Notes under the pieces: generated by a model
The model's input: the letters and a program-made list of their open reading frames with translations, nothing else
Database searches by the model: none
Told to the model about the DNA's origin: nothing
In this document: piece by piece, positions 1 to 64,000 of the stretch
How the letters are laid out: each line of letters opens with the position of its first letter
Numbering within the stretch: position 1 is the stretch's first letter
Source of the DNA: Acidobacteriota bacterium
GTDB taxonomy: Bacteria; Acidobacteriota; Vicinamibacteria; Vicinamibacterales; CAVVIG01
DNA: 64,000 nt
Assembly: GCA_040007095.1 (NCBI GenBank)
Contig: JBDTVS010000058.1
Span: 15,719-79,718 of the forward strand
Direction of reading: 5' to 3'
Translations under genes and position numbers: made by a program

Positions 1-7
1 CGACCCG

Positions 8-1636
8 CTACTCGACCACGAAATTCACGAGCACGTGGATGTTCGCCTCGACCGGCACGCCGTCCAGTCGCACCTGCGTGAATTGCCAGAGACGAAGAGC
101 CTCGACCGTCGCACTCGCGAAATCCGGATCGGCCGGAGCGAGGACCCGAAAGTCCTTGATGAATCCGTCCGTGCCGATGCGGCCATCCACCTCCACCTTG
201 CCGGAGGTGCCCGAGGCGACGTGGGCCTGCGGGTACCGCGGCCGGGCATCGGCGATCCTGAGCGGTGGCTTGATACACCCACCGGTGGTCACCTGGCTGC
301 ACCGGTCGAAGTCCGACTGGGCAACCTGCCGCGCGGCGCGGGGGGCAGTCGGAATCTCCTTGCTCGAGATGGACACCGTCTCCTGAATGCCACCGATCTG
401 CAGCGCCACATCGCGATCGAGCACCTGGCCGGCGGCGAGCGTCAGCCGACCTTGCGAAGTGTCGAAGCCTGGCAACCGCGCCCCCAGCTGGTACTCGCCG
501 GCGGGCAGACCGGTCAGCGCGAAATGACCGGCCTCGTCGCTCTGCGCCTCGTATTTCTGTTTCGTCCGGGCACTCGTCAGCACCAGTGCAACATTTGGAA
601 GGATGCGGCCGACCGCGTCGATGAGGGAACCGGAGAAGGTGGCAGTGGCCGTCTGCGCGGAAGCCACAAGGCCGGCGAGCGGCAACGTCAGGCAGACGAG
701 TGCGATGACGATCGCGACGGCGTTGCACCAGGTGATTGGCGTGCGATTGAGACGGGTATTCAACATGGCGCTGACTCTCCTTTCAAGGCTGGACGGACGA
801 GCCATGGCCGGCGCGGGAAACACCGTGGCTTCGTACCCTTTGAACGCGCGCGCGACCGCCAACAGGTGAGTGGCGTATTCCGGACCGTTCACGCCGAGGC
901 CGAGCACGGCGTCGTCGCAGGCCTGCTCGCTTTCCTGGCGCAGCCGCCTGACGACGATCCACACGAGCGGGTTGAACCAATACACCGCGCGGAGCAGCTC
1001 GGCGAGAACCTGCACGAGCCAGTCGCGGCGCAGGACGTGCGCCAGTTCGTGGCCGAGCACGATGCGGACGCGGTCCTCGGGCCACTCGAAGGCGTCCGGC
1101 GGCAGGATGACCTTCGGCGGACGCAGGCCCCACGTCGCCAGCAGCGTGGGATGGCTGCTCCGCAGGAGCAGGACCGGGCGGCGCAGCCCGTAGTCGCGCG
1201 ACAGCCGGGCGGTCAGTTCGGTCCAGGCACCGTGCTCGACTCGTGAAGAGCCCGATGCCAGCCACGCCAACCGTGCAAGCCCGACGAGCAGTAACAGGAG
1301 ACTGACCGCCGTGCCCGCCATCCACACCATGCCGAGGGCACGGGCGGCGGTCAGAGACCGGGCCGGAGCGGCGCCGGCATTTGACGCGGGACCCGCCGCC
1401 TCGTCTGCCTGCGCCATCCGAATGGGAATGAACAGCGTCAATGGCTCGGCCGATCGACCGAGCCACGCGGAGTCTACCGGCACATGCCACGACGGCACGA
1501 CGAGCTCCAGCAGCGGCGTCGCCGCCGCGCACGCGATTGTCACCGCCAGCACCCAATGCCGGACGGCCGCCGATCTCCGGCGCAGCAGCGCGGTGGCTGC
1601 CAGGCCCAACGAGACGATGAGCGACACCTTCATCAT
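8..1636 (-). CDS. BlaR1-like M56 zinc-metallopeptidase sensor fused to a CarboxypepD_reg-like domain and a TonB C-terminal domain
   Basis: 542-aa ORF. N-terminal TM helices and an HEXXH motif (GHELAHVLRRD). A mid-protein Ig-like segment (GHFALTGLPAGEYQL). C-terminal TonB_C-like segment (RPRYPQ...GKVEVDGRIGTDG). Overlaps the upstream blaI-like gene by 4 nt. Confidence 0.85.
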   Translation of the reverse strand: MMKVSLIVSLGLAATALLRRRSAAVRHWVLAVTIACAAATPLLELVVPSWHVPVDSAWLGRSAEPLTLFIPIRMAQADEAAGPASNAGAAPARSLTAARALGMVWMAGTAVSLLLLLVGLARLAWLASGSSRVEHGAWTELTARLSRDYGLRRPVLLLRSSHPTLLATWGLRPPKVILPPDAFEWPEDRVRIVLGHELAHVLRRDWLVQVLAELLRAVYWFNPLVWIVVRRLRQESEQACDDAVLGLGVNGPEYATHLLAVARAFKGYEATVFPAPAMARPSSLERRVSAMLNTRLNRTPITWCNAVAIVIALVCLTLPLAGLVASAQTATATFSGSLIDAVGRILPNVALVLTSARTKQKYEAQSDEAGHFALTGLPAGEYQLGARLPGFDTSQGRLTLAAGQVLDRDVALQIGGIQETVSISSKEIPTAPRAARQVAQSDFDRCSQVTTGGCIKPPLRIADARPRYPQAHVASGTSGKVEVDGRIGTDGFIKDFRVLAPADPDFASATVEALRLWQFTQVRLDGVPVEANIHVLVNFVVE

Positions 1637-2064
1637 CGAACGCCATCCTTTCTGGCTTTTGCGACCAGGTCAGCGATCCGTTTCAGGTCCTCGTTGGAGA
1701 GGCGCCTGGCTTCCCCGCCGAGGACGGCGGCCACGACCTGCTCCGCGGATCCATCGAAAAACGTGTCCACGAGATGGCGCAAAGCGGACTTCCGTGCCGC
1801 GGCGCGGGGGACGGCAGGCGCGTAGACGTAGCGCACGCCGTCCTCTTCGTGACGCACGTGTCCCTTTTCTTCGAGCACTCGCAGCTGGGTTCGCACCGTC
1901 GAGTAGTTGGGCGTGCCGGACAGGTCGTCCATGACCTCGCTGGCGGTGGCGCGACCGCGGCGATAGAGAATGTCCACGATCTGACGCTCCCGCCGCGACA
2001 GCGCCGGATGGGTCGAGACGCGGGTCGAGGGGTTGGATGCCGAGGGGTTGGATGTTCTGGCCAT
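1633..2064 (-). CDS. blaI: BlaI/MecI/CopY family transcriptional repressor
   Basis: 143-aa ORF with a winged-helix segment (LSRRERQIVDILYRRGRATASEVMDDL...YSTVRTQLRVLEEKGHV) typical of the family. Translationally coupled to the M56 sensor gene downstream. Confidence 0.9.
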   Translation of the reverse strand: MARTSNPSASNPSTRVSTHPALSRRERQIVDILYRRGRATASEVMDDLSGTPNYSTVRTQLRVLEEKGHVRHEEDGVRYVYAPAVPRAAARKSALRHLVDTFFDGSAEQVVAAVLGGEARRLSNEDLKRIADLVAKARKDGVR

Positions 2065-2066
2065 GT

Positions 2067-2100
2067 GTTATTTTCGTAGCATATATGCTACGAAAATAAC
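2067..2100. promoter_or_regulatory. Perfect 34-bp palindrome, candidate BlaI operator overlapping the promoter and leader
   Basis: GTTATTTTCGTAGCATA|TATGCTACGAAAATAAC is an exact reverse complement of itself. It is AT-rich in a GC-rich genome and ends 3 nt upstream of the blaI-like start codon. Confidence 0.6.
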
Positions 2101-2141
2101 ATGTCAAGCGCGGACGACGGCGGGGCGCGGGCAGATTCGAT

Positions 2142-3041
2142 TCAATGCGCGGTCGTGGAGACCGGCGTCACGCTGACCCCGACGTGCAGCGTGTGGTCCT
2201 GCCCGCCGAGCACCACACCCCGCAGCGGGCTCACGTCCGCGTAGTCGCGTCCCCACGCCAGGACCACGTGGCGCAGCGCCGGCAGCAGACCGTTGGTCGG
2301 ATCCAGATCCACCCAGCCCTGCCGGGAGCACCACACCGCGAGCCAGGCGTGCGACGCGTCGGCGCCGACCAGACGGGGCTGACCGGGCGGCGGATCGGTC
2401 AGCAGATACCCACTCACATAGCGGGCCGCCAACCCCAGCGCGCGCATGCTGGCAATCTGCAGATGCGCGAAATCCTGACAGACGCCATGCCGGTCCTCGA
2501 GCACGCGGCTCACGGGCGTGGCGATCGACGTCGCTCGCGCATCGAAAATGAATTCACGGTGAATGCGATGCATCAGGTCTACCGCGCCGGCCAGGAACGG
2601 ACGTCCCGGCTTGAACGACTTGGCGGCATACGCAGCCAGTTGCGGATCCGGGGTCGCGTACGGCGACGGATAGCTGAACTGGACGGCCTCCTGATACGCA
2701 GCGCTCCTCTTATAGAGCAGCGCGTCCCGTACGACCTCCCAGGCCTCGCTCGCGTCCGGATCGACCTTCGTCTCCGGCGGCCGCACCTCGACCAGGCTGC
2801 GGCTGACCGCGCGCATCCCTTCGTACGGCGTGAGGATGGTGAACTGATCCACCGTGTTCCCGAAGTAGTCGGTGCGCCGGTTCCGATTCGACGGGGCGGG
2901 CTCGACGATCAGATCGTGCGTGTGCAGGCGCTGGCGGGGCAATTCGCGCGGCGTGAGATACGCCACGTGCTGCGAGGTCGACGCACGGCCGGCGTGACGG
3001 TACCGCGTCTCGTGTTCGATCCGATAGAGCGCCGTGGTCAT
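2142..3041 (-). CDS. Transglutaminase family protein (bacterial transglutaminase N-terminal domain plus transglutaminase core)
   Basis: 299 aa. N-terminus 'YRIEHETRYRH' is typical of Bact_transglu_N. Core Cys motif 'GVCQDFAHLQIASMRALGLAARYVSGY', then 'SHAWLAVW' (His) and 'VDLDPTN' (Asp). Confidence 0.85.
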   Translation of the reverse strand: MTTALYRIEHETRYRHAGRASTSQHVAYLTPRELPRQRLHTHDLIVEPAPSNRNRRTDYFGNTVDQFTILTPYEGMRAVSRSLVEVRPPETKVDPDASEAWEVVRDALLYKRSAAYQEAVQFSYPSPYATPDPQLAAYAAKSFKPGRPFLAGAVDLMHRIHREFIFDARATSIATPVSRVLEDRHGVCQDFAHLQIASMRALGLAARYVSGYLLTDPPPGQPRLVGADASHAWLAVWCSRQGWVDLDPTNGLLPALRHVVLAWGRDYADVSPLRGVVLGGQDHTLHVGVSVTPVSTTAH

Positions 3042-3240
3042 CTAAGTACTCCCGGCAGCTTCGGCGATCCCGGCGGGCAGCGGCCAGCAGCCCGTGCTGA
3101 AAGTGCAGCGTCGCACCAAGGCGGACGAGTCGGGCGAGTCGGACGAGGCGCCCGGATCGCCAGGCGCGACACGCGAGAATACCGGGGATCTACGGGCCCT
3201 TACCGCGGGCTGCCAGGCAGTGGGATCGATCACGGCTGGC

Positions 3241-5826
3241 TCAGACGGCCACCGTTGCGCGCGGCAGATCGTCCACATGCGAAAAATAGCGCAGCGTCAA
3301 CGCATCGGACACCCGCGAGACCAGGCGTTCGGCGTCGAGCAGCAACTGCGCGACCGACGGCCCGCCGCCGAACAGCTCGCCTTGCGCCCCATAGACCGCG
3401 CGACAGGCGTCGTGCAGGTGATCGACCTCGCCGATCACTTCGATCAGATTGGCATCCGGCAGCAGCCGCAGATGCTTGGCCAGCTTGGCCAGTTGAAACC
3501 GGGCCGATCGTGGATGGCGCTCGTCGAACAGCACGAGGTCGACGACCGACTGCCACTCGGGATGCTGCATATGGCGCACGCGATACGTGAGCAGGCTATC
3601 CGAGAGCTCGAGCAGCCATTCGAGAATCGCAGGATCGGCCGACACCAGCTCCAGCGCGACGTCGTCGAGCGTGGTGGCGACAAAGCGCAGACGCTCGAGG
3701 TGGCGGCCGAGGCTCAGGAATCGCCAGCCGTCGTCCCGGGTCATGTGCGCCATCTCGAGGCCGCCGACCGCGACCAACGCGATGAGCGAGTTGTCGATCA
3801 GCTCGAGGGCGTCGTCGAGATCGACCGGATCCGCCGTCCAGACGGGGAACAGTTGGATCAGCCGATTGAGCAGACGCCAGTTATCGGTCGACAGCCGGTC
3901 GCGCACCGCGCCGGCGGCGCGGACCGTTTGTTCGATATTGAAGCCCAGACTCCGTTTGAGCTGGCGATCGAAGATGCCGTCGATGAGGTCGCGTACCGAA
4001 CCCGCCATGACCTTGTCCGGATCCGCGGCGGCGCTCGCCAGTGCGCGGGCCTCTCGCGGCGGCAGCAGTTGCTGCCGCTCGCAGGCCCTGAGGAACGCCG
4101 GCCGCAGTCCCCCGGGGAAGCGGCTATCGTCGGTCAGGTGGCCGAGCACGGCACGCAGAAGCCGGGCGCTGTTCTCGCTGCGCTCGGCGTACCGGCCGAG
4201 CCAGAACAGGTTCTCCGCCGCCCGGCTCGAGGTCGTCAGCTCGCCCGCGGCCTCTCGGAGCGTCGCGCGTCGTTCAACCGGCGGCGCCGGTTCGACCGGT
4301 GCGTCGGACAGGATCCACGTGTCTTTGCTGCTGCCGCCGCGCTGCCCCGACACCACCTGGCGATCGGCGCCGGCAATACGCGACAGTCCGCCCGGCATCA
4401 AGCGGTAGTCGCCGTGGCCATCGGTCAGCAGAAAGACGCGCAACATCAGCGCCCGGCTCGCCAGACGGTCCTCGTGCCAGACCGGTGCGTGCGAGAGCGG
4501 CAGGAACTCCTCGACTACGTATCCGTCCGGGCTCTCGCCCAGGCGATCGTTCCACTCGCGCCGTTCTCGCGCATCGAGCGCCGAGGCGAACACCGGTTCC
4601 ATCGACGCATTGGCAAACGCCGACTTGATCACGCCTTCAGCCAGGCGACGGCGGGCGTCCTCGAGCGCCGCCGTTTCACCACACCACCACGTCGCCAGCG
4701 CCGGCGTCTCGAGCTTTTCGCCGAGCAGCCTGGCGCAGATCGGCGGCAGGAACCCGAGCAGGGCGGGTGATTCGAGCACGGCCATGCCGAACGCATTCGC
4801 GACCAGCACGTTGCCCGCACGCCACGCTTGAAGGAGCCCCGTAATCCCGAGCGTCGATTCCGGGCGCAGTTCCAGCGGGTCGCAGTAGTCGTCGTCCAGA
4901 CGTCTGAGAATCGCGTGGACCGGACGCAAGCCGGACACCGTTTTCAGGAACACCCGGTCCTGACGCACGGTGAGATCGCCGCCCTCCACCAGCGGAAATC
5001 CCAGCTGGCGCGCGAGATACGCATGTTCGAAATAGGTCTCGTTGTAGGGCCCGGGCGTCAACAGCACGACGTGCGGCGATTGGTCCTGGACCGGCGCGCC
5101 TTCAAGCAGCGTGTCGCGCAGCGCCTGAAAAAATGGCGCCAGGGCGTGCACGCGCATCGTGCGGAAGGCGTCGGGAAAAACACGCGACATGATCGCGCGG
5201 TTCTCCAAGGCATAGCCGACGCCAGAGGGCGCCTGCGTCCGCGTGCCGACCACGCGCCAGCGGCCGTCGGGACCGCGCGCCAGATCGAAAGCGACCAGAT
5301 GTAGAAAAATGCCGTTCGCCGGTGCGACCCCGTGGCACTCGCGGAGAAACCCCGGATGTCTGAAGACCAGGGCCGGTGGGAGCAGCCCCTCGCGCAGCAA
5401 TGTCTGGGGACCGTAGAGGTCGGCGGCCACCGCGTTCAGCAACCGGGCCCGCTGGCGAAGACCCCGCGCCAACTGCTCCCACTCCACCGTCGGAACGAGC
5501 AGCGGCAGCACGTCGAGCGTCCACGGACGACCTGGCCCATCGGGCGTCGCATAGACGTTGTAGGTGACGCCGTTCTCCCCGATCTGCCGCGCGACACGCT
5601 TCTGCGCCTGGGCGAAATAGTCGGCGTTGAGATCGCCGGTCGCGGCGGCGAATTCCGCCCAGGAGGGGCGCAGCACGCGGGAGCCGGTGAGCAGCTCGTC
5701 GAAGTGACCGTCGGGGACCGAATACGCGGGCAGAAGCGGCCAGACTTCTCCGGTGAAGTGCGTCTCGTCAGGCGCAGAGTCAGGCGTGCCGAGTGATCCG
5801 GTGGAAGATTGGCTCTGGCTCTGCAT
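3241..5826 (-). CDS. Circularly permuted ATP-grasp (type 2) protein fused to an alpha-E domain
   Basis: 861 aa. The N-terminal ~480 aa match my memory of the CP_ATPgrasp_2 family (..GVTYNVY.., ..LLTPGPYNETYFEHAYLARQLG.., ..AFGMAVLESPALLGFLP..). The C-terminal ~300 aa are helical alpha-E-like (..ENLFWLGRYAERSE..). It sits between two transglutaminase genes, as in the known conserved operon. Confidence 0.8.
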   Translation of the reverse strand: MQSQSQSSTGSLGTPDSAPDETHFTGEVWPLLPAYSVPDGHFDELLTGSRVLRPSWAEFAAATGDLNADYFAQAQKRVARQIGENGVTYNVYATPDGPGRPWTLDVLPLLVPTVEWEQLARGLRQRARLLNAVAADLYGPQTLLREGLLPPALVFRHPGFLRECHGVAPANGIFLHLVAFDLARGPDGRWRVVGTRTQAPSGVGYALENRAIMSRVFPDAFRTMRVHALAPFFQALRDTLLEGAPVQDQSPHVVLLTPGPYNETYFEHAYLARQLGFPLVEGGDLTVRQDRVFLKTVSGLRPVHAILRRLDDDYCDPLELRPESTLGITGLLQAWRAGNVLVANAFGMAVLESPALLGFLPPICARLLGEKLETPALATWWCGETAALEDARRRLAEGVIKSAFANASMEPVFASALDARERREWNDRLGESPDGYVVEEFLPLSHAPVWHEDRLASRALMLRVFLLTDGHGDYRLMPGGLSRIAGADRQVVSGQRGGSSKDTWILSDAPVEPAPPVERRATLREAAGELTTSSRAAENLFWLGRYAERSENSARLLRAVLGHLTDDSRFPGGLRPAFLRACERQQLLPPREARALASAAADPDKVMAGSVRDLIDGIFDRQLKRSLGFNIEQTVRAAGAVRDRLSTDNWRLLNRLIQLFPVWTADPVDLDDALELIDNSLIALVAVGGLEMAHMTRDDGWRFLSLGRHLERLRFVATTLDDVALELVSADPAILEWLLELSDSLLTYRVRHMQHPEWQSVVDLVLFDERHPRSARFQLAKLAKHLRLLPDANLIEVIGEVDHLHDACRAVYGAQGELFGGGPSVAQLLLDAERLVSRVSDALTLRYFSHVDDLPRATVAV

Positions 5827-5835
5827 TCACCCCGC

Positions 5836-8800
5836 TCAGGTTCGAAGATCCAGCGTGAACGGAAACTCGCGACTCCGTACCGGCGGCAAGACGCGGACCC
5901 TGCCGGAGGTATGGGCCAACTGTGTGAACCGCGCCAGTCGGCGGCTTTCCGCCTCCAGGCTGTTCACCGGGAGTTGTTCGGAGTTTCGTCCGCCCGGATG
6001 CATCACATGATACTGGCATCCCGCGACGGATTGATCCATCCAGGTGTCCACGATGTCGAAGGTCAGCGGCACATGCACCGGAATCGTCGGATGCAAGCCC
6101 GACGGTGGATGCCAGGCGCGATACCGTAGCCCCGACACCAGCTCGCCCTCCCGGCCCGTCGGCTGCAGCGGCAGCGTGCGACCATTGCACGTGATCGCGA
6201 ACCGATCGCCGGTCATGCCGGTGACGAGCACCTGCAACCGCTCGACCGACGAGTCCACGTAGCGCGCCGTGCCGCTGGCGGTGACCTCCTCGCCAAGCAC
6301 GTGCCAGGGCTCGAGCGCCTGCCTGAGCGTCAGGTGAATCGCGCGCACGGCCAGCTCGCCGGCGATTGGGAAGCGGAACTCGAAGTGTGGTGCGAACCAC
6401 TCCGACGACATCGCGTAGCCGGCGCGCCGTACCTCCTCGAGCACGTCTTCGAAATCCAGCCACACGAAGTACGGGAGCATGAAGCGGTCGTGCAGCTGCG
6501 TACCCCAGCGCACCAGACCCGCTTCGTACGGCTCGCGCCAGAAGCGGGCGATCAACACCCGGAGCAGCAGTTGCTGCGCCAGACTCATGCGGGCATGGGG
6601 CGGCATCTCGAACGCGCGCAGCTCGAGTAGACCGCGACGGCCCGCGGTCGAATCCGGCGAGTAGAGCTTGTCGATGCAGAACTCCGCACGGTGCGTGTTC
6701 CCCGTCAAATCGACGAGCAGATGCCGGAGCGCCCGATCCACCAGCCACGCGGGGGCGGGCGTGCCGGGGGACGGCAGCTTCGAGAACGCAATCTCCAGCT
6801 CATACAAGCTGTCGTTCCGCGCTTCGTCCACGCGCGGCGCCTGGCTCGTCGGACCGAGAAACAGTCCCGAGAACAGATACGACAGGGACGGATGGTTGTG
6901 CCAGTAGCTGATCAGGCTGCGCAGCAAATCGGGACGACGGAGGAACGGGCTGTCGGAGGGGGACCAGCCGCCCAGGACGAAGTGGTTGCCGCCGCCTGTG
7001 CCCGTGTGCCGTCCGTCCACCATGAACTTCTCGGTGGTCAAACCCACCTGACGCGCCTCTTCATACAGCGTCGTCGTCTGCTCGACGAGCTGGTCCCAAT
7101 CGGCTGCGGGCGCCACGTTGACTTCGATCACGCCAGGGTCCGGTGTGATCTGAATGTGGGGCAGCCGCTGGTCGTGCGGCGGCTGGTAGCCTTCGAGCAT
7201 CACGCGCAGGCTGAGGCGGCGGGCGGTCGATTCAATCGCCGCGACCAGATCCAGATAGCCCTCGAGCGTCGAGATCGGCGGCATGAACACGTACAACACG
7301 CCCTTGCGCGGCTCGACACAGAGCGCCGATCGCACCACCCCGTGCGCCGATTCGCCGCGCGCGGGCGCGTCGGCGGACCGTGCGGTGGCAGCGTCAGCTG
7401 CGGTGGCGGTGCCAGGCGCGTGGGCGGGCAGTAGGCCATCAGCGGCGCCGTCAACGCCGCCTTCAGCACCGATGCCGGCGGCGGTGGCGGCGTCAGGCCC
7501 CACCCCGCCGCGCCGGACGTGTGACGATTGCGCTGCGGCGTCTGCTGAGTCCGCTCCGCCGTCTGAATCCGCTCCCGCGTGTGCCGAGTCGGCTTCGCCG
7601 TGGGCCGACTTTGGCCCGGCGAGGGCCGACTCCGCCTCGGAGGGTTCCGTCCCCGGGCGCTCCTGCATCAGCGGTTGGTCGTCGGCCGCCTGATCCGATC
7701 GCGGCGGCAACGGCGCTCGCAGCGCGAACGGATCGCGCTCGAAAACCTCGTCGCGATCGCCCTTGGCCGACCAGGGCAGCGAATCGAGCGGCAGCCGCAG
7801 TCCCATCGGCGAGTCGCCAGGAAAGAGATAGAGACGCTCGGCGCGTAGAAACCACGGCCCCGTGATCCAGGGCGTCGCGCCGCCAGCATGTTTCAGCGGC
7901 AGCGCGTAGCCGACGACCGCATCGAGCCCCTGCGTGAAGATGCGGCGCAACCGATCGCGTTCGAGCTCGTCGTCCAGCCGCGCGTCGAACGGATCGACGT
8001 TCGCCGGCAGGGTGCGCTCGCGCCATAAGTAATAGAAGACGTCTTCGTAGCCGGGTTGGACGTGGGCGGTGGTCAGGTGGAGCTCGGCCGCGAGCGTGGT
8101 GATGAACCGCGCGGCGTCGGCCGCATCGTGGCCTTCGGGATGTCGCTCGTCGGCAATGAGGGCCGGGTCGCGCCAGACGGGCTCGCCATCGGCGCGCCAG
8201 TAGCACCCGAGCGTCCAGCGCGGCAACTGCTCACCCGGATACCACTTGCCTTGACCGAAGTGCAGGAATCCGCCCGCGCCGTATCGCTTTTTCAAACGCC
8301 AGAGCAAATCGGCGGCGCGAAGCCGTTTGGTTGGTCCCTGCGCGGACAGGTTCCACTCGTCGGCATCGCGATCGGTCACCGACACGAACGTCGGCTCGCC
8401 GCCCTGTGTCAACCTGACGTCCTGCCGGCCCAGGTCGCTATCCACCGCTCTGCCAAGTTCGACAATCGCCTGCCACTGTGGGTCGGTGTACGGCTTGGTG
8501 ACGCGCGGCGATTCGTAGATCCGCCGGACCGACATCTCGTGATGGAATTCCACTTCGGATTCGCTGACGCCGCCGGTCACGGGCGCGGCGCCCGTCGGGT
8601 CCGGCGTGCAGGCGAGCGGCAGATGTCCCTCCCCGGCCAGCAGACCCGACGTGGGATCGAAGCCGATCCAGCCGGCGCCAGGCAGATAGGCCTCGCACCA
8701 GGCGTGCAGATCGGTGAAATCGTGATCGGTCCCGACCGGACCGTCGATCGCCTTGATGTCGGCCGTCAGCTGAATCAGGTAGCCCGACACGAAGCGCGCG

Positions 8801-9390
8801 GCGATCCCCAGGTGTCGAAGCAGCTGCACGAGCAGCCACGTCGTGTCACGGCATGAGCCGGACGCCAGGCCGAGCGTCTGCTCGACCGTCTGCACGCCGG
8901 GATCGAGCCTGATGACGTAATGAATGTCCCGCTGGAGTTGTCGATTGATGTCGACGAGCGCGTCGATCGTACGACGGGGCTGCCGGTCGATCGTGCCGAG
9001 GTACCCGGCGAAATGCGGAGTCAGCGGCTCGGTGCGCAAGTACGGCTGCAGTTCGTGCCGCTCCCATTCTTCGTAGACGAACGGGAACATTTCCGCGGCC
9101 GGCTCGAGGAAGAAATCGAACGGATCGTAGACGGCCATCTCGGCCACGACGTCGACCTCGACGCAGAACTCCTTGACCCTCTCGGGAAAGGTCAACCGCG
9201 CCACGTAGTTGCTCTGGGGGTCCTGCTGCCAGTTGATGAAATGTCCGGCAGGCGTGATGCGCTGCGAATAGGACAGGATCGGCGTGCGGCAGTGCGGGGC
9301 CGGACGCAGGCGCACGAGCTGGGGCGACAGCGTGACCAGCCGATCGTAGCGGTACCGCGTCACGTGATTGAGGGCGATGTGAATGCTCAT
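5836..9390 (-). CDS. Large transglutaminase-family / DUF2126 protein
   Basis: The ORF track starts at 9489. I prefer the ATG at 9388-9390 (MSIHIALNHVTRYRYDR), the canonical Bact_transglu_N start. Core Cys motif 'SGSCRDTTWLLVQLLRHLGIAARFVSGY', a long DUF2126-like C-terminal region, and an internal Ala/Asp/Gly low-complexity insert. Confidence 0.85.
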   Translation of the reverse strand: MSIHIALNHVTRYRYDRLVTLSPQLVRLRPAPHCRTPILSYSQRITPAGHFINWQQDPQSNYVARLTFPERVKEFCVEVDVVAEMAVYDPFDFFLEPAAEMFPFVYEEWERHELQPYLRTEPLTPHFAGYLGTIDRQPRRTIDALVDINRQLQRDIHYVIRLDPGVQTVEQTLGLASGSCRDTTWLLVQLLRHLGIAARFVSGYLIQLTADIKAIDGPVGTDHDFTDLHAWCEAYLPGAGWIGFDPTSGLLAGEGHLPLACTPDPTGAAPVTGGVSESEVEFHHEMSVRRIYESPRVTKPYTDPQWQAIVELGRAVDSDLGRQDVRLTQGGEPTFVSVTDRDADEWNLSAQGPTKRLRAADLLWRLKKRYGAGGFLHFGQGKWYPGEQLPRWTLGCYWRADGEPVWRDPALIADERHPEGHDAADAARFITTLAAELHLTTAHVQPGYEDVFYYLWRERTLPANVDPFDARLDDELERDRLRRIFTQGLDAVVGYALPLKHAGGATPWITGPWFLRAERLYLFPGDSPMGLRLPLDSLPWSAKGDRDEVFERDPFALRAPLPPRSDQAADDQPLMQERPGTEPSEAESALAGPKSAHGEADSAHAGADSDGGADSADAAAQSSHVRRGGVGPDAATAAGIGAEGGVDGAADGLLPAHAPGTATAADAATARSADAPARGESAHGVVRSALCVEPRKGVLYVFMPPISTLEGYLDLVAAIESTARRLSLRVMLEGYQPPHDQRLPHIQITPDPGVIEVNVAPAADWDQLVEQTTTLYEEARQVGLTTEKFMVDGRHTGTGGGNHFVLGGWSPSDSPFLRRPDLLRSLISYWHNHPSLSYLFSGLFLGPTSQAPRVDEARNDSLYELEIAFSKLPSPGTPAPAWLVDRALRHLLVDLTGNTHRAEFCIDKLYSPDSTAGRRGLLELRAFEMPPHARMSLAQQLLLRVLIARFWREPYEAGLVRWGTQLHDRFMLPYFVWLDFEDVLEEVRRAGYAMSSEWFAPHFEFRFPIAGELAVRAIHLTLRQALEPWHVLGEEVTASGTARYVDSSVERLQVLVTGMTGDRFAITCNGRTLPLQPTGREGELVSGLRYRAWHPPSGLHPTIPVHVPLTFDIVDTWMDQSVAGCQYHVMHPGGRNSEQLPVNSLEAESRRLARFTQLAHTSGRVRVLPPVRSREFPFTLDLRT

Positions 9391-9668
9391 AATGGGCGCG
9401 AAGTGTGAGCACCCATTATGCATTGGAGCCGACCGCGCCCGGCAGGTCGTTCGAGTTCGATGAGGGCGATCGTTGAAGCGATCGCTCAACCCATCGACAA
9501 TTATGTCGCAATCGTCACGAGCGACCCCGTCGCGCGTGCCCCCTCGTCTGACGAATAACCTGACGCGGCCGCCGCGACTGTCTGTGTGTTTCGCGGCTGG
9601 CTGACCGGCCGACTGGCCGCCTGGGGATGGATTGACATATGTATGTCTTCCGGTACATGGTGTCGAAC

Positions 9669-9911
9669 ATGAGGACCACCGTTCGATTGGATGAGGGACT
9701 GCTGCGCCAGGCGAAGGCCGAGGCGTCGCGAAAAGGCGAGACCGTCACGGCGCTGATCGAGCGCGGCTTACGGCTGGTACTTGCGACGCCTCGCGTCCAC
9801 GGTCGCCGTGCCCGTGTGACGCTGCCGGTGTCGCGTGCCACGGGCGGCACCCATGCCGGAGTGGACCTCGACGATTCACGTGCCGTGATGGATCTGATCG
9901 ACGGACGCTAG
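9669..9911 (+). CDS. vapB: Type II antitoxin (VapB-like)
   Basis: Start chosen at MRTTVRLDEGLLRQAKAEASRKGETVTALIERGLRLVL, a typical antitoxin N-terminus. It ends 5 nt before the PIN toxin gene. Confidence 0.7.
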   Translation: MRTTVRLDEGLLRQAKAEASRKGETVTALIERGLRLVLATPRVHGRRARVTLPVSRATGGTHAGVDLDDSRAVMDLIDGR

Positions 9912-9916
9912 AGCTG

Positions 9917-10336
9917 GTGATTCTTCCAGACGTCAACGTCCTGCTGTACGCCTTCCGCCGCGACGCCGAGCGCCACGACGAGTATCGCGCATGGCTCGAG
10001 GACGTCGTCAACGGCGAGTCCGCCTATGGCATCTCCCCTCAAGTGTTGTCGTCGGTCGTTCGCATCGCCACACACCGTCGCGTGTACGTAAATCCCAGTA
10101 CAACGCCCGAGGCTCTCGCCTTCTGCGACGCGGTCCTCCGGCCGCAACACTGCACCGTCGTCCAGCCTCGCGACCGCCATTGGAGCATCTTCACGGAGCT
10201 CTGTCGTAAGTCTCGTGCGACGGGGAACCTGGTGCAGGATGCCTGGCTCGCCGCGTTGGCCATCGAGTCGGGGTGCGAGCTCTATTTCTTGGCTGGCGGC
10301 GCCTTGCTCTTCGGCGGCACGACCTGCACTTCGTAG
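9917..10336 (+). CDS. vapC: PIN-domain VapC-like toxin with an atypical, probably replaced, C-terminus
   Basis: GTG start. 'ILPDVNVLLYAFRRD' carries the first PIN acidic residue. '..NLVQDAWLAALAIESGCEL' matches the family. The usual '..T.D.DF..' ending is absent, and the last 18 codons overlap the convergent CusF-like gene. Confidence 0.7.
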   Translation: MILPDVNVLLYAFRRDAERHDEYRAWLEDVVNGESAYGISPQVLSSVVRIATHRRVYVNPSTTPEALAFCDAVLRPQHCTVVQPRDRHWSIFTELCRKSRATGNLVQDAWLAALAIESGCELYFLAGGALLFGGTTCTS

Positions 10337-10629
10337 AGCGTCTTGAAGTCGCCCTCGTACACCTTCGCCGTGATCTCGTCGCCCACTTTCACCGTGGTCA
10401 CAACGTCGTCCTTGTCGGCGGTGTAGGTCATCGTCATCGCCGACATCCAACCCTGCACATTCTCACCATTCACGGTGAGAGTCTTCGTTTTCGCGTCGAT
10501 CTTCTCGACCTTGCCGCGGAACGGGAATGATTTTCCCTTCGGCTGGGCATGCGCCACGCTCACCAGCAGGAGCACGCTCAGCGCCGCTCCAAGCCAAGCC
10601 GCCAATCGAGTACGCTGCGATCCGCTCAT
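10282..10629 (-). CDS. CusF-like periplasmic copper-binding protein
   Basis: 115 aa. Signal peptide (..LLLVSVAHA/QP) and a 'GKVEKID...LTVNGENVQGWMSAMTMTY' Met/Trp motif typical of the CusF family. Confidence 0.75.
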   Translation of the reverse strand: MSGSQRTRLAAWLGAALSVLLLVSVAHAQPKGKSFPFRGKVEKIDAKTKTLTVNGENVQGWMSAMTMTYTADKDDVVTTVKVGDEITAKVYEGDFKTLYEVQVVPPKSKAPPAKK

Positions 10630-10925
10630 TCGTTCCTCCCTATGTGGACGGTCGGTTGATCAAAGTGTAGCCACTTGCCATCAGCGATTGCCAGCCGACT
10701 CCGTTCCCGGCGCTCGCTCGTGGCCCGGGCACTCCAGAACGGGCAGCCGCGGGTATTTCGGGAAGCGGTCATCCGACAACGAGCGGTGGCAAAGGACGAA
10801 CATCGACCCGCGCGGCGTGACCACTTCCCTGGCCTGGGTGCAGACACCGCACAGCCCGATGCCGCGTGCCGAGATCGCCCGGCCCGTGCCCTCTCGGTCC
10901 ATCGGCCCAGTATACCTGGCCGAAA

Positions 10926-10997
10926 GCGCGGCGCTCGCAATGTTCGCTGGCGCGGCCTGCTTTCAGGCCATGTCGAGAGACGGCGAACTTCCGCGAG
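10926..10997 (+). repeat. F1 repeat family, truncated copy (right arm only)
   Basis: gcgcggcgctcgcaatgttcgc..gcggcctgctttcaggcc..cgaacttccgcgagg aligns with the right arm of the copy at 18831-19108. No left arm is present. Confidence 0.6.
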
Positions 10998-11135
10998 GCA
11001 TCGCGCGACGACAATCGATCCGGACTTATTGCCACGGCGGCTGCATCGCGGGCGGCGTGCAATCTTGTACAAGAAGGGAGGCAGAAGAAGTGTACTGTCA
11101 AGGAAGGGAACACGTTCGTTCAGTAAGGAGTCACT

Positions 11136-11735
11136 ATGCAGGTTGGCATGACCATCGCGTTCGCACTGACACTGGCAGCCGGGCAAGCGCCGGTGGATGT
11201 CCGTCAGATGTACGACTCGGGCCGATACCAGGACGTGGTGAAGGCAAACGAGCAGGCGACCGCGGACGACGACCGGACCTCCCGGCTGCGATTTCTGACG
11301 GCGCAAAGCTACGCCAAGTTGAACGACGGCGACGCAGCGCGGCGCACCTATCAGCGTCTGGCCGAGGGCGGGGCGAGCCCCTGGGCCTCGATCGGAAAAT
11401 CCGCCCTGCAGTTGATGGACAAGCAACTGGACCAGTCGCTCGAATCCGCCAACCAGGCGGTGCGCGCGGGCGACTCGCTGCCCGAGGCGCACTACCAGCG
11501 CGGGATCGTCCTGATGTCGAAAATGGAGTACGGCGAGGCGGCCAGCGCGTTCGCCAAGGCGACGCAACTCGACCCGACGTTCGCTGCCGCCAACTACTAC
11601 GGCGGCCTGGCCAACTACCGCGCGAAACGAATCGACCTGATGACGAACAACTTCGAGGCCTTCGTCAAGCTGGCACCCAACGCCCCCGAACGTCAGGAGG
11701 TCGAAGCGATTCTCCGAACGGTTCGTGGCAGGTAG
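11136..11735 (+). CDS. Secreted TPR-repeat protein
   Basis: 199 aa with a short signal-like N-terminus and repeated A/Y/L helical TPR-like units (..AHYQRGIVLMSKMEYGEAASAFAKATQLDPTFAAANYYGGLANY..). Confidence 0.7.
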   Translation: MQVGMTIAFALTLAAGQAPVDVRQMYDSGRYQDVVKANEQATADDDRTSRLRFLTAQSYAKLNDGDAARRTYQRLAEGGASPWASIGKSALQLMDKQLDQSLESANQAVRAGDSLPEAHYQRGIVLMSKMEYGEAASAFAKATQLDPTFAAANYYGGLANYRAKRIDLMTNNFEAFVKLAPNAPERQEVEAILRTVRGR

Positions 11736-11756
11736 TTCAGAAGAACAAGACGGTCA

Positions 11757-11857
11757 GTGAACTCGGAACTGTGAGATGCGAATTGTCTAAGAATCTCGCA
11801 GTCCTTCTGAGTTCTAACTTTTGAGTTTTGAGTTCGGCTGCGTTTTCCAGCAGCCGG
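11757..11857 (+). repeat. F2 repeat family copy a (AT-rich, hairpin plus T-rich tract)
   Basis: gtgaactcggaact..aagaatctcgcagtccttctgagttctaacttttgagttttgagttcggctgcgttttccagcagccgg is shared with 21153-21252 and 44289-44421. It lies between two convergent genes. Confidence 0.65.
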
Positions 11858-14800
11858 CTAAAACGACTGGCCGAGTGAGAAGAACCATTGGACGCGTGAT
11901 TCGCCCGGCTTCGGGCTGACGGGTGTCGCCACGTCCGCTCGGAGCAGCGCGAACGGGGTCTGCACCCGCAGGCCGAATCCGGCGCCAGCTCGCAGACTAC
12001 CGAAGCCGAGATCGCCAATGGTTGGAAACGCGTTCCCGGCATCGAAGAAACCGACGCCCCGGAATCGCCACGCAATCGGGAACCGCAGCTCCTGGTTGAG
12101 CACCAACAGCGCATTGCCGCCCGTGGGATCGCCGAACACGTCGACGGGTCCGAGCATATCGTCCTTGAATCCGCGCACGCTGTTGCCGCCCCCCGCGTAG
12201 AACCGCTCGCTGCGAATCAAATCCTGACCGTAACCGGCGCCGAGCCCCAGTCGCCCGGACGTGGCGAAGACCAGCCGGTGTCCCAGCGTTCGATAGTAGT
12301 TCTGCTGGAAGAAGTACTTGGCGAATCGCAGGTCGGAGCCAAGCGGGCCCGCGCCGTATTCGAACGTCGACGAGAGGAGCACGCCCCGCGTCGCATCCCC
12401 CAAATCGTTCCGCGTGTCGACGAGCGCGGTCGCCGTCAGCCGTGCGATGTTCACGGTGAGATCGAACGCGAACGGGTCGTCCGGATTCGCATCAGGATCG
12501 AAGGAGTGGTTGCGCTGGAAGTTGTAGCTGTAGGCCAGTTGCAGTTTGCGGCCGGCGCGAAACCGCTGCTCCGCGGTGAACTCCGCCTTGTCGGTGATGA
12601 ACGGCTGCGTGGTCTCGGCGCCGAACCGCTCGCGCGATCGCGCAAGAAAGAGATTCGACGTCAGCGGCAGACCAAAGAATGACGGTGTGGAGAAGAACGC
12701 CCGAGCCGCTTCGAAATCTTTGGTATAGCGCAGCGCGAGACCGGTAGTGGCGGCCCGGCCGAGCACATTGCGGTAGGTCGCGTCGGCAGCCACGCCTGGC
12801 CGCAGATCCCGGGTTTCACTCGCCGGCTGCCGTTGATCGTCAACCTCGAAGCCGTAGCGAACGCGGAGCGGGGGCCATTCGTCCACGGTCACGCGTGCCT
12901 GCATTGGCTGTTCGACGACCGCCGGAGCGTCAACCGCCGGAGCATCCGCCGGAGCGTCAACCGCCGGGGCATTCGCCGGAGCATCGACTGTTGGCGCGCC
13001 AGCCGCCGGCGCCGGTTCAAGCGGGACAGCCTGTATGTCGACCTGACGAAACACGCTGGTGTCGTACAACCGCTTGCGCGCCTGCGCCCACGCCAATCGA
13101 TCGACAGGCTGGCCGACATCGAGCTTGAGCTCGCGGCTGACCAGCTCCGGGTCGGTCCGCCGCACGCCCTCGGTCGAGACGGATCGCAGGACCTGGCGCG
13201 GCCCCTGGTCGATATTGACGGTCAGGGCCACGAGCCCCGTCGCACGAGTGGCCTGACTCGTCAAGGTGACGCGCACCGCATTGAACCCGTCGGCTCGATA
13301 GGCGCTGGTCAGCGCCTGCACCGCCGTGTCGGCGGTCGCGCGAGTCCAGGCCGCCCCCGGCTCGAGCCCAAACGCCTTCCGGTCGGCCTCCGGCGTGCGC
13401 GCGCGAGCGCCCGCGACAGCAACGCTTTCGAGGTGGAAGAGCGGGCCCTCGGCAATCGTGATCGGCAGTGTCGCCGCGGCGCCATCGATCTCGGGCGCAC
13501 CAATCGTCACCGCCGCATCGAGATTCCCCTCGTTGCGATACATCGTCGTGATCGACCGCACCAGCGCCGCAGGATCGATCCAGGGCGAGGCGCCCGCGGC
13601 CGCCAACTCCTCGAGCCTGGCGCTGCTGACGCGCTCGTGGCCACTGAAGCGAAGGGTCTGGCGCGTAAAGCGGGGGCCAGGTTCGACGCGGACCACCAGA
13701 TGTTTTTCGTCGCCCGCCTTCAGCTCGATCGCGGTCGTCGCCGTCGCGAGGAGATAGCGGTCGCGAATCATCGCCGCGCGCGCCGCGTTCCTGGCTTCGT
13801 CGAGCAGAAAGCCGTCGAAGACCGCCTGGGACCAGAGACGCTCCAGTTCGCGACGAAGACTCCGGTCGTTGGCGATGCCCGAGATATCGACGAGGGTCCG
13901 GGGACCCCGATCGATGTCGTAGGTCAGATCGACCGCTGCGGCGGCCGCGGCCTCCGAGCCGGAACGGTGCGCCGAAGCGCGCGCCTCGAAATAGCCGTCC
14001 CCACGGAGCCTGGCCTCGAGCCGATCGCGATCCTGCTGCCAACGGAAGAAGTCGAACGCCTTGCCTGCGGTCAGCCGCAACTGGCGCGTGAGCTCGTCCT
14101 CGGGAAGGCCGGGCGTGCCCGTGAACCGCACCGAGGCAATCCGCGCGACGGGGCGGGAAACCGGCGGCGGACCCGTTGTGGCGCCGCCGATCGTCACATC
14201 GTGACGGAAGTCGTAGATGCGACTCTCGTTGTCCACCGAGACGAAGCGAAGCTCGATGCTCGCCTTCGGCCGATAGCCGACGATCCACGTGAGCTTGCCG
14301 CTGTCCTTGAGGCTTTGCGAGAACACCACCTCCACGTTTCGTGTGACCTGCTTGCCGAACGTGAGGCGTGAGGCCGGATCCGTCTCGCTCGCGACCAGCC
14401 CGGCGTCGAACCGGACGTCCTGGCCTCGTTCGATTCGCAGCGCATCGAGACCGAGCGCGCGGCCCGTGACGCCCAGCACTTCGCCGGAAAGATAGCCGAT
14501 CACCTGATCGCTGCCGACCGCCAGTGCGCTGGCGTTCTCTTTCTGTCCGGTGACCAGCAGCGACACGATTTCGCCCTGACTGAGGGGCGGCTCGGAGGTG
14601 AGGGTCGTTTCAAGCGTTGCGGGGGTACCCTTCAGCGCCATCGTGACGTCAACGCCCGCAATTCGCGTCAAGGCGGTGAGCGTAAGGTCGGGCTCGATTC
14701 GCGTGGGGTTGGAAAAATCGACCACGCCCGCGCCGACGATCTGGTAGACGTTGCCGCCAAGAAAAATGCGGCCGCCTTCACGGACTTCGGCCCGGCCGAG

Positions 14801-17800
14801 CAAGGTTGGCGCCGTCAGCGTGCCCCCGATCCGCACGTCCGCCGCCAGCGCCATCTTGGCGTAGTTGTTGTCCACGACGATGTCCTCGGACGTGGTGAGG
14901 CGGATGTCGAGCGTCAGCATGTCGGCAGCCGACGGAGCATCGAGCTGAACGCCGGCGGGCGACAACTGCAACGCCTGCAGAAGGCCCGAAGCCAGCGAGA
15001 TCGGCTCGCGATACGAACCGCCGAGCACGGACGCATCGCCCGAGAGCGAGAATGCGCCACGGTCCACGGCCAGGCTCAGTTCAAAATCCGCCTCGGTCTT
15101 GAGCGCTTCCGGGATCGCCAGCGCGAGACTGCGACCGCTAATCGCCAACCGCCCGCTCGTGAGCCGCAGACCCGCATGTTTCAGCGTGCCGGCGACCGAG
15201 ACCGTCCCACCGTTGGCCTGGCCCTCGACGCCGGACACCTTGAGCTCGTCCCGGGACAACACGAGACTGCCGGTGAGGTCGGTAATCGCGAGACGGGGCG
15301 ACGCGTTGCGCCATTCGACGGCTTGCAGATCGATGCGGCCGTCGAGCTGCGGATCAGCGATGGCGCCCGACGCGCGGGCGCTGACGACCGCTCGGCCTTG
15401 CGTGGCGACGCCGGGGAGAAACGCGCCAAGCGCGCGCAGATCGATGGTCCCATCGGCTGACACGTCCAGTGTGGGAGGGCCGTCGAACTGGCCGTCGAAC
15501 TGGACGCCGCCGCTCAACGAAAACCGATTGCCGGCGCCGCCCCAGTTCCACTCGACAATCTCGGCACGCCCGTTCGCCACGTCGACTCGCGTGGGCTGCT
15601 GCTGCTCAAACGGCACGCCGGCCACTCCCAGCGCGACATGATCCAGGACGAGTTGTCCGTGGACGGACGACAGCACCGGGCGATCCGCGTCGAGCGTCAA
15701 GGTGCCCGACACGAGGCCCGTTACCTGCGACAGTGTGTCAGCCGGCACGAACGGGGCCAGCACGGCCGGTGTGATCGAGTCGATCCGCGCCCTCAAGCGT
15801 CCGACTGTTTGCTGTGCCGCTGGCGCGCCCGTGAGCCAGCCTGGAACCTGCGGCGCGACGAGCGCGATCGGCACGTCGCCGGTGGCCGAAACGGTGGCGC
15901 CCTGCCAGGCCGCATCGAGACGGGAGACGGAAACGACGCCGGCGTCGTATGCCGCGCGCAGGTTCAGCGACATCGCCTCTGACCTACCGTCGATCACCAC
16001 CCGGCCTTCGTCCAGGCTCGCGACGGCGCTGAGTGCGGGACGATCGAGCGAGCCCGGTGCGCGCACGTCGACATGCACGGGCCCGGCGAGCTGCACGCGA
16101 CCGATCGAGCTCCCGGCTGGAAGAAAAGCCGACGCCACCTGCTCGAGATCGCGAGCGTCGCCATCGAGCGACACGGCGAGCGTGCCCGGCCGGTCGGCCC
16201 CGAGCTCTCCGGCGGCGTGCAGCTCACTGCCGCCAACGTTGAGGGTGAGTTCCGTGATACCGAGCGTCTTGCCGTCGTAGCTCGCCTGCCCGGGCCGCGT
16301 CGCACGCACGGGCACGTCGCCGACCGCCCCATCCAGGCGTTGAAGATCCAGGGTGGTGCGCAGGTGGGCGAGATCCTGTTGGCTGCCTTGCGCGTGCACC
16401 GTGAACGAAGCGGTGCCGGTCACGGGTGCATCCAAGGCGATGCGCATTCGCGATGCCAGGGACGCCAGGTCCGCGTCTTTCGTCTGGGTCTCAATCGCCA
16501 GGCTACCGCCGGCGTCAAGGCCCACGTTGGCAGTGCCGGTTGTAAAGAGATCGGCGAGATCGAAGCCGGCGTCCAGCCGATGATCCTTCAGGGCGAGGCG
16601 CGCTGTGACGCGGCCCAGGTCGCGATCGAGGACGTGCGTTTCGTCGAGCGCCAACTCGCCGGTGCCCTCGGGATCCTCGATGGTGCCCCGCGCGCGCCAC
16701 TCGCCGCTCAGCCTCGCGGTGATCGGCGCGAGGATCTCGTCAGGCCGGGCGCCAGGAACGGGAACGACCGTAAAATGGTCGGCCGACAAGAGCGCCGCGA
16801 GCTGGCCCGTGCGCAGGTCGTAGTCTCCGTTGCCTGTCAGAGTGCCACCGGCTTGCGTCAACCGCAGCGATTGAATGCGCGCCATCTGCGGGGTGAGCGT
16901 GAATGAGGCTTCGAGGCGATCGGCCGATTGTCCCGCGATCGACATCGCGTCGCCGACGAGCCGGCCATCCAGGGCGGGAACCTTTGCGGTGCCGGACACC
17001 GTGGCGGAGAGCGTGAGCCCGCCCGATGGCCGCAGAACCGCCGGGACAATGCCGTTCAACTGACCGAGCTCGGGCAGCTCGGCTTCGACCTGGCCGGCGA
17101 TCGTCGGGTTCTCGATGCGGCCCGAGAGCGTCAGTTCGGCGCGGCCGCCGCCGCTCACGCTCGGCGGGGACGAAGTGGTGGCGAGACCGACATCGTGCAG
17201 CGTCTGCCAGATCTCGGGCCACGAGTCCGCAGTCGCGACGAGGTTCGCGTCGATCGTCGATGCGGACGTCGATGCGGACGTCGATGCGGACGTCGATACG
17301 GACGGCGACGCCGGTGTCAGCCGCCCGGCCGCGTACCCTTCGAGGTGCACCGCATCTTCGAGCCAGTGGTCGAACGAGGCTTGCCACTCTCCCTCGCTCA
17401 GCTCGGCGTTCGCCGTGCCGTTCACGCCAAGCACGCGTACGTCGCCGGAGTTCGATCGGGTCGTCGATCGGGTCGTAGCCTCGATTTCTCCCGAAAGTCC
17501 GTCGATCGTCCACGCGGTCCACGTCGCCGTGGCTTGGCCATCAAGCAGCGCGTTCACCTTCACCGGCGTCTTCGTATCGAGCGCCTTGAGGAGGCTGGTG
17601 ACGTCCATGTCACGCCACTCGACGCGGGCTCGAGCCAGCTCCGTTCCCGGGGACGAAGAGGACAGCGAGACACGGCCACTCCCGGTCGCCGTGCCACCGA
17701 GCAAGCGAAGGTTGATGGATCCGAGCTCGACGGCGGTCCGGTCGATCTGTGCGGACGCGTCAGCGGCGACATTCGTCAAGCCCTGCCAAGCGAGGTCCTG

Positions 17801-18685
17801 CGATCCAACAGTCAGATCGGCGCGCGGTTCGTTGAGGCTGCCGGTGGCGTGTGCCTTGAAGGTCAGGTGACCGGATGGATTCGGGCCAGGCCCCAACCAG
17901 GCCGCGAGGCGGTTGAGATCCACGCTGCCGTTGGCGTCGATCGCCATCGGCAATCCCACGGAGAGCACGCCGACGGAACCTGCGGCCGTCACCGTGGCTT
18001 CGGGCGTGGACAGCTGCAACGAATCGGTCGACAGCGACGAACCGTTCCACCCGATTCGGGCAGTGAGCGCGAGCTCCGTCGTGCGGCCGCGAGCCCGAAG
18101 CGTGGCCGGACGACCGAGGGTCAGCGTGCCGGTCGCACCTCGCGCGGTCGGGAGCAAGTTGAGCGACAGGCGATCTGCCTCGCCACTCATCCCAAGCACT
18201 TCGTCCTGCCAGACGATGGACACGTTCGAGAGCGCCAGGGCACCAATCGGAAATGGCGAGGGACGCTCTGTGCCGCTCGCCGGCTTCGACTCGGGAAGGT
18301 TGGTCGAGCCATCCTGCCGCCGCAGAATGGCGATGCGGATACCGTCGCCGGACAGCGAGGAGACGCCCAGGCGGCCGCGAAGAATCGACCGCGGCAACGT
18401 CACGTCGAGCCGCGCGGCCTCGAGGAATGGATGCTGCGTATCCGTGGTCGCCGACGCCACCAACTGCTCGACGTGGACGCTCAGCGTCGCGAGGTTGTAC
18501 GAGAGGGCGGCCGTCCGTATCGTGATCCCGCGCGCCAGCAATTGCGACGCCGCCCATTGACCGACGCGGGCCTGGACCCACGGAAGGTGCGCGCCCAGCA
18601 CGATGGCTGCGAGGCACAGGCCCACTACGAGGCCTGCCAGGCCAACCCAGAGCGCGATTGATCGAAGCCTGTGGCGAGACGTCAT
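11858..18685 (-). CDS. Fusion of a TamB/AsmA-like translocation-assembly protein (N-terminal ~1500 aa) to a POTRA plus Omp85/TamA-BamA-like beta-barrel (C-terminal ~760 aa)
   Basis: Uninterrupted 2275-aa ORF. N-terminal signal-anchor, then long beta-rich repeats. DUF490-like end (..LSQGEIVSLLVTGQ...LTFGKQVTRNVEVVFSQSL...WIVGYRP..). POTRA-like units follow (..IASVRFTGTPGLPEDELTRQL..). Omp85 barrel ending in ..VQWFFSLGQSF. Confidence 0.85.
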   Translation of the reverse strand: MTSRHRLRSIALWVGLAGLVVGLCLAAIVLGAHLPWVQARVGQWAASQLLARGITIRTAALSYNLATLSVHVEQLVASATTDTQHPFLEAARLDVTLPRSILRGRLGVSSLSGDGIRIAILRRQDGSTNLPESKPASGTERPSPFPIGALALSNVSIVWQDEVLGMSGEADRLSLNLLPTARGATGTLTLGRPATLRARGRTTELALTARIGWNGSSLSTDSLQLSTPEATVTAAGSVGVLSVGLPMAIDANGSVDLNRLAAWLGPGPNPSGHLTFKAHATGSLNEPRADLTVGSQDLAWQGLTNVAADASAQIDRTAVELGSINLRLLGGTATGSGRVSLSSSSPGTELARARVEWRDMDVTSLLKALDTKTPVKVNALLDGQATATWTAWTIDGLSGEIEATTRSTTRSNSGDVRVLGVNGTANAELSEGEWQASFDHWLEDAVHLEGYAAGRLTPASPSVSTSASTSASTSASTIDANLVATADSWPEIWQTLHDVGLATTSSPPSVSGGGRAELTLSGRIENPTIAGQVEAELPELGQLNGIVPAVLRPSGGLTLSATVSGTAKVPALDGRLVGDAMSIAGQSADRLEASFTLTPQMARIQSLRLTQAGGTLTGNGDYDLRTGQLAALLSADHFTVVPVPGARPDEILAPITARLSGEWRARGTIEDPEGTGELALDETHVLDRDLGRVTARLALKDHRLDAGFDLADLFTTGTANVGLDAGGSLAIETQTKDADLASLASRMRIALDAPVTGTASFTVHAQGSQQDLAHLRTTLDLQRLDGAVGDVPVRATRPGQASYDGKTLGITELTLNVGGSELHAAGELGADRPGTLAVSLDGDARDLEQVASAFLPAGSSIGRVQLAGPVHVDVRAPGSLDRPALSAVASLDEGRVVIDGRSEAMSLNLRAAYDAGVVSVSRLDAAWQGATVSATGDVPIALVAPQVPGWLTGAPAAQQTVGRLRARIDSITPAVLAPFVPADTLSQVTGLVSGTLTLDADRPVLSSVHGQLVLDHVALGVAGVPFEQQQPTRVDVANGRAEIVEWNWGGAGNRFSLSGGVQFDGQFDGPPTLDVSADGTIDLRALGAFLPGVATQGRAVVSARASGAIADPQLDGRIDLQAVEWRNASPRLAITDLTGSLVLSRDELKVSGVEGQANGGTVSVAGTLKHAGLRLTSGRLAISGRSLALAIPEALKTEADFELSLAVDRGAFSLSGDASVLGGSYREPISLASGLLQALQLSPAGVQLDAPSAADMLTLDIRLTTSEDIVVDNNYAKMALAADVRIGGTLTAPTLLGRAEVREGGRIFLGGNVYQIVGAGVVDFSNPTRIEPDLTLTALTRIAGVDVTMALKGTPATLETTLTSEPPLSQGEIVSLLVTGQKENASALAVGSDQVIGYLSGEVLGVTGRALGLDALRIERGQDVRFDAGLVASETDPASRLTFGKQVTRNVEVVFSQSLKDSGKLTWIVGYRPKASIELRFVSVDNESRIYDFRHDVTIGGATTGPPPVSRPVARIASVRFTGTPGLPEDELTRQLRLTAGKAFDFFRWQQDRDRLEARLRGDGYFEARASAHRSGSEAAAAAAVDLTYDIDRGPRTLVDISGIANDRSLRRELERLWSQAVFDGFLLDEARNAARAAMIRDRYLLATATTAIELKAGDEKHLVVRVEPGPRFTRQTLRFSGHERVSSARLEELAAAGASPWIDPAALVRSITTMYRNEGNLDAAVTIGAPEIDGAAATLPITIAEGPLFHLESVAVAGARARTPEADRKAFGLEPGAAWTRATADTAVQALTSAYRADGFNAVRVTLTSQATRATGLVALTVNIDQGPRQVLRSVSTEGVRRTDPELVSRELKLDVGQPVDRLAWAQARKRLYDTSVFRQVDIQAVPLEPAPAAGAPTVDAPANAPAVDAPADAPAVDAPAVVEQPMQARVTVDEWPPLRVRYGFEVDDQRQPASETRDLRPGVAADATYRNVLGRAATTGLALRYTKDFEAARAFFSTPSFFGLPLTSNLFLARSRERFGAETTQPFITDKAEFTAEQRFRAGRKLQLAYSYNFQRNHSFDPDANPDDPFAFDLTVNIARLTATALVDTRNDLGDATRGVLLSSTFEYGAGPLGSDLRFAKYFFQQNYYRTLGHRLVFATSGRLGLGAGYGQDLIRSERFYAGGGNSVRGFKDDMLGPVDVFGDPTGGNALLVLNQELRFPIAWRFRGVGFFDAGNAFPTIGDLGFGSLRAGAGFGLRVQTPFALLRADVATPVSPKPGESRVQWFFSLGQSF
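12917..12987. repeat. In-frame coding tandem repeat (VDAPA(N/D)APA units) inside the Omp85-like part
   Basis: ccgccggagcgtcaac/cgccggagcatc units are reiterated. They translate on the minus strand to APANAPAVDAPADAPAVDAPAV. Confidence 0.7.
17256..17303. repeat. In-frame 12-bp tandem repeat x4 (STSA units) inside the TamB-like part
   Basis: gtcgatgcggac x3 plus gtcgatacggac. It translates on the minus strand to STSASTSASTSAST. Confidence 0.8.
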
Positions 18686-18830
18686 CGATAGCTGCGCTCA
18701 TCCGATCCTACCCGCGTTCCTTCAGTGGGCCGCCTGGTGATTGTGAGGGGCAGAATGTAACCACGGAAACACGAAGACTCGGAAACAGCGTGCGCTGTCT
18801 TGCTGGACGTAGGTCCGGCGCAGCGTATCG

Positions 18831-19108
18831 ATGCCGTTCGGAAATTCCACTACGGTTTTCGGCCTGAAACCAGGCCGCTCTGCGAACAGCTCGACGCCGG
18901 GGCCCCCGGCGCGGCAGCCGCGCTGGGGTGGGGCGCCGCGGGAACCCGCCGCTTCAGGACTTGTCGGTGGTATGCGGCAGGTCCGCGACCTGCCGCGGAT
19001 CCTGGCCTTGCGCGGCGGTTTCCCGTCTGTCGCGCGAGACGCGGCGCTCGCACCGTTCGCTTCGCGGCCTGCTTTCAGGCCGTCTCGAGAGACCGCGAAT
19101 TTCCGAGA
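18831..19108 (+). repeat. F1 repeat family, full copy A (long imperfect hairpin, variant subfamily)
   Basis: Termini atgccgttcggaaattc ... gaatttccgaga are inverted. The conserved core gcgaacagctcgacgcc / ggtttcccgtctgtcgcgcgag / gcggcgctcgcaccgttcgc is shared with copies B and C. It lies 145 bp upstream of the TamB-fusion gene start. Confidence 0.7.
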
Positions 19109-19314
19109 ATCGAGTCGTCATGCGCCGGGGCGCACCCCCCATAGCGTGAAAACGTGATCGCACACGAACGGAGTAGTGTCCGGCTTCAGCCGGACCCGGA
19201 CGTTTGCACCGTCATTTTCTGAACAGCCACACCGAATGCACCGAGGTAGAAATTTGGATTTTCCGGTGTTCTCGGTGATCTCCGTGGTTGACCTTGAAAC
19301 TTGTCGGGGTCAGG

Positions 19315-19683
19315 TCACTGATGGCGAGACGAGTCGGCCACGAGCATCGACAGGACGGTGCTGACGAAGCTCACGACCAGCGCGCCCCAGAAAGCGGCCC
19401 AGAAACCGCTGACGTGGAAGCCCAACCCGAGGCCTTCCGACAGCGAGCTGGTCAGCCACAGCATCAGGCCGTTGACGACCAGCGCGAAGATGCCGAGCGT
19501 GAGGATGATGAGCGGAAACGTCAACACCTTCGCGACGGGCCTGATGAAGGCATTGACCACGCCGAAGACGGCCGCCACCCCAAGAAACGGAAGCCAACCG
19601 CCGGCAAACGTGACACCTGGCACCACGTTCGTCGCGACCCACAGCGCCGCGGCGTTCACGAGCAATCGAACCACAAATGGCAT
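19315..19683 (-). CDS. Phage-holin-family / DUF360 (YvlD-like) small membrane protein
   Basis: 122 aa with four predicted TM helices. 'LLVNAAALWVA...VPG....GGW..FLGVAAVFGVVNAFIRP' matches the DUF360 pattern. Confidence 0.7.
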   Translation of the reverse strand: MPFVVRLLVNAAALWVATNVVPGVTFAGGWLPFLGVAAVFGVVNAFIRPVAKVLTFPLIILTLGIFALVVNGLMLWLTSSLSEGLGLGFHVSGFWAAFWGALVVSFVSTVLSMLVADSSRHQ

Positions 19684-19833
19684 GATGTGCGCCTTTCACC
19701 GGCACGACCCGCCGGCACCATCCGTCCGCCCCGCGAAGCCAGCTTACCCGTTGGAACGCATTGCAGAACTGAAATCCTGTGAACCACAAAGACACAAAGA
19801 ACAGGTCTCATTTCGCAATTTGCTCTTAGCTGG

Positions 19834-20739
19834 TTACGGCCGCGGACGATCGAGCGCGGTCCGATCCCAGCCGGCCAGCGTCGCCGCCACGTCGTAGCTG
19901 CTGCCGACAAACGTCAGGATGGCCTGCTCGGGCGAGGCGGCGGTCCTGACGGCATCGTACGGCAGGATGAACTCGCCGAGCTCGCGGTGATAGTACGCGC
20001 CCTGCGGCCCAACCGATGCCTCTTTGAAGCCCGGCGGCTCCGGAACGGCGTACGAATAGAACACCGGCTCGGGAAGCGGCCCGCCCCCCGGCCAGAATCC
20101 GTGGCTGATGACCTCGTGCGAATACGCCTCGCGCATGAACGCGGGGCCTTCGCGCGGCGGCGCCGGCTTGCCGGAGAAACGTGTCACCGCCAGATCGAAG
20201 GCGCCCCAGAAGAAATGGACCGGGCTGCTCTTCCCCACAAACGCGCACTGCGAGAGGGTGAACACGCGCGCGACCTGCGAGAAAATCCGCCAGCAGCGGT
20301 TCGCGTACACCGGATCGTATGCCGCGTGGGTCCTGTCCTGGTCGAATCGGATCGGCGAGGCGACCTCTACCGGCACCGGCCAGATCTTCACCGGCAGGCC
20401 CATCGCGGAGAGCGTCGACATCACCGCGGCGTAGAAATCGGCGACCGTCTGCGGCCGTAGCGCCAGCATCCGCGACTCGCCATCCGACGTCCGGATGACG
20501 AGCTGATGTGCGATGAAATCGAACTGGATGGTGAAGGAACGATGGCCGTGCGAAAGGGTCCGCGTGGACAACCCGGTGGGCGTGATTTGCAGCGCAATCG
20601 CCCAGGAATGATTGAGCGGCGGCGCCAGCGCGAGCGCCACCTTGCCGACCACCTGCGTCCACATGTGCACGGTCTCGCAGGTGTCCTGCCATGCCGCATA
20701 GGGCAGCGCCGGCCAGAGCTCTTCGGTCACACTCGTCAT
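19834..20739 (-). CDS. DUF5996 family protein
   Basis: 301 aa. The N-terminus 'WPALPYAAWQDTCETVHMWTQVVGKVALALAP' matches my memory of the DUF5996 signature. Confidence 0.7.
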   Translation of the reverse strand: MTSVTEELWPALPYAAWQDTCETVHMWTQVVGKVALALAPPLNHSWAIALQITPTGLSTRTLSHGHRSFTIQFDFIAHQLVIRTSDGESRMLALRPQTVADFYAAVMSTLSAMGLPVKIWPVPVEVASPIRFDQDRTHAAYDPVYANRCWRIFSQVARVFTLSQCAFVGKSSPVHFFWGAFDLAVTRFSGKPAPPREGPAFMREAYSHEVISHGFWPGGGPLPEPVFYSYAVPEPPGFKEASVGPQGAYYHRELGEFILPYDAVRTAASPEQAILTFVGSSYDVAATLAGWDRTALDRPRP

Positions 20740-20788
20740 TGGAATCGTCCTTTAGTCCTGCGCCCCGGTGTTTAGCCAGACGTTGGTC

Positions 20789-21025
20789 ATGCCTTTCGGA
20801 AATTCAAACGCGAGCATGACCGGAAAATGAGTCGCTCCGCGAACAGCTCGACGCCGCCGGAAACCGCTTCTCCGGGTCAGGTGTACAGAGGCGCAGCTCC
20901 GCGAGCTGCGCCGGACTCGGCCCTCCGTACGCGGTTTCCCGTCTGTCGCGCGAGGGCGCGGCGCTCGCAACGTTCGCTTCGCGACTCATTTTCCGGTCAT
21001 TTCCTCGTGGAGCGAATTTCCGAGA
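20789..21025 (+). repeat. F1 repeat family, full copy B
   Basis: atgcctttcggaaattc..catgaccggaaaatgagtcgc..[core]..gcgactcattttccggtcat..gaatttccgagag. The two arms are reverse complements, and the apex palindrome is ggcgcagctccgcgagctgcgcc. Confidence 0.75.
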
Positions 21026-21152
21026 GCGATAAATCGTTGGCGGGGCCTACGTTACCACGCCACTTTTCGAATCGAAACACGAGGGAACATGCCATGATCA
21101 CAGAAACGGGGCGTCCACATCGGCCCTTGTCTCGATTCACGACATGGTCTTC

Positions 21153-21252
21153 GTGAACTCAGAACTTTGAAGTAAGAATCCCCGAGCAATCTCGCGGTCG
21201 TTCTAAGTTCTGACTTTTGAATTTTCAGTTTGGCTGCGTTTTTCAGCAGCGG
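21153..21252 (+). repeat. F2 repeat family copy b
   Basis: gtgaactcagaacttt..gcaatctcgcggtcgttctaagttctgacttttgaattttcagtttggctgcgtttttcagcagcgg aligns with copies a and c. Confidence 0.65.
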
Positions 21253-21267
21253 TAAAGGATCTCCCCC

Positions 21268-21537
21268 ATGGAAAGTGCACCATGTCCTCATATCGCCTCG
21301 GTCGAAATCGTCAAACATCCCAAGAAACTGGAGTGCGTGGAGTGCGTCGCCATCGGCGCTGACTGGGTACATCTGCGCACCTGCCAGAGTTGCGGGGTGA
21401 CGCTCTGCTGTGATTCGTCGCCGAACCGCCACGCCAGCAAGCACGCGCGCAGCAGCAAGCATCCAGTGATCGCGTCCGCCCAGCCGGGCGAACGCTGGCT
21501 GTACTGCTACCCGGACGACCAGATGGCCGACTATTAG
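21268..21537 (+). CDS. UBP-type zinc-finger domain protein
   Basis: 89 aa. 'C.H......K...C.EC......WVHLR.C..CG...CCDSS.N.HA.KH...S.HPV' is the zf-UBP Cys/His pattern. Confidence 0.8.
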   Translation: MESAPCPHIASVEIVKHPKKLECVECVAIGADWVHLRTCQSCGVTLCCDSSPNRHASKHARSSKHPVIASAQPGERWLYCYPDDQMADY

Positions 21538-21807
21538 CGATTCTTCTAGTTCGTCGCGCGTTGGTCTTTCGTCGCCGCCCGACGGACTACCGACATCTCC
21601 CCCACCTTCGCATTATCAAGCTAAACGTTGTCACGCAAAGACTTACTCGTCATGAAGACTGGGCAGTGATGGCAGTCTCCCGACGGTATCCGCGTTGCTA
21701 TTACCTGGGTGGACCGCAACGGCCGGTCCTGCGCGCGGCGCTGCCGGTCGCGGTGCGAGGGGCGGCCTCGCCGCGTCGGCCATATATCCGGAGCCGTGGG
21801 AGAAGCC

Positions 21808-21981
21808 ATGAAGACTCTCGTCGTACGTCTCGCTCGTGAAACGGAAGGGCAGGATCTGATCGAGTACGCGTTCCTGACGGGCTTCCTCGCCCTGACGATG
21901 ATCGCGTCGTTCAATGCGATACAGGCCAACCTCGCCGAGGTATTCACCAGGGTCAGAGTCATACTGCTGGCTGGGTCTTAG
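21808..21981 (+). CDS. flp: Flp/Fap family type IVb pilin
   Basis: Start chosen at MKTLVVRLARETEGQDLIEYAFLTGFLALTMIASF, which contains the Flp motif G-(Q)-x-x-IEYA followed by a hydrophobic helix. 57 aa. Confidence 0.75.
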   Translation: MKTLVVRLARETEGQDLIEYAFLTGFLALTMIASFNAIQANLAEVFTRVRVILLAGS

Positions 21982-22340
21982 GAGCCCGATCTCCCCGGCT
22001 GTGTCGCGATCGGCGACTCGCTCGACGAAGTGCAGGCGTCGATTCGCGAACCGATTGACGACCCCGTGGCCGTTCTGCGAGACGAGGGGCGCCGTCCCGG
22101 AACCCGCAACGCGTGTGGAGTACGCCGACGTCGCCTGACGCGGTCAAGATTCGCGCCGCGGCCGATTCCGAGTCTGTTGGCGCCAGGCTGCTTTAGGCCT
22201 GCCAGAAAACAACTGCACGATTCTGCCTGACGACATCCCGGCTGGCGGCGTTGCGCTTGCCGCCAGGCTCGTTCCTGCCGCCTTGCCATCCGGGCGCCTC
22301 GACACCGAGAATAGCGCACCTGTTCCTGACAGACTCCAAG

Positions 22341-24518
22341 ATGACGTCAATGTTGACAACGGCCGGGTTGACCGTCGCGGTGTTGGTCCTGTCGGCCGCA
22401 TCCGCCGGCGCGCAGAGCGACAACGCGCAGGTTCGCGTCACGGTTCGCAGCGAGGGCGACGCGCTGGCGGGCGCGTCGGTCACCGCGAATGGCATGACCC
22501 TGGTCACCGATCGGCTCGGCGTCGTCACGCTGGTGGTTGCCGTCGGGACAATCGAGGGGAAGATCGAAGTACCGGTCGAGGTGACGGCCAGCAAGGACGG
22601 ATATCTTCCCGCCGCGCTCAGCCTCACGGTCACCACGGGCGAACAGCGCAGCGTCAGCCTCGAGCTTCAGCGGCTGCAGGAAGAGGTTATCGTGACGGCC
22701 GCGCGCTCGAGCACGCGGCTCGAGGATCAGCCGCTGCGCGTGGAAGTGATCGATCGCGAGGAAATCGAAGAGAAAGCCATGATGACGCCGGGTAACGTCG
22801 CGATGCTGGTCAGCGAGACCACCGGGCTGCGAATCCAGACGACTTCGCCGTCGCTCGGCGCCGCGAACGTCCGAATCCAGGGCCTCCGCGGCCGCTATTC
22901 GCAACTGCTCGCCGACGGCCTGCCCTTGTATGGGACGCAGGGGGACTCGTTCAGCCTGCTGCAGGTGCCGCCTCTCGATCTCGGCCAGGTCGAAGTGATC
23001 AAGGGCGTCGCGTCGGCGTTGTACGGCGCGTCCGCGCTCGGCGGCGTGATCAATCTCGTGTCGCGTCGTCCTCGCGAGACGGAGCACCAGCTCCTCGTCA
23101 ACACGACCTCGCAAACGGGTCGAGACATCGCGGGGTGGTACGCGCATGCGCCCGTCGGCGCGTGGGCGTGGTCGCTGCTTGGCAGCTACAACGGACAAAC
23201 GCGGCGCGACCTGGACCACGACGGCTGGTCGGACCTGCCGACCTTCAATCGCGCCGTCATCCGGCCGCGGGTGTTCTACGACAATCAGCGCGGGAGCACG
23301 GTCTTCGCCACCCTCGGCGTCATCACGGAAGACCGCGCGGGTGGGACGCAGTCGTTGAGCGTCGCGCCGGACGGGCGGCCATTTCCAGAGGAACTGGCGA
23401 CCCGCCACCTCGATGGTGGCGTTTCGGGCCGCTGGCTGCTGGGCGATCGCGTGTTGTCGATACGCGGCTCGGCGCTGCAGCAACGCCAGGAACGGCAATG
23501 GGGAGAGACCTCGGAACATGGGACGCGATCGGTCTGGTTCTCCGAGGGTTCGCTGCAGGGCACGTCGGGGCGCCACACCTGGGTCGTCGGCGCCGCGTTC
23601 CAACAGGATCGCTTGGTCCTCGACCAGCTCCCCCAGTTCGATTACCGCTTTTCGACGCCTGCCGTCTTTGCGCAGGACGAAGTGTCGTTTGGTCGAAAGT
23701 GGACGGTCGGGCTGAGCGCACGAGCGGACGTGCACTCGGAATACGGCACGCTGGCCACCCCGCGCGTCTCGTTTCTGGCGCGGCCCTGGTCCGGATGGAC
23801 GATTCGAGTGGCAGCCGGCACCGGCGCCTTTGCGCCCACGCCGTTCACTGAAGAGACCGAAGAGACCGGCCTGTCGCGTGTCTTGCCGCTGCGCGGCGTA
23901 CGAGCCGAGCACGCGCGAGGAACGTCGATCGACCTCACGCGAGTGCTGGGACCGTGGGAAGTGACGGCCACCGTGTTCGGCTCGGTCGTGGACGACCCGC
24001 TGCAACGGCGTATCGCCGACGCGAATCATGTGGCGCTGGTGAACGTGGATGGGCAGACCCGCACTGCAGGGACGGAACTGCTGGTTCGATACCGGGCCGG
24101 TGAATTCAACGCGCTGTTCACGCACGGATGGACGCGCTCGAACGAAATCGATCCGGACGATGGCCGTCGTCGCGACGTGCCGCTGACACCGAGTCACACC
24201 ATGTCCTTCTCGCTGATCTGGGAGGCGGAAGGTCGAGGACGGTTGGGTTTTGAAGCCTATTACACGGGCCGCCAATCGCTCGAGGAGAACCCGTACCGGG
24301 CCACGGGGTCGCCGTACGCGCTGATTGGAGCACTGGGGGAACGCAGGGTCGGACCGGCGAGTCTGTTCATCAACTGCGAAAATCTGCTGGACGTACGGCA
24401 GACGAAGTTCGATCCGCTCGTCTTGCCGGCGCCGCGTCCCGATGGCCGTTGGACCGTGGACGCGTGGGCGCCGCTCGACGGCCGGGTCATCAATGGCGGG
24501 ATTCGTCTGTTCTTCTGA
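22341..24518 (+). CDS. TonB-dependent receptor with an N-terminal CarboxypepD_reg-like domain
   Basis: Start chosen at MTSMLTTAGLTVAVLVLSAASAGAQ (signal peptide). Plug segment 'VIVTAARSSTRLEDQPLRVEVI..' and 'IQGLRGRYSQLLADGLPLYG'. The beta-barrel ends in ..GIRLFF. Confidence 0.85.
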   Translation: MTSMLTTAGLTVAVLVLSAASAGAQSDNAQVRVTVRSEGDALAGASVTANGMTLVTDRLGVVTLVVAVGTIEGKIEVPVEVTASKDGYLPAALSLTVTTGEQRSVSLELQRLQEEVIVTAARSSTRLEDQPLRVEVIDREEIEEKAMMTPGNVAMLVSETTGLRIQTTSPSLGAANVRIQGLRGRYSQLLADGLPLYGTQGDSFSLLQVPPLDLGQVEVIKGVASALYGASALGGVINLVSRRPRETEHQLLVNTTSQTGRDIAGWYAHAPVGAWAWSLLGSYNGQTRRDLDHDGWSDLPTFNRAVIRPRVFYDNQRGSTVFATLGVITEDRAGGTQSLSVAPDGRPFPEELATRHLDGGVSGRWLLGDRVLSIRGSALQQRQERQWGETSEHGTRSVWFSEGSLQGTSGRHTWVVGAAFQQDRLVLDQLPQFDYRFSTPAVFAQDEVSFGRKWTVGLSARADVHSEYGTLATPRVSFLARPWSGWTIRVAAGTGAFAPTPFTEETEETGLSRVLPLRGVRAEHARGTSIDLTRVLGPWEVTATVFGSVVDDPLQRRIADANHVALVNVDGQTRTAGTELLVRYRAGEFNALFTHGWTRSNEIDPDDGRRRDVPLTPSHTMSFSLIWEAEGRGRLGFEAYYTGRQSLEENPYRATGSPYALIGALGERRVGPASLFINCENLLDVRQTKFDPLVLPAPRPDGRWTVDAWAPLDGRVINGGIRLFF

Positions 24519-24699
24519 TCGAGCGGGATTGGAGACAACGCTGCGCCGCGCAGCAGGGCGATCCGGTATCAGCGGAAGCCCACAATGCACGCGCGCGCGC
24601 GTTGCACTTGTGGCGTACATGAGCCCAGGGCCACGGGCCGGGAGATCGCAGTTGTCCGTACACCACCCGTACGCTACACTCGTGGTCGAGGAGGCTGCC

Positions 24700-24981
24700 G
24701 TGCCGACATCTTCGACCACTCGCGACGACCGGATTGAGCTGCGTGCGTCCCGCGAGGAGAAGCGCATCCTCGCGGCAGCCGCCGCGTACCAACGCCTCGA
24801 TCTCACCACCTTCGTCATGCGGACGGCCCTGCCGGTCGCCGAGGAGGTCGTGGCGCGGCACGAACGCATCCGGCTGAGCGCCCGCGACAGCGGCCGCGTG
24901 CTGGATCTGCTGGAGCATCCGCCGAAACCGACGGCGGCGCTGCGTGCCGCCGCCAAGCGGCTGCGACGGCACCGCGCATGA
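24700..24981 (+). CDS. DUF1778 (TacA-like) antitoxin
   Basis: GTG start preceded by a gaggagg Shine-Dalgarno sequence. 'RIELRASREEKRILAAAAAYQRLDLTTFVMRTALPVAEEVV' is the DUF1778 pattern. Overlaps the GNAT toxin gene by 4 nt. Confidence 0.8.
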   Translation: MPTSSTTRDDRIELRASREEKRILAAAAAYQRLDLTTFVMRTALPVAEEVVARHERIRLSARDSGRVLDLLEHPPKPTAALRAAAKRLRRHRA

Positions 24982-25502
24982 CCCGCCCCGGCGTGATCTG
25001 GCGCGAAGAAGCTCTCGCGCGCCGGCACGATCGCGCCGGGTTCGACTGCGGGGTGCCCGCGCTCAACGAATACCTCCAGCGGTATGCTCGGCAAAATCAC
25101 GAAAGCGGCGGGGCCAAGACGTTTGTCGCCGTCTTGCCCAACTCGTCTGACGCAATCCTTGGCTATTACACGATCAGCCCAGGCGCCATCGACTTTGCCA
25201 AAGTTCCTGAGGCGCTGAAGAAGGGTTTGGGTCGCTACGAGGTGCCCCTGTTTCGGCTTGGTCGGCTCGCCGTGTCCGTCACGATGCAAGGCAAGGGACT
25301 CGGCGGAGAACTGCTCATCGCCGCCGGCGAACGTGTGCTCGCCGTAGCCGAGGAGGTGGGCGGCGTTGCCTTGGCCGTTGACGCCAAGGACGAGCGTGCG
25401 GCCCAATGGTACCAACGATTCGGTGCGTTACGGCTGCTCGACGATCCGCTGAAGCTCATCCTGCCCCTGGCGACAATCGCCGCCGTTCTCAAGGGCAAGT
25501 GA
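24978..25502 (+). CDS. GNAT-family acetyltransferase toxin (TacT-like)
   Basis: 174 aa. '..HDRAGFDCGVPALNEYLQRYARQN......FV........ILGYYTIS......LGRLAV....QGKGLGGELL' is typical of TacT-type toxins. Confidence 0.85.
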   Translation: MTRPGVIWREEALARRHDRAGFDCGVPALNEYLQRYARQNHESGGAKTFVAVLPNSSDAILGYYTISPGAIDFAKVPEALKKGLGRYEVPLFRLGRLAVSVTMQGKGLGGELLIAAGERVLAVAEEVGGVALAVDAKDERAAQWYQRFGALRLLDDPLKLILPLATIAAVLKGK

Positions 25503-25560
25503 CCTGCGAGGCCATTCTGCGACCTGCGCGGCTCGGTCGGCGGTCCTGGCGCTGGCGTTC

Positions 25561-26787
25561 ATGGCCCTGTTCGGTTCGATCGCGCGCGCTGATGTTCGTC
25601 ACGTCGACCCGTTGTTCATCGGCGGGACGACCGCGATTCGGGAAGAGTGTCAGCGTCTCACGGTCACGCGGCCTTCGCGGGGGTTCCTTCGTCGGGGATC
25701 GCCCCAACCGTCGCCGGCGACACTCGCTGCCTGCCTGGAACTTGTTCGATCGGCGCTGATGCAGACGGCGCCAGTCGTGCCGGAGACGGCGGGTCCGAAT
25801 CATGCCGCGTCATCCGACCTCAAATTGCGTCAACTGTTGGGCACCTACCGCGCCGTCGAGCAACTCGAACCGTGGGTAGTGTGGAGCGTAGGGTGGAGCG
25901 TAGGGTGGAGCGACAAATCGCAACCAGCCTCAGCCTTGACGCTGGAGCTTGCCTCGTTGAAAGCCGCCGCGCTGGCTGCGCTGGCCGCGGATCGGGTGGT
26001 CGGTCCAAGGTACGATGTCGTGATCGAGGGCGGCGTCGTGGACGCCGAGGGCGGTGGAGACCTCGGGCCGTCCGTCAACGCCCCGCGCCTTGGGACGACA
26101 TCAGCATTCGTTCGTCTCGAGGTCGAGACGGCGCACCTCGATATTGGCGCAGGTTGGGACGCGGGCCTGGGATTTCAAGTCGGGTGGCAGCCGATGCTGA
26201 CCATGACCACGTCAGCAAGTCGTCCCGTGCTTCCCGCCTACAGGGATGGCTTCACCACGTCGCAATCGTTTCGATTCGCGAAGTCCTCCTCCACAACCGA
26301 GACCGCCATCGTCGGGCGAGTTGGCGCAACCCGCCTCAGCCTGGCGCCGGTGCTCGATCGGAACAGCAGCCCGAATCAACTATTCGCGATTGCCGACAAC
26401 GGCATCGCCGAGTGGGCGCTCGTCTTCGACGCGGGCGTCGACTTCAGGTGGTACGACCGCGACGTGTGGCTCGAGCACCTGGCCGCCCAGACGCTCGAAC
26501 CGCTGGTCGATGTCCACGTCGGACTTCGACACGATCAGCGTTTCCACCGCGCCGGCGATCTGTCCGAGTTCGACGATCCCACGGGACGCCTGGTCTTCGG
26601 CTTCATGGTGAATCCGATTCGCATCACCGACCGGGGCGCAGGCGGCATCGGCAATACCCGGCTGACCTTCGGAGGCGGATTCGAATTCGAGGGCGCGCTG
26701 CGCGGACCCACCCGGCTGCCGTCCGGGTTCCGGATCGTGCTGGCAGGCCGGCTCGATCTCCCGAGAGCGTGGACCGCGGGGAAATGA
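25561..26787 (+). CDS. Hypothetical protein, possibly an exported beta-rich protein; start uncertain
   Basis: 408-aa ORF with balanced composition, unlike the Arg-rich alternative frame. An in-frame signal-like stretch (RSAVLALAFMALFGSIARA) straddles the first ATG. Contains a WSVG tandem repeat. Confidence 0.5.
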   Translation: MALFGSIARADVRHVDPLFIGGTTAIREECQRLTVTRPSRGFLRRGSPQPSPATLAACLELVRSALMQTAPVVPETAGPNHAASSDLKLRQLLGTYRAVEQLEPWVVWSVGWSVGWSDKSQPASALTLELASLKAAALAALAADRVVGPRYDVVIEGGVVDAEGGGDLGPSVNAPRLGTTSAFVRLEVETAHLDIGAGWDAGLGFQVGWQPMLTMTTSASRPVLPAYRDGFTTSQSFRFAKSSSTTETAIVGRVGATRLSLAPVLDRNSSPNQLFAIADNGIAEWALVFDAGVDFRWYDRDVWLEHLAAQTLEPLVDVHVGLRHDQRFHRAGDLSEFDDPTGRLVFGFMVNPIRITDRGAGGIGNTRLTFGGGFEFEGALRGPTRLPSGFRIVLAGRLDLPRAWTAGK

Positions 26788-27134
26788 GCCTCGACCCATT
26801 GTTGAAGCGCCAGCGGCCTGTCCGCCTGATTTTGTGAGGAAAAATACGTCGCGACTTTTGTGGCCTTCGTGCCCCTTGTGGTTCGGACCCAACCCGCTAC
26901 AGCGTTGTCGAAATTGCTCTACGTTATCGGTCGTTGGTCGGTCCAAGCTCGACTCGCCACAGCCGGAAATCACCGCGTTCAGAAACAGCAGAGAGCAGAC
27001 AACTGCCGAGATTGAGAGCGCGATCCACAAACCGTCGCGTCCGTTCATCGTTGAGCCGCTCAGGCGTGCCGATTCGCCGGCTCTCGTTCAGAAACGCGCG
27101 CCGTGCTTGTCATGTTCTGCTAGAGTCCGGTTGA

Positions 27135-28202
27135 ATGTCTGGGTTGTCACTGCGCGATGCTCACAGCCATCGTCACGGCTGGGTCAACTTCGGACTGGCT
27201 ATCGCGCTTGTTCTTTGCGCGTCCCCTGCCCTGCCGCAGACTGCGAATCCCTCCCAGCAATCCCTGGGCACCATCAACGGCTCGATCGTCGACGACTCGG
27301 GCGCCGCCATAAACGGGGCGACAATCACGTTGTCGCAGGACGATGTCGCGCCGGCGCGCGAGGTTCGTTCGCAACCGGACGGCCAGTTCTCGGTGCCGAA
27401 TATTTCGTCCGGGCCATTCCGCCTTACCGTGTCGGCGCCGGGCTTTGCCGATCGCACCGTGGCGGGCACCCTCAGTGCCGGCGAAGTCTCGAACCTCCCG
27501 CCCATTCGATTGACCCTCGCTCTCGGGACCGTCGTCGTGGACGTGGCGCCGACGAGATTCGAATTGGCGGAACAACAGATCAAAGAGCAGGAACAGCAGC
27601 GGCTCCTGGGCGTCTTTCCGAATTTCTTCGTCACCTACGATCCCAACGCCGTCCCACTGACGGCCGGGCAGAAGTTCGAACTGTCCTGGAAGTCCCATGT
27701 CGATCCGGTCAGGTTCGGCGTGGTCGCCATCGTCGCGGGCGTCCAGCAGGCGCGCAACGATTTCAGCGGGTTTGGCGAGGGGGTTGAAGGCTACGCCAAG
27801 CGCTACGCCGCCGCCTACGGGAATATCATGACGCAAAGCCTGATCGTTCAGGTGCTGATGCCCTCCCTGTTCAAGCAGGATCCTCGGTATTTCTACAAAG
27901 GCACCGGCAGCACGAAAGCGCGGATCGCGTACGCCATCTCGCGCGCCGTGATCAAAAAGGGCGACAACGGCCACTGGCAACCGAACTACTCGGGAATACT
28001 CGGGAGCCTCGCCGCGGGCGCGATTTCAAATTTCTACTATCCCTCGGAGGATCGCCGGGGAGCGCGACTGACGCTGGAAAATGCCGCGATCGGCATCGGC
28101 GGCGCCGCGGCGGGCCACCTCGCTCAGGAATTTCTGTTCGCGAGGCTGACAACCCACGCGCGCAAATCGAAGGGTGGAGCCACGAAGTCGCCCACGCCTT
28201 GA
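27135..28202 (+). CDS. CarboxypepD_reg-like domain protein with a C-terminal membrane-associated region
   Basis: 355 aa. Signal peptide, then 'GSIVDDSGAAINGATITL......DGQFSVPNISSGPFRLTVSAPGFA' (Ig-like regulatory domain), then a conserved hydrophobic C-terminal half. Confidence 0.7.
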   Translation: MSGLSLRDAHSHRHGWVNFGLAIALVLCASPALPQTANPSQQSLGTINGSIVDDSGAAINGATITLSQDDVAPAREVRSQPDGQFSVPNISSGPFRLTVSAPGFADRTVAGTLSAGEVSNLPPIRLTLALGTVVVDVAPTRFELAEQQIKEQEQQRLLGVFPNFFVTYDPNAVPLTAGQKFELSWKSHVDPVRFGVVAIVAGVQQARNDFSGFGEGVEGYAKRYAAAYGNIMTQSLIVQVLMPSLFKQDPRYFYKGTGSTKARIAYAISRAVIKKGDNGHWQPNYSGILGSLAAGAISNFYYPSEDRRGARLTLENAAIGIGGAAAGHLAQEFLFARLTTHARKSKGGATKSPTP

Positions 28203-28303
28203 GATAACGACAGGCTCAGGTGCGCGAGTTGTGCCAATCAATTCCCGGAACGATCGAGACGACGATAAGATGGCGAGGTGGCGTGAATTCCGATGATTGA
28301 ACC

Positions 28304-28564
28304 ATGCCGATCATTTCCGTGTTCTTCGGTATCGTCGTCCGGATGCATTACAAAGAGCACGAGCCTGGGCACTTTCATGCCGAGTATCAGGGTCAGCAGG
28401 CCAAGTTCGATTTCTCGGGAGCATTGACGATCGGCCACATTCGGTCTGCGACCGCGCTACGATTGATCCGAGAATGGGCACTCGTGCATCGAGCAGAGCT
28501 CGAGGCAAACTGGGAGCAGATGAAAGCCGGCCGGCCGCTGAATCGCATCGCACCGTTGGAGTGA
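28304..28564 (+). CDS. DUF4160 domain protein
   Basis: 86 aa. 'MPIISVFFGIVVRMHYKEHEPGHFHAEYQGQQA' is the DUF4160 signature. Confidence 0.8.
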   Translation: MPIISVFFGIVVRMHYKEHEPGHFHAEYQGQQAKFDFSGALTIGHIRSATALRLIREWALVHRAELEANWEQMKAGRPLNRIAPLE

Positions 28565-28572
28565 GGCCGCAC

Positions 28573-28857
28573 ATGGATTTCTTGCCGTCGGTTGTTGCAG
28601 CTAGGTACGATGATGAATTTCGAATTCATCTTACGTTCAACGATGACCTGCAGGGCACACTCGATCTTCAGGACTGGCTCGATGGACCGATCTTCGAGCC
28701 GTTGAAAGATCGTGAGCATTTCCGGCAGTTCTTCATCGACGGCGGAACCGTCGTCTGGCCGAATGGCGCGGACATTGCTCCGGAGACCCTGTACGAGGCG
28801 GTCAGGCAAACTGTCGCAGCCCAACATCGGGCTGGAGCCGTCGGCGCTCAGGGCTAG
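28573..28857 (+). CDS. DUF2442 domain protein
   Basis: Start chosen at MDFLPSVVAARYDDEFRIHLTFNDD..G.LDL..W......PL.D...F.QF.IDGGTVVWPNGADIAPE. This is the usual partner of DUF4160. Confidence 0.75.
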   Translation: MDFLPSVVAARYDDEFRIHLTFNDDLQGTLDLQDWLDGPIFEPLKDREHFRQFFIDGGTVVWPNGADIAPETLYEAVRQTVAAQHRAGAVGAQG

Positions 28858-28863
28858 GACGGA

Positions 28864-28951
28864 AGCGCCGCGGCTCAAGCGGACCGCATAACATCCGCTT
28901 GGAGCCGTCGCGCTTAACGGCCGGTGCGCCGCCGCGCGCGGCTCAAGCGGA
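28864..28951. repeat. Local inverted and direct repeat of the gcgcggctcaagcgga motif
   Basis: gccgcggctcaagcgga (28867-28883) pairs imperfectly with tccgcttggagccgtcgcgc. A second direct copy, gcgcgcggctcaagcgga, lies at 28934-28951. A degenerate third copy, gcgcgcggctcattcgtagcg, lies near 29703. Confidence 0.4.
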
Positions 28952-28993
28952 GCGTTGGGCCGATAAAGATGATCGATTCCGATTGAACCGACG

Positions 28994-29464
28994 ATGAAGT
29001 CGACGGTCTATCTCGAAACCACGATTGCGAGCTATCTCGTTGCTGCACCGACCCGCGATATCATCCAAGCGGCGCATCAGCAGGCGACGCGGGAATGGTG
29101 GACAACCCGGGACCGTTTCGATCTCTTCGTATCGGGACCGGTCCTGGCTGAAGCACGTCGTGGGGACACCATCGCGGCGGCTCGTCGGTTGGAAGCGCTG
29201 GCCGGCGTGCCAATCCTGTCCGTCGATCGGGCCGTGCGAACTCTGGCGAATACGCTCCTGCGAGTCGGGGCATTGCCGACGAAGGCTCGTCTCGACGCAG
29301 TCCACGTCGCGATCGCGGCGGTGAACGGCATAGATTACCTCCTCACCTGGAACCTGCGGCACCTCGCCAACGCGGCCATCCGTGGCAAAATCGAGGAAGC
29401 GTGCCGACGGGCCGGCATACAGCCACCAAATATCTGCACACCTGAACAACTGATGGAGGTCTAG
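28994..29464 (+). CDS. PIN-like toxin-family protein
   Basis: 156 aa. 'VYLETTIASYL' and 'DAVHVAIAAVNGIDYLLTWNLRHLAN' resemble a PIN-like family commonly annotated as VapC-type toxins. Confidence 0.65.
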   Translation: MKSTVYLETTIASYLVAAPTRDIIQAAHQQATREWWTTRDRFDLFVSGPVLAEARRGDTIAAARRLEALAGVPILSVDRAVRTLANTLLRVGALPTKARLDAVHVAIAAVNGIDYLLTWNLRHLANAAIRGKIEEACRRAGIQPPNICTPEQLMEV

Positions 29465-29466
29465 CT

Positions 29467-29721
29467 GTGACGCGCCGAGATCCGATCGTCGAGGAAGTCC
29501 GGCGGCATCGAGAAGCGATCGCTCGGGAACGCGGGAACACCGTGGACGCGATCGTCGCTTCATTCCAACGCGAGGAAGCGGCGAGCGGTATCACCACGGT
29601 GTCGCGTCCGCCGAAGCGTCTTGCGAAGTCGGCACCAAAACGCAAACTCCACAAAACCGATCGGCGCAAAAAAATGGAGCCGACGCGCTCTGGGTCACGA
29701 AAGCGCGCGGCTCATTCGTAG
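29467..29721 (+). CDS. Small basic protein, putative partner of the PIN-like gene
   Basis: 84-aa GTG-start ORF that begins 2 nt after the PIN-like stop. No recognisable domain. Confidence 0.45.
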   Translation: MTRRDPIVEEVRRHREAIARERGNTVDAIVASFQREEAASGITTVSRPPKRLAKSAPKRKLHKTDRRKKMEPTRSGSRKRAAHS

Positions 29722-29745
29722 CGATAGGCCGCGAACTGTAACCCT

Positions 29746-30663
29746 CTACCGCTGAGGGTTCGGCGCCGCCTCTCCTTGCTGGCCACCACCGCCTGCGCCC
29801 CGCCCGCCAGCTCCACCGGCCCGGCCAGCCCCACGTCCGCCCTGGAAATTCGCCTGCAGCAGATGCGTCAGCGTGTGCACGTAGCGGAGCTTGCCGTTCT
29901 CGACCCGGAACAGGTGCGTATCGGGCGCGCCGCTGCCGCCGGCGACGCTCCCCGCGCCGAAGGTGCAGAACGCCACCACCGAACCGATCGTCTCGTCCAC
30001 CACGAAGCGGCGGTTGGCGATGTTCACACCACTGGGAACGCCGACCTGGCACGAGTCGTCCGCTGCGCCTCTGCCCGTGTGCGCGCCGCCTTCCGTGCGA
30101 TTGCAGGGCAGGCCCCACGGCACGAGGTCCATCTTCCCTTCGAGAAACGCATCGAGGTAGGCGTTGGCCGCCGCGACCAGCGTGGTACGCGTGTCGCGCT
30201 TGTCAACCGGAATGACGTCCCATTTCTCGGTGGACGAATACTGCAGGTAGGTGTCGGCGTTGAAGAGCCAGTACCCGGTCGTCGTCCAGAGCGTTTCGAT
30301 CTCGGCGATCTTGTCGTGGTTCACACGCAGGCGCGTGCCGAGGACGTACGGCTTCTCTTTGTTGGCCACGATCGCTTCGGTAAACGTCTGGCACGTCGCC
30401 GTATCGAGCAGGCTGCGCTGGTGATCGATCTTCATCGGCGTCTTGATTACGCCGGTGTTGATGTCGGCGGGCGCCGCATTCTCCATGTAACCCAGCCCCC
30501 GCGCCAGCGGCATGTCGGACGTGTCGCCCCTGGTCTGGGCAGCGATGTAGAGATCGACGGCCCGCTGCAACCCTTCGCGCGTGCAGGACATCTGGGCGAA
30601 GCCGGTCGTGGGAACGAGCAGCGCGCCCGTGAGCACAACCCACGTCAGAGCAATGCGTTTCAT
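29746..30663 (-). CDS. Secreted hypothetical protein with a Gly/Arg-rich C-terminal tail
   Basis: 305 aa. Clear signal peptide (MKRIALTWVVLTGALLVPTTGFAQ), a globular body with four Cys, and the tail GGRGAGRAGGAGGRGAGGGGQQGE. Confidence 0.6.
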   Translation of the reverse strand: MKRIALTWVVLTGALLVPTTGFAQMSCTREGLQRAVDLYIAAQTRGDTSDMPLARGLGYMENAAPADINTGVIKTPMKIDHQRSLLDTATCQTFTEAIVANKEKPYVLGTRLRVNHDKIAEIETLWTTTGYWLFNADTYLQYSSTEKWDVIPVDKRDTRTTLVAAANAYLDAFLEGKMDLVPWGLPCNRTEGGAHTGRGAADDSCQVGVPSGVNIANRRFVVDETIGSVVAFCTFGAGSVAGGSGAPDTHLFRVENGKLRYVHTLTHLLQANFQGGRGAGRAGGAGGRGAGGGGQQGEAAPNPQR

Positions 30664-30890
30664 TGAACCTCCCCCACAAACCGAGCAACTGGCCGTACAG
30701 CGACGTCAGCGGAGCAGTATGAATATCACCATTGCCGCGATCGGCGAAACCGTGGGGCCGTTTGCTCCTGATACACTCCTGCCCTACAGTGCGGCGCTAT
30801 AGTTCGGCCCTGCAGTTCGGCACTATGGTTCCTCACGCGGCCGAGTCGCGCGTGACCTGAACTCCGGTCGGCTCCCGTTGGAGGGTCTCG

Positions 30891-31706
30891 ATGAACGCAC
30901 GATCGCTCGCTCGATGGTCGGTCCGGGCCGGCGCGGCCGTCCTGGTCGGCGCGGTCGTCCTGCTGGGCCCGGGCTCGGCGTCTGCCGACGACCTGCACGT
31001 CATGATCTCCGCAGGCTTCTATCAGGCCTACGCAAAGCTCGGCCCCGAGTTCGAGCGCGCAACCGGTCATCATCTGATCACGACGCGCGGTCCATCGATG
31101 GGCGACTCTCCGGATGCCATACCCGCCCGCTTCGCGCGCGGCGAGACCGCGGACGTCGTGATCCTGGATGGTGAGGCGGCCGACGAGCTCGCGAAGCGAG
31201 GGCTGGTGCGCGCCGGCAGCAAAGTTGAGCTCGCGTTGTCGCAAATCGGCATGGTGGTGCGCGACGGGACGCGGACGCCCGACATCAGCAGCGTCGAGGC
31301 GCTAAAGAGGACGCTGCTAGCCGCAATGTCGATCGGCTACTCGGACAGCGGCAGCGGGACGTATCTGTCGACCACCCTCTTCCCGAAGCTCGGCGTGGCG
31401 GATCAGATCGCCGCCAAAAGTCGAAAGGTGCGCGGGCCGCCATCCGGCGAACCCGTCGCCGCCCTCGTCGCGCGCGGCGAGGTGGAGATCGGGTTTCAAC
31501 AGGTCAGCGAGCTCCTCCACACTCCGGGTGTGACCTTTGTCGGGGCGCTTCCGGCCGAGGTCCAGCCCGGATTCTCGTTCGCCGGAGCGATCGTCACCGC
31601 CGCCCGACACCCCGATGCGGCACTCGCGCTGCTCCGCTTCCTCTCGTCGCCCGAGGCGGCCTCGACGATCTCGACGGCCGGGCTGACGCCGCCGACAGGA
31701 CGGTAG
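30891..31706 (+). CDS. ModA-like (molybdate/tungstate-type) periplasmic substrate-binding protein, orphan
   Basis: 271 aa. Signal peptide and family-like segments (..ADVVILDGEAADELAKRGLV.., ..IGYSDSGSGTY.., ..GEVEIGFQQVSEL..). No permease or ATPase gene is adjacent. Confidence 0.7.
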   Translation: MNARSLARWSVRAGAAVLVGAVVLLGPGSASADDLHVMISAGFYQAYAKLGPEFERATGHHLITTRGPSMGDSPDAIPARFARGETADVVILDGEAADELAKRGLVRAGSKVELALSQIGMVVRDGTRTPDISSVEALKRTLLAAMSIGYSDSGSGTYLSTTLFPKLGVADQIAAKSRKVRGPPSGEPVAALVARGEVEIGFQQVSELLHTPGVTFVGALPAEVQPGFSFAGAIVTAARHPDAALALLRFLSSPEAASTISTAGLTPPTGR

Positions 31707-31741
31707 GAAGTACGGTGGGGTGCTTAATCAGGACAAGCTGC

Positions 31742-33772
31742 TCAAGAACCCACTGCGCTGCGGAGAGGTACGCGGCGCTCTCGATTGGTTCGTCGCGGCG
31801 TCGCCGCATGCCATCTGACTCCCAGCAGCGGAACGAAGACTGCGAGAGCGATGCCGGTCGCCACCGCCCATCCGTTCGACCGTGGCGACATCTCTGGCAT
31901 GGCGTGCGACGGAATCAGGTCTTCCCCGTCGTGACGGGTCCCATCGATGCCGATTAACGCCGAACCTTCGGGAACTGTTTCGAGCAGAACCGTCTTCTCC
32001 ACCGGCTGATAGCCGTACAGCTGCACCGAAACGGTCCAGCGGAGGCGGCCGGGCAAACATGGCGGCGCTGGTGTATTGCGGCCCAACGATCTCATTGCCG
32101 CGGCCGCCATTTGATCCCCGGTAGGTTGCCTCCCTTCCCTGATGGCCCGATCGTATTCGTCGGCGGGCGAAGGGCCGGAGGACGGCTGGGAACACCCGTT
32201 GGCGTACCGGGGCCCGTCGGCACGATGAATCGCGCTCCCCGCAGGTGGCTGAGCGGGGGGGGTGTAGAGCTGCAGTACACCCGGCTCCGGCACCCTCTCC
32301 CATTTCAGAAAGCTCTCAATATCCGCGACTTTGGGGCCGAGCCCGATCGAACCTTTTGGTCTTTCGACCACGCGTTCGATTGTGTAGATTCCAATCGCAT
32401 TGCCCCCTCGGCCCGACCTTTCCTCCATACGCTCAGTCGGGGAGGGTTCGTCGCTGATCTGATCGAGCTCGATGACTGGTAGCGGCGACAAGTACGATTT
32501 GTCTTCATAGTCCCGCATGTAGGTAAGGCCCTCAATCGTATAGGTGGCCTTGAGATGCAGCTTCACCGACCCGCCACTGCCCGAAGTCCAGCTGACGACA
32601 GGTTGGTTGAAGATCACCGAGGGCGCCTCGACCTTGATTTGCATCGGGTCGGAGCGCCTCGGGGAGTCGATGATACGACCGGTGCTCTCATACTCGTACG
32701 GGTAGAAGGTCGGCGGCATGAGCGCGTCGCTGCCGAGCTTCTTGGGCCATCGCGGGAACTGGCCGGACGCTTCGTCTTCGATCATCGCTTCGTCGATCAC
32801 CGTCACCGATCTCCCCGGCGAGGGTACAGCGGTCTTGCCGGGCGGGCCACCGACTGGAAACTCGCTCGGCCCCACTGAAACGTTGGTCGGCGATTGCCAC
32901 GGGACCCAGGAACCAATGATCGGATTTCTGTCGATCAACCGGGTGAGGACGACGAGAATCCGGTCCATGTCCGGCACTCTCGTGTTCTGCGGCAGGATTG
33001 GATCCTGGTGCTTCGTGTGAAACGAGCTCAGTGACGCCTGAAACTCCTGCAGCGCCTTGATGCTATCCCGGGTCGCGCACAAGGCTTTGGCTCTGGAGAA
33101 ACTGAGATGATCCGGCAGGTGAGCGGCCGCCGGATGACCACGAAAGGTGTCCCACTCGAAGTGCGCGTAGTAATCCTGAACGAAGTGCATCAACGCGCCG
33201 GGATTTCCCTGGTCCACGGCGAGGCCCATCAGCCACTTCTTCTGCTTCGCCCGCGCCTCCTCCACCTTGGCGGCAACCTCCGCGGTACATGGCCCTCCTG
33301 CGAACTTGTACTTGTTCGGCGTGTTCTCAGGGGTCAGCGGCGGCTTCATGATGGTCGCGAGGCACTGGTGCTCGGGATTCTCGACCTGCCAGCTCCAACT
33401 GCAGCCGTTCACCAGCGTCTCGTCGGCAAACGCGTGAAGGTCGCGCCATTTGTAGGCGAGCGCAGGCTTGCTGCTGCCGAACAGGCCGAGCACCGCGTGG
33501 TTGGCGCCAAATATGCCATCCCACGTCGTCGCCTCCATCGGCGATGTCACGGGCCACCAGTCGAGCGCATAGGCACCGCTCGCAATTTGGAACGCCTGGC
33601 GTTTCGTGAACCCCACTTGAAGGGCCAGGTAGTAGGTCCATGCGTAGTGGTCGAACTCGTATGCACGGACCGGCTGGACCGACACGTCCGAGCAGAGGAA
33701 CGCAAGAAGTAAGAGGGCGCAGATGGCCGGCGAGCGCCTGCGCGACGGGGCACGTGTGATTGGGTTGATCAT
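31742..33772 (-). CDS. Type I membrane protein: signal peptide, large ectodomain with an HxxxD....H motif (possible zinc phospholipase C / P1-nuclease-like fold), C-terminal TM anchor and a 20-aa cytoplasmic tail
   Basis: 676 aa. Signal 'ICALLLLAFLCSDVSVQPVRA'. 'FDHYAWTYYLAL' and 'ALMHFVQDYYAHFEW' His/Asp motifs. The C-terminal helix VATGIALAVFVPLLGVRWHA is paralogous to the TM helix of the next gene. Confidence 0.65.
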   Translation of the reverse strand: MINPITRAPSRRRSPAICALLLLAFLCSDVSVQPVRAYEFDHYAWTYYLALQVGFTKRQAFQIASGAYALDWWPVTSPMEATTWDGIFGANHAVLGLFGSSKPALAYKWRDLHAFADETLVNGCSWSWQVENPEHQCLATIMKPPLTPENTPNKYKFAGGPCTAEVAAKVEEARAKQKKWLMGLAVDQGNPGALMHFVQDYYAHFEWDTFRGHPAAAHLPDHLSFSRAKALCATRDSIKALQEFQASLSSFHTKHQDPILPQNTRVPDMDRILVVLTRLIDRNPIIGSWVPWQSPTNVSVGPSEFPVGGPPGKTAVPSPGRSVTVIDEAMIEDEASGQFPRWPKKLGSDALMPPTFYPYEYESTGRIIDSPRRSDPMQIKVEAPSVIFNQPVVSWTSGSGGSVKLHLKATYTIEGLTYMRDYEDKSYLSPLPVIELDQISDEPSPTERMEERSGRGGNAIGIYTIERVVERPKGSIGLGPKVADIESFLKWERVPEPGVLQLYTPPAQPPAGSAIHRADGPRYANGCSQPSSGPSPADEYDRAIREGRQPTGDQMAAAAMRSLGRNTPAPPCLPGRLRWTVSVQLYGYQPVEKTVLLETVPEGSALIGIDGTRHDGEDLIPSHAMPEMSPRSNGWAVATGIALAVFVPLLGVRWHAATPRRTNRERRVPLRSAVGS

Positions 33773-33795
33773 GGGAGGTCGCCCGTTGCGTTGCT

Positions 33796-34788
33796 CTACG
33801 GGTCCGGTCGTAGTGACGGAGCCGGGGGCAGTCTCGCGTACTCAGCCTTCAATATCTCTGCGTGCCTTGCGGTCTCGGCCGGATCCAGACGGGGAACGGC
33901 CGCCTCATCTTCCGCCGAGATTCCCAAATAGCCCCGGCCACTTGCCCGGGTGGGCAACGGGCGCGAATCAGGCAAGCCGGACGATCCAGTCGATCCGGGA
34001 AGCGCGGATTCCCCGGAGCGCAGCGCATACCATCCGACCGCCAGAAGAGGAACGAGGACCGCGAGCGCGATACCGGTCGCCACACCCCGTCTGGTCGGCG
34101 GCAGCGACATCTTCGGGATCCAGCCCTGAACGCCTATCCCGCCCCAGGCCGGAGCACCTTGTATCTCTCCCCTGAGGAAGCCGAAGTCGATCGTGGTCCC
34201 GGGCGCCAGCTTGATCGTTTTTCCGGGTTCGACGCGGTGCGCGACACCGCCGGGAACCGTTGCCGACCAGGCGTGATCCGTCAGATTCTTGAGGCCGAGC
34301 AGTGCAGGGTCATTCGGGCGGCCGGCCACCTGCGCCGCCGGAGCGCCGGGGCGCCCACTCCGCATCCCCATGACATCCCGTGCGGTGAGCCTCCGCCCTG
34401 CCTTGAGGAGGATTCCCGATCCCGCCGGAGTGCTGAGGACGAAGCCGCTCTGCCCGTCTCGCACTGTTCCTGCGAGCGGACCGAAGTCGATCCGTAGACC
34501 GCTCTCGAGTTTCACGGTTTTCCCCGGCTCGATTTTCCTCCGTCCACCCTCAGGCGCTGGTGCCGACCAGGCATTGCGGCAGAGGTTCTTCAGTCCCAGA
34601 ATGCTGGGATTCGTGGGGTGGCCCGTGACCTCGGCAAATGCCTTGTCAGTTCCGTGGCTCCCCAACTCGACGAACTCCTCCGCGGCGACGGTCGTTCCAT
34701 CCCGAACCTTCAGGGCGCGGCCCGAAGAGAGCCGTATGATGAAAACCTCTTGCGCGCTCACGGCAATCAGGCTATCACGATGCTCCAT
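33796..34788 (-). CDS. Membrane protein with two tandem FHA-like modules (cytoplasmic), one TM helix and a ~75-aa external tail
   Basis: 330 aa. Two ~95-aa repeats each contain ..AEV.GHP.(N/D)P..LGLKNL....W.A..P.G....(I/V)EPGKT(V/I)KL..G..IDFG. These are homologous to the kinase C-terminus. TM helix VATGIALAVLVPLLAVGWYA. Confidence 0.7.
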   Translation of the reverse strand: MEHRDSLIAVSAQEVFIIRLSSGRALKVRDGTTVAAEEFVELGSHGTDKAFAEVTGHPTNPSILGLKNLCRNAWSAPAPEGGRRKIEPGKTVKLESGLRIDFGPLAGTVRDGQSGFVLSTPAGSGILLKAGRRLTARDVMGMRSGRPGAPAAQVAGRPNDPALLGLKNLTDHAWSATVPGGVAHRVEPGKTIKLAPGTTIDFGFLRGEIQGAPAWGGIGVQGWIPKMSLPPTRRGVATGIALAVLVPLLAVGWYALRSGESALPGSTGSSGLPDSRPLPTRASGRGYLGISAEDEAAVPRLDPAETARHAEILKAEYARLPPAPSLRPDP

Positions 34789-34933
34789 CGGCGAACCGCT
34801 CCGGAGGGGACCTAATCAAATCGTCTCCGCCGACAGGGATGGGCTCGCGTCGGGAAGGCGCGACCGAGAGGTGGTCGTGAAAAGGCCTGGATACCGGTTA
34901 CAATCCGCCCGCTCCCGCATTCGGGATGTGACA

Positions 34934-35116
34934 ATGCCGCAGTGTCCCTTCTGTCAATCCGATCTGGGCTCTGGACGCGCCGGGCGCTCTTGCCCGGCCT
35001 GCGGCAAGCCGCTTCCTCAGACGTGGAGTGCAGTGACACCGCGGGTCGGGCAGTTGACGGTGGGCGGTGTGATCGTCACGCTCCTCTGGGTCGTGCTGGT
35101 CAATTCGCGCTGCTGA
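34934..35116 (+). CDS. Zinc-ribbon plus single-TM mini-protein
   Basis: 60 aa from an internal ATG: MPQCPFCQSDL....RSCPACGKPL (CxxC..CxxC), followed by the hydrophobic helix LTVGGVIVTLLWVVLV. It is divergent from the 330-aa gene and sits 35 nt upstream of the next FHA-like gene. Confidence 0.5.
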   Translation: MPQCPFCQSDLGSGRAGRSCPACGKPLPQTWSAVTPRVGQLTVGGVIVTLLWVVLVNSRC

Positions 35117-35150
35117 GCGCGGGACGGATCGAACGTCATGGGGACACAGC

Positions 35151-36257
35151 ATGAGCACGGCTGATACGTTCACTTTGCGACTGAAGTCAGGTCGCACGCT
35201 ATCGTTGCGAGATGGCGTCACGCTGAAAGCCGACGACCTCCTCGGGGTCACATCCACACGTGCTGACGGCGTGGTCGCCGAGGTTTCGCCGAGCCCGCAC
35301 GATCCCAGCGTGCTCGGCCTGATGAACCAGACGCGACACGCGTGGTCCGCCACACTGTCCGACGGCAGTCTGCGCCAGGTCGACCCCGGCAAGAGCATCA
35401 AGTTGGCGGACGGCACGGCGCTCACGATCGCGTCGACGCGCGTCGCTGTCCGACAACGCACTGGCGGATTCGTCCTGAGCATCCCGACCGTTGGCGATAT
35501 TCCACTCAAGAGCGGGACGCGGCTGAAAGCCGGCGAACTGCTCGGTGTGGCCGCGAGCCCCACGGGCGTGGTAGCGGAGGTCGGACGCCACCCGAAAGAT
35601 CCTGCCATTCTGGGCCTCAGGAATCTCACGAATCTTCCCTGGTCCGCCCGCCTCCCGGACGGAAGCCAACGACGCGTCGAACCCGGCAAGAGCATCTCCC
35701 TGACAGGCAGAACGACCATCACCTTCAGCCACGTCGAAGCAACGATCGAAGAACCGATAGCCACGCCCGGGCGGCGATCGCTGGGCCTCAAACCGTACTT
35801 CGATGAGCAGCGGGCGCAGTCGTCGGCGGCACATCCGGTGCGCTCCACGCCGCGGCCGGAGCAGCGCTCGGGATTTGACTGGCAGAATTTTCGACCGGAC
35901 CTTCTGAGCAGCGCGGTCGCCATCGGCTTCGCCGTGCTGACGCGGAGCGTCGTGCCCGTCATCATCTCGATGCTATTGGTCGGCGGCATGCGTCATTTCG
36001 GCCAGGGGATCGATCGAGCGCTCTCGCCGTTCTGGCGACTTCGGGACGTCATCCCTCGACCGCTGCGGATGGGTCTCGGCTGGATCGTTCCAATAGGTGT
36101 GGGCTATTTGATGACGGCATCCCCGACGCTGCAGAACGGGATTGCGCGTTTGCCATTCGGCGCGCCCGAGATCTCCGTCTTCACTGCCACCGCAGTGATC
36201 GCCGCGCCGCTCGCATATTTCCTCGTCCGTGAACCTCAGCGGGGAGCCACGTCGTGA
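35151..36257 (+). CDS. Membrane protein with two tandem FHA-like modules and a C-terminal multi-TM region
   Basis: 368 aa. The repeats contain ..VVAEV...P.DP..LGL.N.T...WSA.L.DGS.R.V(D/E)PGKSI.L. The C-terminal ~130 aa hold about three hydrophobic helices. The stop overlaps the next gene's start by 4 nt. Confidence 0.7.
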   Translation: MSTADTFTLRLKSGRTLSLRDGVTLKADDLLGVTSTRADGVVAEVSPSPHDPSVLGLMNQTRHAWSATLSDGSLRQVDPGKSIKLADGTALTIASTRVAVRQRTGGFVLSIPTVGDIPLKSGTRLKAGELLGVAASPTGVVAEVGRHPKDPAILGLRNLTNLPWSARLPDGSQRRVEPGKSISLTGRTTITFSHVEATIEEPIATPGRRSLGLKPYFDEQRAQSSAAHPVRSTPRPEQRSGFDWQNFRPDLLSSAVAIGFAVLTRSVVPVIISMLLVGGMRHFGQGIDRALSPFWRLRDVIPRPLRMGLGWIVPIGVGYLMTASPTLQNGIARLPFGAPEISVFTATAVIAAPLAYFLVREPQRGATS

Positions 36258-37591
36258 GCCCGTCGCTGGGTAAGGATGGTGAGACGTTGAGGCATCGGGT
36301 GCGCGGGCCGTGGGCCCTGGTCGTGAGTCTCTTTCTTCTGGCGCTGACGCCGCGTGTCTTTGCCGACTCGTGCTTCGAGCGGGCCACGTCGATTCGTCAA
36401 GGAAGCATTCCGTACGGCCAGCCCGATGGCGATTGTGATGCGGGCGGAAAAGCAGGTGCGTACTTCTCGTGGTTTGCCGCGGGCGCGGCAGCTGCAGCCG
36501 CGGCACGGGCGGCGGCTCGCCGGACGCAACAGGGCAAGGCCGAGCGGCCCAACCATTGGCCCACCAACCTGACAGGACCGACGGCGTTCTGCGAACTGGG
36601 CACGGCGATCGCCCAGGAGGACTATCTGCAGACGAAAGTGCCGACGCAGGGAGGGGGCGAGCGCGACCTCAACGATATCGAGAAGACGCTGTACCTCTAC
36701 GAGCGGATGCGGGAAGCCGCGAGGGTGTATGGCCTGAAGGCGCCGACCGAGGGATTCGATTTCATGGACAAATACAAGGTCGGGTTGAGCCGTCGCGATA
36801 CGCTCGTCTCCTGGGGCGTCATCGCCGGTGCCACCCTGCTCGGCGGTTTGGCCGGGAGCGCGGTTTTTGGTCCTGCCGGGTACCTGATCGGTCCCTCACT
36901 CGGGGGACTGGCTGGCACACTCGCGGGAATACTTGGCACGGTCACCGGGGCCTTGGCTTCCGGAGCCGCAGCGCTCCTGTCGGGTTTCGCGACCAACGTG
37001 GGCGATGCGGCTGACCGGTCGATGGACCGGTTCACCGACAAGCAGATTCAGCTCGGTGGCACCGGAATCGGCGCGGTTATCGGCGGCCTGGTCGGAACCC
37101 TGGGGGGTCCTCCCGGCGTGGCGGTCGGGATCGCGGGTGGCGGAATTCTGGGCACCATGCTGTCGCGGCTGTTCACCGGTGGCGACCAGGAGGAGGTCGA
37201 CAGTCTCAAAATGAGCGGAGTCGGCCACTGTGGAGAGTGGTCGCTGGCCTTCAGCAGGCTGCTCAAATGCGCCGGCGTGGCGCAGCAGAAGGTGGCCTAT
37301 GCCGATCACAAACCGGATTCTGTTGCGAGCTACGGCTTTGGCGGGACCGACACGACCGTGATCGTCAAGGACGGCGACGGCAAGAATCGGGTCTTCGACA
37401 TCTTTCGAGAGATGTATGAATCGAAGAACAAAAATCTTCCGTCCGACAAGAGCGTCTTCTCGAATCTGCCAATGACCGCCGGGGATCTTCAACCTTACGA
37501 CTCGATCGACCAGACGCCCAGGGTCTGGCAAAAGGCGATGAAAAAGGAGTTCATCAAGGACAACCAGGGCAACGTGCTCTGGCAGCAGTAA
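36254..37591 (+). CDS. Exported glycine-zipper membrane protein with a C-terminal transglutaminase/papain-like Cys motif (candidate effector)
   Basis: 445 aa. Signal peptide (..LLALTPRVFA). Two long GxxxG-rich blocks (GGLAGSAVFGPAGYLIGPSLGGLAGTLAGILGTVTGALASGAA; GGTGIGAVIGGLVGTLGGPPGVAVGIAGGGILG). 'GVGHCGEWSLAFSRLLKCAGV' resembles the transglutaminase-core Cys motif seen in the genes at 2142 and 5836. Confidence 0.6.
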   Translation: MSPSLGKDGETLRHRVRGPWALVVSLFLLALTPRVFADSCFERATSIRQGSIPYGQPDGDCDAGGKAGAYFSWFAAGAAAAAAARAAARRTQQGKAERPNHWPTNLTGPTAFCELGTAIAQEDYLQTKVPTQGGGERDLNDIEKTLYLYERMREAARVYGLKAPTEGFDFMDKYKVGLSRRDTLVSWGVIAGATLLGGLAGSAVFGPAGYLIGPSLGGLAGTLAGILGTVTGALASGAAALLSGFATNVGDAADRSMDRFTDKQIQLGGTGIGAVIGGLVGTLGGPPGVAVGIAGGGILGTMLSRLFTGGDQEEVDSLKMSGVGHCGEWSLAFSRLLKCAGVAQQKVAYADHKPDSVASYGFGGTDTTVIVKDGDGKNRVFDIFREMYESKNKNLPSDKSVFSNLPMTAGDLQPYDSIDQTPRVWQKAMKKEFIKDNQGNVLWQQ

Positions 37592-37672
37592 GCGACTGCC
37601 GGAGTCCGATGATATGCTTTCCGCCATTCTGCAATACGCCGCAGCAGTCATTTCGCCGGGAGAAGTCCGCGC

Positions 37673-38284
37673 GTGACAGCCGCGATCTGGCGCCGACCCT
37701 CAATACTTCTGGCGTTCTTCGCCGCGTCGACCTCGGGGCTGGCCATCCTGCTGTACGCCGCCCGCCTGATGACGCTGACCTACGCCGTCTGGATCCTGGC
37801 GCCGCTGACTGCCCTGTTGTTCATCGCGCTGCTGGCGGCGACGGGGCTGAACCCGGAAGACCAGCTGGTTGACCGTCTGCGCGGCGGGCTGATCGCGGGC
37901 TTCATTGGCTTGGTGGCGTACGACATCGTTCGGCTCTTGATCCTGTTGGCGGGAGTGCCCTTCAATCCGTTTCGGCCGATCGAGGTGTACGGACTCCTCA
38001 TCCTTGACCGCTTCGATGACACACTGCTGACGAAGTCGGTTGGCTGGGCCTTTCACATATGGAATGGCCTGTCGTTCGCAGCGATGTATACGCTGGCGGT
38101 CGGACGGGGGCGCGTGCTGTGGGGACTGCTCTGGGGGCTGACGCTGGAGGTGGCGATGCTCTCGAGCTACCCGTCCATCTTTCAGCTATCGGTGAACCGG
38201 CCGTTCGTGATTGTGAGCCTCACGGGACATTTCTTTTACGGCCTCGCCATTGGCATCGCGGCGCGCCGGTTCGTTCGATCCTGA
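37673..38284 (+). CDS. Polytopic membrane protein of unknown function
   Basis: 203 aa with about six hydrophobic helices. No recognisable motif. Confidence 0.6.
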   Translation: MTAAIWRRPSILLAFFAASTSGLAILLYAARLMTLTYAVWILAPLTALLFIALLAATGLNPEDQLVDRLRGGLIAGFIGLVAYDIVRLLILLAGVPFNPFRPIEVYGLLILDRFDDTLLTKSVGWAFHIWNGLSFAAMYTLAVGRGRVLWGLLWGLTLEVAMLSSYPSIFQLSVNRPFVIVSLTGHFFYGLAIGIAARRFVRS

Positions 38285-38695
38285 TTAGAGCTTCCCGTCC
38301 AGAGGCCTTTGGGCTCGACGCGCACCACCCACACCGATAGGCTCGGCACGTCAGTCAGCAAGAGCCGGACAGCGTCGACGATCCCGCGGCCGCGCTGGGT
38401 CATCTTCACGAGTGTGCGTGACTTTCGCGTCTTGGAATTCAGATTGACCTCGGCGGGACTCGACCCTGCTCCACCACAGCCGCCGCTGTTTGCAAACCCC
38501 GCCACCATTCTCGTTGCGCCTTCTTGGATCGGATGCGTATGATACACGTGCCAAATCAAGCATTCGCGTTGAACCCTCGACGCAGGCCGAAGCCGCAGAG
38601 GTAAAGGCCCAGCTTCACAACCGCCGCGCTGCATGGCGGCGACGTAGTCGTTCGAAGGGTTTCCCGCTCACGATCCGGATTGAGAGGACCTGACT

Positions 38696-39388
38696 ATGGC
38701 TCTGAGACCAGGCGGCGAACTAGCGACCCGGCCACTCCATTTCATCTGGATCTGCGATTGTTCCGGATCGATGGCGGTCGACGGCAAGATCCAGTCGTTG
38801 AACAACGCGATCCGCGAAGCCGTTCCGCACATGCAGAAGATCGCCGACGAGAATCCCAACGCTCAGGTGCTGGTGCGTTCGTTGATGTTCTCGACCGGCG
38901 CCAGTTGGCATGTGTCGCAACCGACGCCGATCGCCAGCTTCACCTGGTCTGATTTGACCGCCGACGGCGTCACCGACATGGGTCAGGCACTCTCGTCGGT
39001 CGCGAAGGAACTGCGCATTCCACCGATGACCGATCGCGCGCTGCCACCGGTGCTGGTGCTGATTTCCGACGGCCGTCCCACCGACGACTGGAACGCGGGG
39101 CTCAAGGAACTGATGTCGCTTCCCTGGGGAAAGAAATCGGTGCGCGTCGCGATTGCGATTGGCGACGATGCGGACCTCGACGTGCTGCAGGAATTTATCG
39201 GTCCAACCGGTCCGGCGCCGCTGCAGGCGAACAATCCAGAAGCGCTCGTCGGGTACATCAGGTGGGTATCGACGGTCGTGCTGCAATCGGTGTCGCAGCC
39301 CGCGAGCCAGGTCGATCCGAACGCCGCACTGATCCCCGAGGCGCCAAGCGCAGACGATCTCGGCGCGGCCGCGGCCACCATCTGGTAA
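38696..39388 (+). CDS. vWA domain protein (TerY-like)
   Basis: 230 aa. MIDAS motif 'FIWICDCSGSM', '..VTDMGQAL..' and '..VLVLISDGRPTD..'. No signal or TM segment. Its TAA stop overlaps the PP2C ATG (TAATG). Confidence 0.85.
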   Translation: MALRPGGELATRPLHFIWICDCSGSMAVDGKIQSLNNAIREAVPHMQKIADENPNAQVLVRSLMFSTGASWHVSQPTPIASFTWSDLTADGVTDMGQALSSVAKELRIPPMTDRALPPVLVLISDGRPTDDWNAGLKELMSLPWGKKSVRVAIAIGDDADLDVLQEFIGPTGPAPLQANNPEALVGYIRWVSTVVLQSVSQPASQVDPNAALIPEAPSADDLGAAAATIW

Positions 39389-40467
39389 TGAACGGCGGCG
39401 TTTCAGCGTGGCAGCTGATCGGTGAGTGCGTTCGTGGCGCGTCCCACGTGCGGAACGTTTCGCCGAATCAGGATGCGATTGCGTGGCGAGTCGATTCGAC
39501 GACGAACCGTGCGGCCATCATGGCCGTGTCCGACGGTCACGGCAGCGCGAAGTGCTTTCGAAGCGATGCGGGGTCCAGGCTCGCCGTGAACGCGGCCCTT
39601 CGCATCCTGGAAAGTTTTGCATGCAATCCCGCGCCGGTGGATCTGACGGCAGTGGATGGTCAGGCGGCGGATGGTACCGCGGCGGATGCCAAGGCGAACG
39701 ATGGCATCGAAGCCGGGCGCAATGGGCCTGATGGGAACGGGGCCGCGCCCGATCGCCACTCCCGACTGGCTCAGAACATCGTCCTCGAATGGCAGAAGGA
39801 TGTCGACGCGGCGCTAGAGGAGCATCCGCTTTCAACCGAGGAGATGGAGTCGCTCGAGGCGCGAGAGGGCGCCGCGGCTCGTCAGGCCGTGGACCGCAAT
39901 CCTCGCCTGGCTTACGGCGCCACGCTGCTTGCCGCGGTGATTACCGATGCCTACATCCTCTACCTTCAGCTCGGCGACGGCGACATCGTCACCGTCTCGG
40001 ATACGGGGGCCGCGAGCCGGCCGCTCGAACACGATCAGCGGTTGTTCGCGAACGAGACGACGTCGCTCTGCGCCCGAGACGCCTGGCGCGAGATTCGCGT
40101 TCGCTGCGACGAACCGGCCGAACCGGCGCCCGCGTTGATCCTGCTGTCAACCGACGGCTACGCCAATTCCTTCAGAACCGATGCGGGATTTCTGGCGGTG
40201 GGATCGGATCTGCTCGAGATCATCCGCGCCGAAGGGCTCGACAGCGTCGGCGGTCATCTGGAGGGCTGGCTGACCGAGACGTCCCAGGGCGGCAGCGGCG
40301 ATGACATTACACTTGGCATTCTGTGCCGGATGGACGCGGTCGCGTCGTCCAGTAGGTCGTCCAGTAGGTCGTCCAGTAGGTCGTCCAGCAGGTCGTCCAG
40401 CAGATCGCCCGGCGACGACCCGGCGATCCCGCCCGGACCCGCGGACACAACCGAAGTGGCCCGTTGA
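39388..40467 (+). CDS. PP2C-family Ser/Thr protein phosphatase with a C-terminal (SSSR)5 tail
   Basis: Start chosen at MNGGVSAWQLIGECVRGASHVRN..NQDA. Motifs '..AVSDGHGS..' and '..LLSTDGY..' match PP2C metal-binding signatures. Confidence 0.85.
   Translation: MNGGVSAWQLIGECVRGASHVRNVSPNQDAIAWRVDSTTNRAAIMAVSDGHGSAKCFRSDAGSRLAVNAALRILESFACNPAPVDLTAVDGQAADGTAADAKANDGIEAGRNGPDGNGAAPDRHSRLAQNIVLEWQKDVDAALEEHPLSTEEMESLEAREGAAARQAVDRNPRLAYGATLLAAVITDAYILYLQLGDGDIVTVSDTGAASRPLEHDQRLFANETTSLCARDAWREIRVRCDEPAEPAPALILLSTDGYANSFRTDAGFLAVGSDLLEIIRAEGLDSVGGHLEGWLTETSQGGSGDDITLGILCRMDAVASSSRSSSRSSSRSSSRSSSRSPGDDPAIPPGPADTTEVAR
40344..40403. repeat. In-frame 12-bp tandem repeat x5 encoding (SSSR)5
   Basis: gtcgtccagtag x3 followed by gtcgtccagcag x2. 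Confidence 0.85.
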
Positions 40468-41786
40468 ACCAGATCCTCGAGACCAATCAGATCGTACGGA
40501 CCAGCCCTTCGGCCCTGCAGTGCCGGGTTCTGCGGCTGCTCGGGGGCGGCGGACAGGGCGAAGTCTATCTGGCCGATCTCCACGGCAAGCTGGTCGCCTT
40601 GAAGTGGTATCGGCCGATCGCGGCCACGCCACGGCAGCAGACCGGACTCGAAGAGCTCGTGAGGAAGGGGTCTCCAGACGAGCGGTTTCTCTGGCCGCTC
40701 GAGCTGGCGTTCGACCCCCAGACTCCCGGATTCGGGTACGTGATGCTGCTGCGCGAGCCGCGCTTCAAGAGCCTCTACGATCTGATGAAGTGCCGGATCG
40801 CGCCGAGCTTTCGCACGCTCGCCACGGTCGGCCTGTCGCTGTCGGACGCGTTCCTCCGCTTGCATTCCCAGGGCCTCTGCTACCGGGACATCAATTTCGG
40901 CAACGTGTTCTTCGATCCCGATACCGGCGAGGTTCTGATTTGCGATAACGACAACGTCGCGGTTGACGGAGAAGACGAGGGCGTGCTCGGCACGCCGCGT
41001 TTCATGGCGCCCGAGATCGTGCGCGGCGACGCCAGGCCGACGTCGCAATCCGATTTGTTCTCGCTGGCCGTGCTGCTCTTCTACATCTTCATGGTGCACC
41101 ACCCGCTCGAAGGTGCCCAGGAAGCGTCGATCAAGGCGCTCGATGCGCCGGCGATGAAGTGGCTGTACGGCACCAAGCCGGTATTCATCTTCGATCCCGT
41201 CGATCGATGCAATGCGCCGGTGCCCGGACTGCACGACAACGCGGTGATCTACTGGTCGATCTACCCGCAGTTTTTCCGCGACCTCTTCACCAAGGCGTTC
41301 ACCGACGGGATCCGTGATCCGCGCAACGGCAGGGTGCGCGAGAGTGAATGGCGCGCCACGATGGTCCGGCTGCGGGACTCGATCGTTTATTGTCCCGCCT
41401 GCAATGAGCAGAACTTCTACGACGGCGACGCGCTGAAAGCGTCCGGCGGCAAGGCACCAGCATGCTGGGCCTGTCAGAAGGAGGTTCGCCTGCCGCCGCG
41501 AATCCGGATCGGCAAGAGCACAATCGTGATGCTCAACCACGACACGCGCCTGTTCCCGCACCATGTGGACGACCGCTGCGGCTACGATTTCTCCGAGCCG
41601 ATCGCGGAGGTGGCGAAGCATCCGACCGACGCGCGGATCTGGGGGCTCAAGAACGTCTCGAAGACACAATGGACCGGCCAGATCGCCGACGGCACGACCA
41701 GGGATGTGCCGCCAGGACGCAGCGTAACGCTGGCGGCCGGGACACGGATCAATTTCGGTCAGCGAGAGGGCGAGATTCGGGTGTGA
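40464..41786 (+). CDS. Ser/Thr protein kinase with a C-terminal zinc ribbon and an FHA-like module
   Basis: 440 aa. The TTG start overlaps the PP2C stop. Gly-loop LGGGGQGEVY, VALK lysine, catalytic YRDINFGN, DND (DFG-equivalent), GTPRFMAPE. Then CPAC...CWAC, then a module containing ..AEVAKHPTDARIWGLKNVSKTQW......V.PGRSVTL..G..INFG. Confidence 0.9.
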   Translation: MNQILETNQIVRTSPSALQCRVLRLLGGGGQGEVYLADLHGKLVALKWYRPIAATPRQQTGLEELVRKGSPDERFLWPLELAFDPQTPGFGYVMLLREPRFKSLYDLMKCRIAPSFRTLATVGLSLSDAFLRLHSQGLCYRDINFGNVFFDPDTGEVLICDNDNVAVDGEDEGVLGTPRFMAPEIVRGDARPTSQSDLFSLAVLLFYIFMVHHPLEGAQEASIKALDAPAMKWLYGTKPVFIFDPVDRCNAPVPGLHDNAVIYWSIYPQFFRDLFTKAFTDGIRDPRNGRVRESEWRATMVRLRDSIVYCPACNEQNFYDGDALKASGGKAPACWACQKEVRLPPRIRIGKSTIVMLNHDTRLFPHHVDDRCGYDFSEPIAEVAKHPTDARIWGLKNVSKTQWTGQIADGTTRDVPPGRSVTLAAGTRINFGQREGEIRV

Positions 41787-41941
41787 GCCTGATGCCGTTG
41801 GGAAATTCCGTAACGGTTTGTGGCCTGAGACCAGGGCGCTCCAGGCAAGCGACGAGCAACGTGAGCAGGCGATAGACAGCGGACCAGAATGTTTATGTGA
41901 TTCGTTTCGGTTCCCACACCGAACGGTTTTGCGGATCAGCC

Positions 41942-42805
41942 ATGGATAATCAGCCACGACAGAGCCTTCGCGACCTCGTTGCCAAGCACGGCAAGAACGT
42001 CTGTGACGACCCACGGCGATGCGAAGCGTTGTTGCGGGACGCCTGCGGGGCGCACAAACGCGAACTGAACATCCTGATGAACGCGCTCCGCGAGCGCGTG
42101 CCGACGGACCTGCAGACGGGCGATCCCAGACTGCCGCAGGACATCCTGTTGTCGCGGCTCACGACCCGGCTGACGGACCTCGGGCTGGCCGAGGATGCGG
42201 CGCGATGGTCGGTGGATTCATGGGCCCTCGCGCTCGGCGTGATCGCGAAGCCGCGTCCCGATGCGCCGGCGGCGGCGCCATCCCAAGGTCCGACCGGGAC
42301 AACGCAGCGCACAGCGACGCCGAAGCCGCCGAAGCCGACGACACCGGTGGTCGCGGCGAAACCCGTGGTCGCGGTGAAGCGTCCGTCGAGCGCATCACCT
42401 TCGTCGAGTGGATCATCGTCGCCGGGCACTGGCACCTTCGCAAGCCGCTCGACGCCGTCGACGCCCACCGTCTCCTCCGGACCCAGTCGTGCGGGCGCGT
42501 CACCGCCGCCGGCAAGCAACCCCGCGAAGAGCGGTGGCTCTTCCGGATCGGGCGGAGCCCTCCAAGGCTTGTGGGAGTTTGGAGGGTTCCTCCTCTCGAT
42601 TCCGCTGCTGTTCGGATCGGCCATCGTTGTCGCCGGAGCGATGTTCTGGACGCTCTCTCAGATGGGATATGAGTACAAGCAGCTGTCGTCCACCGCTCAA
42701 GCCCTGATAGGCATCCTTTTCCTCGGATTGACGGTCCTCGTGATGGGGGCCATCGTAGCCCTATTCGAAAAGCTCAAGGAGCTGTTTACGCAGTCTCCGA
42801 AGTAG
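41942..42805 (+). CDS. Membrane protein: N-terminal helical domain, long Ser/Thr/Pro-rich linker, two C-terminal TM helices
   Basis: Start chosen at MDNQPRQSLRDLVAKHGKNVCDDPRRCEALLRDACGAHKRELNILMNALRERVP. A ~110-aa S/T/P/A low-complexity stretch follows, then two hydrophobic helices. Confidence 0.6.
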   Translation: MDNQPRQSLRDLVAKHGKNVCDDPRRCEALLRDACGAHKRELNILMNALRERVPTDLQTGDPRLPQDILLSRLTTRLTDLGLAEDAARWSVDSWALALGVIAKPRPDAPAAAPSQGPTGTTQRTATPKPPKPTTPVVAAKPVVAVKRPSSASPSSSGSSSPGTGTFASRSTPSTPTVSSGPSRAGASPPPASNPAKSGGSSGSGGALQGLWEFGGFLLSIPLLFGSAIVVAGAMFWTLSQMGYEYKQLSSTAQALIGILFLGLTVLVMGAIVALFEKLKELFTQSPK

Positions 42806-43068
42806 GGACGTTCGAACGACCTCTCTGCTTTCATAGCCGGCCGGAATCGAACGAAAGACTGAGCCGGGATTCCACGTGCCATTGGTGCCGTCGTAGGGTT
42901 CGAAGACGGGCGCTGCCGTGTCTTTGTAGATGATGCAGCACGATGCGGCCGGGCTGACGGGGCCGACCCACGGACATGCCCACGCGCCCTCCGACGCATC
43001 CTCGGTCCCGTGGTTGGCGTGCCGGCACGAGCCGCAGGTGTCAGCCGCGACGTTGTGGGTCAACGTTC

Positions 43069-43306
43069 ATGCCTTCCGGAAATTCAAGCGCGAGCATGAC
43101 CAAAAAATAAGTCGCTTTGCGAACAGCTCGGCGCCGCGGGAAACCGCTGCTCCGGGTTGTGGATACAGCAGGCGCAGCTCCGCGAGCTGCGCCGGACTTG
43201 GCCCTTCGTGCGCGCTTTCCCGTCTGTCGCAAGCGTCGCGGCGCTCGCAACGTTCGCTCTCGCGACCCATTTTCCGGTCATTTCGTCAGTGCAGTAATTT
43301 CCGAAA
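43069..43306 (+). repeat. F1 repeat family, full copy C
   Basis: atgccttccggaaattc..catgaccaaaaaataagtcgc..[core, apex ggcgcagctccgcgagctgcgcc]..gcgacccattttccggtcat..aatttccgaaa. It lies 213 bp upstream of cpsB. Confidence 0.75.
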
Positions 43307-43518
43307 GGCCTGCTCATTATCACCGCGTTCGGCCACTTCGCTGTGCGCCTGGCCTGAATCGGCAGCAGCGCGGGCTGGACATCGTATGCTGTACGAGTGC
43401 CAGCACAGAGCAGGAACACCACTTTGCGCGACGCTCTCAAGGTTCGGTCCGCGGTCGATTTTCGGCCAGTGTGTCCAAAGGAATCTAACAAAGCCTCATA
43501 GGTACGGGAAGGATTGAG

Positions 43519-44280
43519 ATGGGGTACGTAGACATCCATAGCCACGTGCTCTACGGGCTGGACGATGGAGCGGAGACGCGCGAGGAGAGCGTGCAGATGC
43601 TCGAACTGGCCGTCCGGTCGGGCACGACTGATATCGTCGCGACGCCGCATGCGAATGGGCGATACCGATTCGCGCCCCACTTGATCGCGGAACAGATCGC
43701 CGAGCTCAGCGCCGGGACCGAGCTGCGTATCTATCCAGGCTGCGATTTTCATCTGCAGTTCGACAACATCGAGGATGCGGTCGCCCATCCCGAGAAGTAC
43801 ACTATCAATCACAAGGGCTATCTGCTGGTCGAGTTCCCCGATGTCGGTTTCTTCACCGAAACCGACGCGATTCTCGGCCGGCTGCTCGACGGCGGCATGG
43901 TGCCCATCGTCACGCACCCCGAGCGCAACCGGGAGTTGCGTCGCCACCTGGACGATATCGCGCGGTGGGTCCAGATCGGTTGCTACGTGCAAGTGACCGC
44001 GGGATCGTACACAGGGACGTTCGGCAAGGGCGCACGACAGACTGCGAACGAGCTGATGCATCGCGGCCTGACGCACTTCGTGGCAAGCGATGCGCACGAT
44101 GTCCAGTTCCGGTCGCCAAGCCTGCTCGAGGCGTACACCTTGCTCGCCGACGAGTGGGGCGAGGATCTGATCCGGCCGCTGTTCGTGGAAAACCCGAGAG
44201 CAGTGTTGACAGGGGCCGCGGTGGACTTCGAACTGCCACCGACCAGCGTCCGGCGGCGGAAGTGGTATCAGTTCTGGTGA
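43519..44280 (+). CDS. cpsB: PHP-family protein-tyrosine phosphatase (CpsB/CapC type)
   Basis: 253 aa. 'VDIHSHVLYGLDDGA', '..ATPH..' and '..VASDAHD..' are the CpsB metal-binding His/Asp motifs. Confidence 0.85.
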   Translation: MGYVDIHSHVLYGLDDGAETREESVQMLELAVRSGTTDIVATPHANGRYRFAPHLIAEQIAELSAGTELRIYPGCDFHLQFDNIEDAVAHPEKYTINHKGYLLVEFPDVGFFTETDAILGRLLDGGMVPIVTHPERNRELRRHLDDIARWVQIGCYVQVTAGSYTGTFGKGARQTANELMHRGLTHFVASDAHDVQFRSPSLLEAYTLLADEWGEDLIRPLFVENPRAVLTGAAVDFELPPTSVRRRKWYQFW

Positions 44281-44288
44281 GCTCTTCC

Positions 44289-44421
44289 GTGAAGAATGAG
44301 CTTTGATCCAGAGGTCGCAAAGAACTCCTCCTGTTCTTGCGTTCTCCAGCAATCTTGCAGCTTTCTAACTTCTGCCTTCTGAGTTTTGAGTTTCAGTTCG
44401 GCGGCGTCTTTTCAGCAGCCG
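44289..44421 (+). repeat. F2 repeat family copy c
   Basis: ..gcaatcttgcagctttctaacttctgccttctgagttttgagtttcagttcggcggcgtcttttcagcagccg aligns with copies a and b. It lies between convergent genes. Confidence 0.6.
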
Positions 44422-44772
44422 TTAGGATGTTGCGGCTTCAGTGGCGGGTCGTCGCCAATCGCGGTATTGCAGGCGGCAGCTGTAGCACCGGTTAAGCGGG
44501 GCCCCGGTCAGCCTGAGCAGCAGGCTGAGGGGATGGCGCGACATCGAATCGATCCGATCGCGCTTCTTCATCCGGTGCACGTTCGGCGTGCCGCAGCGGA
44601 TGCAGTGCGAGTAGCGGGAAAAGGCGAACGTGAGGATGCCGCCGCTGCGCAGGCGCGACCGCTTCAGACGACGGCCGCATTTCCTGCAGCGGAAGACGTC
44701 GGAATAGAGGAGCTTCTGCGCCAGCGTTCGATGCGTCCGCATCATGTGCCTCGCGCAGTCGGGGCATTGCAT
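44422..44772 (-). CDS. Double zinc-ribbon small protein
   Basis: 116 aa from an internal ATG: MQCPDCARH...FRCRKCGRRL...YSHCIRCGTP...NRCYSCRLQY (four CxxC pairs). The longer ORF upstream is Arg/Gly-rich shadow sequence opposite the lipoprotein gene. Confidence 0.5.
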   Translation of the reverse strand: MQCPDCARHMMRTHRTLAQKLLYSDVFRCRKCGRRLKRSRLRSGGILTFAFSRYSHCIRCGTPNVHRMKKRDRIDSMSRHPLSLLLRLTGAPLNRCYSCRLQYRDWRRPATEAATS

Positions 44773-44868
44773 GGCGGCGGAATAATACCTCGGGATCGAC
44801 GCGGCAGACTGCGTGCACGTCGTATTTATTGACGGTCCCTGCGAGCTACACTGGGACGGCCGTAACTC

Positions 44869-45621
44869 ATGCACGCCATTGCGCGATTGTGGTTCGCCAG
44901 TTTCCTCGTATTTACCTGTGCATCGTGTGCCGGCAATTCCGCCGCTGCGCCCACGGCATCGCCGACGCCCACGACTACAACGACCGTCCGCACCACAACG
45001 ACTGTGCCCGCCACGACGACTGTGCCAGCCCCGGTCCCAACGCCTGCACCGACGTCGCCCGGCCCGCTCGCCCTCAGCAGGAGTCTCTGGCAGACAATCA
45101 GCACGCCGCAGAATTTTCCGCTGGCCAACGACGCCAGCGGCAGCTTGACGTTCGACTTCCCGTCGGCGCCCAGCTCGATGGGTTACGTGTACAGCACGCG
45201 CCCTCCCAGCACGATCTCCGGCCGAGTCGTGGTGTCGCTGCAGGTGACGACGACGGGCGCGCCGGTGTTCAACTACGCGGCGCCCGACAACACGTGCGTG
45301 GTGCCCGCGAAGGTGCGACCGTTTTTCTGGGCGCACCAGAACTCGTTTGCAGAGTTCGACCGGTGGTGGGCCAACCCGATTGCCTACCAACTGGCGGGCG
45401 GATCCACGACGATCATCGTGCCGCTCGTCCCGGAACAGTGGTCGAGCGTGAACGGCAAGTTCGGCAATGCCGATGCGGGCGCGCTTGCCGGGTTCCAGGC
45501 CGCGATCAAGTCCGTCAGCAGCCTCGGCCTGACGTTCGGCGGCGGCTGCTTCTTCGGACACGGCGTCGACGTGTCCGGCGGGACTGCCAGATTCGTGCTG
45601 TCAGGCTATAGCCTGGAGTGA
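44869..45621 (+). CDS. Lipoprotein with a Thr/Pro-rich linker, function unknown
   Basis: 250 aa. Lipobox-like 'FLVFTCASCAG', a PT-rich linker (TPTTTTTVRTTTTVPATTTVPAPVPTPAPT), then a globular domain. Confidence 0.6.
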   Translation: MHAIARLWFASFLVFTCASCAGNSAAAPTASPTPTTTTTVRTTTTVPATTTVPAPVPTPAPTSPGPLALSRSLWQTISTPQNFPLANDASGSLTFDFPSAPSSMGYVYSTRPPSTISGRVVVSLQVTTTGAPVFNYAAPDNTCVVPAKVRPFFWAHQNSFAEFDRWWANPIAYQLAGGSTTIIVPLVPEQWSSVNGKFGNADAGALAGFQAAIKSVSSLGLTFGGGCFFGHGVDVSGGTARFVLSGYSLE

Positions 45622-45834
45622 CCAAGTGCGGCTACTGGACTCCCGGCGCCCTGCCGCGGGGGAAGCGCTGCGGCCCACGTTTCACAACAAATTTCTCGGC
45701 AGACGCCTATTCATTTCCTCAGGGAACGGCCAAGCGGCTCTTTGGTACATTGACGTCTTTAAGGCGTTGTTCTTGAGACAGACGCGTGCTACCATGTCGC
45801 CCTAAATCGTCCTAAGCCAAGCTGAGCCTGACTT

Positions 45835-46782
45835 ATGAACTACTTGCTCGACGACGTGGCCAAGATCCTGGCGAAACCGGCGCTGCCGCGGCGGGAGACG
45901 TTCCGTCTCCTTGGTGGCGTACTGGCGGCAGCCTTTGCGAGCCGCTTCGGCATTCAGCCCGTCGCTGCGACGGGATACGGATGCTCGCACCAGCAAACGG
46001 CGGCAGGGATGTTCGATTGCGGAATTGGCAGCGCCCATCAGGCCTGCTGTCCGCCTGGGACGTGCTGTGCGTCCCATGGCAATGTGGCGACGTGCTGCCC
46101 CAGGGGTTCGTGCATCTGCGGCAACGGGTTGTGCGGGTCGTCGACCGGAGGGAATTGTCCGAGCGGGTGCAGCCGCTGTGAAGAAGGTCATCACGACGAT
46201 CAGGATCATTCCGGCGATCATCAGGACGATCACCAGAACGATCCTCACGACAACCATCAGAACGATCCGCACGATAATCACCAGAACGATCCTCACAACA
46301 ACCAACAGAACAATCAACAAAACAACCAGCAGAACAATTCGCACAACAACCAGCAGAACGACCCTCGCAACAACCAACAAAACGATTCTCACAACAGTCA
46401 ACAGAACACTCAGCAGAGTGATCCTCACGACAACCACCCGGATCTGCACCAGGAGCCATCCAAGGACGTCCGCAAGGATGCGCCGAGCGACCTGCACCAA
46501 GATCCGCCCAAGGATGTCCGTCAGGACTCCTACAAGGATGTCCGCAAGGATTCACCCAACGACGTACGCAAGGATCCGCCAAAGGATGTGACATCCAACG
46601 ATCTGCACAAGGATCCGCCTAAGGATGCGCGCCAGGACCCCTACAAGGATCTCCGCAAGGATTCATTCAGCGACAGGCGCAAGGACTCACCCAAGGATGC
46701 GCACCAGGATTCATCCAAGAATGTTCGCAAAGATGCGCCCAAGGACGGCAACGACCACAAGGATGATCAAGGGCGTCATTAG
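45835..46782 (+). CDS. Probable Tat-exported Cys-rich protein with an extreme His/Asp/Asn/Gln and KD-rich repetitive tail
   Basis: 315 aa. 'PRRETFRLLGGVLAAAFA' is Tat-signal-like. A 17-Cys module follows (..CCPPGTCCASHGNVATCCPRGSCICGNGLCG..CPSGCSRC). Then DNHQNDPH-type and KDVRKD(S/P)P-type repeats. Confidence 0.6.
   Translation: MNYLLDDVAKILAKPALPRRETFRLLGGVLAAAFASRFGIQPVAATGYGCSHQQTAAGMFDCGIGSAHQACCPPGTCCASHGNVATCCPRGSCICGNGLCGSSTGGNCPSGCSRCEEGHHDDQDHSGDHQDDHQNDPHDNHQNDPHDNHQNDPHNNQQNNQQNNQQNNSHNNQQNDPRNNQQNDSHNSQQNTQQSDPHDNHPDLHQEPSKDVRKDAPSDLHQDPPKDVRQDSYKDVRKDSPNDVRKDPPKDVTSNDLHKDPPKDARQDPYKDLRKDSFSDRRKDSPKDAHQDSSKNVRKDAPKDGNDHKDDQGRH
46190..46760. repeat. Degenerate in-frame coding tandem repeats (~24-bp units) within the low-complexity protein gene
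   Basis: caccagaacgatcctcacgacaac-type units come first, then aaggatgtccgcaaggattcaccc-type units. The region is visibly AT-richer than its surroundings. Confidence 0.7.
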
Positions 46783-46840
46783 TGGCGCACTGTTCGTCCT
46801 CCGTCTGAAAAGACGTGCTGGGTGCTAAGCTGAGGCCCTC

Positions 46841-49561
46841 ATGGGGCGCTCCGCGCTACTACTTGGCCTGCTGACACTTGCCGTCGGGTACGCCGTTGTC
46901 ACCCATGGTGGCGACGTACCCGACGATTCGTACAGGTCCCTCCTGTTCGTCGGCCTGACCGCCATCGTCGGTGCCCTGACCGTATTCCGCGTCAAACTCT
47001 TTTCAACACCCGAGCGCACCCTCGACATCGCGATCTTTGCTTTTCCCGTCTATGTCGCCTTCCAGCTCGTGCCTCTCCCGTTGGCCTTGCTGCATGTCGT
47101 ATCCCCTGTTCGCGCCGAAGTTACAGAGGCCCTAGGGGGCGTTATGGCGCTCCCGCGTTTTGCACCGCTAACGATCTCACCTGCCACCACGTGGGTGTAT
47201 CTGTCGCGGATTACCGGCTACGCCCTCATCTTTCTTCTCGTGCGTCAGATCGCCCGCAGGTCCAGGTTCAGCGTCTGGACGCCAGCCATCCCCTTGATAG
47301 TCATCGGAGCATTGGAGACGGCGTGGGCGCTGACGTTATCCCAGGTAGAAGGCACGCCGTTCGCCGGCACGTATCAAAGCAGGAACCATTTCGCGGGCCT
47401 GCTCGAGATGATCCTGCCGTTTGCGCTCGCGTACGGCTTCGCTCTTCTTTCTCGTGACCACCGTCGAAGCAGCCTCCCCGGTGTGGCGATCGTCGGTGCG
47501 TTCGTCCTCTTCGCAGCCGCGGCCGCAATGTTCGTCGCCATCACGCTGTCTGTCTCCAAGATGGGACTGTTCTCCTCGCTCGGATCGCTGTTCGTGATGG
47601 GCATCCTGGGAATGCAATGGCGGCCTTCCAAGGGACCCCGGTGGCCGGTGGTCGCGGGACTTGTCGTGCTCGGCCTTTGCGCCATCGTCTTCCTGACGCC
47701 CACCAAGTTCGTGGAGCAGTTCGGAGCAGTCCTTTCGGATCGGACGACGGAGGGACGGCTACCGATTGCGAAAGACACGCTGCGGCTGTTCGCGGCCTAC
47801 CCGATCTTCGGCTGCGGCCTCGGCGCTTTCTATCCGGGGCTGACGCGTTACCAGGTCTCGGGGTTGCACGTCGCCTGGGTGAACGCGCACAACGACTACC
47901 TGCAGCTCCTCTCGGAACTGGGCGTCATCGGATTCCTGATTCCGGCCGTGCTCGTCTGCACCGTGTTCACCCGCAGTGTGCTCACGGCTCTCTCGAGAAG
48001 CGCGTCGGAGACGTGGGAACCCGGTTCCGTCGACCACCGCGAAAGGCGGTTCCTCGGCCTGGGCTGTGCGGGTGGCCTCACGGCGATTCTGATTCACAGC
48101 GCCGGCGACTACAACACCTACGTCCTGTCCAATGCGATGGTGTTGGCGTGGATCATGGGAATCGCGGCAAGCCTTTCTCCCGTCAAGAGGCTCCGTACGC
48201 AACACTCGAGCCTTTCAGCCGCTCTCCTCTCCAGCATTCCCAATGTTCTCCGAGGCGGCGCGCGGGATCCTCGCCGCGTGCCGATCGAGGCCGCTGGTTT
48301 CGGCAGCCGGATTTCTCTAACAGGTTCGTCGCTCGTGCTTGCTCTTGGCGCCATCTTGAGCCTGTATGCAGGGGGCTGGTTGGTGTTCCTCAACTCCTTT
48401 CACGACGACTTGTCGGCTGAACAAAAGTTCTGCCGGTTCGGAATCTGCGACACCGACGCCGCCGTGGCCGTCATACAACGCGAGCACGGCCGCCGCTCCG
48501 ACGAGACGCTGAAAGCCGCTCGATTCCTCGAATACCTGGCGCGCGATCCGGCGTCGCCTTCCCGTTGGGACGATGTGGGCGAGTCGATGCAGAAGGGGGA
48601 CCGAACACTGGCGGCACGCTACAGCTTTGCCAGGTCGGTCGCGCTCGGTCCAAATTCGCCGGCGACGTTGCTGATGGCGGCCGACTTTCACTTCGACATC
48701 GGGGAGACCCGCACCGCGTTCGATTTTCTGTCGCGCACTCTGCGGGTTGGCAGCGACGAGATCGCCAAAGTGGTTGCTATCGATCTCGAGTTCAGAAAGA
48801 TCCCCGTGGGCGAGGCACTGCGCGCGGTCTCGCCAACCCGGAGGTTTTCGCGCATCTATTGGGAGGAACTAAGCAGCGCGGAAACGGATGCGCCGGAGAA
48901 GACGGCCACTCTCTGGGAATGGATGGTGTCACGCGGATACGGTGACGACCAACTGGCGTGCAAGCACACCAACTTCTTGCTGGGTGCCAACCGTCCGGGA
49001 CTCGCCTGGCAGTCCTGGGCGCTCTACGCCGGCGAGCGAAGCAAGGGATATCCGGACACAAATCGGATCTTCAACGGGGACTTCGAATCGGATCCGACTG
49101 GTTGCAGGTTCGACTGGACGATCCAGCCAACGGGCGGAGCGGCGATCGAGTTCGATCGCAGCGTAGCGTATTCAGGCGGGCGTTCGCTGCGGGTTCAGTT
49201 CGACGGGACGGCGAACCCGAGCGACGTGGGAATGGAAGAGGAGGTCGGTCTCGAACCCGGGAGATATCGATTGAGCGGTTACATTCGAACGAAGGAGCTG
49301 TCGACCGACGAGGGAGTGTTTCTCGGCGTTGTCAACGCGGACAAGCGAGCGCCGATCAACGCGGTGACCGAGACATTGCGCGGCACGAATGGGTGGACCC
49401 GGGTCGAAAGCGTGTTCGACGCGCCGTCGGAGGGGGGACTGGTTAGAGTGCTCCTAACTCGAAAGCCCTCGCTGAAGTTCGACAGTTTGCTTCAAGGCAC
49501 GGCCTGGCTTGACCGAGTGAGCATTAGGCCTCAGGGGTTGGAACCGACCACGAAAGAGTGA
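46841..49561 (+). CDS. O-antigen ligase (Wzy_C) family polytopic membrane protein fused to a helical-repeat region and a C-terminal CBM4_9-like carbohydrate-binding domain
   Basis: 906 aa with about 12 TM helices and 'WVNAHNDYLQLLSELGVIGF' (Wzy_C motif). The C-terminal 'NGDFESDP.....W.......IEFD.....SGGRSLRVQFDG' is typical of a CBM/galactose-binding-like fold. Confidence 0.8.
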   Translation: MGRSALLLGLLTLAVGYAVVTHGGDVPDDSYRSLLFVGLTAIVGALTVFRVKLFSTPERTLDIAIFAFPVYVAFQLVPLPLALLHVVSPVRAEVTEALGGVMALPRFAPLTISPATTWVYLSRITGYALIFLLVRQIARRSRFSVWTPAIPLIVIGALETAWALTLSQVEGTPFAGTYQSRNHFAGLLEMILPFALAYGFALLSRDHRRSSLPGVAIVGAFVLFAAAAAMFVAITLSVSKMGLFSSLGSLFVMGILGMQWRPSKGPRWPVVAGLVVLGLCAIVFLTPTKFVEQFGAVLSDRTTEGRLPIAKDTLRLFAAYPIFGCGLGAFYPGLTRYQVSGLHVAWVNAHNDYLQLLSELGVIGFLIPAVLVCTVFTRSVLTALSRSASETWEPGSVDHRERRFLGLGCAGGLTAILIHSAGDYNTYVLSNAMVLAWIMGIAASLSPVKRLRTQHSSLSAALLSSIPNVLRGGARDPRRVPIEAAGFGSRISLTGSSLVLALGAILSLYAGGWLVFLNSFHDDLSAEQKFCRFGICDTDAAVAVIQREHGRRSDETLKAARFLEYLARDPASPSRWDDVGESMQKGDRTLAARYSFARSVALGPNSPATLLMAADFHFDIGETRTAFDFLSRTLRVGSDEIAKVVAIDLEFRKIPVGEALRAVSPTRRFSRIYWEELSSAETDAPEKTATLWEWMVSRGYGDDQLACKHTNFLLGANRPGLAWQSWALYAGERSKGYPDTNRIFNGDFESDPTGCRFDWTIQPTGGAAIEFDRSVAYSGGRSLRVQFDGTANPSDVGMEEEVGLEPGRYRLSGYIRTKELSTDEGVFLGVVNADKRAPINAVTETLRGTNGWTRVESVFDAPSEGGLVRVLLTRKPSLKFDSLLQGTAWLDRVSIRPQGLEPTTKE

Positions 49562-49753
49562 TGGGCGATGGCCGGGCCAGTCGCTCAACGCCATGATCCG
49601 ACCAGCTTGAAGCTCAGCGTGCTCAGCAACCCGCAGTTCACGTGGTAAATCAATCAGCCCTGTCTCGACCGACCTATAATGGGCTGCGCTAATGTGCCTG
49701 AACGGGGTAGACGCAAATGAAGCCGCTGGGATGGCAGATATAGCACTGAACCG

Positions 49754-50686
49754 GTGATGCTGAGTCTAGTCATTCCTGTCTTCAAGAATGAGCGCTCGAT
49801 TCCGGACTTGGTCGAGGCAGTGGGAGAACTTGCCCGCTGTCTGCCTGGCGGTTTCGAGGCGATATTCGTAGACGACGGTGGGCCTGATCGAAGCCGCCAA
49901 CTGCTGGCAAATCTGCTTCCAAGCGCTGGATTTCGAGCGCGGCTCGTCATGCTCTCACGAAACTTCGGGTCGTTCGCGGCAATTCGAGCTGGTCTTGCCG
50001 AGGGTTCCGGTGACTATTTCGCCGTCATGTCTGCAGACCTCCAAGAACCGACGACGATCGTAACTGAGTTCTTGAGGTTGCTTGAAGGGCAAATGCACGA
50101 CGTCGTCGTGGGAACCAGGGAGCAGCGAGTCGATCCGCTGTTGAGCCGGGTGGCATCGAGCTTGTTCTGGCGGATTTACCGGCTCGCGGTTCAACGCGAC
50201 GTGCCCGCGGGTGGTGTCGATGTCTTCGGCTGCACGCGGGCATTTCGAGACGAAGTTCTCGCGCTATCGGAGAGAAATTCGACGCTCGTTGGCCTCATCT
50301 TCTGGTTGGGCTGTCGCCGAGCAGAGATTAAATATTCTCGATTGCCTCGGCGCCACGGCGTAAGTGCGTGGTCCTTTTGGCGAAAGGTACGCTACCTCCT
50401 CGACAGCACGTTCGCCTTTTCCGACCTGCCAATCCGCCTTCTGAGTCTGGCAGGGATATCCGGGATGGGGGTGTCACTGCTTCTTGCGGCGGTCGTCCTT
50501 GCGGCAAGAATCAGGGGCAACGTCCAAGTACCAGGTTACACCGCAACAGTCCTTGTTGTGATGTTCTTCGGCGGACTCAACTCGTTCGGGATCGGTGTCC
50601 TCGGCGAGTACCTTTGGCGGACGTTCGAAAATACGAAGCGTCGACCGGATTATGTCGTGCTCAAAACTGAGAATTACGGAGCATAG
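49754..50686 (+). CDS. Family 2 glycosyltransferase (polyprenyl-phosphate sugar transferase type, GtrB/ArnC-like)
   Basis: 310 aa. 'LSLVIPVFKNE', 'FVDDGGPD', 'RNFGSFAAIRAGL' and 'MSADLQEP', plus two C-terminal TM helices. Confidence 0.85.
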   Translation: MMLSLVIPVFKNERSIPDLVEAVGELARCLPGGFEAIFVDDGGPDRSRQLLANLLPSAGFRARLVMLSRNFGSFAAIRAGLAEGSGDYFAVMSADLQEPTTIVTEFLRLLEGQMHDVVVGTREQRVDPLLSRVASSLFWRIYRLAVQRDVPAGGVDVFGCTRAFRDEVLALSERNSTLVGLIFWLGCRRAEIKYSRLPRRHGVSAWSFWRKVRYLLDSTFAFSDLPIRLLSLAGISGMGVSLLLAAVVLAARIRGNVQVPGYTATVLVVMFFGGLNSFGIGVLGEYLWRTFENTKRRPDYVVLKTENYGA

Positions 50687-50689
50687 ATC

Positions 50690-51676
50690 ATGACGCTTGA
50701 ACGGACGTCCGGTGGCTGGTTCCGGCATCCGGCTGCAATTGTCGAGTCATCACAAATCGGGGAGCGAACGCGCGTATGGGCGTTCGCCCATGTGTTGCCC
50801 GGCGCACGGGTCGGCGCCGACTGCAACATTTGCGACCACGTGTTCGTAGAGAACGAAGTAATAGTGGGCGACCGTGTCACCGTCAAATGTGGTGTGCAGT
50901 TATGGGACGGAGTAACGATTGAGGACGACGTCTTTATTGGCCCAAACGCCACTTTCACGAATGATATCTTCCCTCGCAGTCGGATTCAGCAGAAGAGGCC
51001 TACGCCCACTGTCTTGCGACGTGGTGCTTCGATCGGTGCCAATGCAACTGTCGTTTGTGGCGTGACTATTGGGGCGAACGCAATGGTTGGCTCGGGTGCG
51101 GTAGTTACGCACAATGTCCCGGCTAATGCCATCGTCGTTGGCAATCCCGCGTTCATCCATGGCTACGTTGCCGTTGAGAAGGGGGTTCAGGCGCCAGAGA
51201 CGGCGCTTCCTGTCGAACCTTTCCAGACGCTTGCCGTCGGGGGCGTTACGATGTACCGATTGCCGGAGTTCGCTGACCTTCGGGGCGGCTTGGTAGTAGG
51301 GGAAATCGGCAAGCAGCTGCCGTTTGAGCCGAAGCGTTTCTTTGTGGTACACGCCGTCCCTACCCGCCAAGCACGCGGCGAGCATGCACACCGAAACATT
51401 CACCAGTTTATTGTGTGCCTACACGGCGAATGCTCCGTTGTCATCGACGACGGGTTCGCACGCCAAGAAATTCGGCTATCCGAGTTGTGTGTCGGCGTCC
51501 ACGTCCCGCCCATGGTGTGGGCGGTCCAGTACAAGTTCTCGCCGGATGCACTGGTTCTTGTCTTGGCGTCGGGCATTTACGACGCTGCGGAGTACGTCCG
51601 CGATTACGACGAGTTTATCGCACTTGCCACTGATAGCCGAGTAAGGGGGATGGAGAATACAGATTCTGCCCGATGA
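50690..51676 (+). CDS. WxcM-like bifunctional protein: N-terminal hexapeptide-repeat acetyltransferase plus C-terminal FdtA-type sugar 3,4-ketoisomerase (cupin)
   Basis: 328 aa. LbH repeats (..IGERTRVWAFAHVLPGARVGADCNICDHVFVENEVIVGDRVTV..). The C-terminal 'DLRGGL.V.E....LPFEPKRFF.V..VP....RGEHAH' is the FdtA/WxcM C-terminal pattern. Confidence 0.8.
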   Translation: MTLERTSGGWFRHPAAIVESSQIGERTRVWAFAHVLPGARVGADCNICDHVFVENEVIVGDRVTVKCGVQLWDGVTIEDDVFIGPNATFTNDIFPRSRIQQKRPTPTVLRRGASIGANATVVCGVTIGANAMVGSGAVVTHNVPANAIVVGNPAFIHGYVAVEKGVQAPETALPVEPFQTLAVGGVTMYRLPEFADLRGGLVVGEIGKQLPFEPKRFFVVHAVPTRQARGEHAHRNIHQFIVCLHGECSVVIDDGFARQEIRLSELCVGVHVPPMVWAVQYKFSPDALVLVLASGIYDAAEYVRDYDEFIALATDSRVRGMENTDSAR

Positions 51677-51758
51677 GACGCAGGAATTCCGGATCAGACT
51701 GAAGACGAGAGCGCTCGCCGGGGCCTCACCGTTCCTCGCGATCGAGCAGGCATAGCAG

Positions 51759-53324
51759 CTACGGGGGTGGGCGGATCGCGGTGGGAACCTTGTGGGGCCA
51801 ATGTGAATAGAGCTCGTAGCGCCGTGGCTTGGTCGGCACGCGGGAGAGGAATGCGGCCTGTGCCGACGGCAGCGTGAACTGATCGATGAGATGCCAACCC
51901 AGAGCGGCAAAGAACTCGCGGCGGTTCGTGGACTCACCCTCATTGACGAGCGCGTAGTCGAGGTCGGCGAACATGGCGGCCTCCGCGTCGGAGCCGATAT
52001 ACCCGTAAGGGCGCACCATCCTCCAGCCGAATTGCCGACCGACGTAGTAGAACTCCCATGGCTCGAGATAAATCCGCTGAAAACGGAGTTCAGGCAGGCG
52101 CGCCGCGGCTTCTACGAGTAACTCGGGACTACGGGCGTGCCGAGCGGCGAGCGCCAACGCCGGCCGAGCGACCAGTGAGATGCCCCCGGCCCAGACAACC
52201 GCAATGGCCATGACGGCCGCGCCCCACGAGCGTAACCAGGAGACTGCCGCCACGCGCCAGCCCTCCCCTATCAGACCGATCAGGTACGGCAAGAGGTACA
52301 CGACACGGTGGACATACACATGAGTCGGGAGGATCGAAATGGTAGCAACGGCGGCGGAGATGGCAAGGACCCGGTTTCTACGGTTAAAGGCCGCGGCCAC
52401 TGCTGCGATCGGTAGACACGGGCTCTGCTCGTAGGAAAGCACTAAATTCAAGACAGAGGCGGGGAAGTAGGTCCAGGGGCTCCCGGAGTCGGAATTGGCC
52501 TGCTTCGAGACGAGGGCGTCTGCCGCCAGTGAGGGGAGTTGATTCCAAACGGGGACCAGGCACAGCGCGAGGCTGATCAGCCCTCCGGCCGCGAAGGCCA
52601 AGCACCACCGCAGCATTGTTCGCTTCGGAACACGCAGCGGGGCGCACACTAGAATCCCCTCCGCGGCGACGAGAGGAAGTAAGAAGATCCCGGATGGCCA
52701 GACGAAACAGGCCACCACCAACAAACCGCCAAGCACAGCCCAACATCGCGAGACACCGCCACTGTCTACCGAGGTGATTTGCCTGCGCCTCAGTACGACG
52801 CAGGCCGCCATTACCAGCGCGATGACAAAGCAGTCGACGCGTCCACCGCGATAGCCTTGCACAAAGATCGGATCGAGGAATAAAGTTACGGCAAGGACCA
52901 GTGCCGGGACGATCCGGACGCGCCGAGAGCGTAGCCATAGGAAAGTGAAGTACCCCGCGACAAGAGCGCCCAGCAGGGTCGATAGCCGCGGTCCAACATT
53001 GGACGGGGCGAGCCAGCGGTACGCGCGCTCCTGTAGGATCGGTCCGAGGTAATTGACGAAGGCTACAGGACGCTGCTTGGCGGTCCAGTTGAGGGACCAC
53101 GTCGGATCGGGTGCGACGACGCTTCGGCCGAGATCCACAATCTGCACTTCATCCTGCCAGATCGTCGGCGAGATCGTGATCGTCAAGAGATGAACGGAAG
53201 CCAAGAGGGCGAGCGTCACTATCGGCAGCCAGGGGCGCCGATTGAGCGTGAGCGTGCCGACTCGGTACAGTCGGACGATCAGCCCGGGTGGTTGGTCTGG
53301 CGTCGGAAGCCGGTGCCGCCGCAT
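51759..53324 (-). CDS. Polytopic membrane protein, putative GT-C-fold (ArnT/PMT-like) glycosyltransferase
   Basis: 521 aa with about 11-12 TM helices. An acidic 'WQDEVQ' motif follows the first helix. The ~130-aa C-terminal domain is soluble. Confidence 0.5.
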   Translation of the reverse strand: MRRHRLPTPDQPPGLIVRLYRVGTLTLNRRPWLPIVTLALLASVHLLTITISPTIWQDEVQIVDLGRSVVAPDPTWSLNWTAKQRPVAFVNYLGPILQERAYRWLAPSNVGPRLSTLLGALVAGYFTFLWLRSRRVRIVPALVLAVTLFLDPIFVQGYRGGRVDCFVIALVMAACVVLRRRQITSVDSGGVSRCWAVLGGLLVVACFVWPSGIFLLPLVAAEGILVCAPLRVPKRTMLRWCLAFAAGGLISLALCLVPVWNQLPSLAADALVSKQANSDSGSPWTYFPASVLNLVLSYEQSPCLPIAAVAAAFNRRNRVLAISAAVATISILPTHVYVHRVVYLLPYLIGLIGEGWRVAAVSWLRSWGAAVMAIAVVWAGGISLVARPALALAARHARSPELLVEAAARLPELRFQRIYLEPWEFYYVGRQFGWRMVRPYGYIGSDAEAAMFADLDYALVNEGESTNRREFFAALGWHLIDQFTLPSAQAAFLSRVPTKPRRYELYSHWPHKVPTAIRPPP

Positions 53325-53580
53325 TTTATCCGATAGAGGTGACCGTCCAAGGCCCAGGACCTGCTGTCAAGTACTGAACCGGTAGACTGTCACAGTCTCT
53401 CATGAAGAGATCCATTCGATCGGTTCGGATTGGCAAGCATTGTTCGGAACCGATCGAGCCACTGAATCTGGGCGGCGAAATATAGTTCTTGCGGAATGCC
53501 AAGGCAAGGTCGTCCTTTCGTATCCCCGTTCACAAGGACGAGAACTGCGGTCCTGAAAAGCCAATCACCTCTGAATGGTG

Positions 53581-54153
53581 TCATCGTTCAGACTTCACTC
53601 GGAAACCGAGGGAGGCGTTTAGAAAACCGAACCATTCGTGCGTGACCGCCATCGCATCTGTCCTATTGCGCCACCAGCGTTCGGGCTCAAATGGATCGTC
53701 AGGAGTGAAGCGAACGACCGCTTGGGCGTCGCCCCCGACAAGGCTGTGCCATAGTGCCCTCACGCGTCGAGTGTGATACTTCGACGTGACCAGGATGACG
53801 CGGTCATCAGCCGGATGCAGCTCGCTGGCGATGGCTCGGAGCTCGTCAACCGTGTTCACGGGTCGCTGCGGGAGCACGCGAATGTCGTTGCCAGGTACGC
53901 CAAGGCGCTCGATCACCTGACGGCTATAGTCGGCTTCGAACGGTCGAACGATTCCCAGGCGCATCAGCGCCAAGTCTTCCTTGGAGGGCACCGCGCCCTG
54001 AGTCAACCATATTTCCTTCGTCCAGCCCTGGCGATATATGCGTGCGGCCTCCATAGCACGGAACGGCAAATGGCCACCCAACACGACCACTGCCCGGGCC
54101 GGTTGAAGCGGATCCTCGATCACAAGCCATGTGCCGGCACTCTTCAACGCCAA
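53581..54153 (-). CDS. DUF218 (YdcF/ElyC/SanA) family protein; start codon uncertain
   Basis: 190 aa from a TTG start. 'VVVLGG', '..IWLTQG..' and '..ILVTSKYHTRR..' are DUF218 motifs. An in-frame TM helix is encoded upstream of the first ATG/GTG/TTG. Confidence 0.8.
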   Translation of the reverse strand: MALKSAGTWLVIEDPLQPARAVVVLGGHLPFRAMEAARIYRQGWTKEIWLTQGAVPSKEDLALMRLGIVRPFEADYSRQVIERLGVPGNDIRVLPQRPVNTVDELRAIASELHPADDRVILVTSKYHTRRVRALWHSLVGGDAQAVVRFTPDDPFEPERWWRNRTDAMAVTHEWFGFLNASLGFRVKSER

Positions 54154-54269
54154 CAGCGCCAGCGTTAGTACAACGGCCAGCGAAACGATCGAAACCGCCA
54201 GTCGGCCGCGGAACGCCCTAACCCGGGCCAGCGGCGTACCGGCTGATTCGTTGAAACATTGAAAACAAT

Positions 54270-55727
54270 CTAAAACACCGCGACTGGAGTCGTAGCGGCA
54301 GCGAGGGCCAGGACTGCTTCTGCGCCTACACCCACATCGGAAGCCACCCTGCCTGCCTCGTCCAGGATGACGGCCGACGGCGTACCCCCGGCGCCAAACC
54401 GCGCACCCACGCTGAAGGCCGAATCGAGCAAGACGCGCGAGCGGAAGCCTTGTTCGCGGTTCGCCTTCGGAGAGCCGGCGGAGATCACGACCAGTTCCGG
54501 CGCATCCTCCGGACGATTCGTCTCCCAGACTTTCACTTTGTCCAGCATCCCCGCGCAGAACCCGCAGGACGGATTCCAGAACAGCAGCAGCGTCCGATGC
54601 CCCAGGATAGTCGCAAGATCGAACGTTCCGCCATTGAGATCCCGAACCGGCAGGAAAGGCACACGTTCGCCCTTCATTAGCGTTGGTGGCCCGGTCGCAT
54701 CCTTGACGAGGGCGCGAATGGCCTCGGCGCCGACAGCCAGCGGCCTTGCGATTGCACCATCGATTACGAGCACGGCACTCGGAGTGATCTCAGCGCGATA
54801 CGATTCAGCAACCTCGCGATTCAGTTGAAGCAGAATGTTCTGGACCTTGTGGGTCCTGCCCTTCGCGCGATTCACGTCGGCCTTGCCTTGGCTGATTGGG
54901 ACGACCACCAGACGCTCGGCGTGCTCTCTCTGCCAGCGTCCGACGTCCGGAAGAATCGCATCGCACGCGCCGCAACCCGGCTCGCTGAAGAACAGCAGAA
55001 CCCCTTTACCACTCTCACTCAGCGCTTGGAGCGTTACGGTCTCGCCGTCAAGACCGGTCAAGCTGAAACGGGGAGCCGCGCTCCTGGCTGGAAGCCCGGC
55101 CACCTGGGGCTGCTCCGCGGTCGGGACAACGCCCAGCTTCACCTCGATCGCGTCGAGGCGCTCAAGCGTTCGGCCATTCTGGCGAAGCACGTGATACAGG
55201 GTGAAAGCACCGACAATCCCTTGTGCCACGACAACCAGCGCAAGGACAATAGCTGCAGTCCCCGCCCGGCTGAAAGCATCGAAAGTCCGGCCGAAGCCGG
55301 ACTCCATGTAGGCAGTATCTGCGTAGGCCTGGCTCCGCCAAAGGACGAGAGCGGCAACGCCCGCGAGGGCGAAATTTCGAAATAGGGTGGGCCAGCCAAC
55401 CGGCGACGAATGTAGCTGCCCGAAACAGCGGCAATTGGGCCTTCGTCCTCGAATCATGCTGACGGAGATGGCCGCGACGAATAAGACTAACAACCCGAGG
55501 GCGCCGCTCGCCCCCAACCAAGCCCAGCCGGCGGAAACCAACCCCGCCGCGCAGGCCAATTCTGCGAGCGGCAGTAGGAGCGCAAACGCCGTAGTCAAAA
55601 AGGCCGGCACACCGAATTCGCCTACAGACTTCCGGGAACCCGACGGATCCGAAAGCTTGGCCACACCCGCCACAGTAAACACGGCGGCGAGCAGCAAACG
55701 CGCAACTAACAGAAATGTATCGAACAA
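54270..55727 (-). CDS. MauE/DoxX-like membrane domain fused to two thioredoxin-fold (TlpA/redoxin-like) domains
   Basis: 485 aa. Four N-terminal TM helices resemble the MauE pattern (..AGVAKL.DP...). Two redox motifs: 'FFSEPGCGACD' and 'LFWNPSCGFCA'. Confidence 0.8.
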   Translation of the reverse strand: MFDTFLLVARLLLAAVFTVAGVAKLSDPSGSRKSVGEFGVPAFLTTAFALLLPLAELACAAGLVSAGWAWLGASGALGLLVLFVAAISVSMIRGRRPNCRCFGQLHSSPVGWPTLFRNFALAGVAALVLWRSQAYADTAYMESGFGRTFDAFSRAGTAAIVLALVVVAQGIVGAFTLYHVLRQNGRTLERLDAIEVKLGVVPTAEQPQVAGLPARSAAPRFSLTGLDGETVTLQALSESGKGVLLFFSEPGCGACDAILPDVGRWQREHAERLVVVPISQGKADVNRAKGRTHKVQNILLQLNREVAESYRAEITPSAVLVIDGAIARPLAVGAEAIRALVKDATGPPTLMKGERVPFLPVRDLNGGTFDLATILGHRTLLLFWNPSCGFCAGMLDKVKVWETNRPEDAPELVVISAGSPKANREQGFRSRVLLDSAFSVGARFGAGGTPSAVILDEAGRVASDVGVGAEAVLALAAATTPVAVF

Positions 55728-55830
55728 TTGACCAACCCCACCATCAATCCAGTCACACGAGAACTAGACTGAAGTTCCACACGCTCAAGTCGAAGATCTC
55801 CTGATTGCGGTAGCACTTAGTCGCGGAGCT

Positions 55831-56338
55831 TCAGTACACGTTACTGACTACGCGATGTGTTTCAGCAAGGCCAATGCGCGCCGCTGCCCTGGTGTAGGGA
55901 ACGTCGTGGCGGTGAACGTCCCGGAGGTCTTCCGCCAGGGTCCGCGTCTGCCACCACCGCGTCGGGGCGAGTTTGGTCTGCGGGGCGATCACGCGCGCCG
56001 CGACTATAGCGGTGACGAGGTCGGCTTCCGGGCACCGGCGCGCCGACAGTAGCCGCGAGAACCCGAGGCGATCCATCGCCGTGAGCACGGCGTGGCCATC
56101 CCCATGCGGGCGCGACGACAATCTCGAACTGATCCGCGGACACCAGCGTCTCGCCCTGCAGCGCCCGCCGAATCAACGCGATGATCGGGTCGGGCAAATG
56201 CGACCGGTTCCCGACCGTCTCCTTGCGCACACGGGGGCCGTCGCGATAACTTCGGCACAGTAGATGGCTGTGGTACGTCTTCCCTTTGTGATGGCGCGTG
56301 GTCGTCACCACGTGGACCGCGCCGCGGCGCTGGGGCAT
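55831..56338 (-). pseudogene. IS1634-family transposase remnant (N-terminal ~170 codons, frameshifted and truncated)
   Basis: 'GKTYHSHLLCRSYRDGPRVRKETVGNRSHLPDPIIALIRRALQGE' continues after a frame change near 56125 as 'RPHGDGHAVLTAMDRLGFSRLLSARRCPEADLVTAIVAARVIAPQTKLA'. The DDE catalytic region is missing. Confidence 0.7.
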
Positions 56339-56471
56339 GGACGGGACTCTACACGAGTCCGGCGGCGAGTACAAGAGCCATTACTCACTACATCTTGACA
56401 CTTGAAAATGTCACAATTGTCACGATTCTGGCCAGACAGTTATCGGAAGTGACCCCAAGTCTCGCGGAACT

Positions 56472-57860
56472 TCAGACTAGACGCTTGCAGCGGTGTGCCA
56501 GTGAAGCCCCTCCAACGGCGCCTCCACGAAACCTCTCGACGAGCATGCCAAGCGCATAAACGGTTAGCGCTGATGCCACCAGTGCTGGCAAAACCGTGTC
56601 CATCCTCTCGCCGCCCTCAGTTAACGTCGCCGTGGCGATCGCAAGCGCCCAGAAGCCACCAAGGTTGTCTTGCGGGCCAGCCATCTTCATTTCCATTCGC
56701 CCGCACACGTAGCCGATCACACCTAACCCGACGACCACCAGAACTGGACCGCCATTTGCATACAGCTCAAAAGGATACGGTAATCCGACACTTGTCTCGC
56801 CACCCCATCGCAAGCCCGTAAATCGGGCGACAAACGCGCTTCCGCCGGCCGTCACCGGCTTATCAGCCCACAGAAGCCGGGGTACGAAGGTATAAAGGAC
56901 GGACCACAACGTGTCTCCACGAGCGTAAGGCTCGACCGCCGGCTGATAGCGTACCTGTGCCGCAAGGATATTCGTCATGTCGACCCGAGTCATGATCGAC
57001 TGCATGACTGATTCAGCCGTCGGAACACTGAGATGTTTCAGATACTCAGCGAAAAATGTATTCGCCTGCTCCATCAGCGGCAGTCCCGCCAGCAAGCCGT
57101 CGCGAATCATCTGCCGGGTCTCAAACCAGGCGGCACCCGCAGAAAACATCCCCGCCGCGACCGCCGGGATTACGAAACACAGCCTTAGGATGTTTGGCAA
57201 CGTAAGCCCGGAAAGCGCCAGCCAAATCACAAGCAGCGGAAAAACCGTCTTTAGTCGAACGAAAGAAAACCCGCTTGCCAACGAACCCACGACCGATAGC
57301 AACGCAAACATCACCACTGCACTAACAAATCGACTCCAGCGTCCGCTTCGAATCGCCGCCACCAAGAGAATGCACAAGCCGATCTTTCCCAACGTCGCCG
57401 CGCAATGAACAGCTGTCGACACGGTGCGAACCGAAGCCACAAATGGCAAGGCAAGCTCAGCGGCAGCGCCCGCGCAAAAAGTCAACCACCCCATATCTTC
57501 GTTGATATGGTTAGAAGATTTGAATGGATCGACCTCTGCCCCAAGCGATGCGCGATCCCTAGTGGGCGTCCACCCCAAGTAGATGCCTCCAGCCATCGCC
57601 AGTAGACCACATATCGAATATGAGACAACCTCCGGATGCTCAGCCGTGACCCATGGCGTCGATTGACCGGACACTGTAGCGAAGACGAACCCAAACAACG
57701 TTGCGCTCGCCACCATGAACACGTTGAGAATATTAAGTCCGAAGAGAGCGCTCCTTCGATGAGCCAATAACACTCCGTACGCAATAATGACCAGAATGCA
57801 TCCTGCAAACCTCAATAGGTCAAAATCGTCCATCTCGTACCCGTACTTCTCGGTCAGCAA
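56472..57860 (-). CDS. Polytopic membrane protein, candidate O-antigen/EPS polymerase (Wzy-like)
   Basis: 462 aa with about 10-12 TM helices. Located inside a glycosyltransferase operon. No diagnostic motif recognised. Confidence 0.45.
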   Translation of the reverse strand: MLTEKYGYEMDDFDLLRFAGCILVIIAYGVLLAHRRSALFGLNILNVFMVASATLFGFVFATVSGQSTPWVTAEHPEVVSYSICGLLAMAGGIYLGWTPTRDRASLGAEVDPFKSSNHINEDMGWLTFCAGAAAELALPFVASVRTVSTAVHCAATLGKIGLCILLVAAIRSGRWSRFVSAVVMFALLSVVGSLASGFSFVRLKTVFPLLVIWLALSGLTLPNILRLCFVIPAVAAGMFSAGAAWFETRQMIRDGLLAGLPLMEQANTFFAEYLKHLSVPTAESVMQSIMTRVDMTNILAAQVRYQPAVEPYARGDTLWSVLYTFVPRLLWADKPVTAGGSAFVARFTGLRWGGETSVGLPYPFELYANGGPVLVVVGLGVIGYVCGRMEMKMAGPQDNLGGFWALAIATATLTEGGERMDTVLPALVASALTVYALGMLVERFRGGAVGGASLAHRCKRLV

Positions 57861-59091
57861 GAAGCCTCGCTAGCTCCCGCGCCTGGTCGTCGAGATTAAA
57901 GTGCTGCAGCACAATCCGACGTCCTGCCTCACCCATTTCCATCCGAAGCTGCGAATTCCTGGCTAGTCGCTTGATTGCCGCTGCCATCTCTCCCGGATTG
58001 TTCTTGTCCACAAGAATTCCGGATTGTCCGTCAAGAATCACTTCAACGGCGCCTCCGCTGCGCGTGCAAACTACAGGCACAGCGCGTTCCCCAGCTTCAG
58101 CCACCACCAACCCGAATCCTTCCTCGTGTCGTGAAGCCATCACAAATATGTCGATTGCCTCAAAGAAGTCCTGGGACCTCGATAACCAACCGGCAAACCC
58201 CACAAGTGTCCTTATCCCGTCCCGCTCCAGACGTCTTTGCAAATGAGAAAAGAACGGCTCCTGTTGCTTACCACCTATTACGAGCCTCAGATTCGCGCAC
58301 TCCTGAGTCAATAGTCGAAAGGCCTCCAGAACATCCTCGTGCCCTTTGTGAGCACTCATTTGACCCGTTATACCCACTACAAGCACCGTCTCTGGCCAAC
58401 CGAACTGTCCGCAGAGTCGGTCGCTTCGTCGTCGAGGCAGCGTCAATCCGGACACCTCAACGCCATTGTGAAGAACCATGTCTCGACTGCTCAGGTTACC
58501 CAACCGCGAAAGCCTCTCTCTGACGTTTGTCGAGATACAAATGAAGCGTCCTATGGCCAATCGCCACAAGCAAAATGACAACTTCTGAAATAGAATGGCT
58601 GGCGGCGGATCGTGCATATGGCACACTACTTTGCGCCGTAGCATTATCAGCAATGGCCACAGCAAAATCACCTCGTGATAGTTCGCTACGAAAATGACAT
58701 CTGGCCTCATTCGCCGAGTGAGGCGGATGACATCATAATAAGCAATCGGCAGCTTCACGAGACACGAAAGTGTCATCCTCAGGTTGCGCCGGTCGAGCCG
58801 ACGAGAAAACATTCCCAACCAAGTGGCTGAGTGCTGTATCCCCAACTCAGTCAGTCGACGCGGGAACTCACCATCATTCCATCGGGTATTAATAAAATGG
58901 CATACCGCCACGCGCGACATGTGCCGGAATAGTCCTAGTGTGACATTTTGCAAACCAAAGCAAAACCCACTTGGAACCACAGCAAGGATGCGCAGGTCCC
59001 GCTGACACTCAGCGGGTCGATTCTCACTATCGTCAGCTGAGGACGGTCCACTGCGGACCTTCCGCGACCAAACGCAGCAATCACGCATCAA
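57820..59091 (-). CDS. GT4-family (GT-B fold) glycosyltransferase
   Basis: 423 aa. 'LRILAVVPSG' N-terminus and the C-terminal 'ASRHEEGFGLVVAEAGERAVPVVCTRSGGAVEVI.DG.SGILV' motif (E-x7-E region). Confidence 0.85.
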   Translation of the reverse strand: MMRDCCVWSRKVRSGPSSADDSENRPAECQRDLRILAVVPSGFCFGLQNVTLGLFRHMSRVAVCHFINTRWNDGEFPRRLTELGIQHSATWLGMFSRRLDRRNLRMTLSCLVKLPIAYYDVIRLTRRMRPDVIFVANYHEVILLWPLLIMLRRKVVCHMHDPPPAILFQKLSFCLWRLAIGRFICISTNVRERLSRLGNLSSRDMVLHNGVEVSGLTLPRRRSDRLCGQFGWPETVLVVGITGQMSAHKGHEDVLEAFRLLTQECANLRLVIGGKQQEPFFSHLQRRLERDGIRTLVGFAGWLSRSQDFFEAIDIFVMASRHEEGFGLVVAEAGERAVPVVCTRSGGAVEVILDGQSGILVDKNNPGEMAAAIKRLARNSQLRMEMGEAGRRIVLQHFNLDDQARELARLLADREVRVRDGRF

Positions 59092-59968
59092 AAAACTCGC
59101 TCGGCCACGAATCTGGCTGTAGGTTTATCGGAAGCGCGGAAGTTTGAATGGGCACATACTCTATGCGACTGACATCATCGAAGTATCCTAAATAGTTCAT
59201 TTCCCGATGAGATGACTTGGCGGCTTTGATTATCAATCGCTCTCGCCCGCCCAGCCAACATCCATGATGGAACATCCCAACCTCAGGTGGGCATTCGATA
59301 AAACCCCAAAGGGAAGCCGAGAAATCGTGCACGTGACACATTTTAAGGAACTTCGAGACACGCGACTCATTCCATGACACAGTTCGCCGCATTGTGAAGA
59401 CAATGCCAGGCTCAAGAAACCCGAAGTGGCAAAATCGCACAACGTCGGGAAGGACCCTGCGATTCCAGGTCTTCACGTAATTGTAGGCGTGTACACGCAT
59501 CCCGCGCGGGCGCGCGACCGCTAACAAGTCAAGAATCTGCGGCAAGGTGGACGGATCATAGAACTCGTCGGCATCGACGATCAGAAAGTAATCGGGCGGC
59601 GCGTGGAAGGCGCGGATCCGGTCTAACGACGAACCATGCGACATGATTCCCCGTTCTGGACGGCAGAGGTGCGCAAGCATCTCCGAGTTTCTTGCCGACG
59701 CCTCGTCTGGCCAGCGCCGAACAATCAAGTGAATCTTACCCTCCGGATCGGGAAACTCGGCCACGCGCTGCAGCGTCTGATCGGGTGCGACCTCGGTCCC
59801 GTACCAGTCGCGGTCGTACTGAGTCAGGACGCTGATACCTGAGCAGAATGGATACAGCGTCTTCAATTGGTTGCAGATGAACACCTCCTCGTTTAAAGCA
59901 AGAATGATCGCGTGGATCCGAAGACGCAAGGTTGCGCTGCGCACGCCTACTGTCGGGCCTTGTAACAC
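59081..59968 (-). CDS. GT2-like (GT-A fold) glycosyltransferase
   Basis: 295 aa. 'IHAIILALNEE' and 'YFLIVDADEFY' (DxD motif). Confidence 0.7.
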   Translation of the reverse strand: MLQGPTVGVRSATLRLRIHAIILALNEEVFICNQLKTLYPFCSGISVLTQYDRDWYGTEVAPDQTLQRVAEFPDPEGKIHLIVRRWPDEASARNSEMLAHLCRPERGIMSHGSSLDRIRAFHAPPDYFLIVDADEFYDPSTLPQILDLLAVARPRGMRVHAYNYVKTWNRRVLPDVVRFCHFGFLEPGIVFTMRRTVSWNESRVSKFLKMCHVHDFSASLWGFIECPPEVGMFHHGCWLGGRERLIIKAAKSSHREMNYLGYFDDVSRIEYVPIQTSALPINLQPDSWPSEFFDA

Positions 59969-61158
59969 GCGTAGACAGTCTGAACTGTCGACGCGATCGA
60001 GTTACGACGGCAAAAGTCAGATAAATCATTCGTCGCCGGCCGCCTGGCGTTAACGGCGACCAACGCCGTCGCGAGCGCCTCCGGATCGCCAAACCGGTAG
60101 CAAGCGCTGCGCTCCGCTGCTCTAGGTAAATCCTCGACGCAACCGCATGCGCTACTCACAATACAAGGCAAGCCACTTGCCATCGCTTCATTCACGACGA
60201 GCCCCCAGGTTTCTCCGTGGTCGCTTGGCAGAACCAGACAATCCGCCGCAACGTAAGCCCACGAAATCGTCGTCTGATTGAGAAATCCCGCAAAAGAAGC
60301 CTTGGGCAACGCGGAGCCCCTATTCCCTGTCTCGGCGCCTGCTGCTTCTGCATCGACGACGACTTGACAAGCATCCCGAATATCTTTCGCCAATTCGCCC
60401 GACCCGACAAATAGCAAATGAATGTTTGGCAACCGCTCGGTCGCTATCAGTAGACGGGCTGCCTTTACGAGATCGAGCGGCCGCTTCTTCGAAATGAACT
60501 TACCGCAGAACAGGACACAAAACGCGTCTTCTCGAATTTGCCATCGCTCCCTAATCTCCGCTCGCTTTCCTCGAAGCACGTCGGCCTGTCGAGCGAATCG
60601 TTCATTGTCTACCGCATACGGTGCGTGGTACAGGTTGTCATCGGACACGCCATATCTCTGGTAGAGTCGGCGGTTCGCCGCACCAATGTAGAGGAAGCGG
60701 TCCACGCGTTGGAAGAACTCCCGGAGAACCAATTTCTTCAGACCATGCTTCCAAAGAGCCTTCGGGGCCAGATCGTTACTCTCCCCCCGTAGCCACACTT
60801 CCGCGCCGATCGCTCGTGCCTCCCACACTGCCTGCCAATATGCGGCTACTTGCCACCCTTGCACCCATAGCGCCTCCGTCCCACTGGACCGCAGGCGCCT
60901 GCGTAGGCTCTCTCGAAGACGGCACTTTAGAAAGGACCCCGGCGACGCGGCGGCGGCAACGTCAAGAAATTTGTGCGGATATCCAGAGAGCGTGTCGATA
61001 TCCCACGCGAAGGCTCTACCAAACTCCCGATCTTGGCTGATTCGGGTTCCGTGGTCGGTTAGATACCAGACCTCGAACGGCACGCGGCCATCTAGCGCAA
61101 GAGCCTGCCACAGCGGCACTTGGTATTGGATCGGATGCGTGGAAATAATGGCCAGCAA
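59947..61158 (-). CDS. GT4-family (GT-B fold) glycosyltransferase
   Basis: 403 aa. The C-terminal 'LPSDHGETWGLVVNEAMASGLPCIVSSACGCVEDL' motif. Confidence 0.85.
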   Translation of the reverse strand: MLAIISTHPIQYQVPLWQALALDGRVPFEVWYLTDHGTRISQDREFGRAFAWDIDTLSGYPHKFLDVAAAASPGSFLKCRLRESLRRRLRSSGTEALWVQGWQVAAYWQAVWEARAIGAEVWLRGESNDLAPKALWKHGLKKLVLREFFQRVDRFLYIGAANRRLYQRYGVSDDNLYHAPYAVDNERFARQADVLRGKRAEIRERWQIREDAFCVLFCGKFISKKRPLDLVKAARLLIATERLPNIHLLFVGSGELAKDIRDACQVVVDAEAAGAETGNRGSALPKASFAGFLNQTTISWAYVAADCLVLPSDHGETWGLVVNEAMASGLPCIVSSACGCVEDLPRAAERSACYRFGDPEALATALVAVNARRPATNDLSDFCRRNSIASTVQTVYACYKARQ

Positions 61159-61222
61159 GTGTGCTCCTTAGAAACTCGTTCAATGTGGGTTCGGCCGGAC
61201 AAGACGTAAGGCTGCGACCCAC

Positions 61223-61633
61223 ATGGATGCGACGGTGGGCGCCGATGCTCAAGATCGACATGGGCGCCATCCCGTGTGTCAGCATCGCTCGAGTGACGAG
61301 GTGCCGAAGCGATCAACGCAATCGCCGCGCATGCGTGGGCGACGCGGGCGCCGCCTGATGCGACAACGCGGCGAGCGAATCGAGCGCTCCTTCGCGCATC
61401 TGTATGACGGGGGCATGGGTCGCACGCACCTGCGCGGTCACACGAACATCCTGAAGCGCCTGCTGATTCATGCGGGCGGCTTCAATCTTGGGCTCATCAT
61501 GCGTCAATTGATCGGACTCGGCACGCCACGCGGCCTGCAGGGCCGTCTGCGCGTCATGATCGCCACGTTCTTGGTACTCATGAGAGCTATCCGCCGTCGT
61601 GTAGTGGCGATCGGCTCGTCGCTTCAACCCTAG
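61223..61633 (+). pseudogene. IS5/IS1182-type transposase C-terminal remnant
   Basis: 'RGRRLMRQRGERIERSFAHLYDGGMGRTHLRGHTNILKRLLIHAGGFNLGLIMRQLIGLGTPRGLQG' is the conserved C-terminal end of this transposase type. The upstream frame changes near 61325, and no N-terminal or DDE part is present. Confidence 0.65.
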
Positions 61634-61714
61634 TGATCTGGCGCGGTCAGATCTCAATGACCACGCTCTTTGTCAATTCGTCAGCAGCGACAACTTTCAC
61701 TACGGGCCGCTAGA

Positions 61715-62734
61715 CTAGGCGTGAACGCCCGAACCACGCGGAATCGCCAACATGAATAGCTGATCCGGTGCATTAGGGGCAGTCGCTATCGCTTGCATCT
61801 CAGGCTCACCCGCCAAGAGTTCAATGGCACCGTCAAACGCGTTCCATGATTTCCATAAGCGACTAGCCCACCGAGCGAGACGGGATTGTGCCCGTGTTCC
61901 GCGATTCATGTCCCAGAACTTCATTTCATACATTGGACGCAGAAGATCACACACCTCCGCTAATGTGTGCCCGTACGTCCCGATAAATCGTGGGTGTAGT
62001 TCCACAAACAAAAGCGGCCGTTCACGTTCTATTGTCTCTAGGGCACCACTCAAAATATCGTACTCGAAACCTTCGCAATCGATCTTAATGAGGCCGACCA
62101 TACGTCGTCCTTTGAGCTCGTCGTCCAGTCGAACGACCGGGACAGTGATAGTTGGACGGCAGTCGTCGTCCACTTCCCTCGATTCCCGCGCACCTACAAC
62201 AATACTTCCATTCAAGGACACGTGGAACGCCAACTCACTGGAACTGGAGCCACAAGCGACATTCCGTGTCTCGACGTTCCCCATGCGATTGTTTCTCACA
62301 TTGCGTGATAGAAGGTCATAGATTTCTGGATTTGGCTCGAAGGCGAGTATCGACGCACGCGAGACACTGCGAAAGTCAGCCACATACGCACCCATGTTGG
62401 CCCCGACGTCGACGATCAACGAGTTCGATTCCCTTGGGCACACGTCCGACACAATATGGAAGAACTCTGGATTCTGACGATGCGGTCCGTTGAGTATTGG
62501 TGCAGACGCTGAGGAAGCCTGGCTCAGCCACGAAGCTGGAATACTCAGAAACAAGCCTTTTCCCCAGGGAACCTCGATCGATTCTGCTTGCCTAAAGAGA
62601 AAGAACAGGAGCGGATTGTACCTGTGTCCAAGTGGGAGAAGCCGATTGAGATATCTCACTGCGGACACCTTTGCAGCACGCCACTTGCTACGTGTGATCA
62701 CCATCGCTCTCCGTCGCCACGTCCGTGAGGACAA
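61715..62734 (-). CDS. FkbM-family methyltransferase
   Basis: 339 aa. 'LIVDVGANMGAY', 'ILAFEP.PE.Y..L..N' and 'LIKIDCEGFEYDIL.G' are FkbM motifs. Confidence 0.85.
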   Translation of the reverse strand: MSSRTWRRRAMVITRSKWRAAKVSAVRYLNRLLPLGHRYNPLLFFLFRQAESIEVPWGKGLFLSIPASWLSQASSASAPILNGPHRQNPEFFHIVSDVCPRESNSLIVDVGANMGAYVADFRSVSRASILAFEPNPEIYDLLSRNVRNNRMGNVETRNVACGSSSSELAFHVSLNGSIVVGARESREVDDDCRPTITVPVVRLDDELKGRRMVGLIKIDCEGFEYDILSGALETIERERPLLFVELHPRFIGTYGHTLAEVCDLLRPMYEMKFWDMNRGTRAQSRLARWASRLWKSWNAFDGAIELLAGEPEMQAIATAPNAPDQLFMLAIPRGSGVHA

Positions 62735-62752
62735 TGCTGGTACAGCATGACG

Positions 62753-63553
62753 CTACGGTTTCAAGAAATGAATAATCGGATCCCTATGATTCGTACCCAC
62801 ATCCGGATCGACGATTTCGTAGCCAGTTGCGATGAGCATGCTGCAGGTCCTTTCTGTTCCCGCGTTATAGAACCTGCCCGGCCTCGGCTCTTCGTCTTTG
62901 TCGGCAGCCAGTGGTAACCAAGGCTCAGCGAATACTTTGCTTTCTAGTAGTTGGACTAACCACTTCACAGGAAGGAATCGTCGACCTGACCTAGGTACGA
63001 GGAATTGCGAAATACTCAAGGACTCTTGCATTGCGACGGCGGCGTTGTATTTCTCGTAATCGGCAACCATCCAGAAGCAATGGCTTCCTTTTCTTAGCTT
63101 GGAATAAATACTGGCCGCGTATTGAGTGATTCCACCAAACGAAAGGTGGCACAAACAGCCAAATGAGAACATGTAATTGAAAAAATCATTGGGCAACATT
63201 TCGCACTTGAGATCGTCGACCTGAACATACTTCACATTGTGAGGATCGCCGAGGTATTCAAAGAAGTGGTTGTGCTCAGCCGACAAAGCGTCGAGGACCC
63301 AGACCTCTCTCGAGCCAAGGAGCGCCTTTGTCCAGGCTCCTTTCCCAGGGCCAATTTCCAGCGCGACTGTTTCAGGTGTCACGTATGGACGGATGCACCG
63401 CAGATAAGTCGCGTGCAATACGCTCATAAAGTTAAGCGTACCGTAATTGGAGGGGGACATGGGAATCAGGGGGTCGCCCTCGTAGTATCCTCCATGCCAC
63501 AGATTCTGAAAGGACTTCAGCTCAATCGACGATCTATCCTCTGTCAACGTCAC
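62753..63553 (-). CDS. Class I SAM-dependent methyltransferase
   Basis: 266 aa. Motif I 'VALEIGPGKGAWTKAL'. Located in an operon with sugar-modifying enzymes. Confidence 0.7.
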   Translation of the reverse strand: MTLTEDRSSIELKSFQNLWHGGYYEGDPLIPMSPSNYGTLNFMSVLHATYLRCIRPYVTPETVALEIGPGKGAWTKALLGSREVWVLDALSAEHNHFFEYLGDPHNVKYVQVDDLKCEMLPNDFFNYMFSFGCLCHLSFGGITQYAASIYSKLRKGSHCFWMVADYEKYNAAVAMQESLSISQFLVPRSGRRFLPVKWLVQLLESKVFAEPWLPLAADKDEEPRPGRFYNAGTERTCSMLIATGYEIVDPDVGTNHRDPIIHFLKP

Positions 63554-63614
63554 ACTCCCAAAATAGCCGTTAACACATTCTTACTTGAGCGCAGCGCCAC
63601 ACGCCCGCAGCCAT

Positions 63615-64000
63615 TCAGGTCGCATGAGGAGAACGTTGCCGTTCTAGCACTCGCGCCGGCACGCCTGCAATCACCCGGCCGGCCGGGAAGCTTTTAGTGA
63701 CGACGGCGCCCGCTGCCACCACGCAGCCGTCGCCCAACTCGACGTTTCGTAGGATGACCGCTTTCGCTCCTATCCAGCAGCGACTTCCGATTTTAACGTA
63801 ACCTCTCTGCATCGACGCTGCCTTCGGAGCGACTCCGTCGCCAAAACTGTGATCGCTGTCAGTGATGTAGGCGTCTGGCCCAAACAGATTGTCGTCGCCA
63901 ATTTCGATCATCCCGCACGAGTCAATCATCACATTTCTGTTGAAGTAGTTACCGTTACCTATTCGAATACGAACGCCATCGCTGTCGGTATCATCTGGCC
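63615..64000 (-). CDS. Hexapeptide-repeat (LbH) acetyltransferase; 5' end lies beyond the window
   Basis: 'IGSRCWIGAKAVILRNVELGDGCVVAAGAVVTKSFPAGRVIAGVPARV' is the LbH pattern. The reading frame stays open to the window edge. Confidence 0.75.
   Translation of the reverse strand, partial: PDDTDSDGVRIRIGNGNYFNRNVMIDSCGMIEIGDDNLFGPDAYITDSDHSFGDGVAPKAASMQRGYVKIGSRCWIGAKAVILRNVELGDGCVVAAGAVVTKSFPAGRVIAGVPARVLERQRSPHAT

What the first reader, a model, noticed from the sequence alone, without database searches (positions are those of the whole stretch)
45835..46782. Tat-signal, 17-cysteine module fused to an extreme His/Asp/Asn/Gln and Lys/Asp repetitive tail
After a twin-arginine-like signal (PRRETFRLLGGVLAAAFA) comes a compact Cys-rich module (..CCPPGTCCASHGNVATCCPRGSCICGNGLCGSSTGGNCPSGCSRC..). 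About 200 aa follow that are composed almost only of H, D, N, Q, P, K, S and R, in degenerate 8-residue repeats (DNHQNDPH..., then KDVRKDSP/KDPPKD...). The DNA is clearly AT-richer than its neighbours and internally repetitive. The composition suggests a periplasmic or extracellular metal-binding (His/Asp) or mineral/polysaccharide-associated intrinsically disordered protein at the edge of the polysaccharide locus. I know of no characterised homologue.
Basis: partly seen in the sequence, partly recalled or inferred. Interest (0 to 1): 0.6.

Follow-up and report, generated by a model that had tools for sequence, protein, structure and literature searches.

The report
Exported disulfide mini-protein with repeat tail
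This soil-bacterium gene encodes a small exported, disulfide-knotted protein from an undescribed family that sits beside a disulfide-forming enzyme and a sugar-chain ligase, and this copy alone has grown a 200-residue disordered His/Asp/Asn/Gln and Lys/Asp repeat tail of unknown function.

Summary
The ORF (45835-46782, +, 315 aa) is real. It has 14 cysteines, not 17. The tail (res 116-315) is 87% D/N/Q/H/P/K/S/R, in a strict 8-residue register.

Residues 1-115 are not an orphan. They belong to an unannotated family, seen so far mainly in Acidobacteriota MAGs and metagenomes. The family has a highly conserved twin-arginine-type leader (MxxLxDDVARILAxPMPRRKAFRLLGG...) and a hypervariable Cys-rich domain. 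Of 106 members, 98 have an even Cys count (mode 14), which implies an all-disulfide fold.

The gene is syntenic with two partners:
- a Wzy_C-TPR-CBM4_9 "O-antigen-ligase-like" protein directly downstream (12 of 17 loci);
- a MauE/redoxin oxidoreductase (12 of 17 loci).

Both partners are in the window (46841-49561; 54270-55727).

The closest relatives (60-65% identity) stop right after the last Cys. The tail has no homologue anywhere searched, so it is a lineage-specific in-frame repeat expansion, predicted to be disordered.

Best reading: a Tat-exported protein, oxidatively folded by MauE-Trx, that partners the adjacent glycan ligase and may be its acceptor. The tail would be a hydrophilic, possibly cation-binding extension. 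Function is inferred, not shown.

The parts
45835..46782 (+). Whole ORF, 315 aa plus stop: leader, Cys-rich domain and repeat tail
   Evidence: The ATG start is conserved (MNYL...) in relatives L031, L035 and L037.
45835..45972 (+). Conserved twin-arginine-type leader (res 1-46): n-region MNYLLDDVAKILAKPALP, then RR-E-T-F-R-L, a Gly/Ala-rich h-region, and ...PVAA
   Evidence: Alignment A2 has D6, R19 and R20 invariant in 32 sequences. Neither a Pfam nor an NCBIfam Tat-signal model scored. Three TatC genes are present in the genome.
45973..46179 (+). Cys-rich domain (res 47-115) with 14 Cys in the pattern C-C-CC-CC-CC-C-C-C-C-C-C. Predicted to be a disulfide-stapled stack of beta-hairpins.
   Evidence: AF2 pLDDT is 71-84 over res 48-120. 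The Cys count is even in 98 of 106 family members.
46180..46452 (+). Tail part A (res 116-206): a His/Asp-rich stretch followed by an Asn/Gln-rich stretch, built of 24-nt (8-aa) units of the type NDPHDNHQ / NNQQNNQQ. pI 4.8; 15 His, 18 Asp+Glu, 42 Asn+Gln.
46453..46779 (+). Tail part B (res 207-315): a Lys/Asp/Arg/Pro/Ser polyampholyte built of 8-aa units of the type (P/S)KDVRKD(S/P), including a 111-nt unit present 1.9 times. 27 K+R against 27 D+E.
46841..49561 (+). Syntenic partner 1: a 906-aa Wzy_C (O-antigen-ligase-type) membrane protein with a TPR-like region and a C-terminal CBM4_9-like domain. It starts 59 nt downstream of the ORF.
   Evidence: Pfam Wzy_C, E = 4e-19. Homologues carry precomputed TPR and CBM_4_9 hits. 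A homologue lies directly downstream of the leader gene in 12 of 17 loci.
54270..55727 (-). Syntenic partner 2: a MauE/DoxX membrane domain (CXC motif NCRCFG) fused to two redoxin domains (CGAC, CGFC)
   Evidence: Pfam and translation. A homologue lies adjacent to the leader gene in 12 of 17 loci. In G006 the three genes are contiguous.

Best explanation
SHOWN:
- The ORF belongs to an unannotated protein family, found so far mainly in Acidobacteriota MAGs and metagenomes.
- The family consists of a strongly conserved twin-arginine-type N-terminal leader followed by a hypervariable cysteine-rich domain with an even number of Cys (here 14, so 7 disulfides).
- The gene travels with a MauE-thioredoxin oxidoreductase and, in most loci, sits immediately upstream of a Wzy_C-TPR-CBM4_9 protein inside polysaccharide loci.
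- The 200-residue tail is absent from every relative found. It begins exactly where the closest relatives have their stop codon, and it is built of degenerate 24-nt units in one register.

INFERRED mechanism:
- The precursor is exported to the periplasm by the Tat route.
- Its leader is cut after the AxA-like site near residue 45.
- The Cys domain is oxidatively folded by the dedicated MauE (DsbB-like) plus thioredoxin-fold module, in the way MauE/MauD mature the six-disulfide small subunit of methylamine dehydrogenase.
- The folded knot then acts together with the neighbouring Wzy_C enzyme. Most likely it is a cognate protein acceptor or adaptor, by analogy with the pilin/ComP genes that lie directly upstream of the Wzy_C O-oligosaccharyltransferases TfpO, TfpM and PglS.
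- The tail arose by loss or bypass of the ancestral stop and in-frame tandem expansion. It is an intrinsically disordered, very hydrophilic extension.
- Its first third (15 His and 18 Asp/Glu in 91 aa) could bind divalent cations. Its last half is a charge-balanced Lys/Asp polyampholyte.
For: Family:
- Exhaustive HMMER found 43 representatives. The best were 62% identical, 114 aa.
- A profile search gave 70 more, none with any Pfam domain or name.
- The leader is conserved, with D6, R19 and R20 invariant.

Taxon:
- Related loci come from Terriglobia/Acidobacteria MAGs.

Disulfides:
- 98 of 106 members have an even Cys count, p = 4e-21, mode 14.
- AF2 gives a beta-hairpin stack with pLDDT 71-84.

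Synteny:
- A Wzy_C(-TPR-CBM) gene lies directly downstream in 12 of 17 independent loci. A MauE/redoxin gene is present in 12 of 17.
- In G006 the three genes form one contiguous same-strand run.
- Among 61 relatives, the Wzy906 type occurs only in the two genomes that also have the close Cys gene.

MauE role:
- MauE complements DsbB and uses a CXC site (preprint 10.64898/2026.03.05.709764). The window protein has NCRCFG plus two CXXC motifs.

Tat:
- RR-x-#-#-K/R is followed by a Gly/Ala-rich h-region. TatC is present three times in the genome.

Tail origin:
- P0044, P0001, P0045 and L031 end at ...CPSGCxxC(x)*.
- In L031 a 169-nt spacer with a terminator-like hairpin lies where the window has the tail.
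- The tail has no homologue among 5.8 billion proteins and no paralogue in its own genome.

Coding frame:
- Differences among repeat copies peak at codon position 3: 179 against 103 and 94.
- Identical NDPHDNHQ units differ only by synonymous changes.

Disorder:
- AF2 pLDDT is 37-47 with no secondary structure over res 116-315. GRAVY is -2.56.

Acceptor idea:
- All known O-OTases carry Wzy_C, and their cognate acceptors lie immediately upstream (PMC9829042).
- The only conserved non-Cys feature of the variable domain is a Ser motif near the C-terminus, C-x-[ASP]-S. It occurs in 63 of 104 members against 33 expected from shuffles.
Against: - No experiment, transcript or read data were available. 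Export route, cleavage, disulfides and any link to the ligase are all inferences.
- The Tat-signal HMMs (PF10518, TIGR01409) did not score.
- The highly conserved n-region before RR is unusual for a Tat signal and is unexplained.
- Wzy_C-type TPR-CBM proteins occur in 41 of 401 genomes of the phylum. In 29 loci checked they have no leader gene within 1.5 kb. So the ligase does not need this protein.
- Five family loci lack a Wzy906 homologue nearby.
- The close subfamily does not end in Ser/Thr, so TfpO/TfpM-style C-terminal glycosylation does not fit.
- In the window, MauE-Trx is 7.5 kb away on the other strand.
- The two 111-nt copies differ by 5 synonymous and 11 non-synonymous codons, so constraint on the tail is weak at best.
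- Low stop counts in the tail (1 in two + frames and 2-4 in three others; only one minus frame has many, 22) follow from the T-poor composition.
Confidence: 0.6

Rival explanations
1. Periplasmic metal-binding or metal-buffering protein. The His/Asp-rich start of the tail, and perhaps the Cys domain, would chelate Zn, Ni or Cu, and that would be the protein's main job.
For: - Residues 116-206 hold 15 His and 18 Asp/Glu, in HxxH/HDxH-like spacing.
- Short His/Asp-rich segments flank the Cys domain in several homologues: P0057 HEHDHDH...PDHDDDDDDDD, P0066/P0074 GHEHDDD, P0017 DNEHHDH, P0005, P0009.
- Redoxin/TlpA-type proteins can also act as reductants that keep metal-site cysteines reduced (established knowledge).
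Against: - Even Cys parity in 98 of 106 members, and the MauE (DsbB-like) partner, argue for disulfides rather than thiolate metal sites.
- AF2 predicts a folded hairpin stack.
- No metal transporter, sensor or efflux gene was seen among the neighbours.
- More than half of the tail (the Asn/Gln and Lys/Asp parts) is not a typical metal ligand set.
- This idea does not explain the synteny with Wzy_C.
- It can coexist with the main explanation as a function of the tail alone.
Confidence: 0.2
2. The tail is evolutionary noise or an error. Either it is a very recent, essentially neutral read-through and repeat expansion with no function of its own, or it is a sequencing or assembly mistake that removed the true stop codon after Cys115.
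For: - The tail is found nowhere else.
- All close relatives stop after the last Cys.
- The 111-nt copies show roughly neutral change: 5 synonymous against 11 non-synonymous codons.
- Asp codons in the tail are GAT-biased (28 GAT to 14 GAC), against the local preference (98 to 147, p = 0.002). This reflects inherited GATC-containing repeat units.
- Few or no stops across most frames of the tail are expected from composition alone.
- The genome is a 243-contig MAG.
Against: - No 21-mer is repeated in the tail, so short-read assembly is unambiguous.
- One reading frame is kept for 600 nt, continuous with a conserved gene.
- Differences between copies peak at third codon positions, and some identical peptide units differ only synonymously.
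- Short tails of similar composition recur in homologues.
- N, H, Q and K codons in the tail follow or exceed the local C/G-ending preference.
Confidence: 0.25
3. A secreted, disulfide-rich antimicrobial or competition peptide (defensin or conotoxin logic: conserved leader, hypervariable Cys-rich mature part) with its own oxidative-folding enzyme. The Wzy_C neighbour would be incidental.
For: - The leader is conserved while the mature domain is hypervariable in length (about 50-300 aa) and in sequence.
- A dedicated MauE-Trx partner is present.
- Distribution is patchy: 4 of 401 genomes in the phylum sample, 2 of 61 relatives.
Against: - No immunity gene, ABC exporter or outer-membrane secretion gene is conserved beside it.
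- A Tat leader delivers the protein only to the periplasm of a diderm cell.
- Synteny with Wzy_C-TPR-CBM in 12 of 17 loci is too regular to be incidental.
- There was no structural match to known toxins or defensins. The best Foldseek E-value was about 3.
Confidence: 0.08
4. The real genes are the opposite-strand ORFs 45802-46500 or 45833-46594.
For: These frames are open for 232 and 253 aa.
Against: - They run antisense to a coding region whose + strand product is conserved in more than 100 proteins.
- They translate to V/L/I/R or R/C/D low-complexity strings.
- Their openness follows from the G+T-rich minus strand, which is poor in A.
- Variation among repeat copies peaks at + frame position 3, which is position 1 of the matching minus frame.
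Confidence: 0.02

Closest known systems
MauA / MauE / MauD (small subunit of methylamine dehydrogenase and its maturation factors)
   Same: - A small protein with a twin-arginine-type leader and many structural disulfides.
- It is encoded together with a MauE membrane protein and a thioredoxin-fold (MauD/redoxin) protein needed for its disulfides. Here these two are fused into one polypeptide.
- The MauE CXC motif is present.
   Different: - There is no sequence relationship to MauA. The PDB profile hit 3c75_L has E = 0.58, which is chance level, and Pfam gives nothing.
- There are no mau genes, no large subunit and no TTQ context.
- The partner here is a glycan ligase, not a dehydrogenase.
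- The mature domain is hypervariable.
Acceptor/O-oligosaccharyltransferase gene pairs: PilA-TfpO(PilO), pilin-TfpM, ComP-PglS
   Same: - A small exported, disulfide-containing protein is encoded immediately upstream of a Wzy_C-domain enzyme (PMC9829042).
- A conserved Ser-containing motif lies next to a Cys near the C-terminus.
- The Wzy_C 'AHNDYL..L.E.G' histidine motif is present in the 906-aa protein (sequence).
   Different: - The protein is not a pilin. It has no prepilin leader or N-terminal hydrophobic helix.
- The enzyme is twice as long and carries TPR and CBM4_9 domains.
- It scores far below the cut-offs of the TfpM model (20 bits against 600) and the PEP_O_lig_1 model (21 against 188).
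- The close subfamily does not end in Ser/Thr.
- Glycosylation is untested.
Eukaryotic-type disulfide-stapled hairpin modules (granulin, furin-like/R-spondin Fu repeats, TNFR and EGF Cys-rich domains)
   Same: - CC-doublet pattern C-C-CC-CC-CC...
- A predicted stack of beta-hairpins.
   Different: - There is no significant sequence or fold match. Granulin-5 has E = 1.5, and the best Foldseek E-value is 2.9 with TM below 0.2.
- Pfam Granulin is not hit.
His-rich metal-binding disordered segments (for example the ZnuA loop, the HypB/UreE/SlyD tails, Hpn) and hydrophilin/LEA-type polyampholyte repeats
   Same: - Composition: His/Asp-rich runs in the first part of the tail.
- Extreme hydrophilicity and short tandem repeats in the rest.
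   Different: - There is no homology.
- Gly content is 2%, below the hydrophilin criterion of more than 6% (my own knowledge of that definition).
- Metal binding and desiccation roles are untested.

Membership tests
Twin-arginine (Tat) signal peptides (PF10518 / TIGR01409) | S/T-R-R-x-F-L-K-like motif followed by a mildly hydrophobic h-region and an AxA-type cleavage site | tested here: met
   - The window has P-R-R-E-T-F-R-L. The family consensus P-R-R-K-A-F-R-L fits RR-x-#-#-K/R.
- The h-region LLGGVLAAAFASRFG is Gly/Ala-rich, and ...PVAA precedes the first Cys.
- R19 and R20 are invariant in 32 sequences.
Twin-arginine (Tat) signal peptides (PF10518 / TIGR01409) | Match to the curated Tat-signal profile HMMs | tested here: not met
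   No hit at E <= 1 in Pfam or at E <= 0.1 in NCBIfam, for the window protein and four homologues. These models are short and often miss true signals.
Twin-arginine (Tat) signal peptides (PF10518 / TIGR01409) | Tat translocase present in the organism, and export that depends on it | tested here: inconclusive
   Three TatC genes lie above the Pfam cut-off in G000. Whether export depends on Tat cannot be tested with these tools.
Methylamine dehydrogenase light chain (MauA) | Sequence homology to MauA | tested here: not met
   No Pfam hit. The profile against PDB chain 3c75_L gives E = 0.58.
MauE/MauD-type dedicated oxidative-folding clients (functional analogy) | Encoded with a MauE protein (CXC motif) and a thioredoxin-fold CXXC protein | tested here: met
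   - Window 54270-55727 holds MauE plus two redoxin domains, with NCRCFG, CGAC and CGFC.
- A homologue is present in 12 of 17 family loci.
MauE/MauD-type dedicated oxidative-folding clients (functional analogy) | All cysteines paired in structural disulfides | tested here: met
   This is indirect evidence. The Cys count is even in 98 of 106 members, p = 4e-21. The bonds themselves have not been observed.
Cognate acceptors of Wzy_C O-oligosaccharyltransferases (PilA/TfpO, pilin/TfpM, ComP/PglS) | Acceptor gene immediately upstream of a Wzy_C-domain gene | tested here: met
   The gap is 59 nt in the window. The same arrangement is seen in 12 of 17 loci.
Cognate acceptors of Wzy_C O-oligosaccharyltransferases (PilA/TfpO, pilin/TfpM, ComP/PglS) | Acceptor is a type IV pilin-like protein | tested here: not met
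   There is no pilin or N-methylation domain hit, and the leader is RR-type.
Cognate acceptors of Wzy_C O-oligosaccharyltransferases (PilA/TfpO, pilin/TfpM, ComP/PglS) | Ser/Thr of the acceptor carries an Und-PP-derived glycan | not testable with these tools
   The only lead is a conserved C-x-[ASP]-S motif, found in 63 of 104 members against 33 expected.
Granulin (PF00396) and metallothioneins | Profile match, or for metallothionein thiolate-cluster Cys patterns with no parity constraint | tested here: not met
   No Pfam hit. Granulin-5 gives E = 1.5. Even Cys parity argues against free thiolates.
Intrinsically disordered tandem-repeat region (descriptive class) | Low-complexity polar composition, significant short-period repeats and no predicted structure | tested here: met
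   - 87% of the residues come from eight polar residue types, and GRAVY is -2.56.
- Lag-8 identity is 0.427 against 0.109 +/- 0.022 in shuffles.
- AF2 pLDDT is 37-47 with no secondary structure.

The most novel reading that the evidence does not exclude
The leader/Cys-knot family would be the dedicated protein acceptor, or priming adaptor, of a TPR- and CBM-bearing Wzy_C ligase. Acidobacteriota would then build a disulfide-knotted 'proteoglycan' in the periplasm or on the cell surface. MauE-Trx would fold the knot first, and the ligase would then attach the locus-encoded polysaccharide at the conserved Ser motif. In this genome the acceptor would additionally have evolved, de novo from repeat expansion, a 200-residue cation-binding polyampholyte tail that changes the properties of the matrix.
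Probability: 0.25. Interest if true: 0.8.

Novelty: new variant of a known kind. Interest (0 to 1): 0.55.

Why it matters
[quoted passage not shown] This family would be a concrete, testable client class.
- **A possible new protein acceptor or adaptor for Wzy_C enzymes.** The steady pairing with a long Wzy_C-TPR-CBM enzyme in polysaccharide loci of abundant soil bacteria suggests an undescribed protein partner for O-antigen-ligase-type enzymes. That is relevant to protein glycosylation and to extracellular matrix biology in Acidobacteriota.
- **An example of a disordered domain born by in-frame repeat expansion.** The tail begins exactly at the ancestral stop codon of a conserved gene.
- **Caveat.** The tail alone, without the family context, is a lineage-specific curiosity of uncertain function.

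Tried and rejected
**Searches that found nothing or failed**
- Word-indexed protein search with residues 1-125 found nothing. Its length filter follows the 315-aa parent (173-551 aa), while the relatives are 90-200 aa. The exhaustive HMMER search found them instead.
- The search for related loci with alignments A2 and A3 failed because no stretch was conserved enough.
- The single window protein in genome contigs found nothing.
- The G006 orthologue used as query found three Acidobacteria/Terriglobia MAG loci.
- The tail alone against 5.8 billion proteins gave no hit.
- The exact protein is not in the collection.
- Pfam and NCBIfam gave no family. There was only a 19-bit low-complexity hit to MAP_0585, against a cut-off of 170 bits, and I rejected it.
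- Sequence search of the PDB gave chance-level hits only. Foldseek against the PDB gave nothing below E = 2.9.
- Literature searches for the gene combination found nothing relevant.

**Ideas I rejected**
- Opposite-strand ORFs as the real genes.
- Metallothionein-like thiolate binding, because of the even Cys parity.
- Membership of MauA or granulin.
- TfpO/TfpM-type C-terminal glycosylation for the close subfamily, because its C-termini are not Ser/Thr.

**Other checks**
- I looked for a conserved upstream motif shared by the Cys gene and the Wzy gene (CTAAGCTGAG). It is not conserved in other loci.
- The upstream 250-aa Thr/Pro-rich protein is not conserved beside family members.
Full report
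**Observation**

ORF 45835-46782 (+) encodes 315 aa. It has 14 cysteines, all between residues 50 and 115.

Residues 116-315 are D42, N26, Q25, H20, P18, K17, S15 and R11, which is 87% of the 200 residues. GC falls to 0.52-0.57 over 46050-46800, against 0.61-0.68 on either side, with a strong A-over-T skew.

Tandem Repeats Finder reports a 24-nt unit in 8 copies (46215-46407) and a 111-nt unit in 1.9 copies (46488-46699). Laid out eight codons per line, the whole tail keeps a single 8-residue register. The units are NDPHDNHQ and NNQQNNQQ types, then (P/S)KDVRKD(S/P) types. Lag-8 residue identity is 0.427, against 0.109 +/- 0.022 in shuffles. The observation therefore stands, apart from the Cys count.

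**Is the sequence and the frame credible?**

- The longest exact internal repeat is 20 nt and no 21-mer recurs, so a short-read assembler had no ambiguity here.
- Low stop counts in the tail (1 stop in two + frames and 2-4 in three others; only one minus frame has many, 22) are expected from the T-poor + strand. Openness alone proves little.
- The tail is nevertheless continuous with a gene whose product is conserved elsewhere.
- Differences among repeat copies peak at codon position 3 of this frame: 179 against 103 and 94 in part A, and 75 against 40 and 24 in part B1.
- Adjacent NDPHDNHQ units differ only synonymously.
- Constraint is weak. The two 111-nt copies differ by 5 synonymous and 11 non-synonymous codons.
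- The minus-strand ORFs are antisense to conserved coding sequence and are rejected.

**The N-terminal 115 residues are a family**

Pfam and NCBIfam give nothing meaningful. An exhaustive HMMER search of 1.84 billion representatives found 43 relatives. The best was 62% identical and 114 aa long. A profile search of the 5.8-billion collection added 70 more, all unnamed and without Pfam domains.

The alignment shows a strikingly conserved leader: M-x-x-L-x-D-D-V-A-R-I-L-A-x-P-M-P-R-R-K-A-F-R-L-L-G-G-x-L-A-G-A..., ending in an AxA-like site. D6, R19 and R20 are invariant. A hypervariable Cys-rich region of about 50-300 aa follows.

The RR-x-#-#-K/R motif and the Gly/Ala-rich h-region fit a Tat signal, and the genome has three TatC genes. 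The Tat profile HMMs do not score, and the conserved segment before RR is unusual and unexplained.

Related loci with named records are Terriglobia/Acidobacteria MAGs.

**The Cys domain is most likely all-disulfide**

- Of 106 family members, 98 have an even number of Cys after the leader (p = 4e-21). The commonest number is 14, as here.
- AlphaFold2 with a 23-sequence alignment gives a stack of beta-hairpins at pLDDT 71-84 for residues 48-120.
- Foldseek finds no PDB relative. The best E-value is 2.9, and the nearest shapes are furin-like, TNFR and EGF Cys-rich repeats.
- Sequence search of the PDB gives only chance-level hits.

**Gene neighbourhood**

I examined 17 independent loci that carry a family member: the window, G006, G269 (two loci), G272, G055, three MAG records and eight metagenome contigs.

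- A homologue of the window's 906-aa Wzy_C protein lies directly downstream in 12 loci. It is either fused Wzy_C-TPR-CBM4_9 of about 850-900 aa, or split into TPR-CBM plus Wzy_C.
- A MauE-redoxin or redoxin gene is present in 12 loci.
- Eight loci show both.
- Several of the loci lacking one partner are short contigs.
- In G006 the order Cys gene, Wzy_C gene, MauE-Trx gene is contiguous on one strand.
- In the window the Wzy_C gene starts 59 nt after the ORF (46841-49561). The MauE-Trx gene (54270-55727, minus strand) lies 7.5 kb further on, beyond glycosyltransferase and WxcM-like genes.
- Among 61 relatives, a Wzy906-type protein (E <= 1e-30) occurs only in G000 and G006. These are the same two genomes that have the close Cys gene.
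- The dependence runs one way. TPR-CBM homologues occur in 41 of 401 genomes of the phylum, and none of the 29 loci examined has a leader gene within 1.5 kb.

**What the partners suggest**

A 2026 preprint shows that MauE can replace DsbB, uses a CXC active site and is fused to thioredoxin-fold domains in about 8% of entries. The window protein has NCRCFG in the MauE part and two CXXC redoxin domains. This mirrors MauE/MauD, which are needed for the six disulfides of the twin-arginine-exported small subunit of methylamine dehydrogenase. The simplest reading is that this Cys-rich family is the client of a dedicated oxidative-folding module.

For the Wzy_C partner, all known bacterial O-linking oligosaccharyltransferases carry Wzy_C, and their cognate acceptors (pilins, ComP) are encoded immediately upstream (PMC9829042). 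Within the otherwise hypervariable domain, the one recurring non-Cys feature is a Ser motif next to a Cys near the C-terminus:

- CxASxGGxCPxGC in the close subfamily;
- ...KPSxSxPC or ...CSSS in others.

The motif occurs in 63 of 104 members, against 33 expected.

This makes an acceptor or adaptor role plausible, but it is inference. The protein is not a pilin. The enzyme scores far below the TfpM and PEP_O_lig_1 cut-offs. The close subfamily does not end in Ser/Thr.

**The tail**

- The closest relatives end at ...CPSGCxxC(x)*. They are P0044 (65%), L031 (64%, whose Wzy_C neighbour is 68% identical), P0001 (62%) and P0045 (59-60%).
- In L031 the stop is followed by a 169-nt spacer with a terminator-like hairpin before the Wzy_C gene. 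In the window the same interval holds 600 nt of in-frame repeats followed by a 59-nt spacer, and the last ~20-25 nt of that spacer, just before the Wzy_C start codon, resembles the 3' end of the L031 spacer.
- The tail has no homologue in the protein collection and no paralogue in its own genome.
- No other family member has more than 33 residues after its last Cys.
- The tail is therefore a lineage-specific extension created by loss or bypass of the stop codon and tandem expansion.
- It has three zones. Zone 1 is His/Asp-rich (about res 116-154) and zone 2 is Asn/Gln-rich (to about res 206); residues 116-206 together have pI 4.8, with 15 His. Zone 3 is a charge-balanced Lys/Arg-Asp polyampholyte (27 basic against 27 acidic residues) with Pro and Ser.
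- AF2 gives pLDDT 37-47 and no secondary structure for the tail.
- Short segments of the same flavour flank the Cys domain in several homologues: HEHDHDH, GHEHDDD, DNEHHDH, PDHDDDDDDDD, GEKERDGQDGDE. The window's tail thus looks like an extreme elaboration of a recurring theme, which gives some support to a role such as cation binding or electrostatic interaction with the polysaccharide.
- Asp codons in the tail are GAT-biased, against the local preference. GATC is three times enriched (24.9 per kb against 7.8 per kb). Both reflect inheritance of the repeat unit.

**Verdict**

The feature is real and its description is largely right. The N-terminal module is a member of a new, unannotated family. 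That family has a clear genomic logic: an exported, disulfide-knotted client of MauE-Trx that partners a Wzy_C-TPR-CBM enzyme. The tail is unique to this genome, disordered and of unproven function.

My confidence by claim is as follows.
- High for family membership, the synteny and the lineage-specific origin of the tail.
- Moderate for Tat export and MauE-dependent folding.
- Low to moderate (about 0.25-0.3) for a role as glycan acceptor.
- About 0.2 for metal binding as the main function.
- About 0.25 for the tail being neutral or artefactual.

Noticed in passing
window 44869-45621 (+): A 250-aa protein directly upstream has a lipoprotein-like N-terminus (..FLVFTCASC..) and a Thr/Pro-rich mucin-like linker (PTPTTTTTVRTTTTVPATTTVPAPVPTPAPTSP). 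It has no Pfam family and is not conserved next to family members in other loci.
   Followed up: partly
window 46180-46782: GATC sites are about three times enriched in the tail: 15 in 603 nt (24.9 per kb) against 7.8 per kb in the whole window. The cause is that the repeat unit carries GATC(C). Asp is therefore encoded mostly by GAT, against the local codon preference.
   Followed up: partly
L031 5349-5516 (metagenome contig Ga0157379_10002942): In the closest relative, the spacer between the Cys gene and the Wzy_C gene holds a terminator-like hairpin (CCCCAAGCG...CGCTTGGGG followed by TTTCT). The window has no equivalent, because the repeat tail occupies this interval.
   Followed up: no
window 49754-54270, compared with L026 (G006:C2): In G006 the Cys gene, the Wzy_C gene and the MauE-Trx gene are contiguous. 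In the window, GT2, WxcM/FdtA-like, 521-aa and 190-aa ORFs lie between the Wzy_C gene and MauE-Trx, and MauE-Trx is on the other strand. This suggests an insertion or rearrangement of the lower-GC glycan block.
   Followed up: partly
L026 about 10597 (G006:C2): The G006 MauE-Trx homologue aligns as two tblastn pieces that abut at 10597/10598. This may be a frameshift or only a local alignment break.
   Followed up: no
P0031, P0020, P0098 (family hits): A few proteins carry the same conserved leader on a non-Cys-rich body. P0031 has a DsbA-like ...GTPTFYINGV... fragment and no Cys at all. The leader may serve more cargo types, or these may be chimeric or truncated gene calls.
   Followed up: no
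G000 contigs C156, C30, C70: The genome encodes three TatC paralogues, all above the Pfam cut-off.
   Followed up: no
leader, window 45835-45890: The segment before the twin arginines (MxxLxDDVARILAxP, with an invariant Asp at position 6) is as conserved as the RR motif itself. This is unusual for signal peptides. It may be a docking site for a dedicated chaperone or partner.
   Followed up: no
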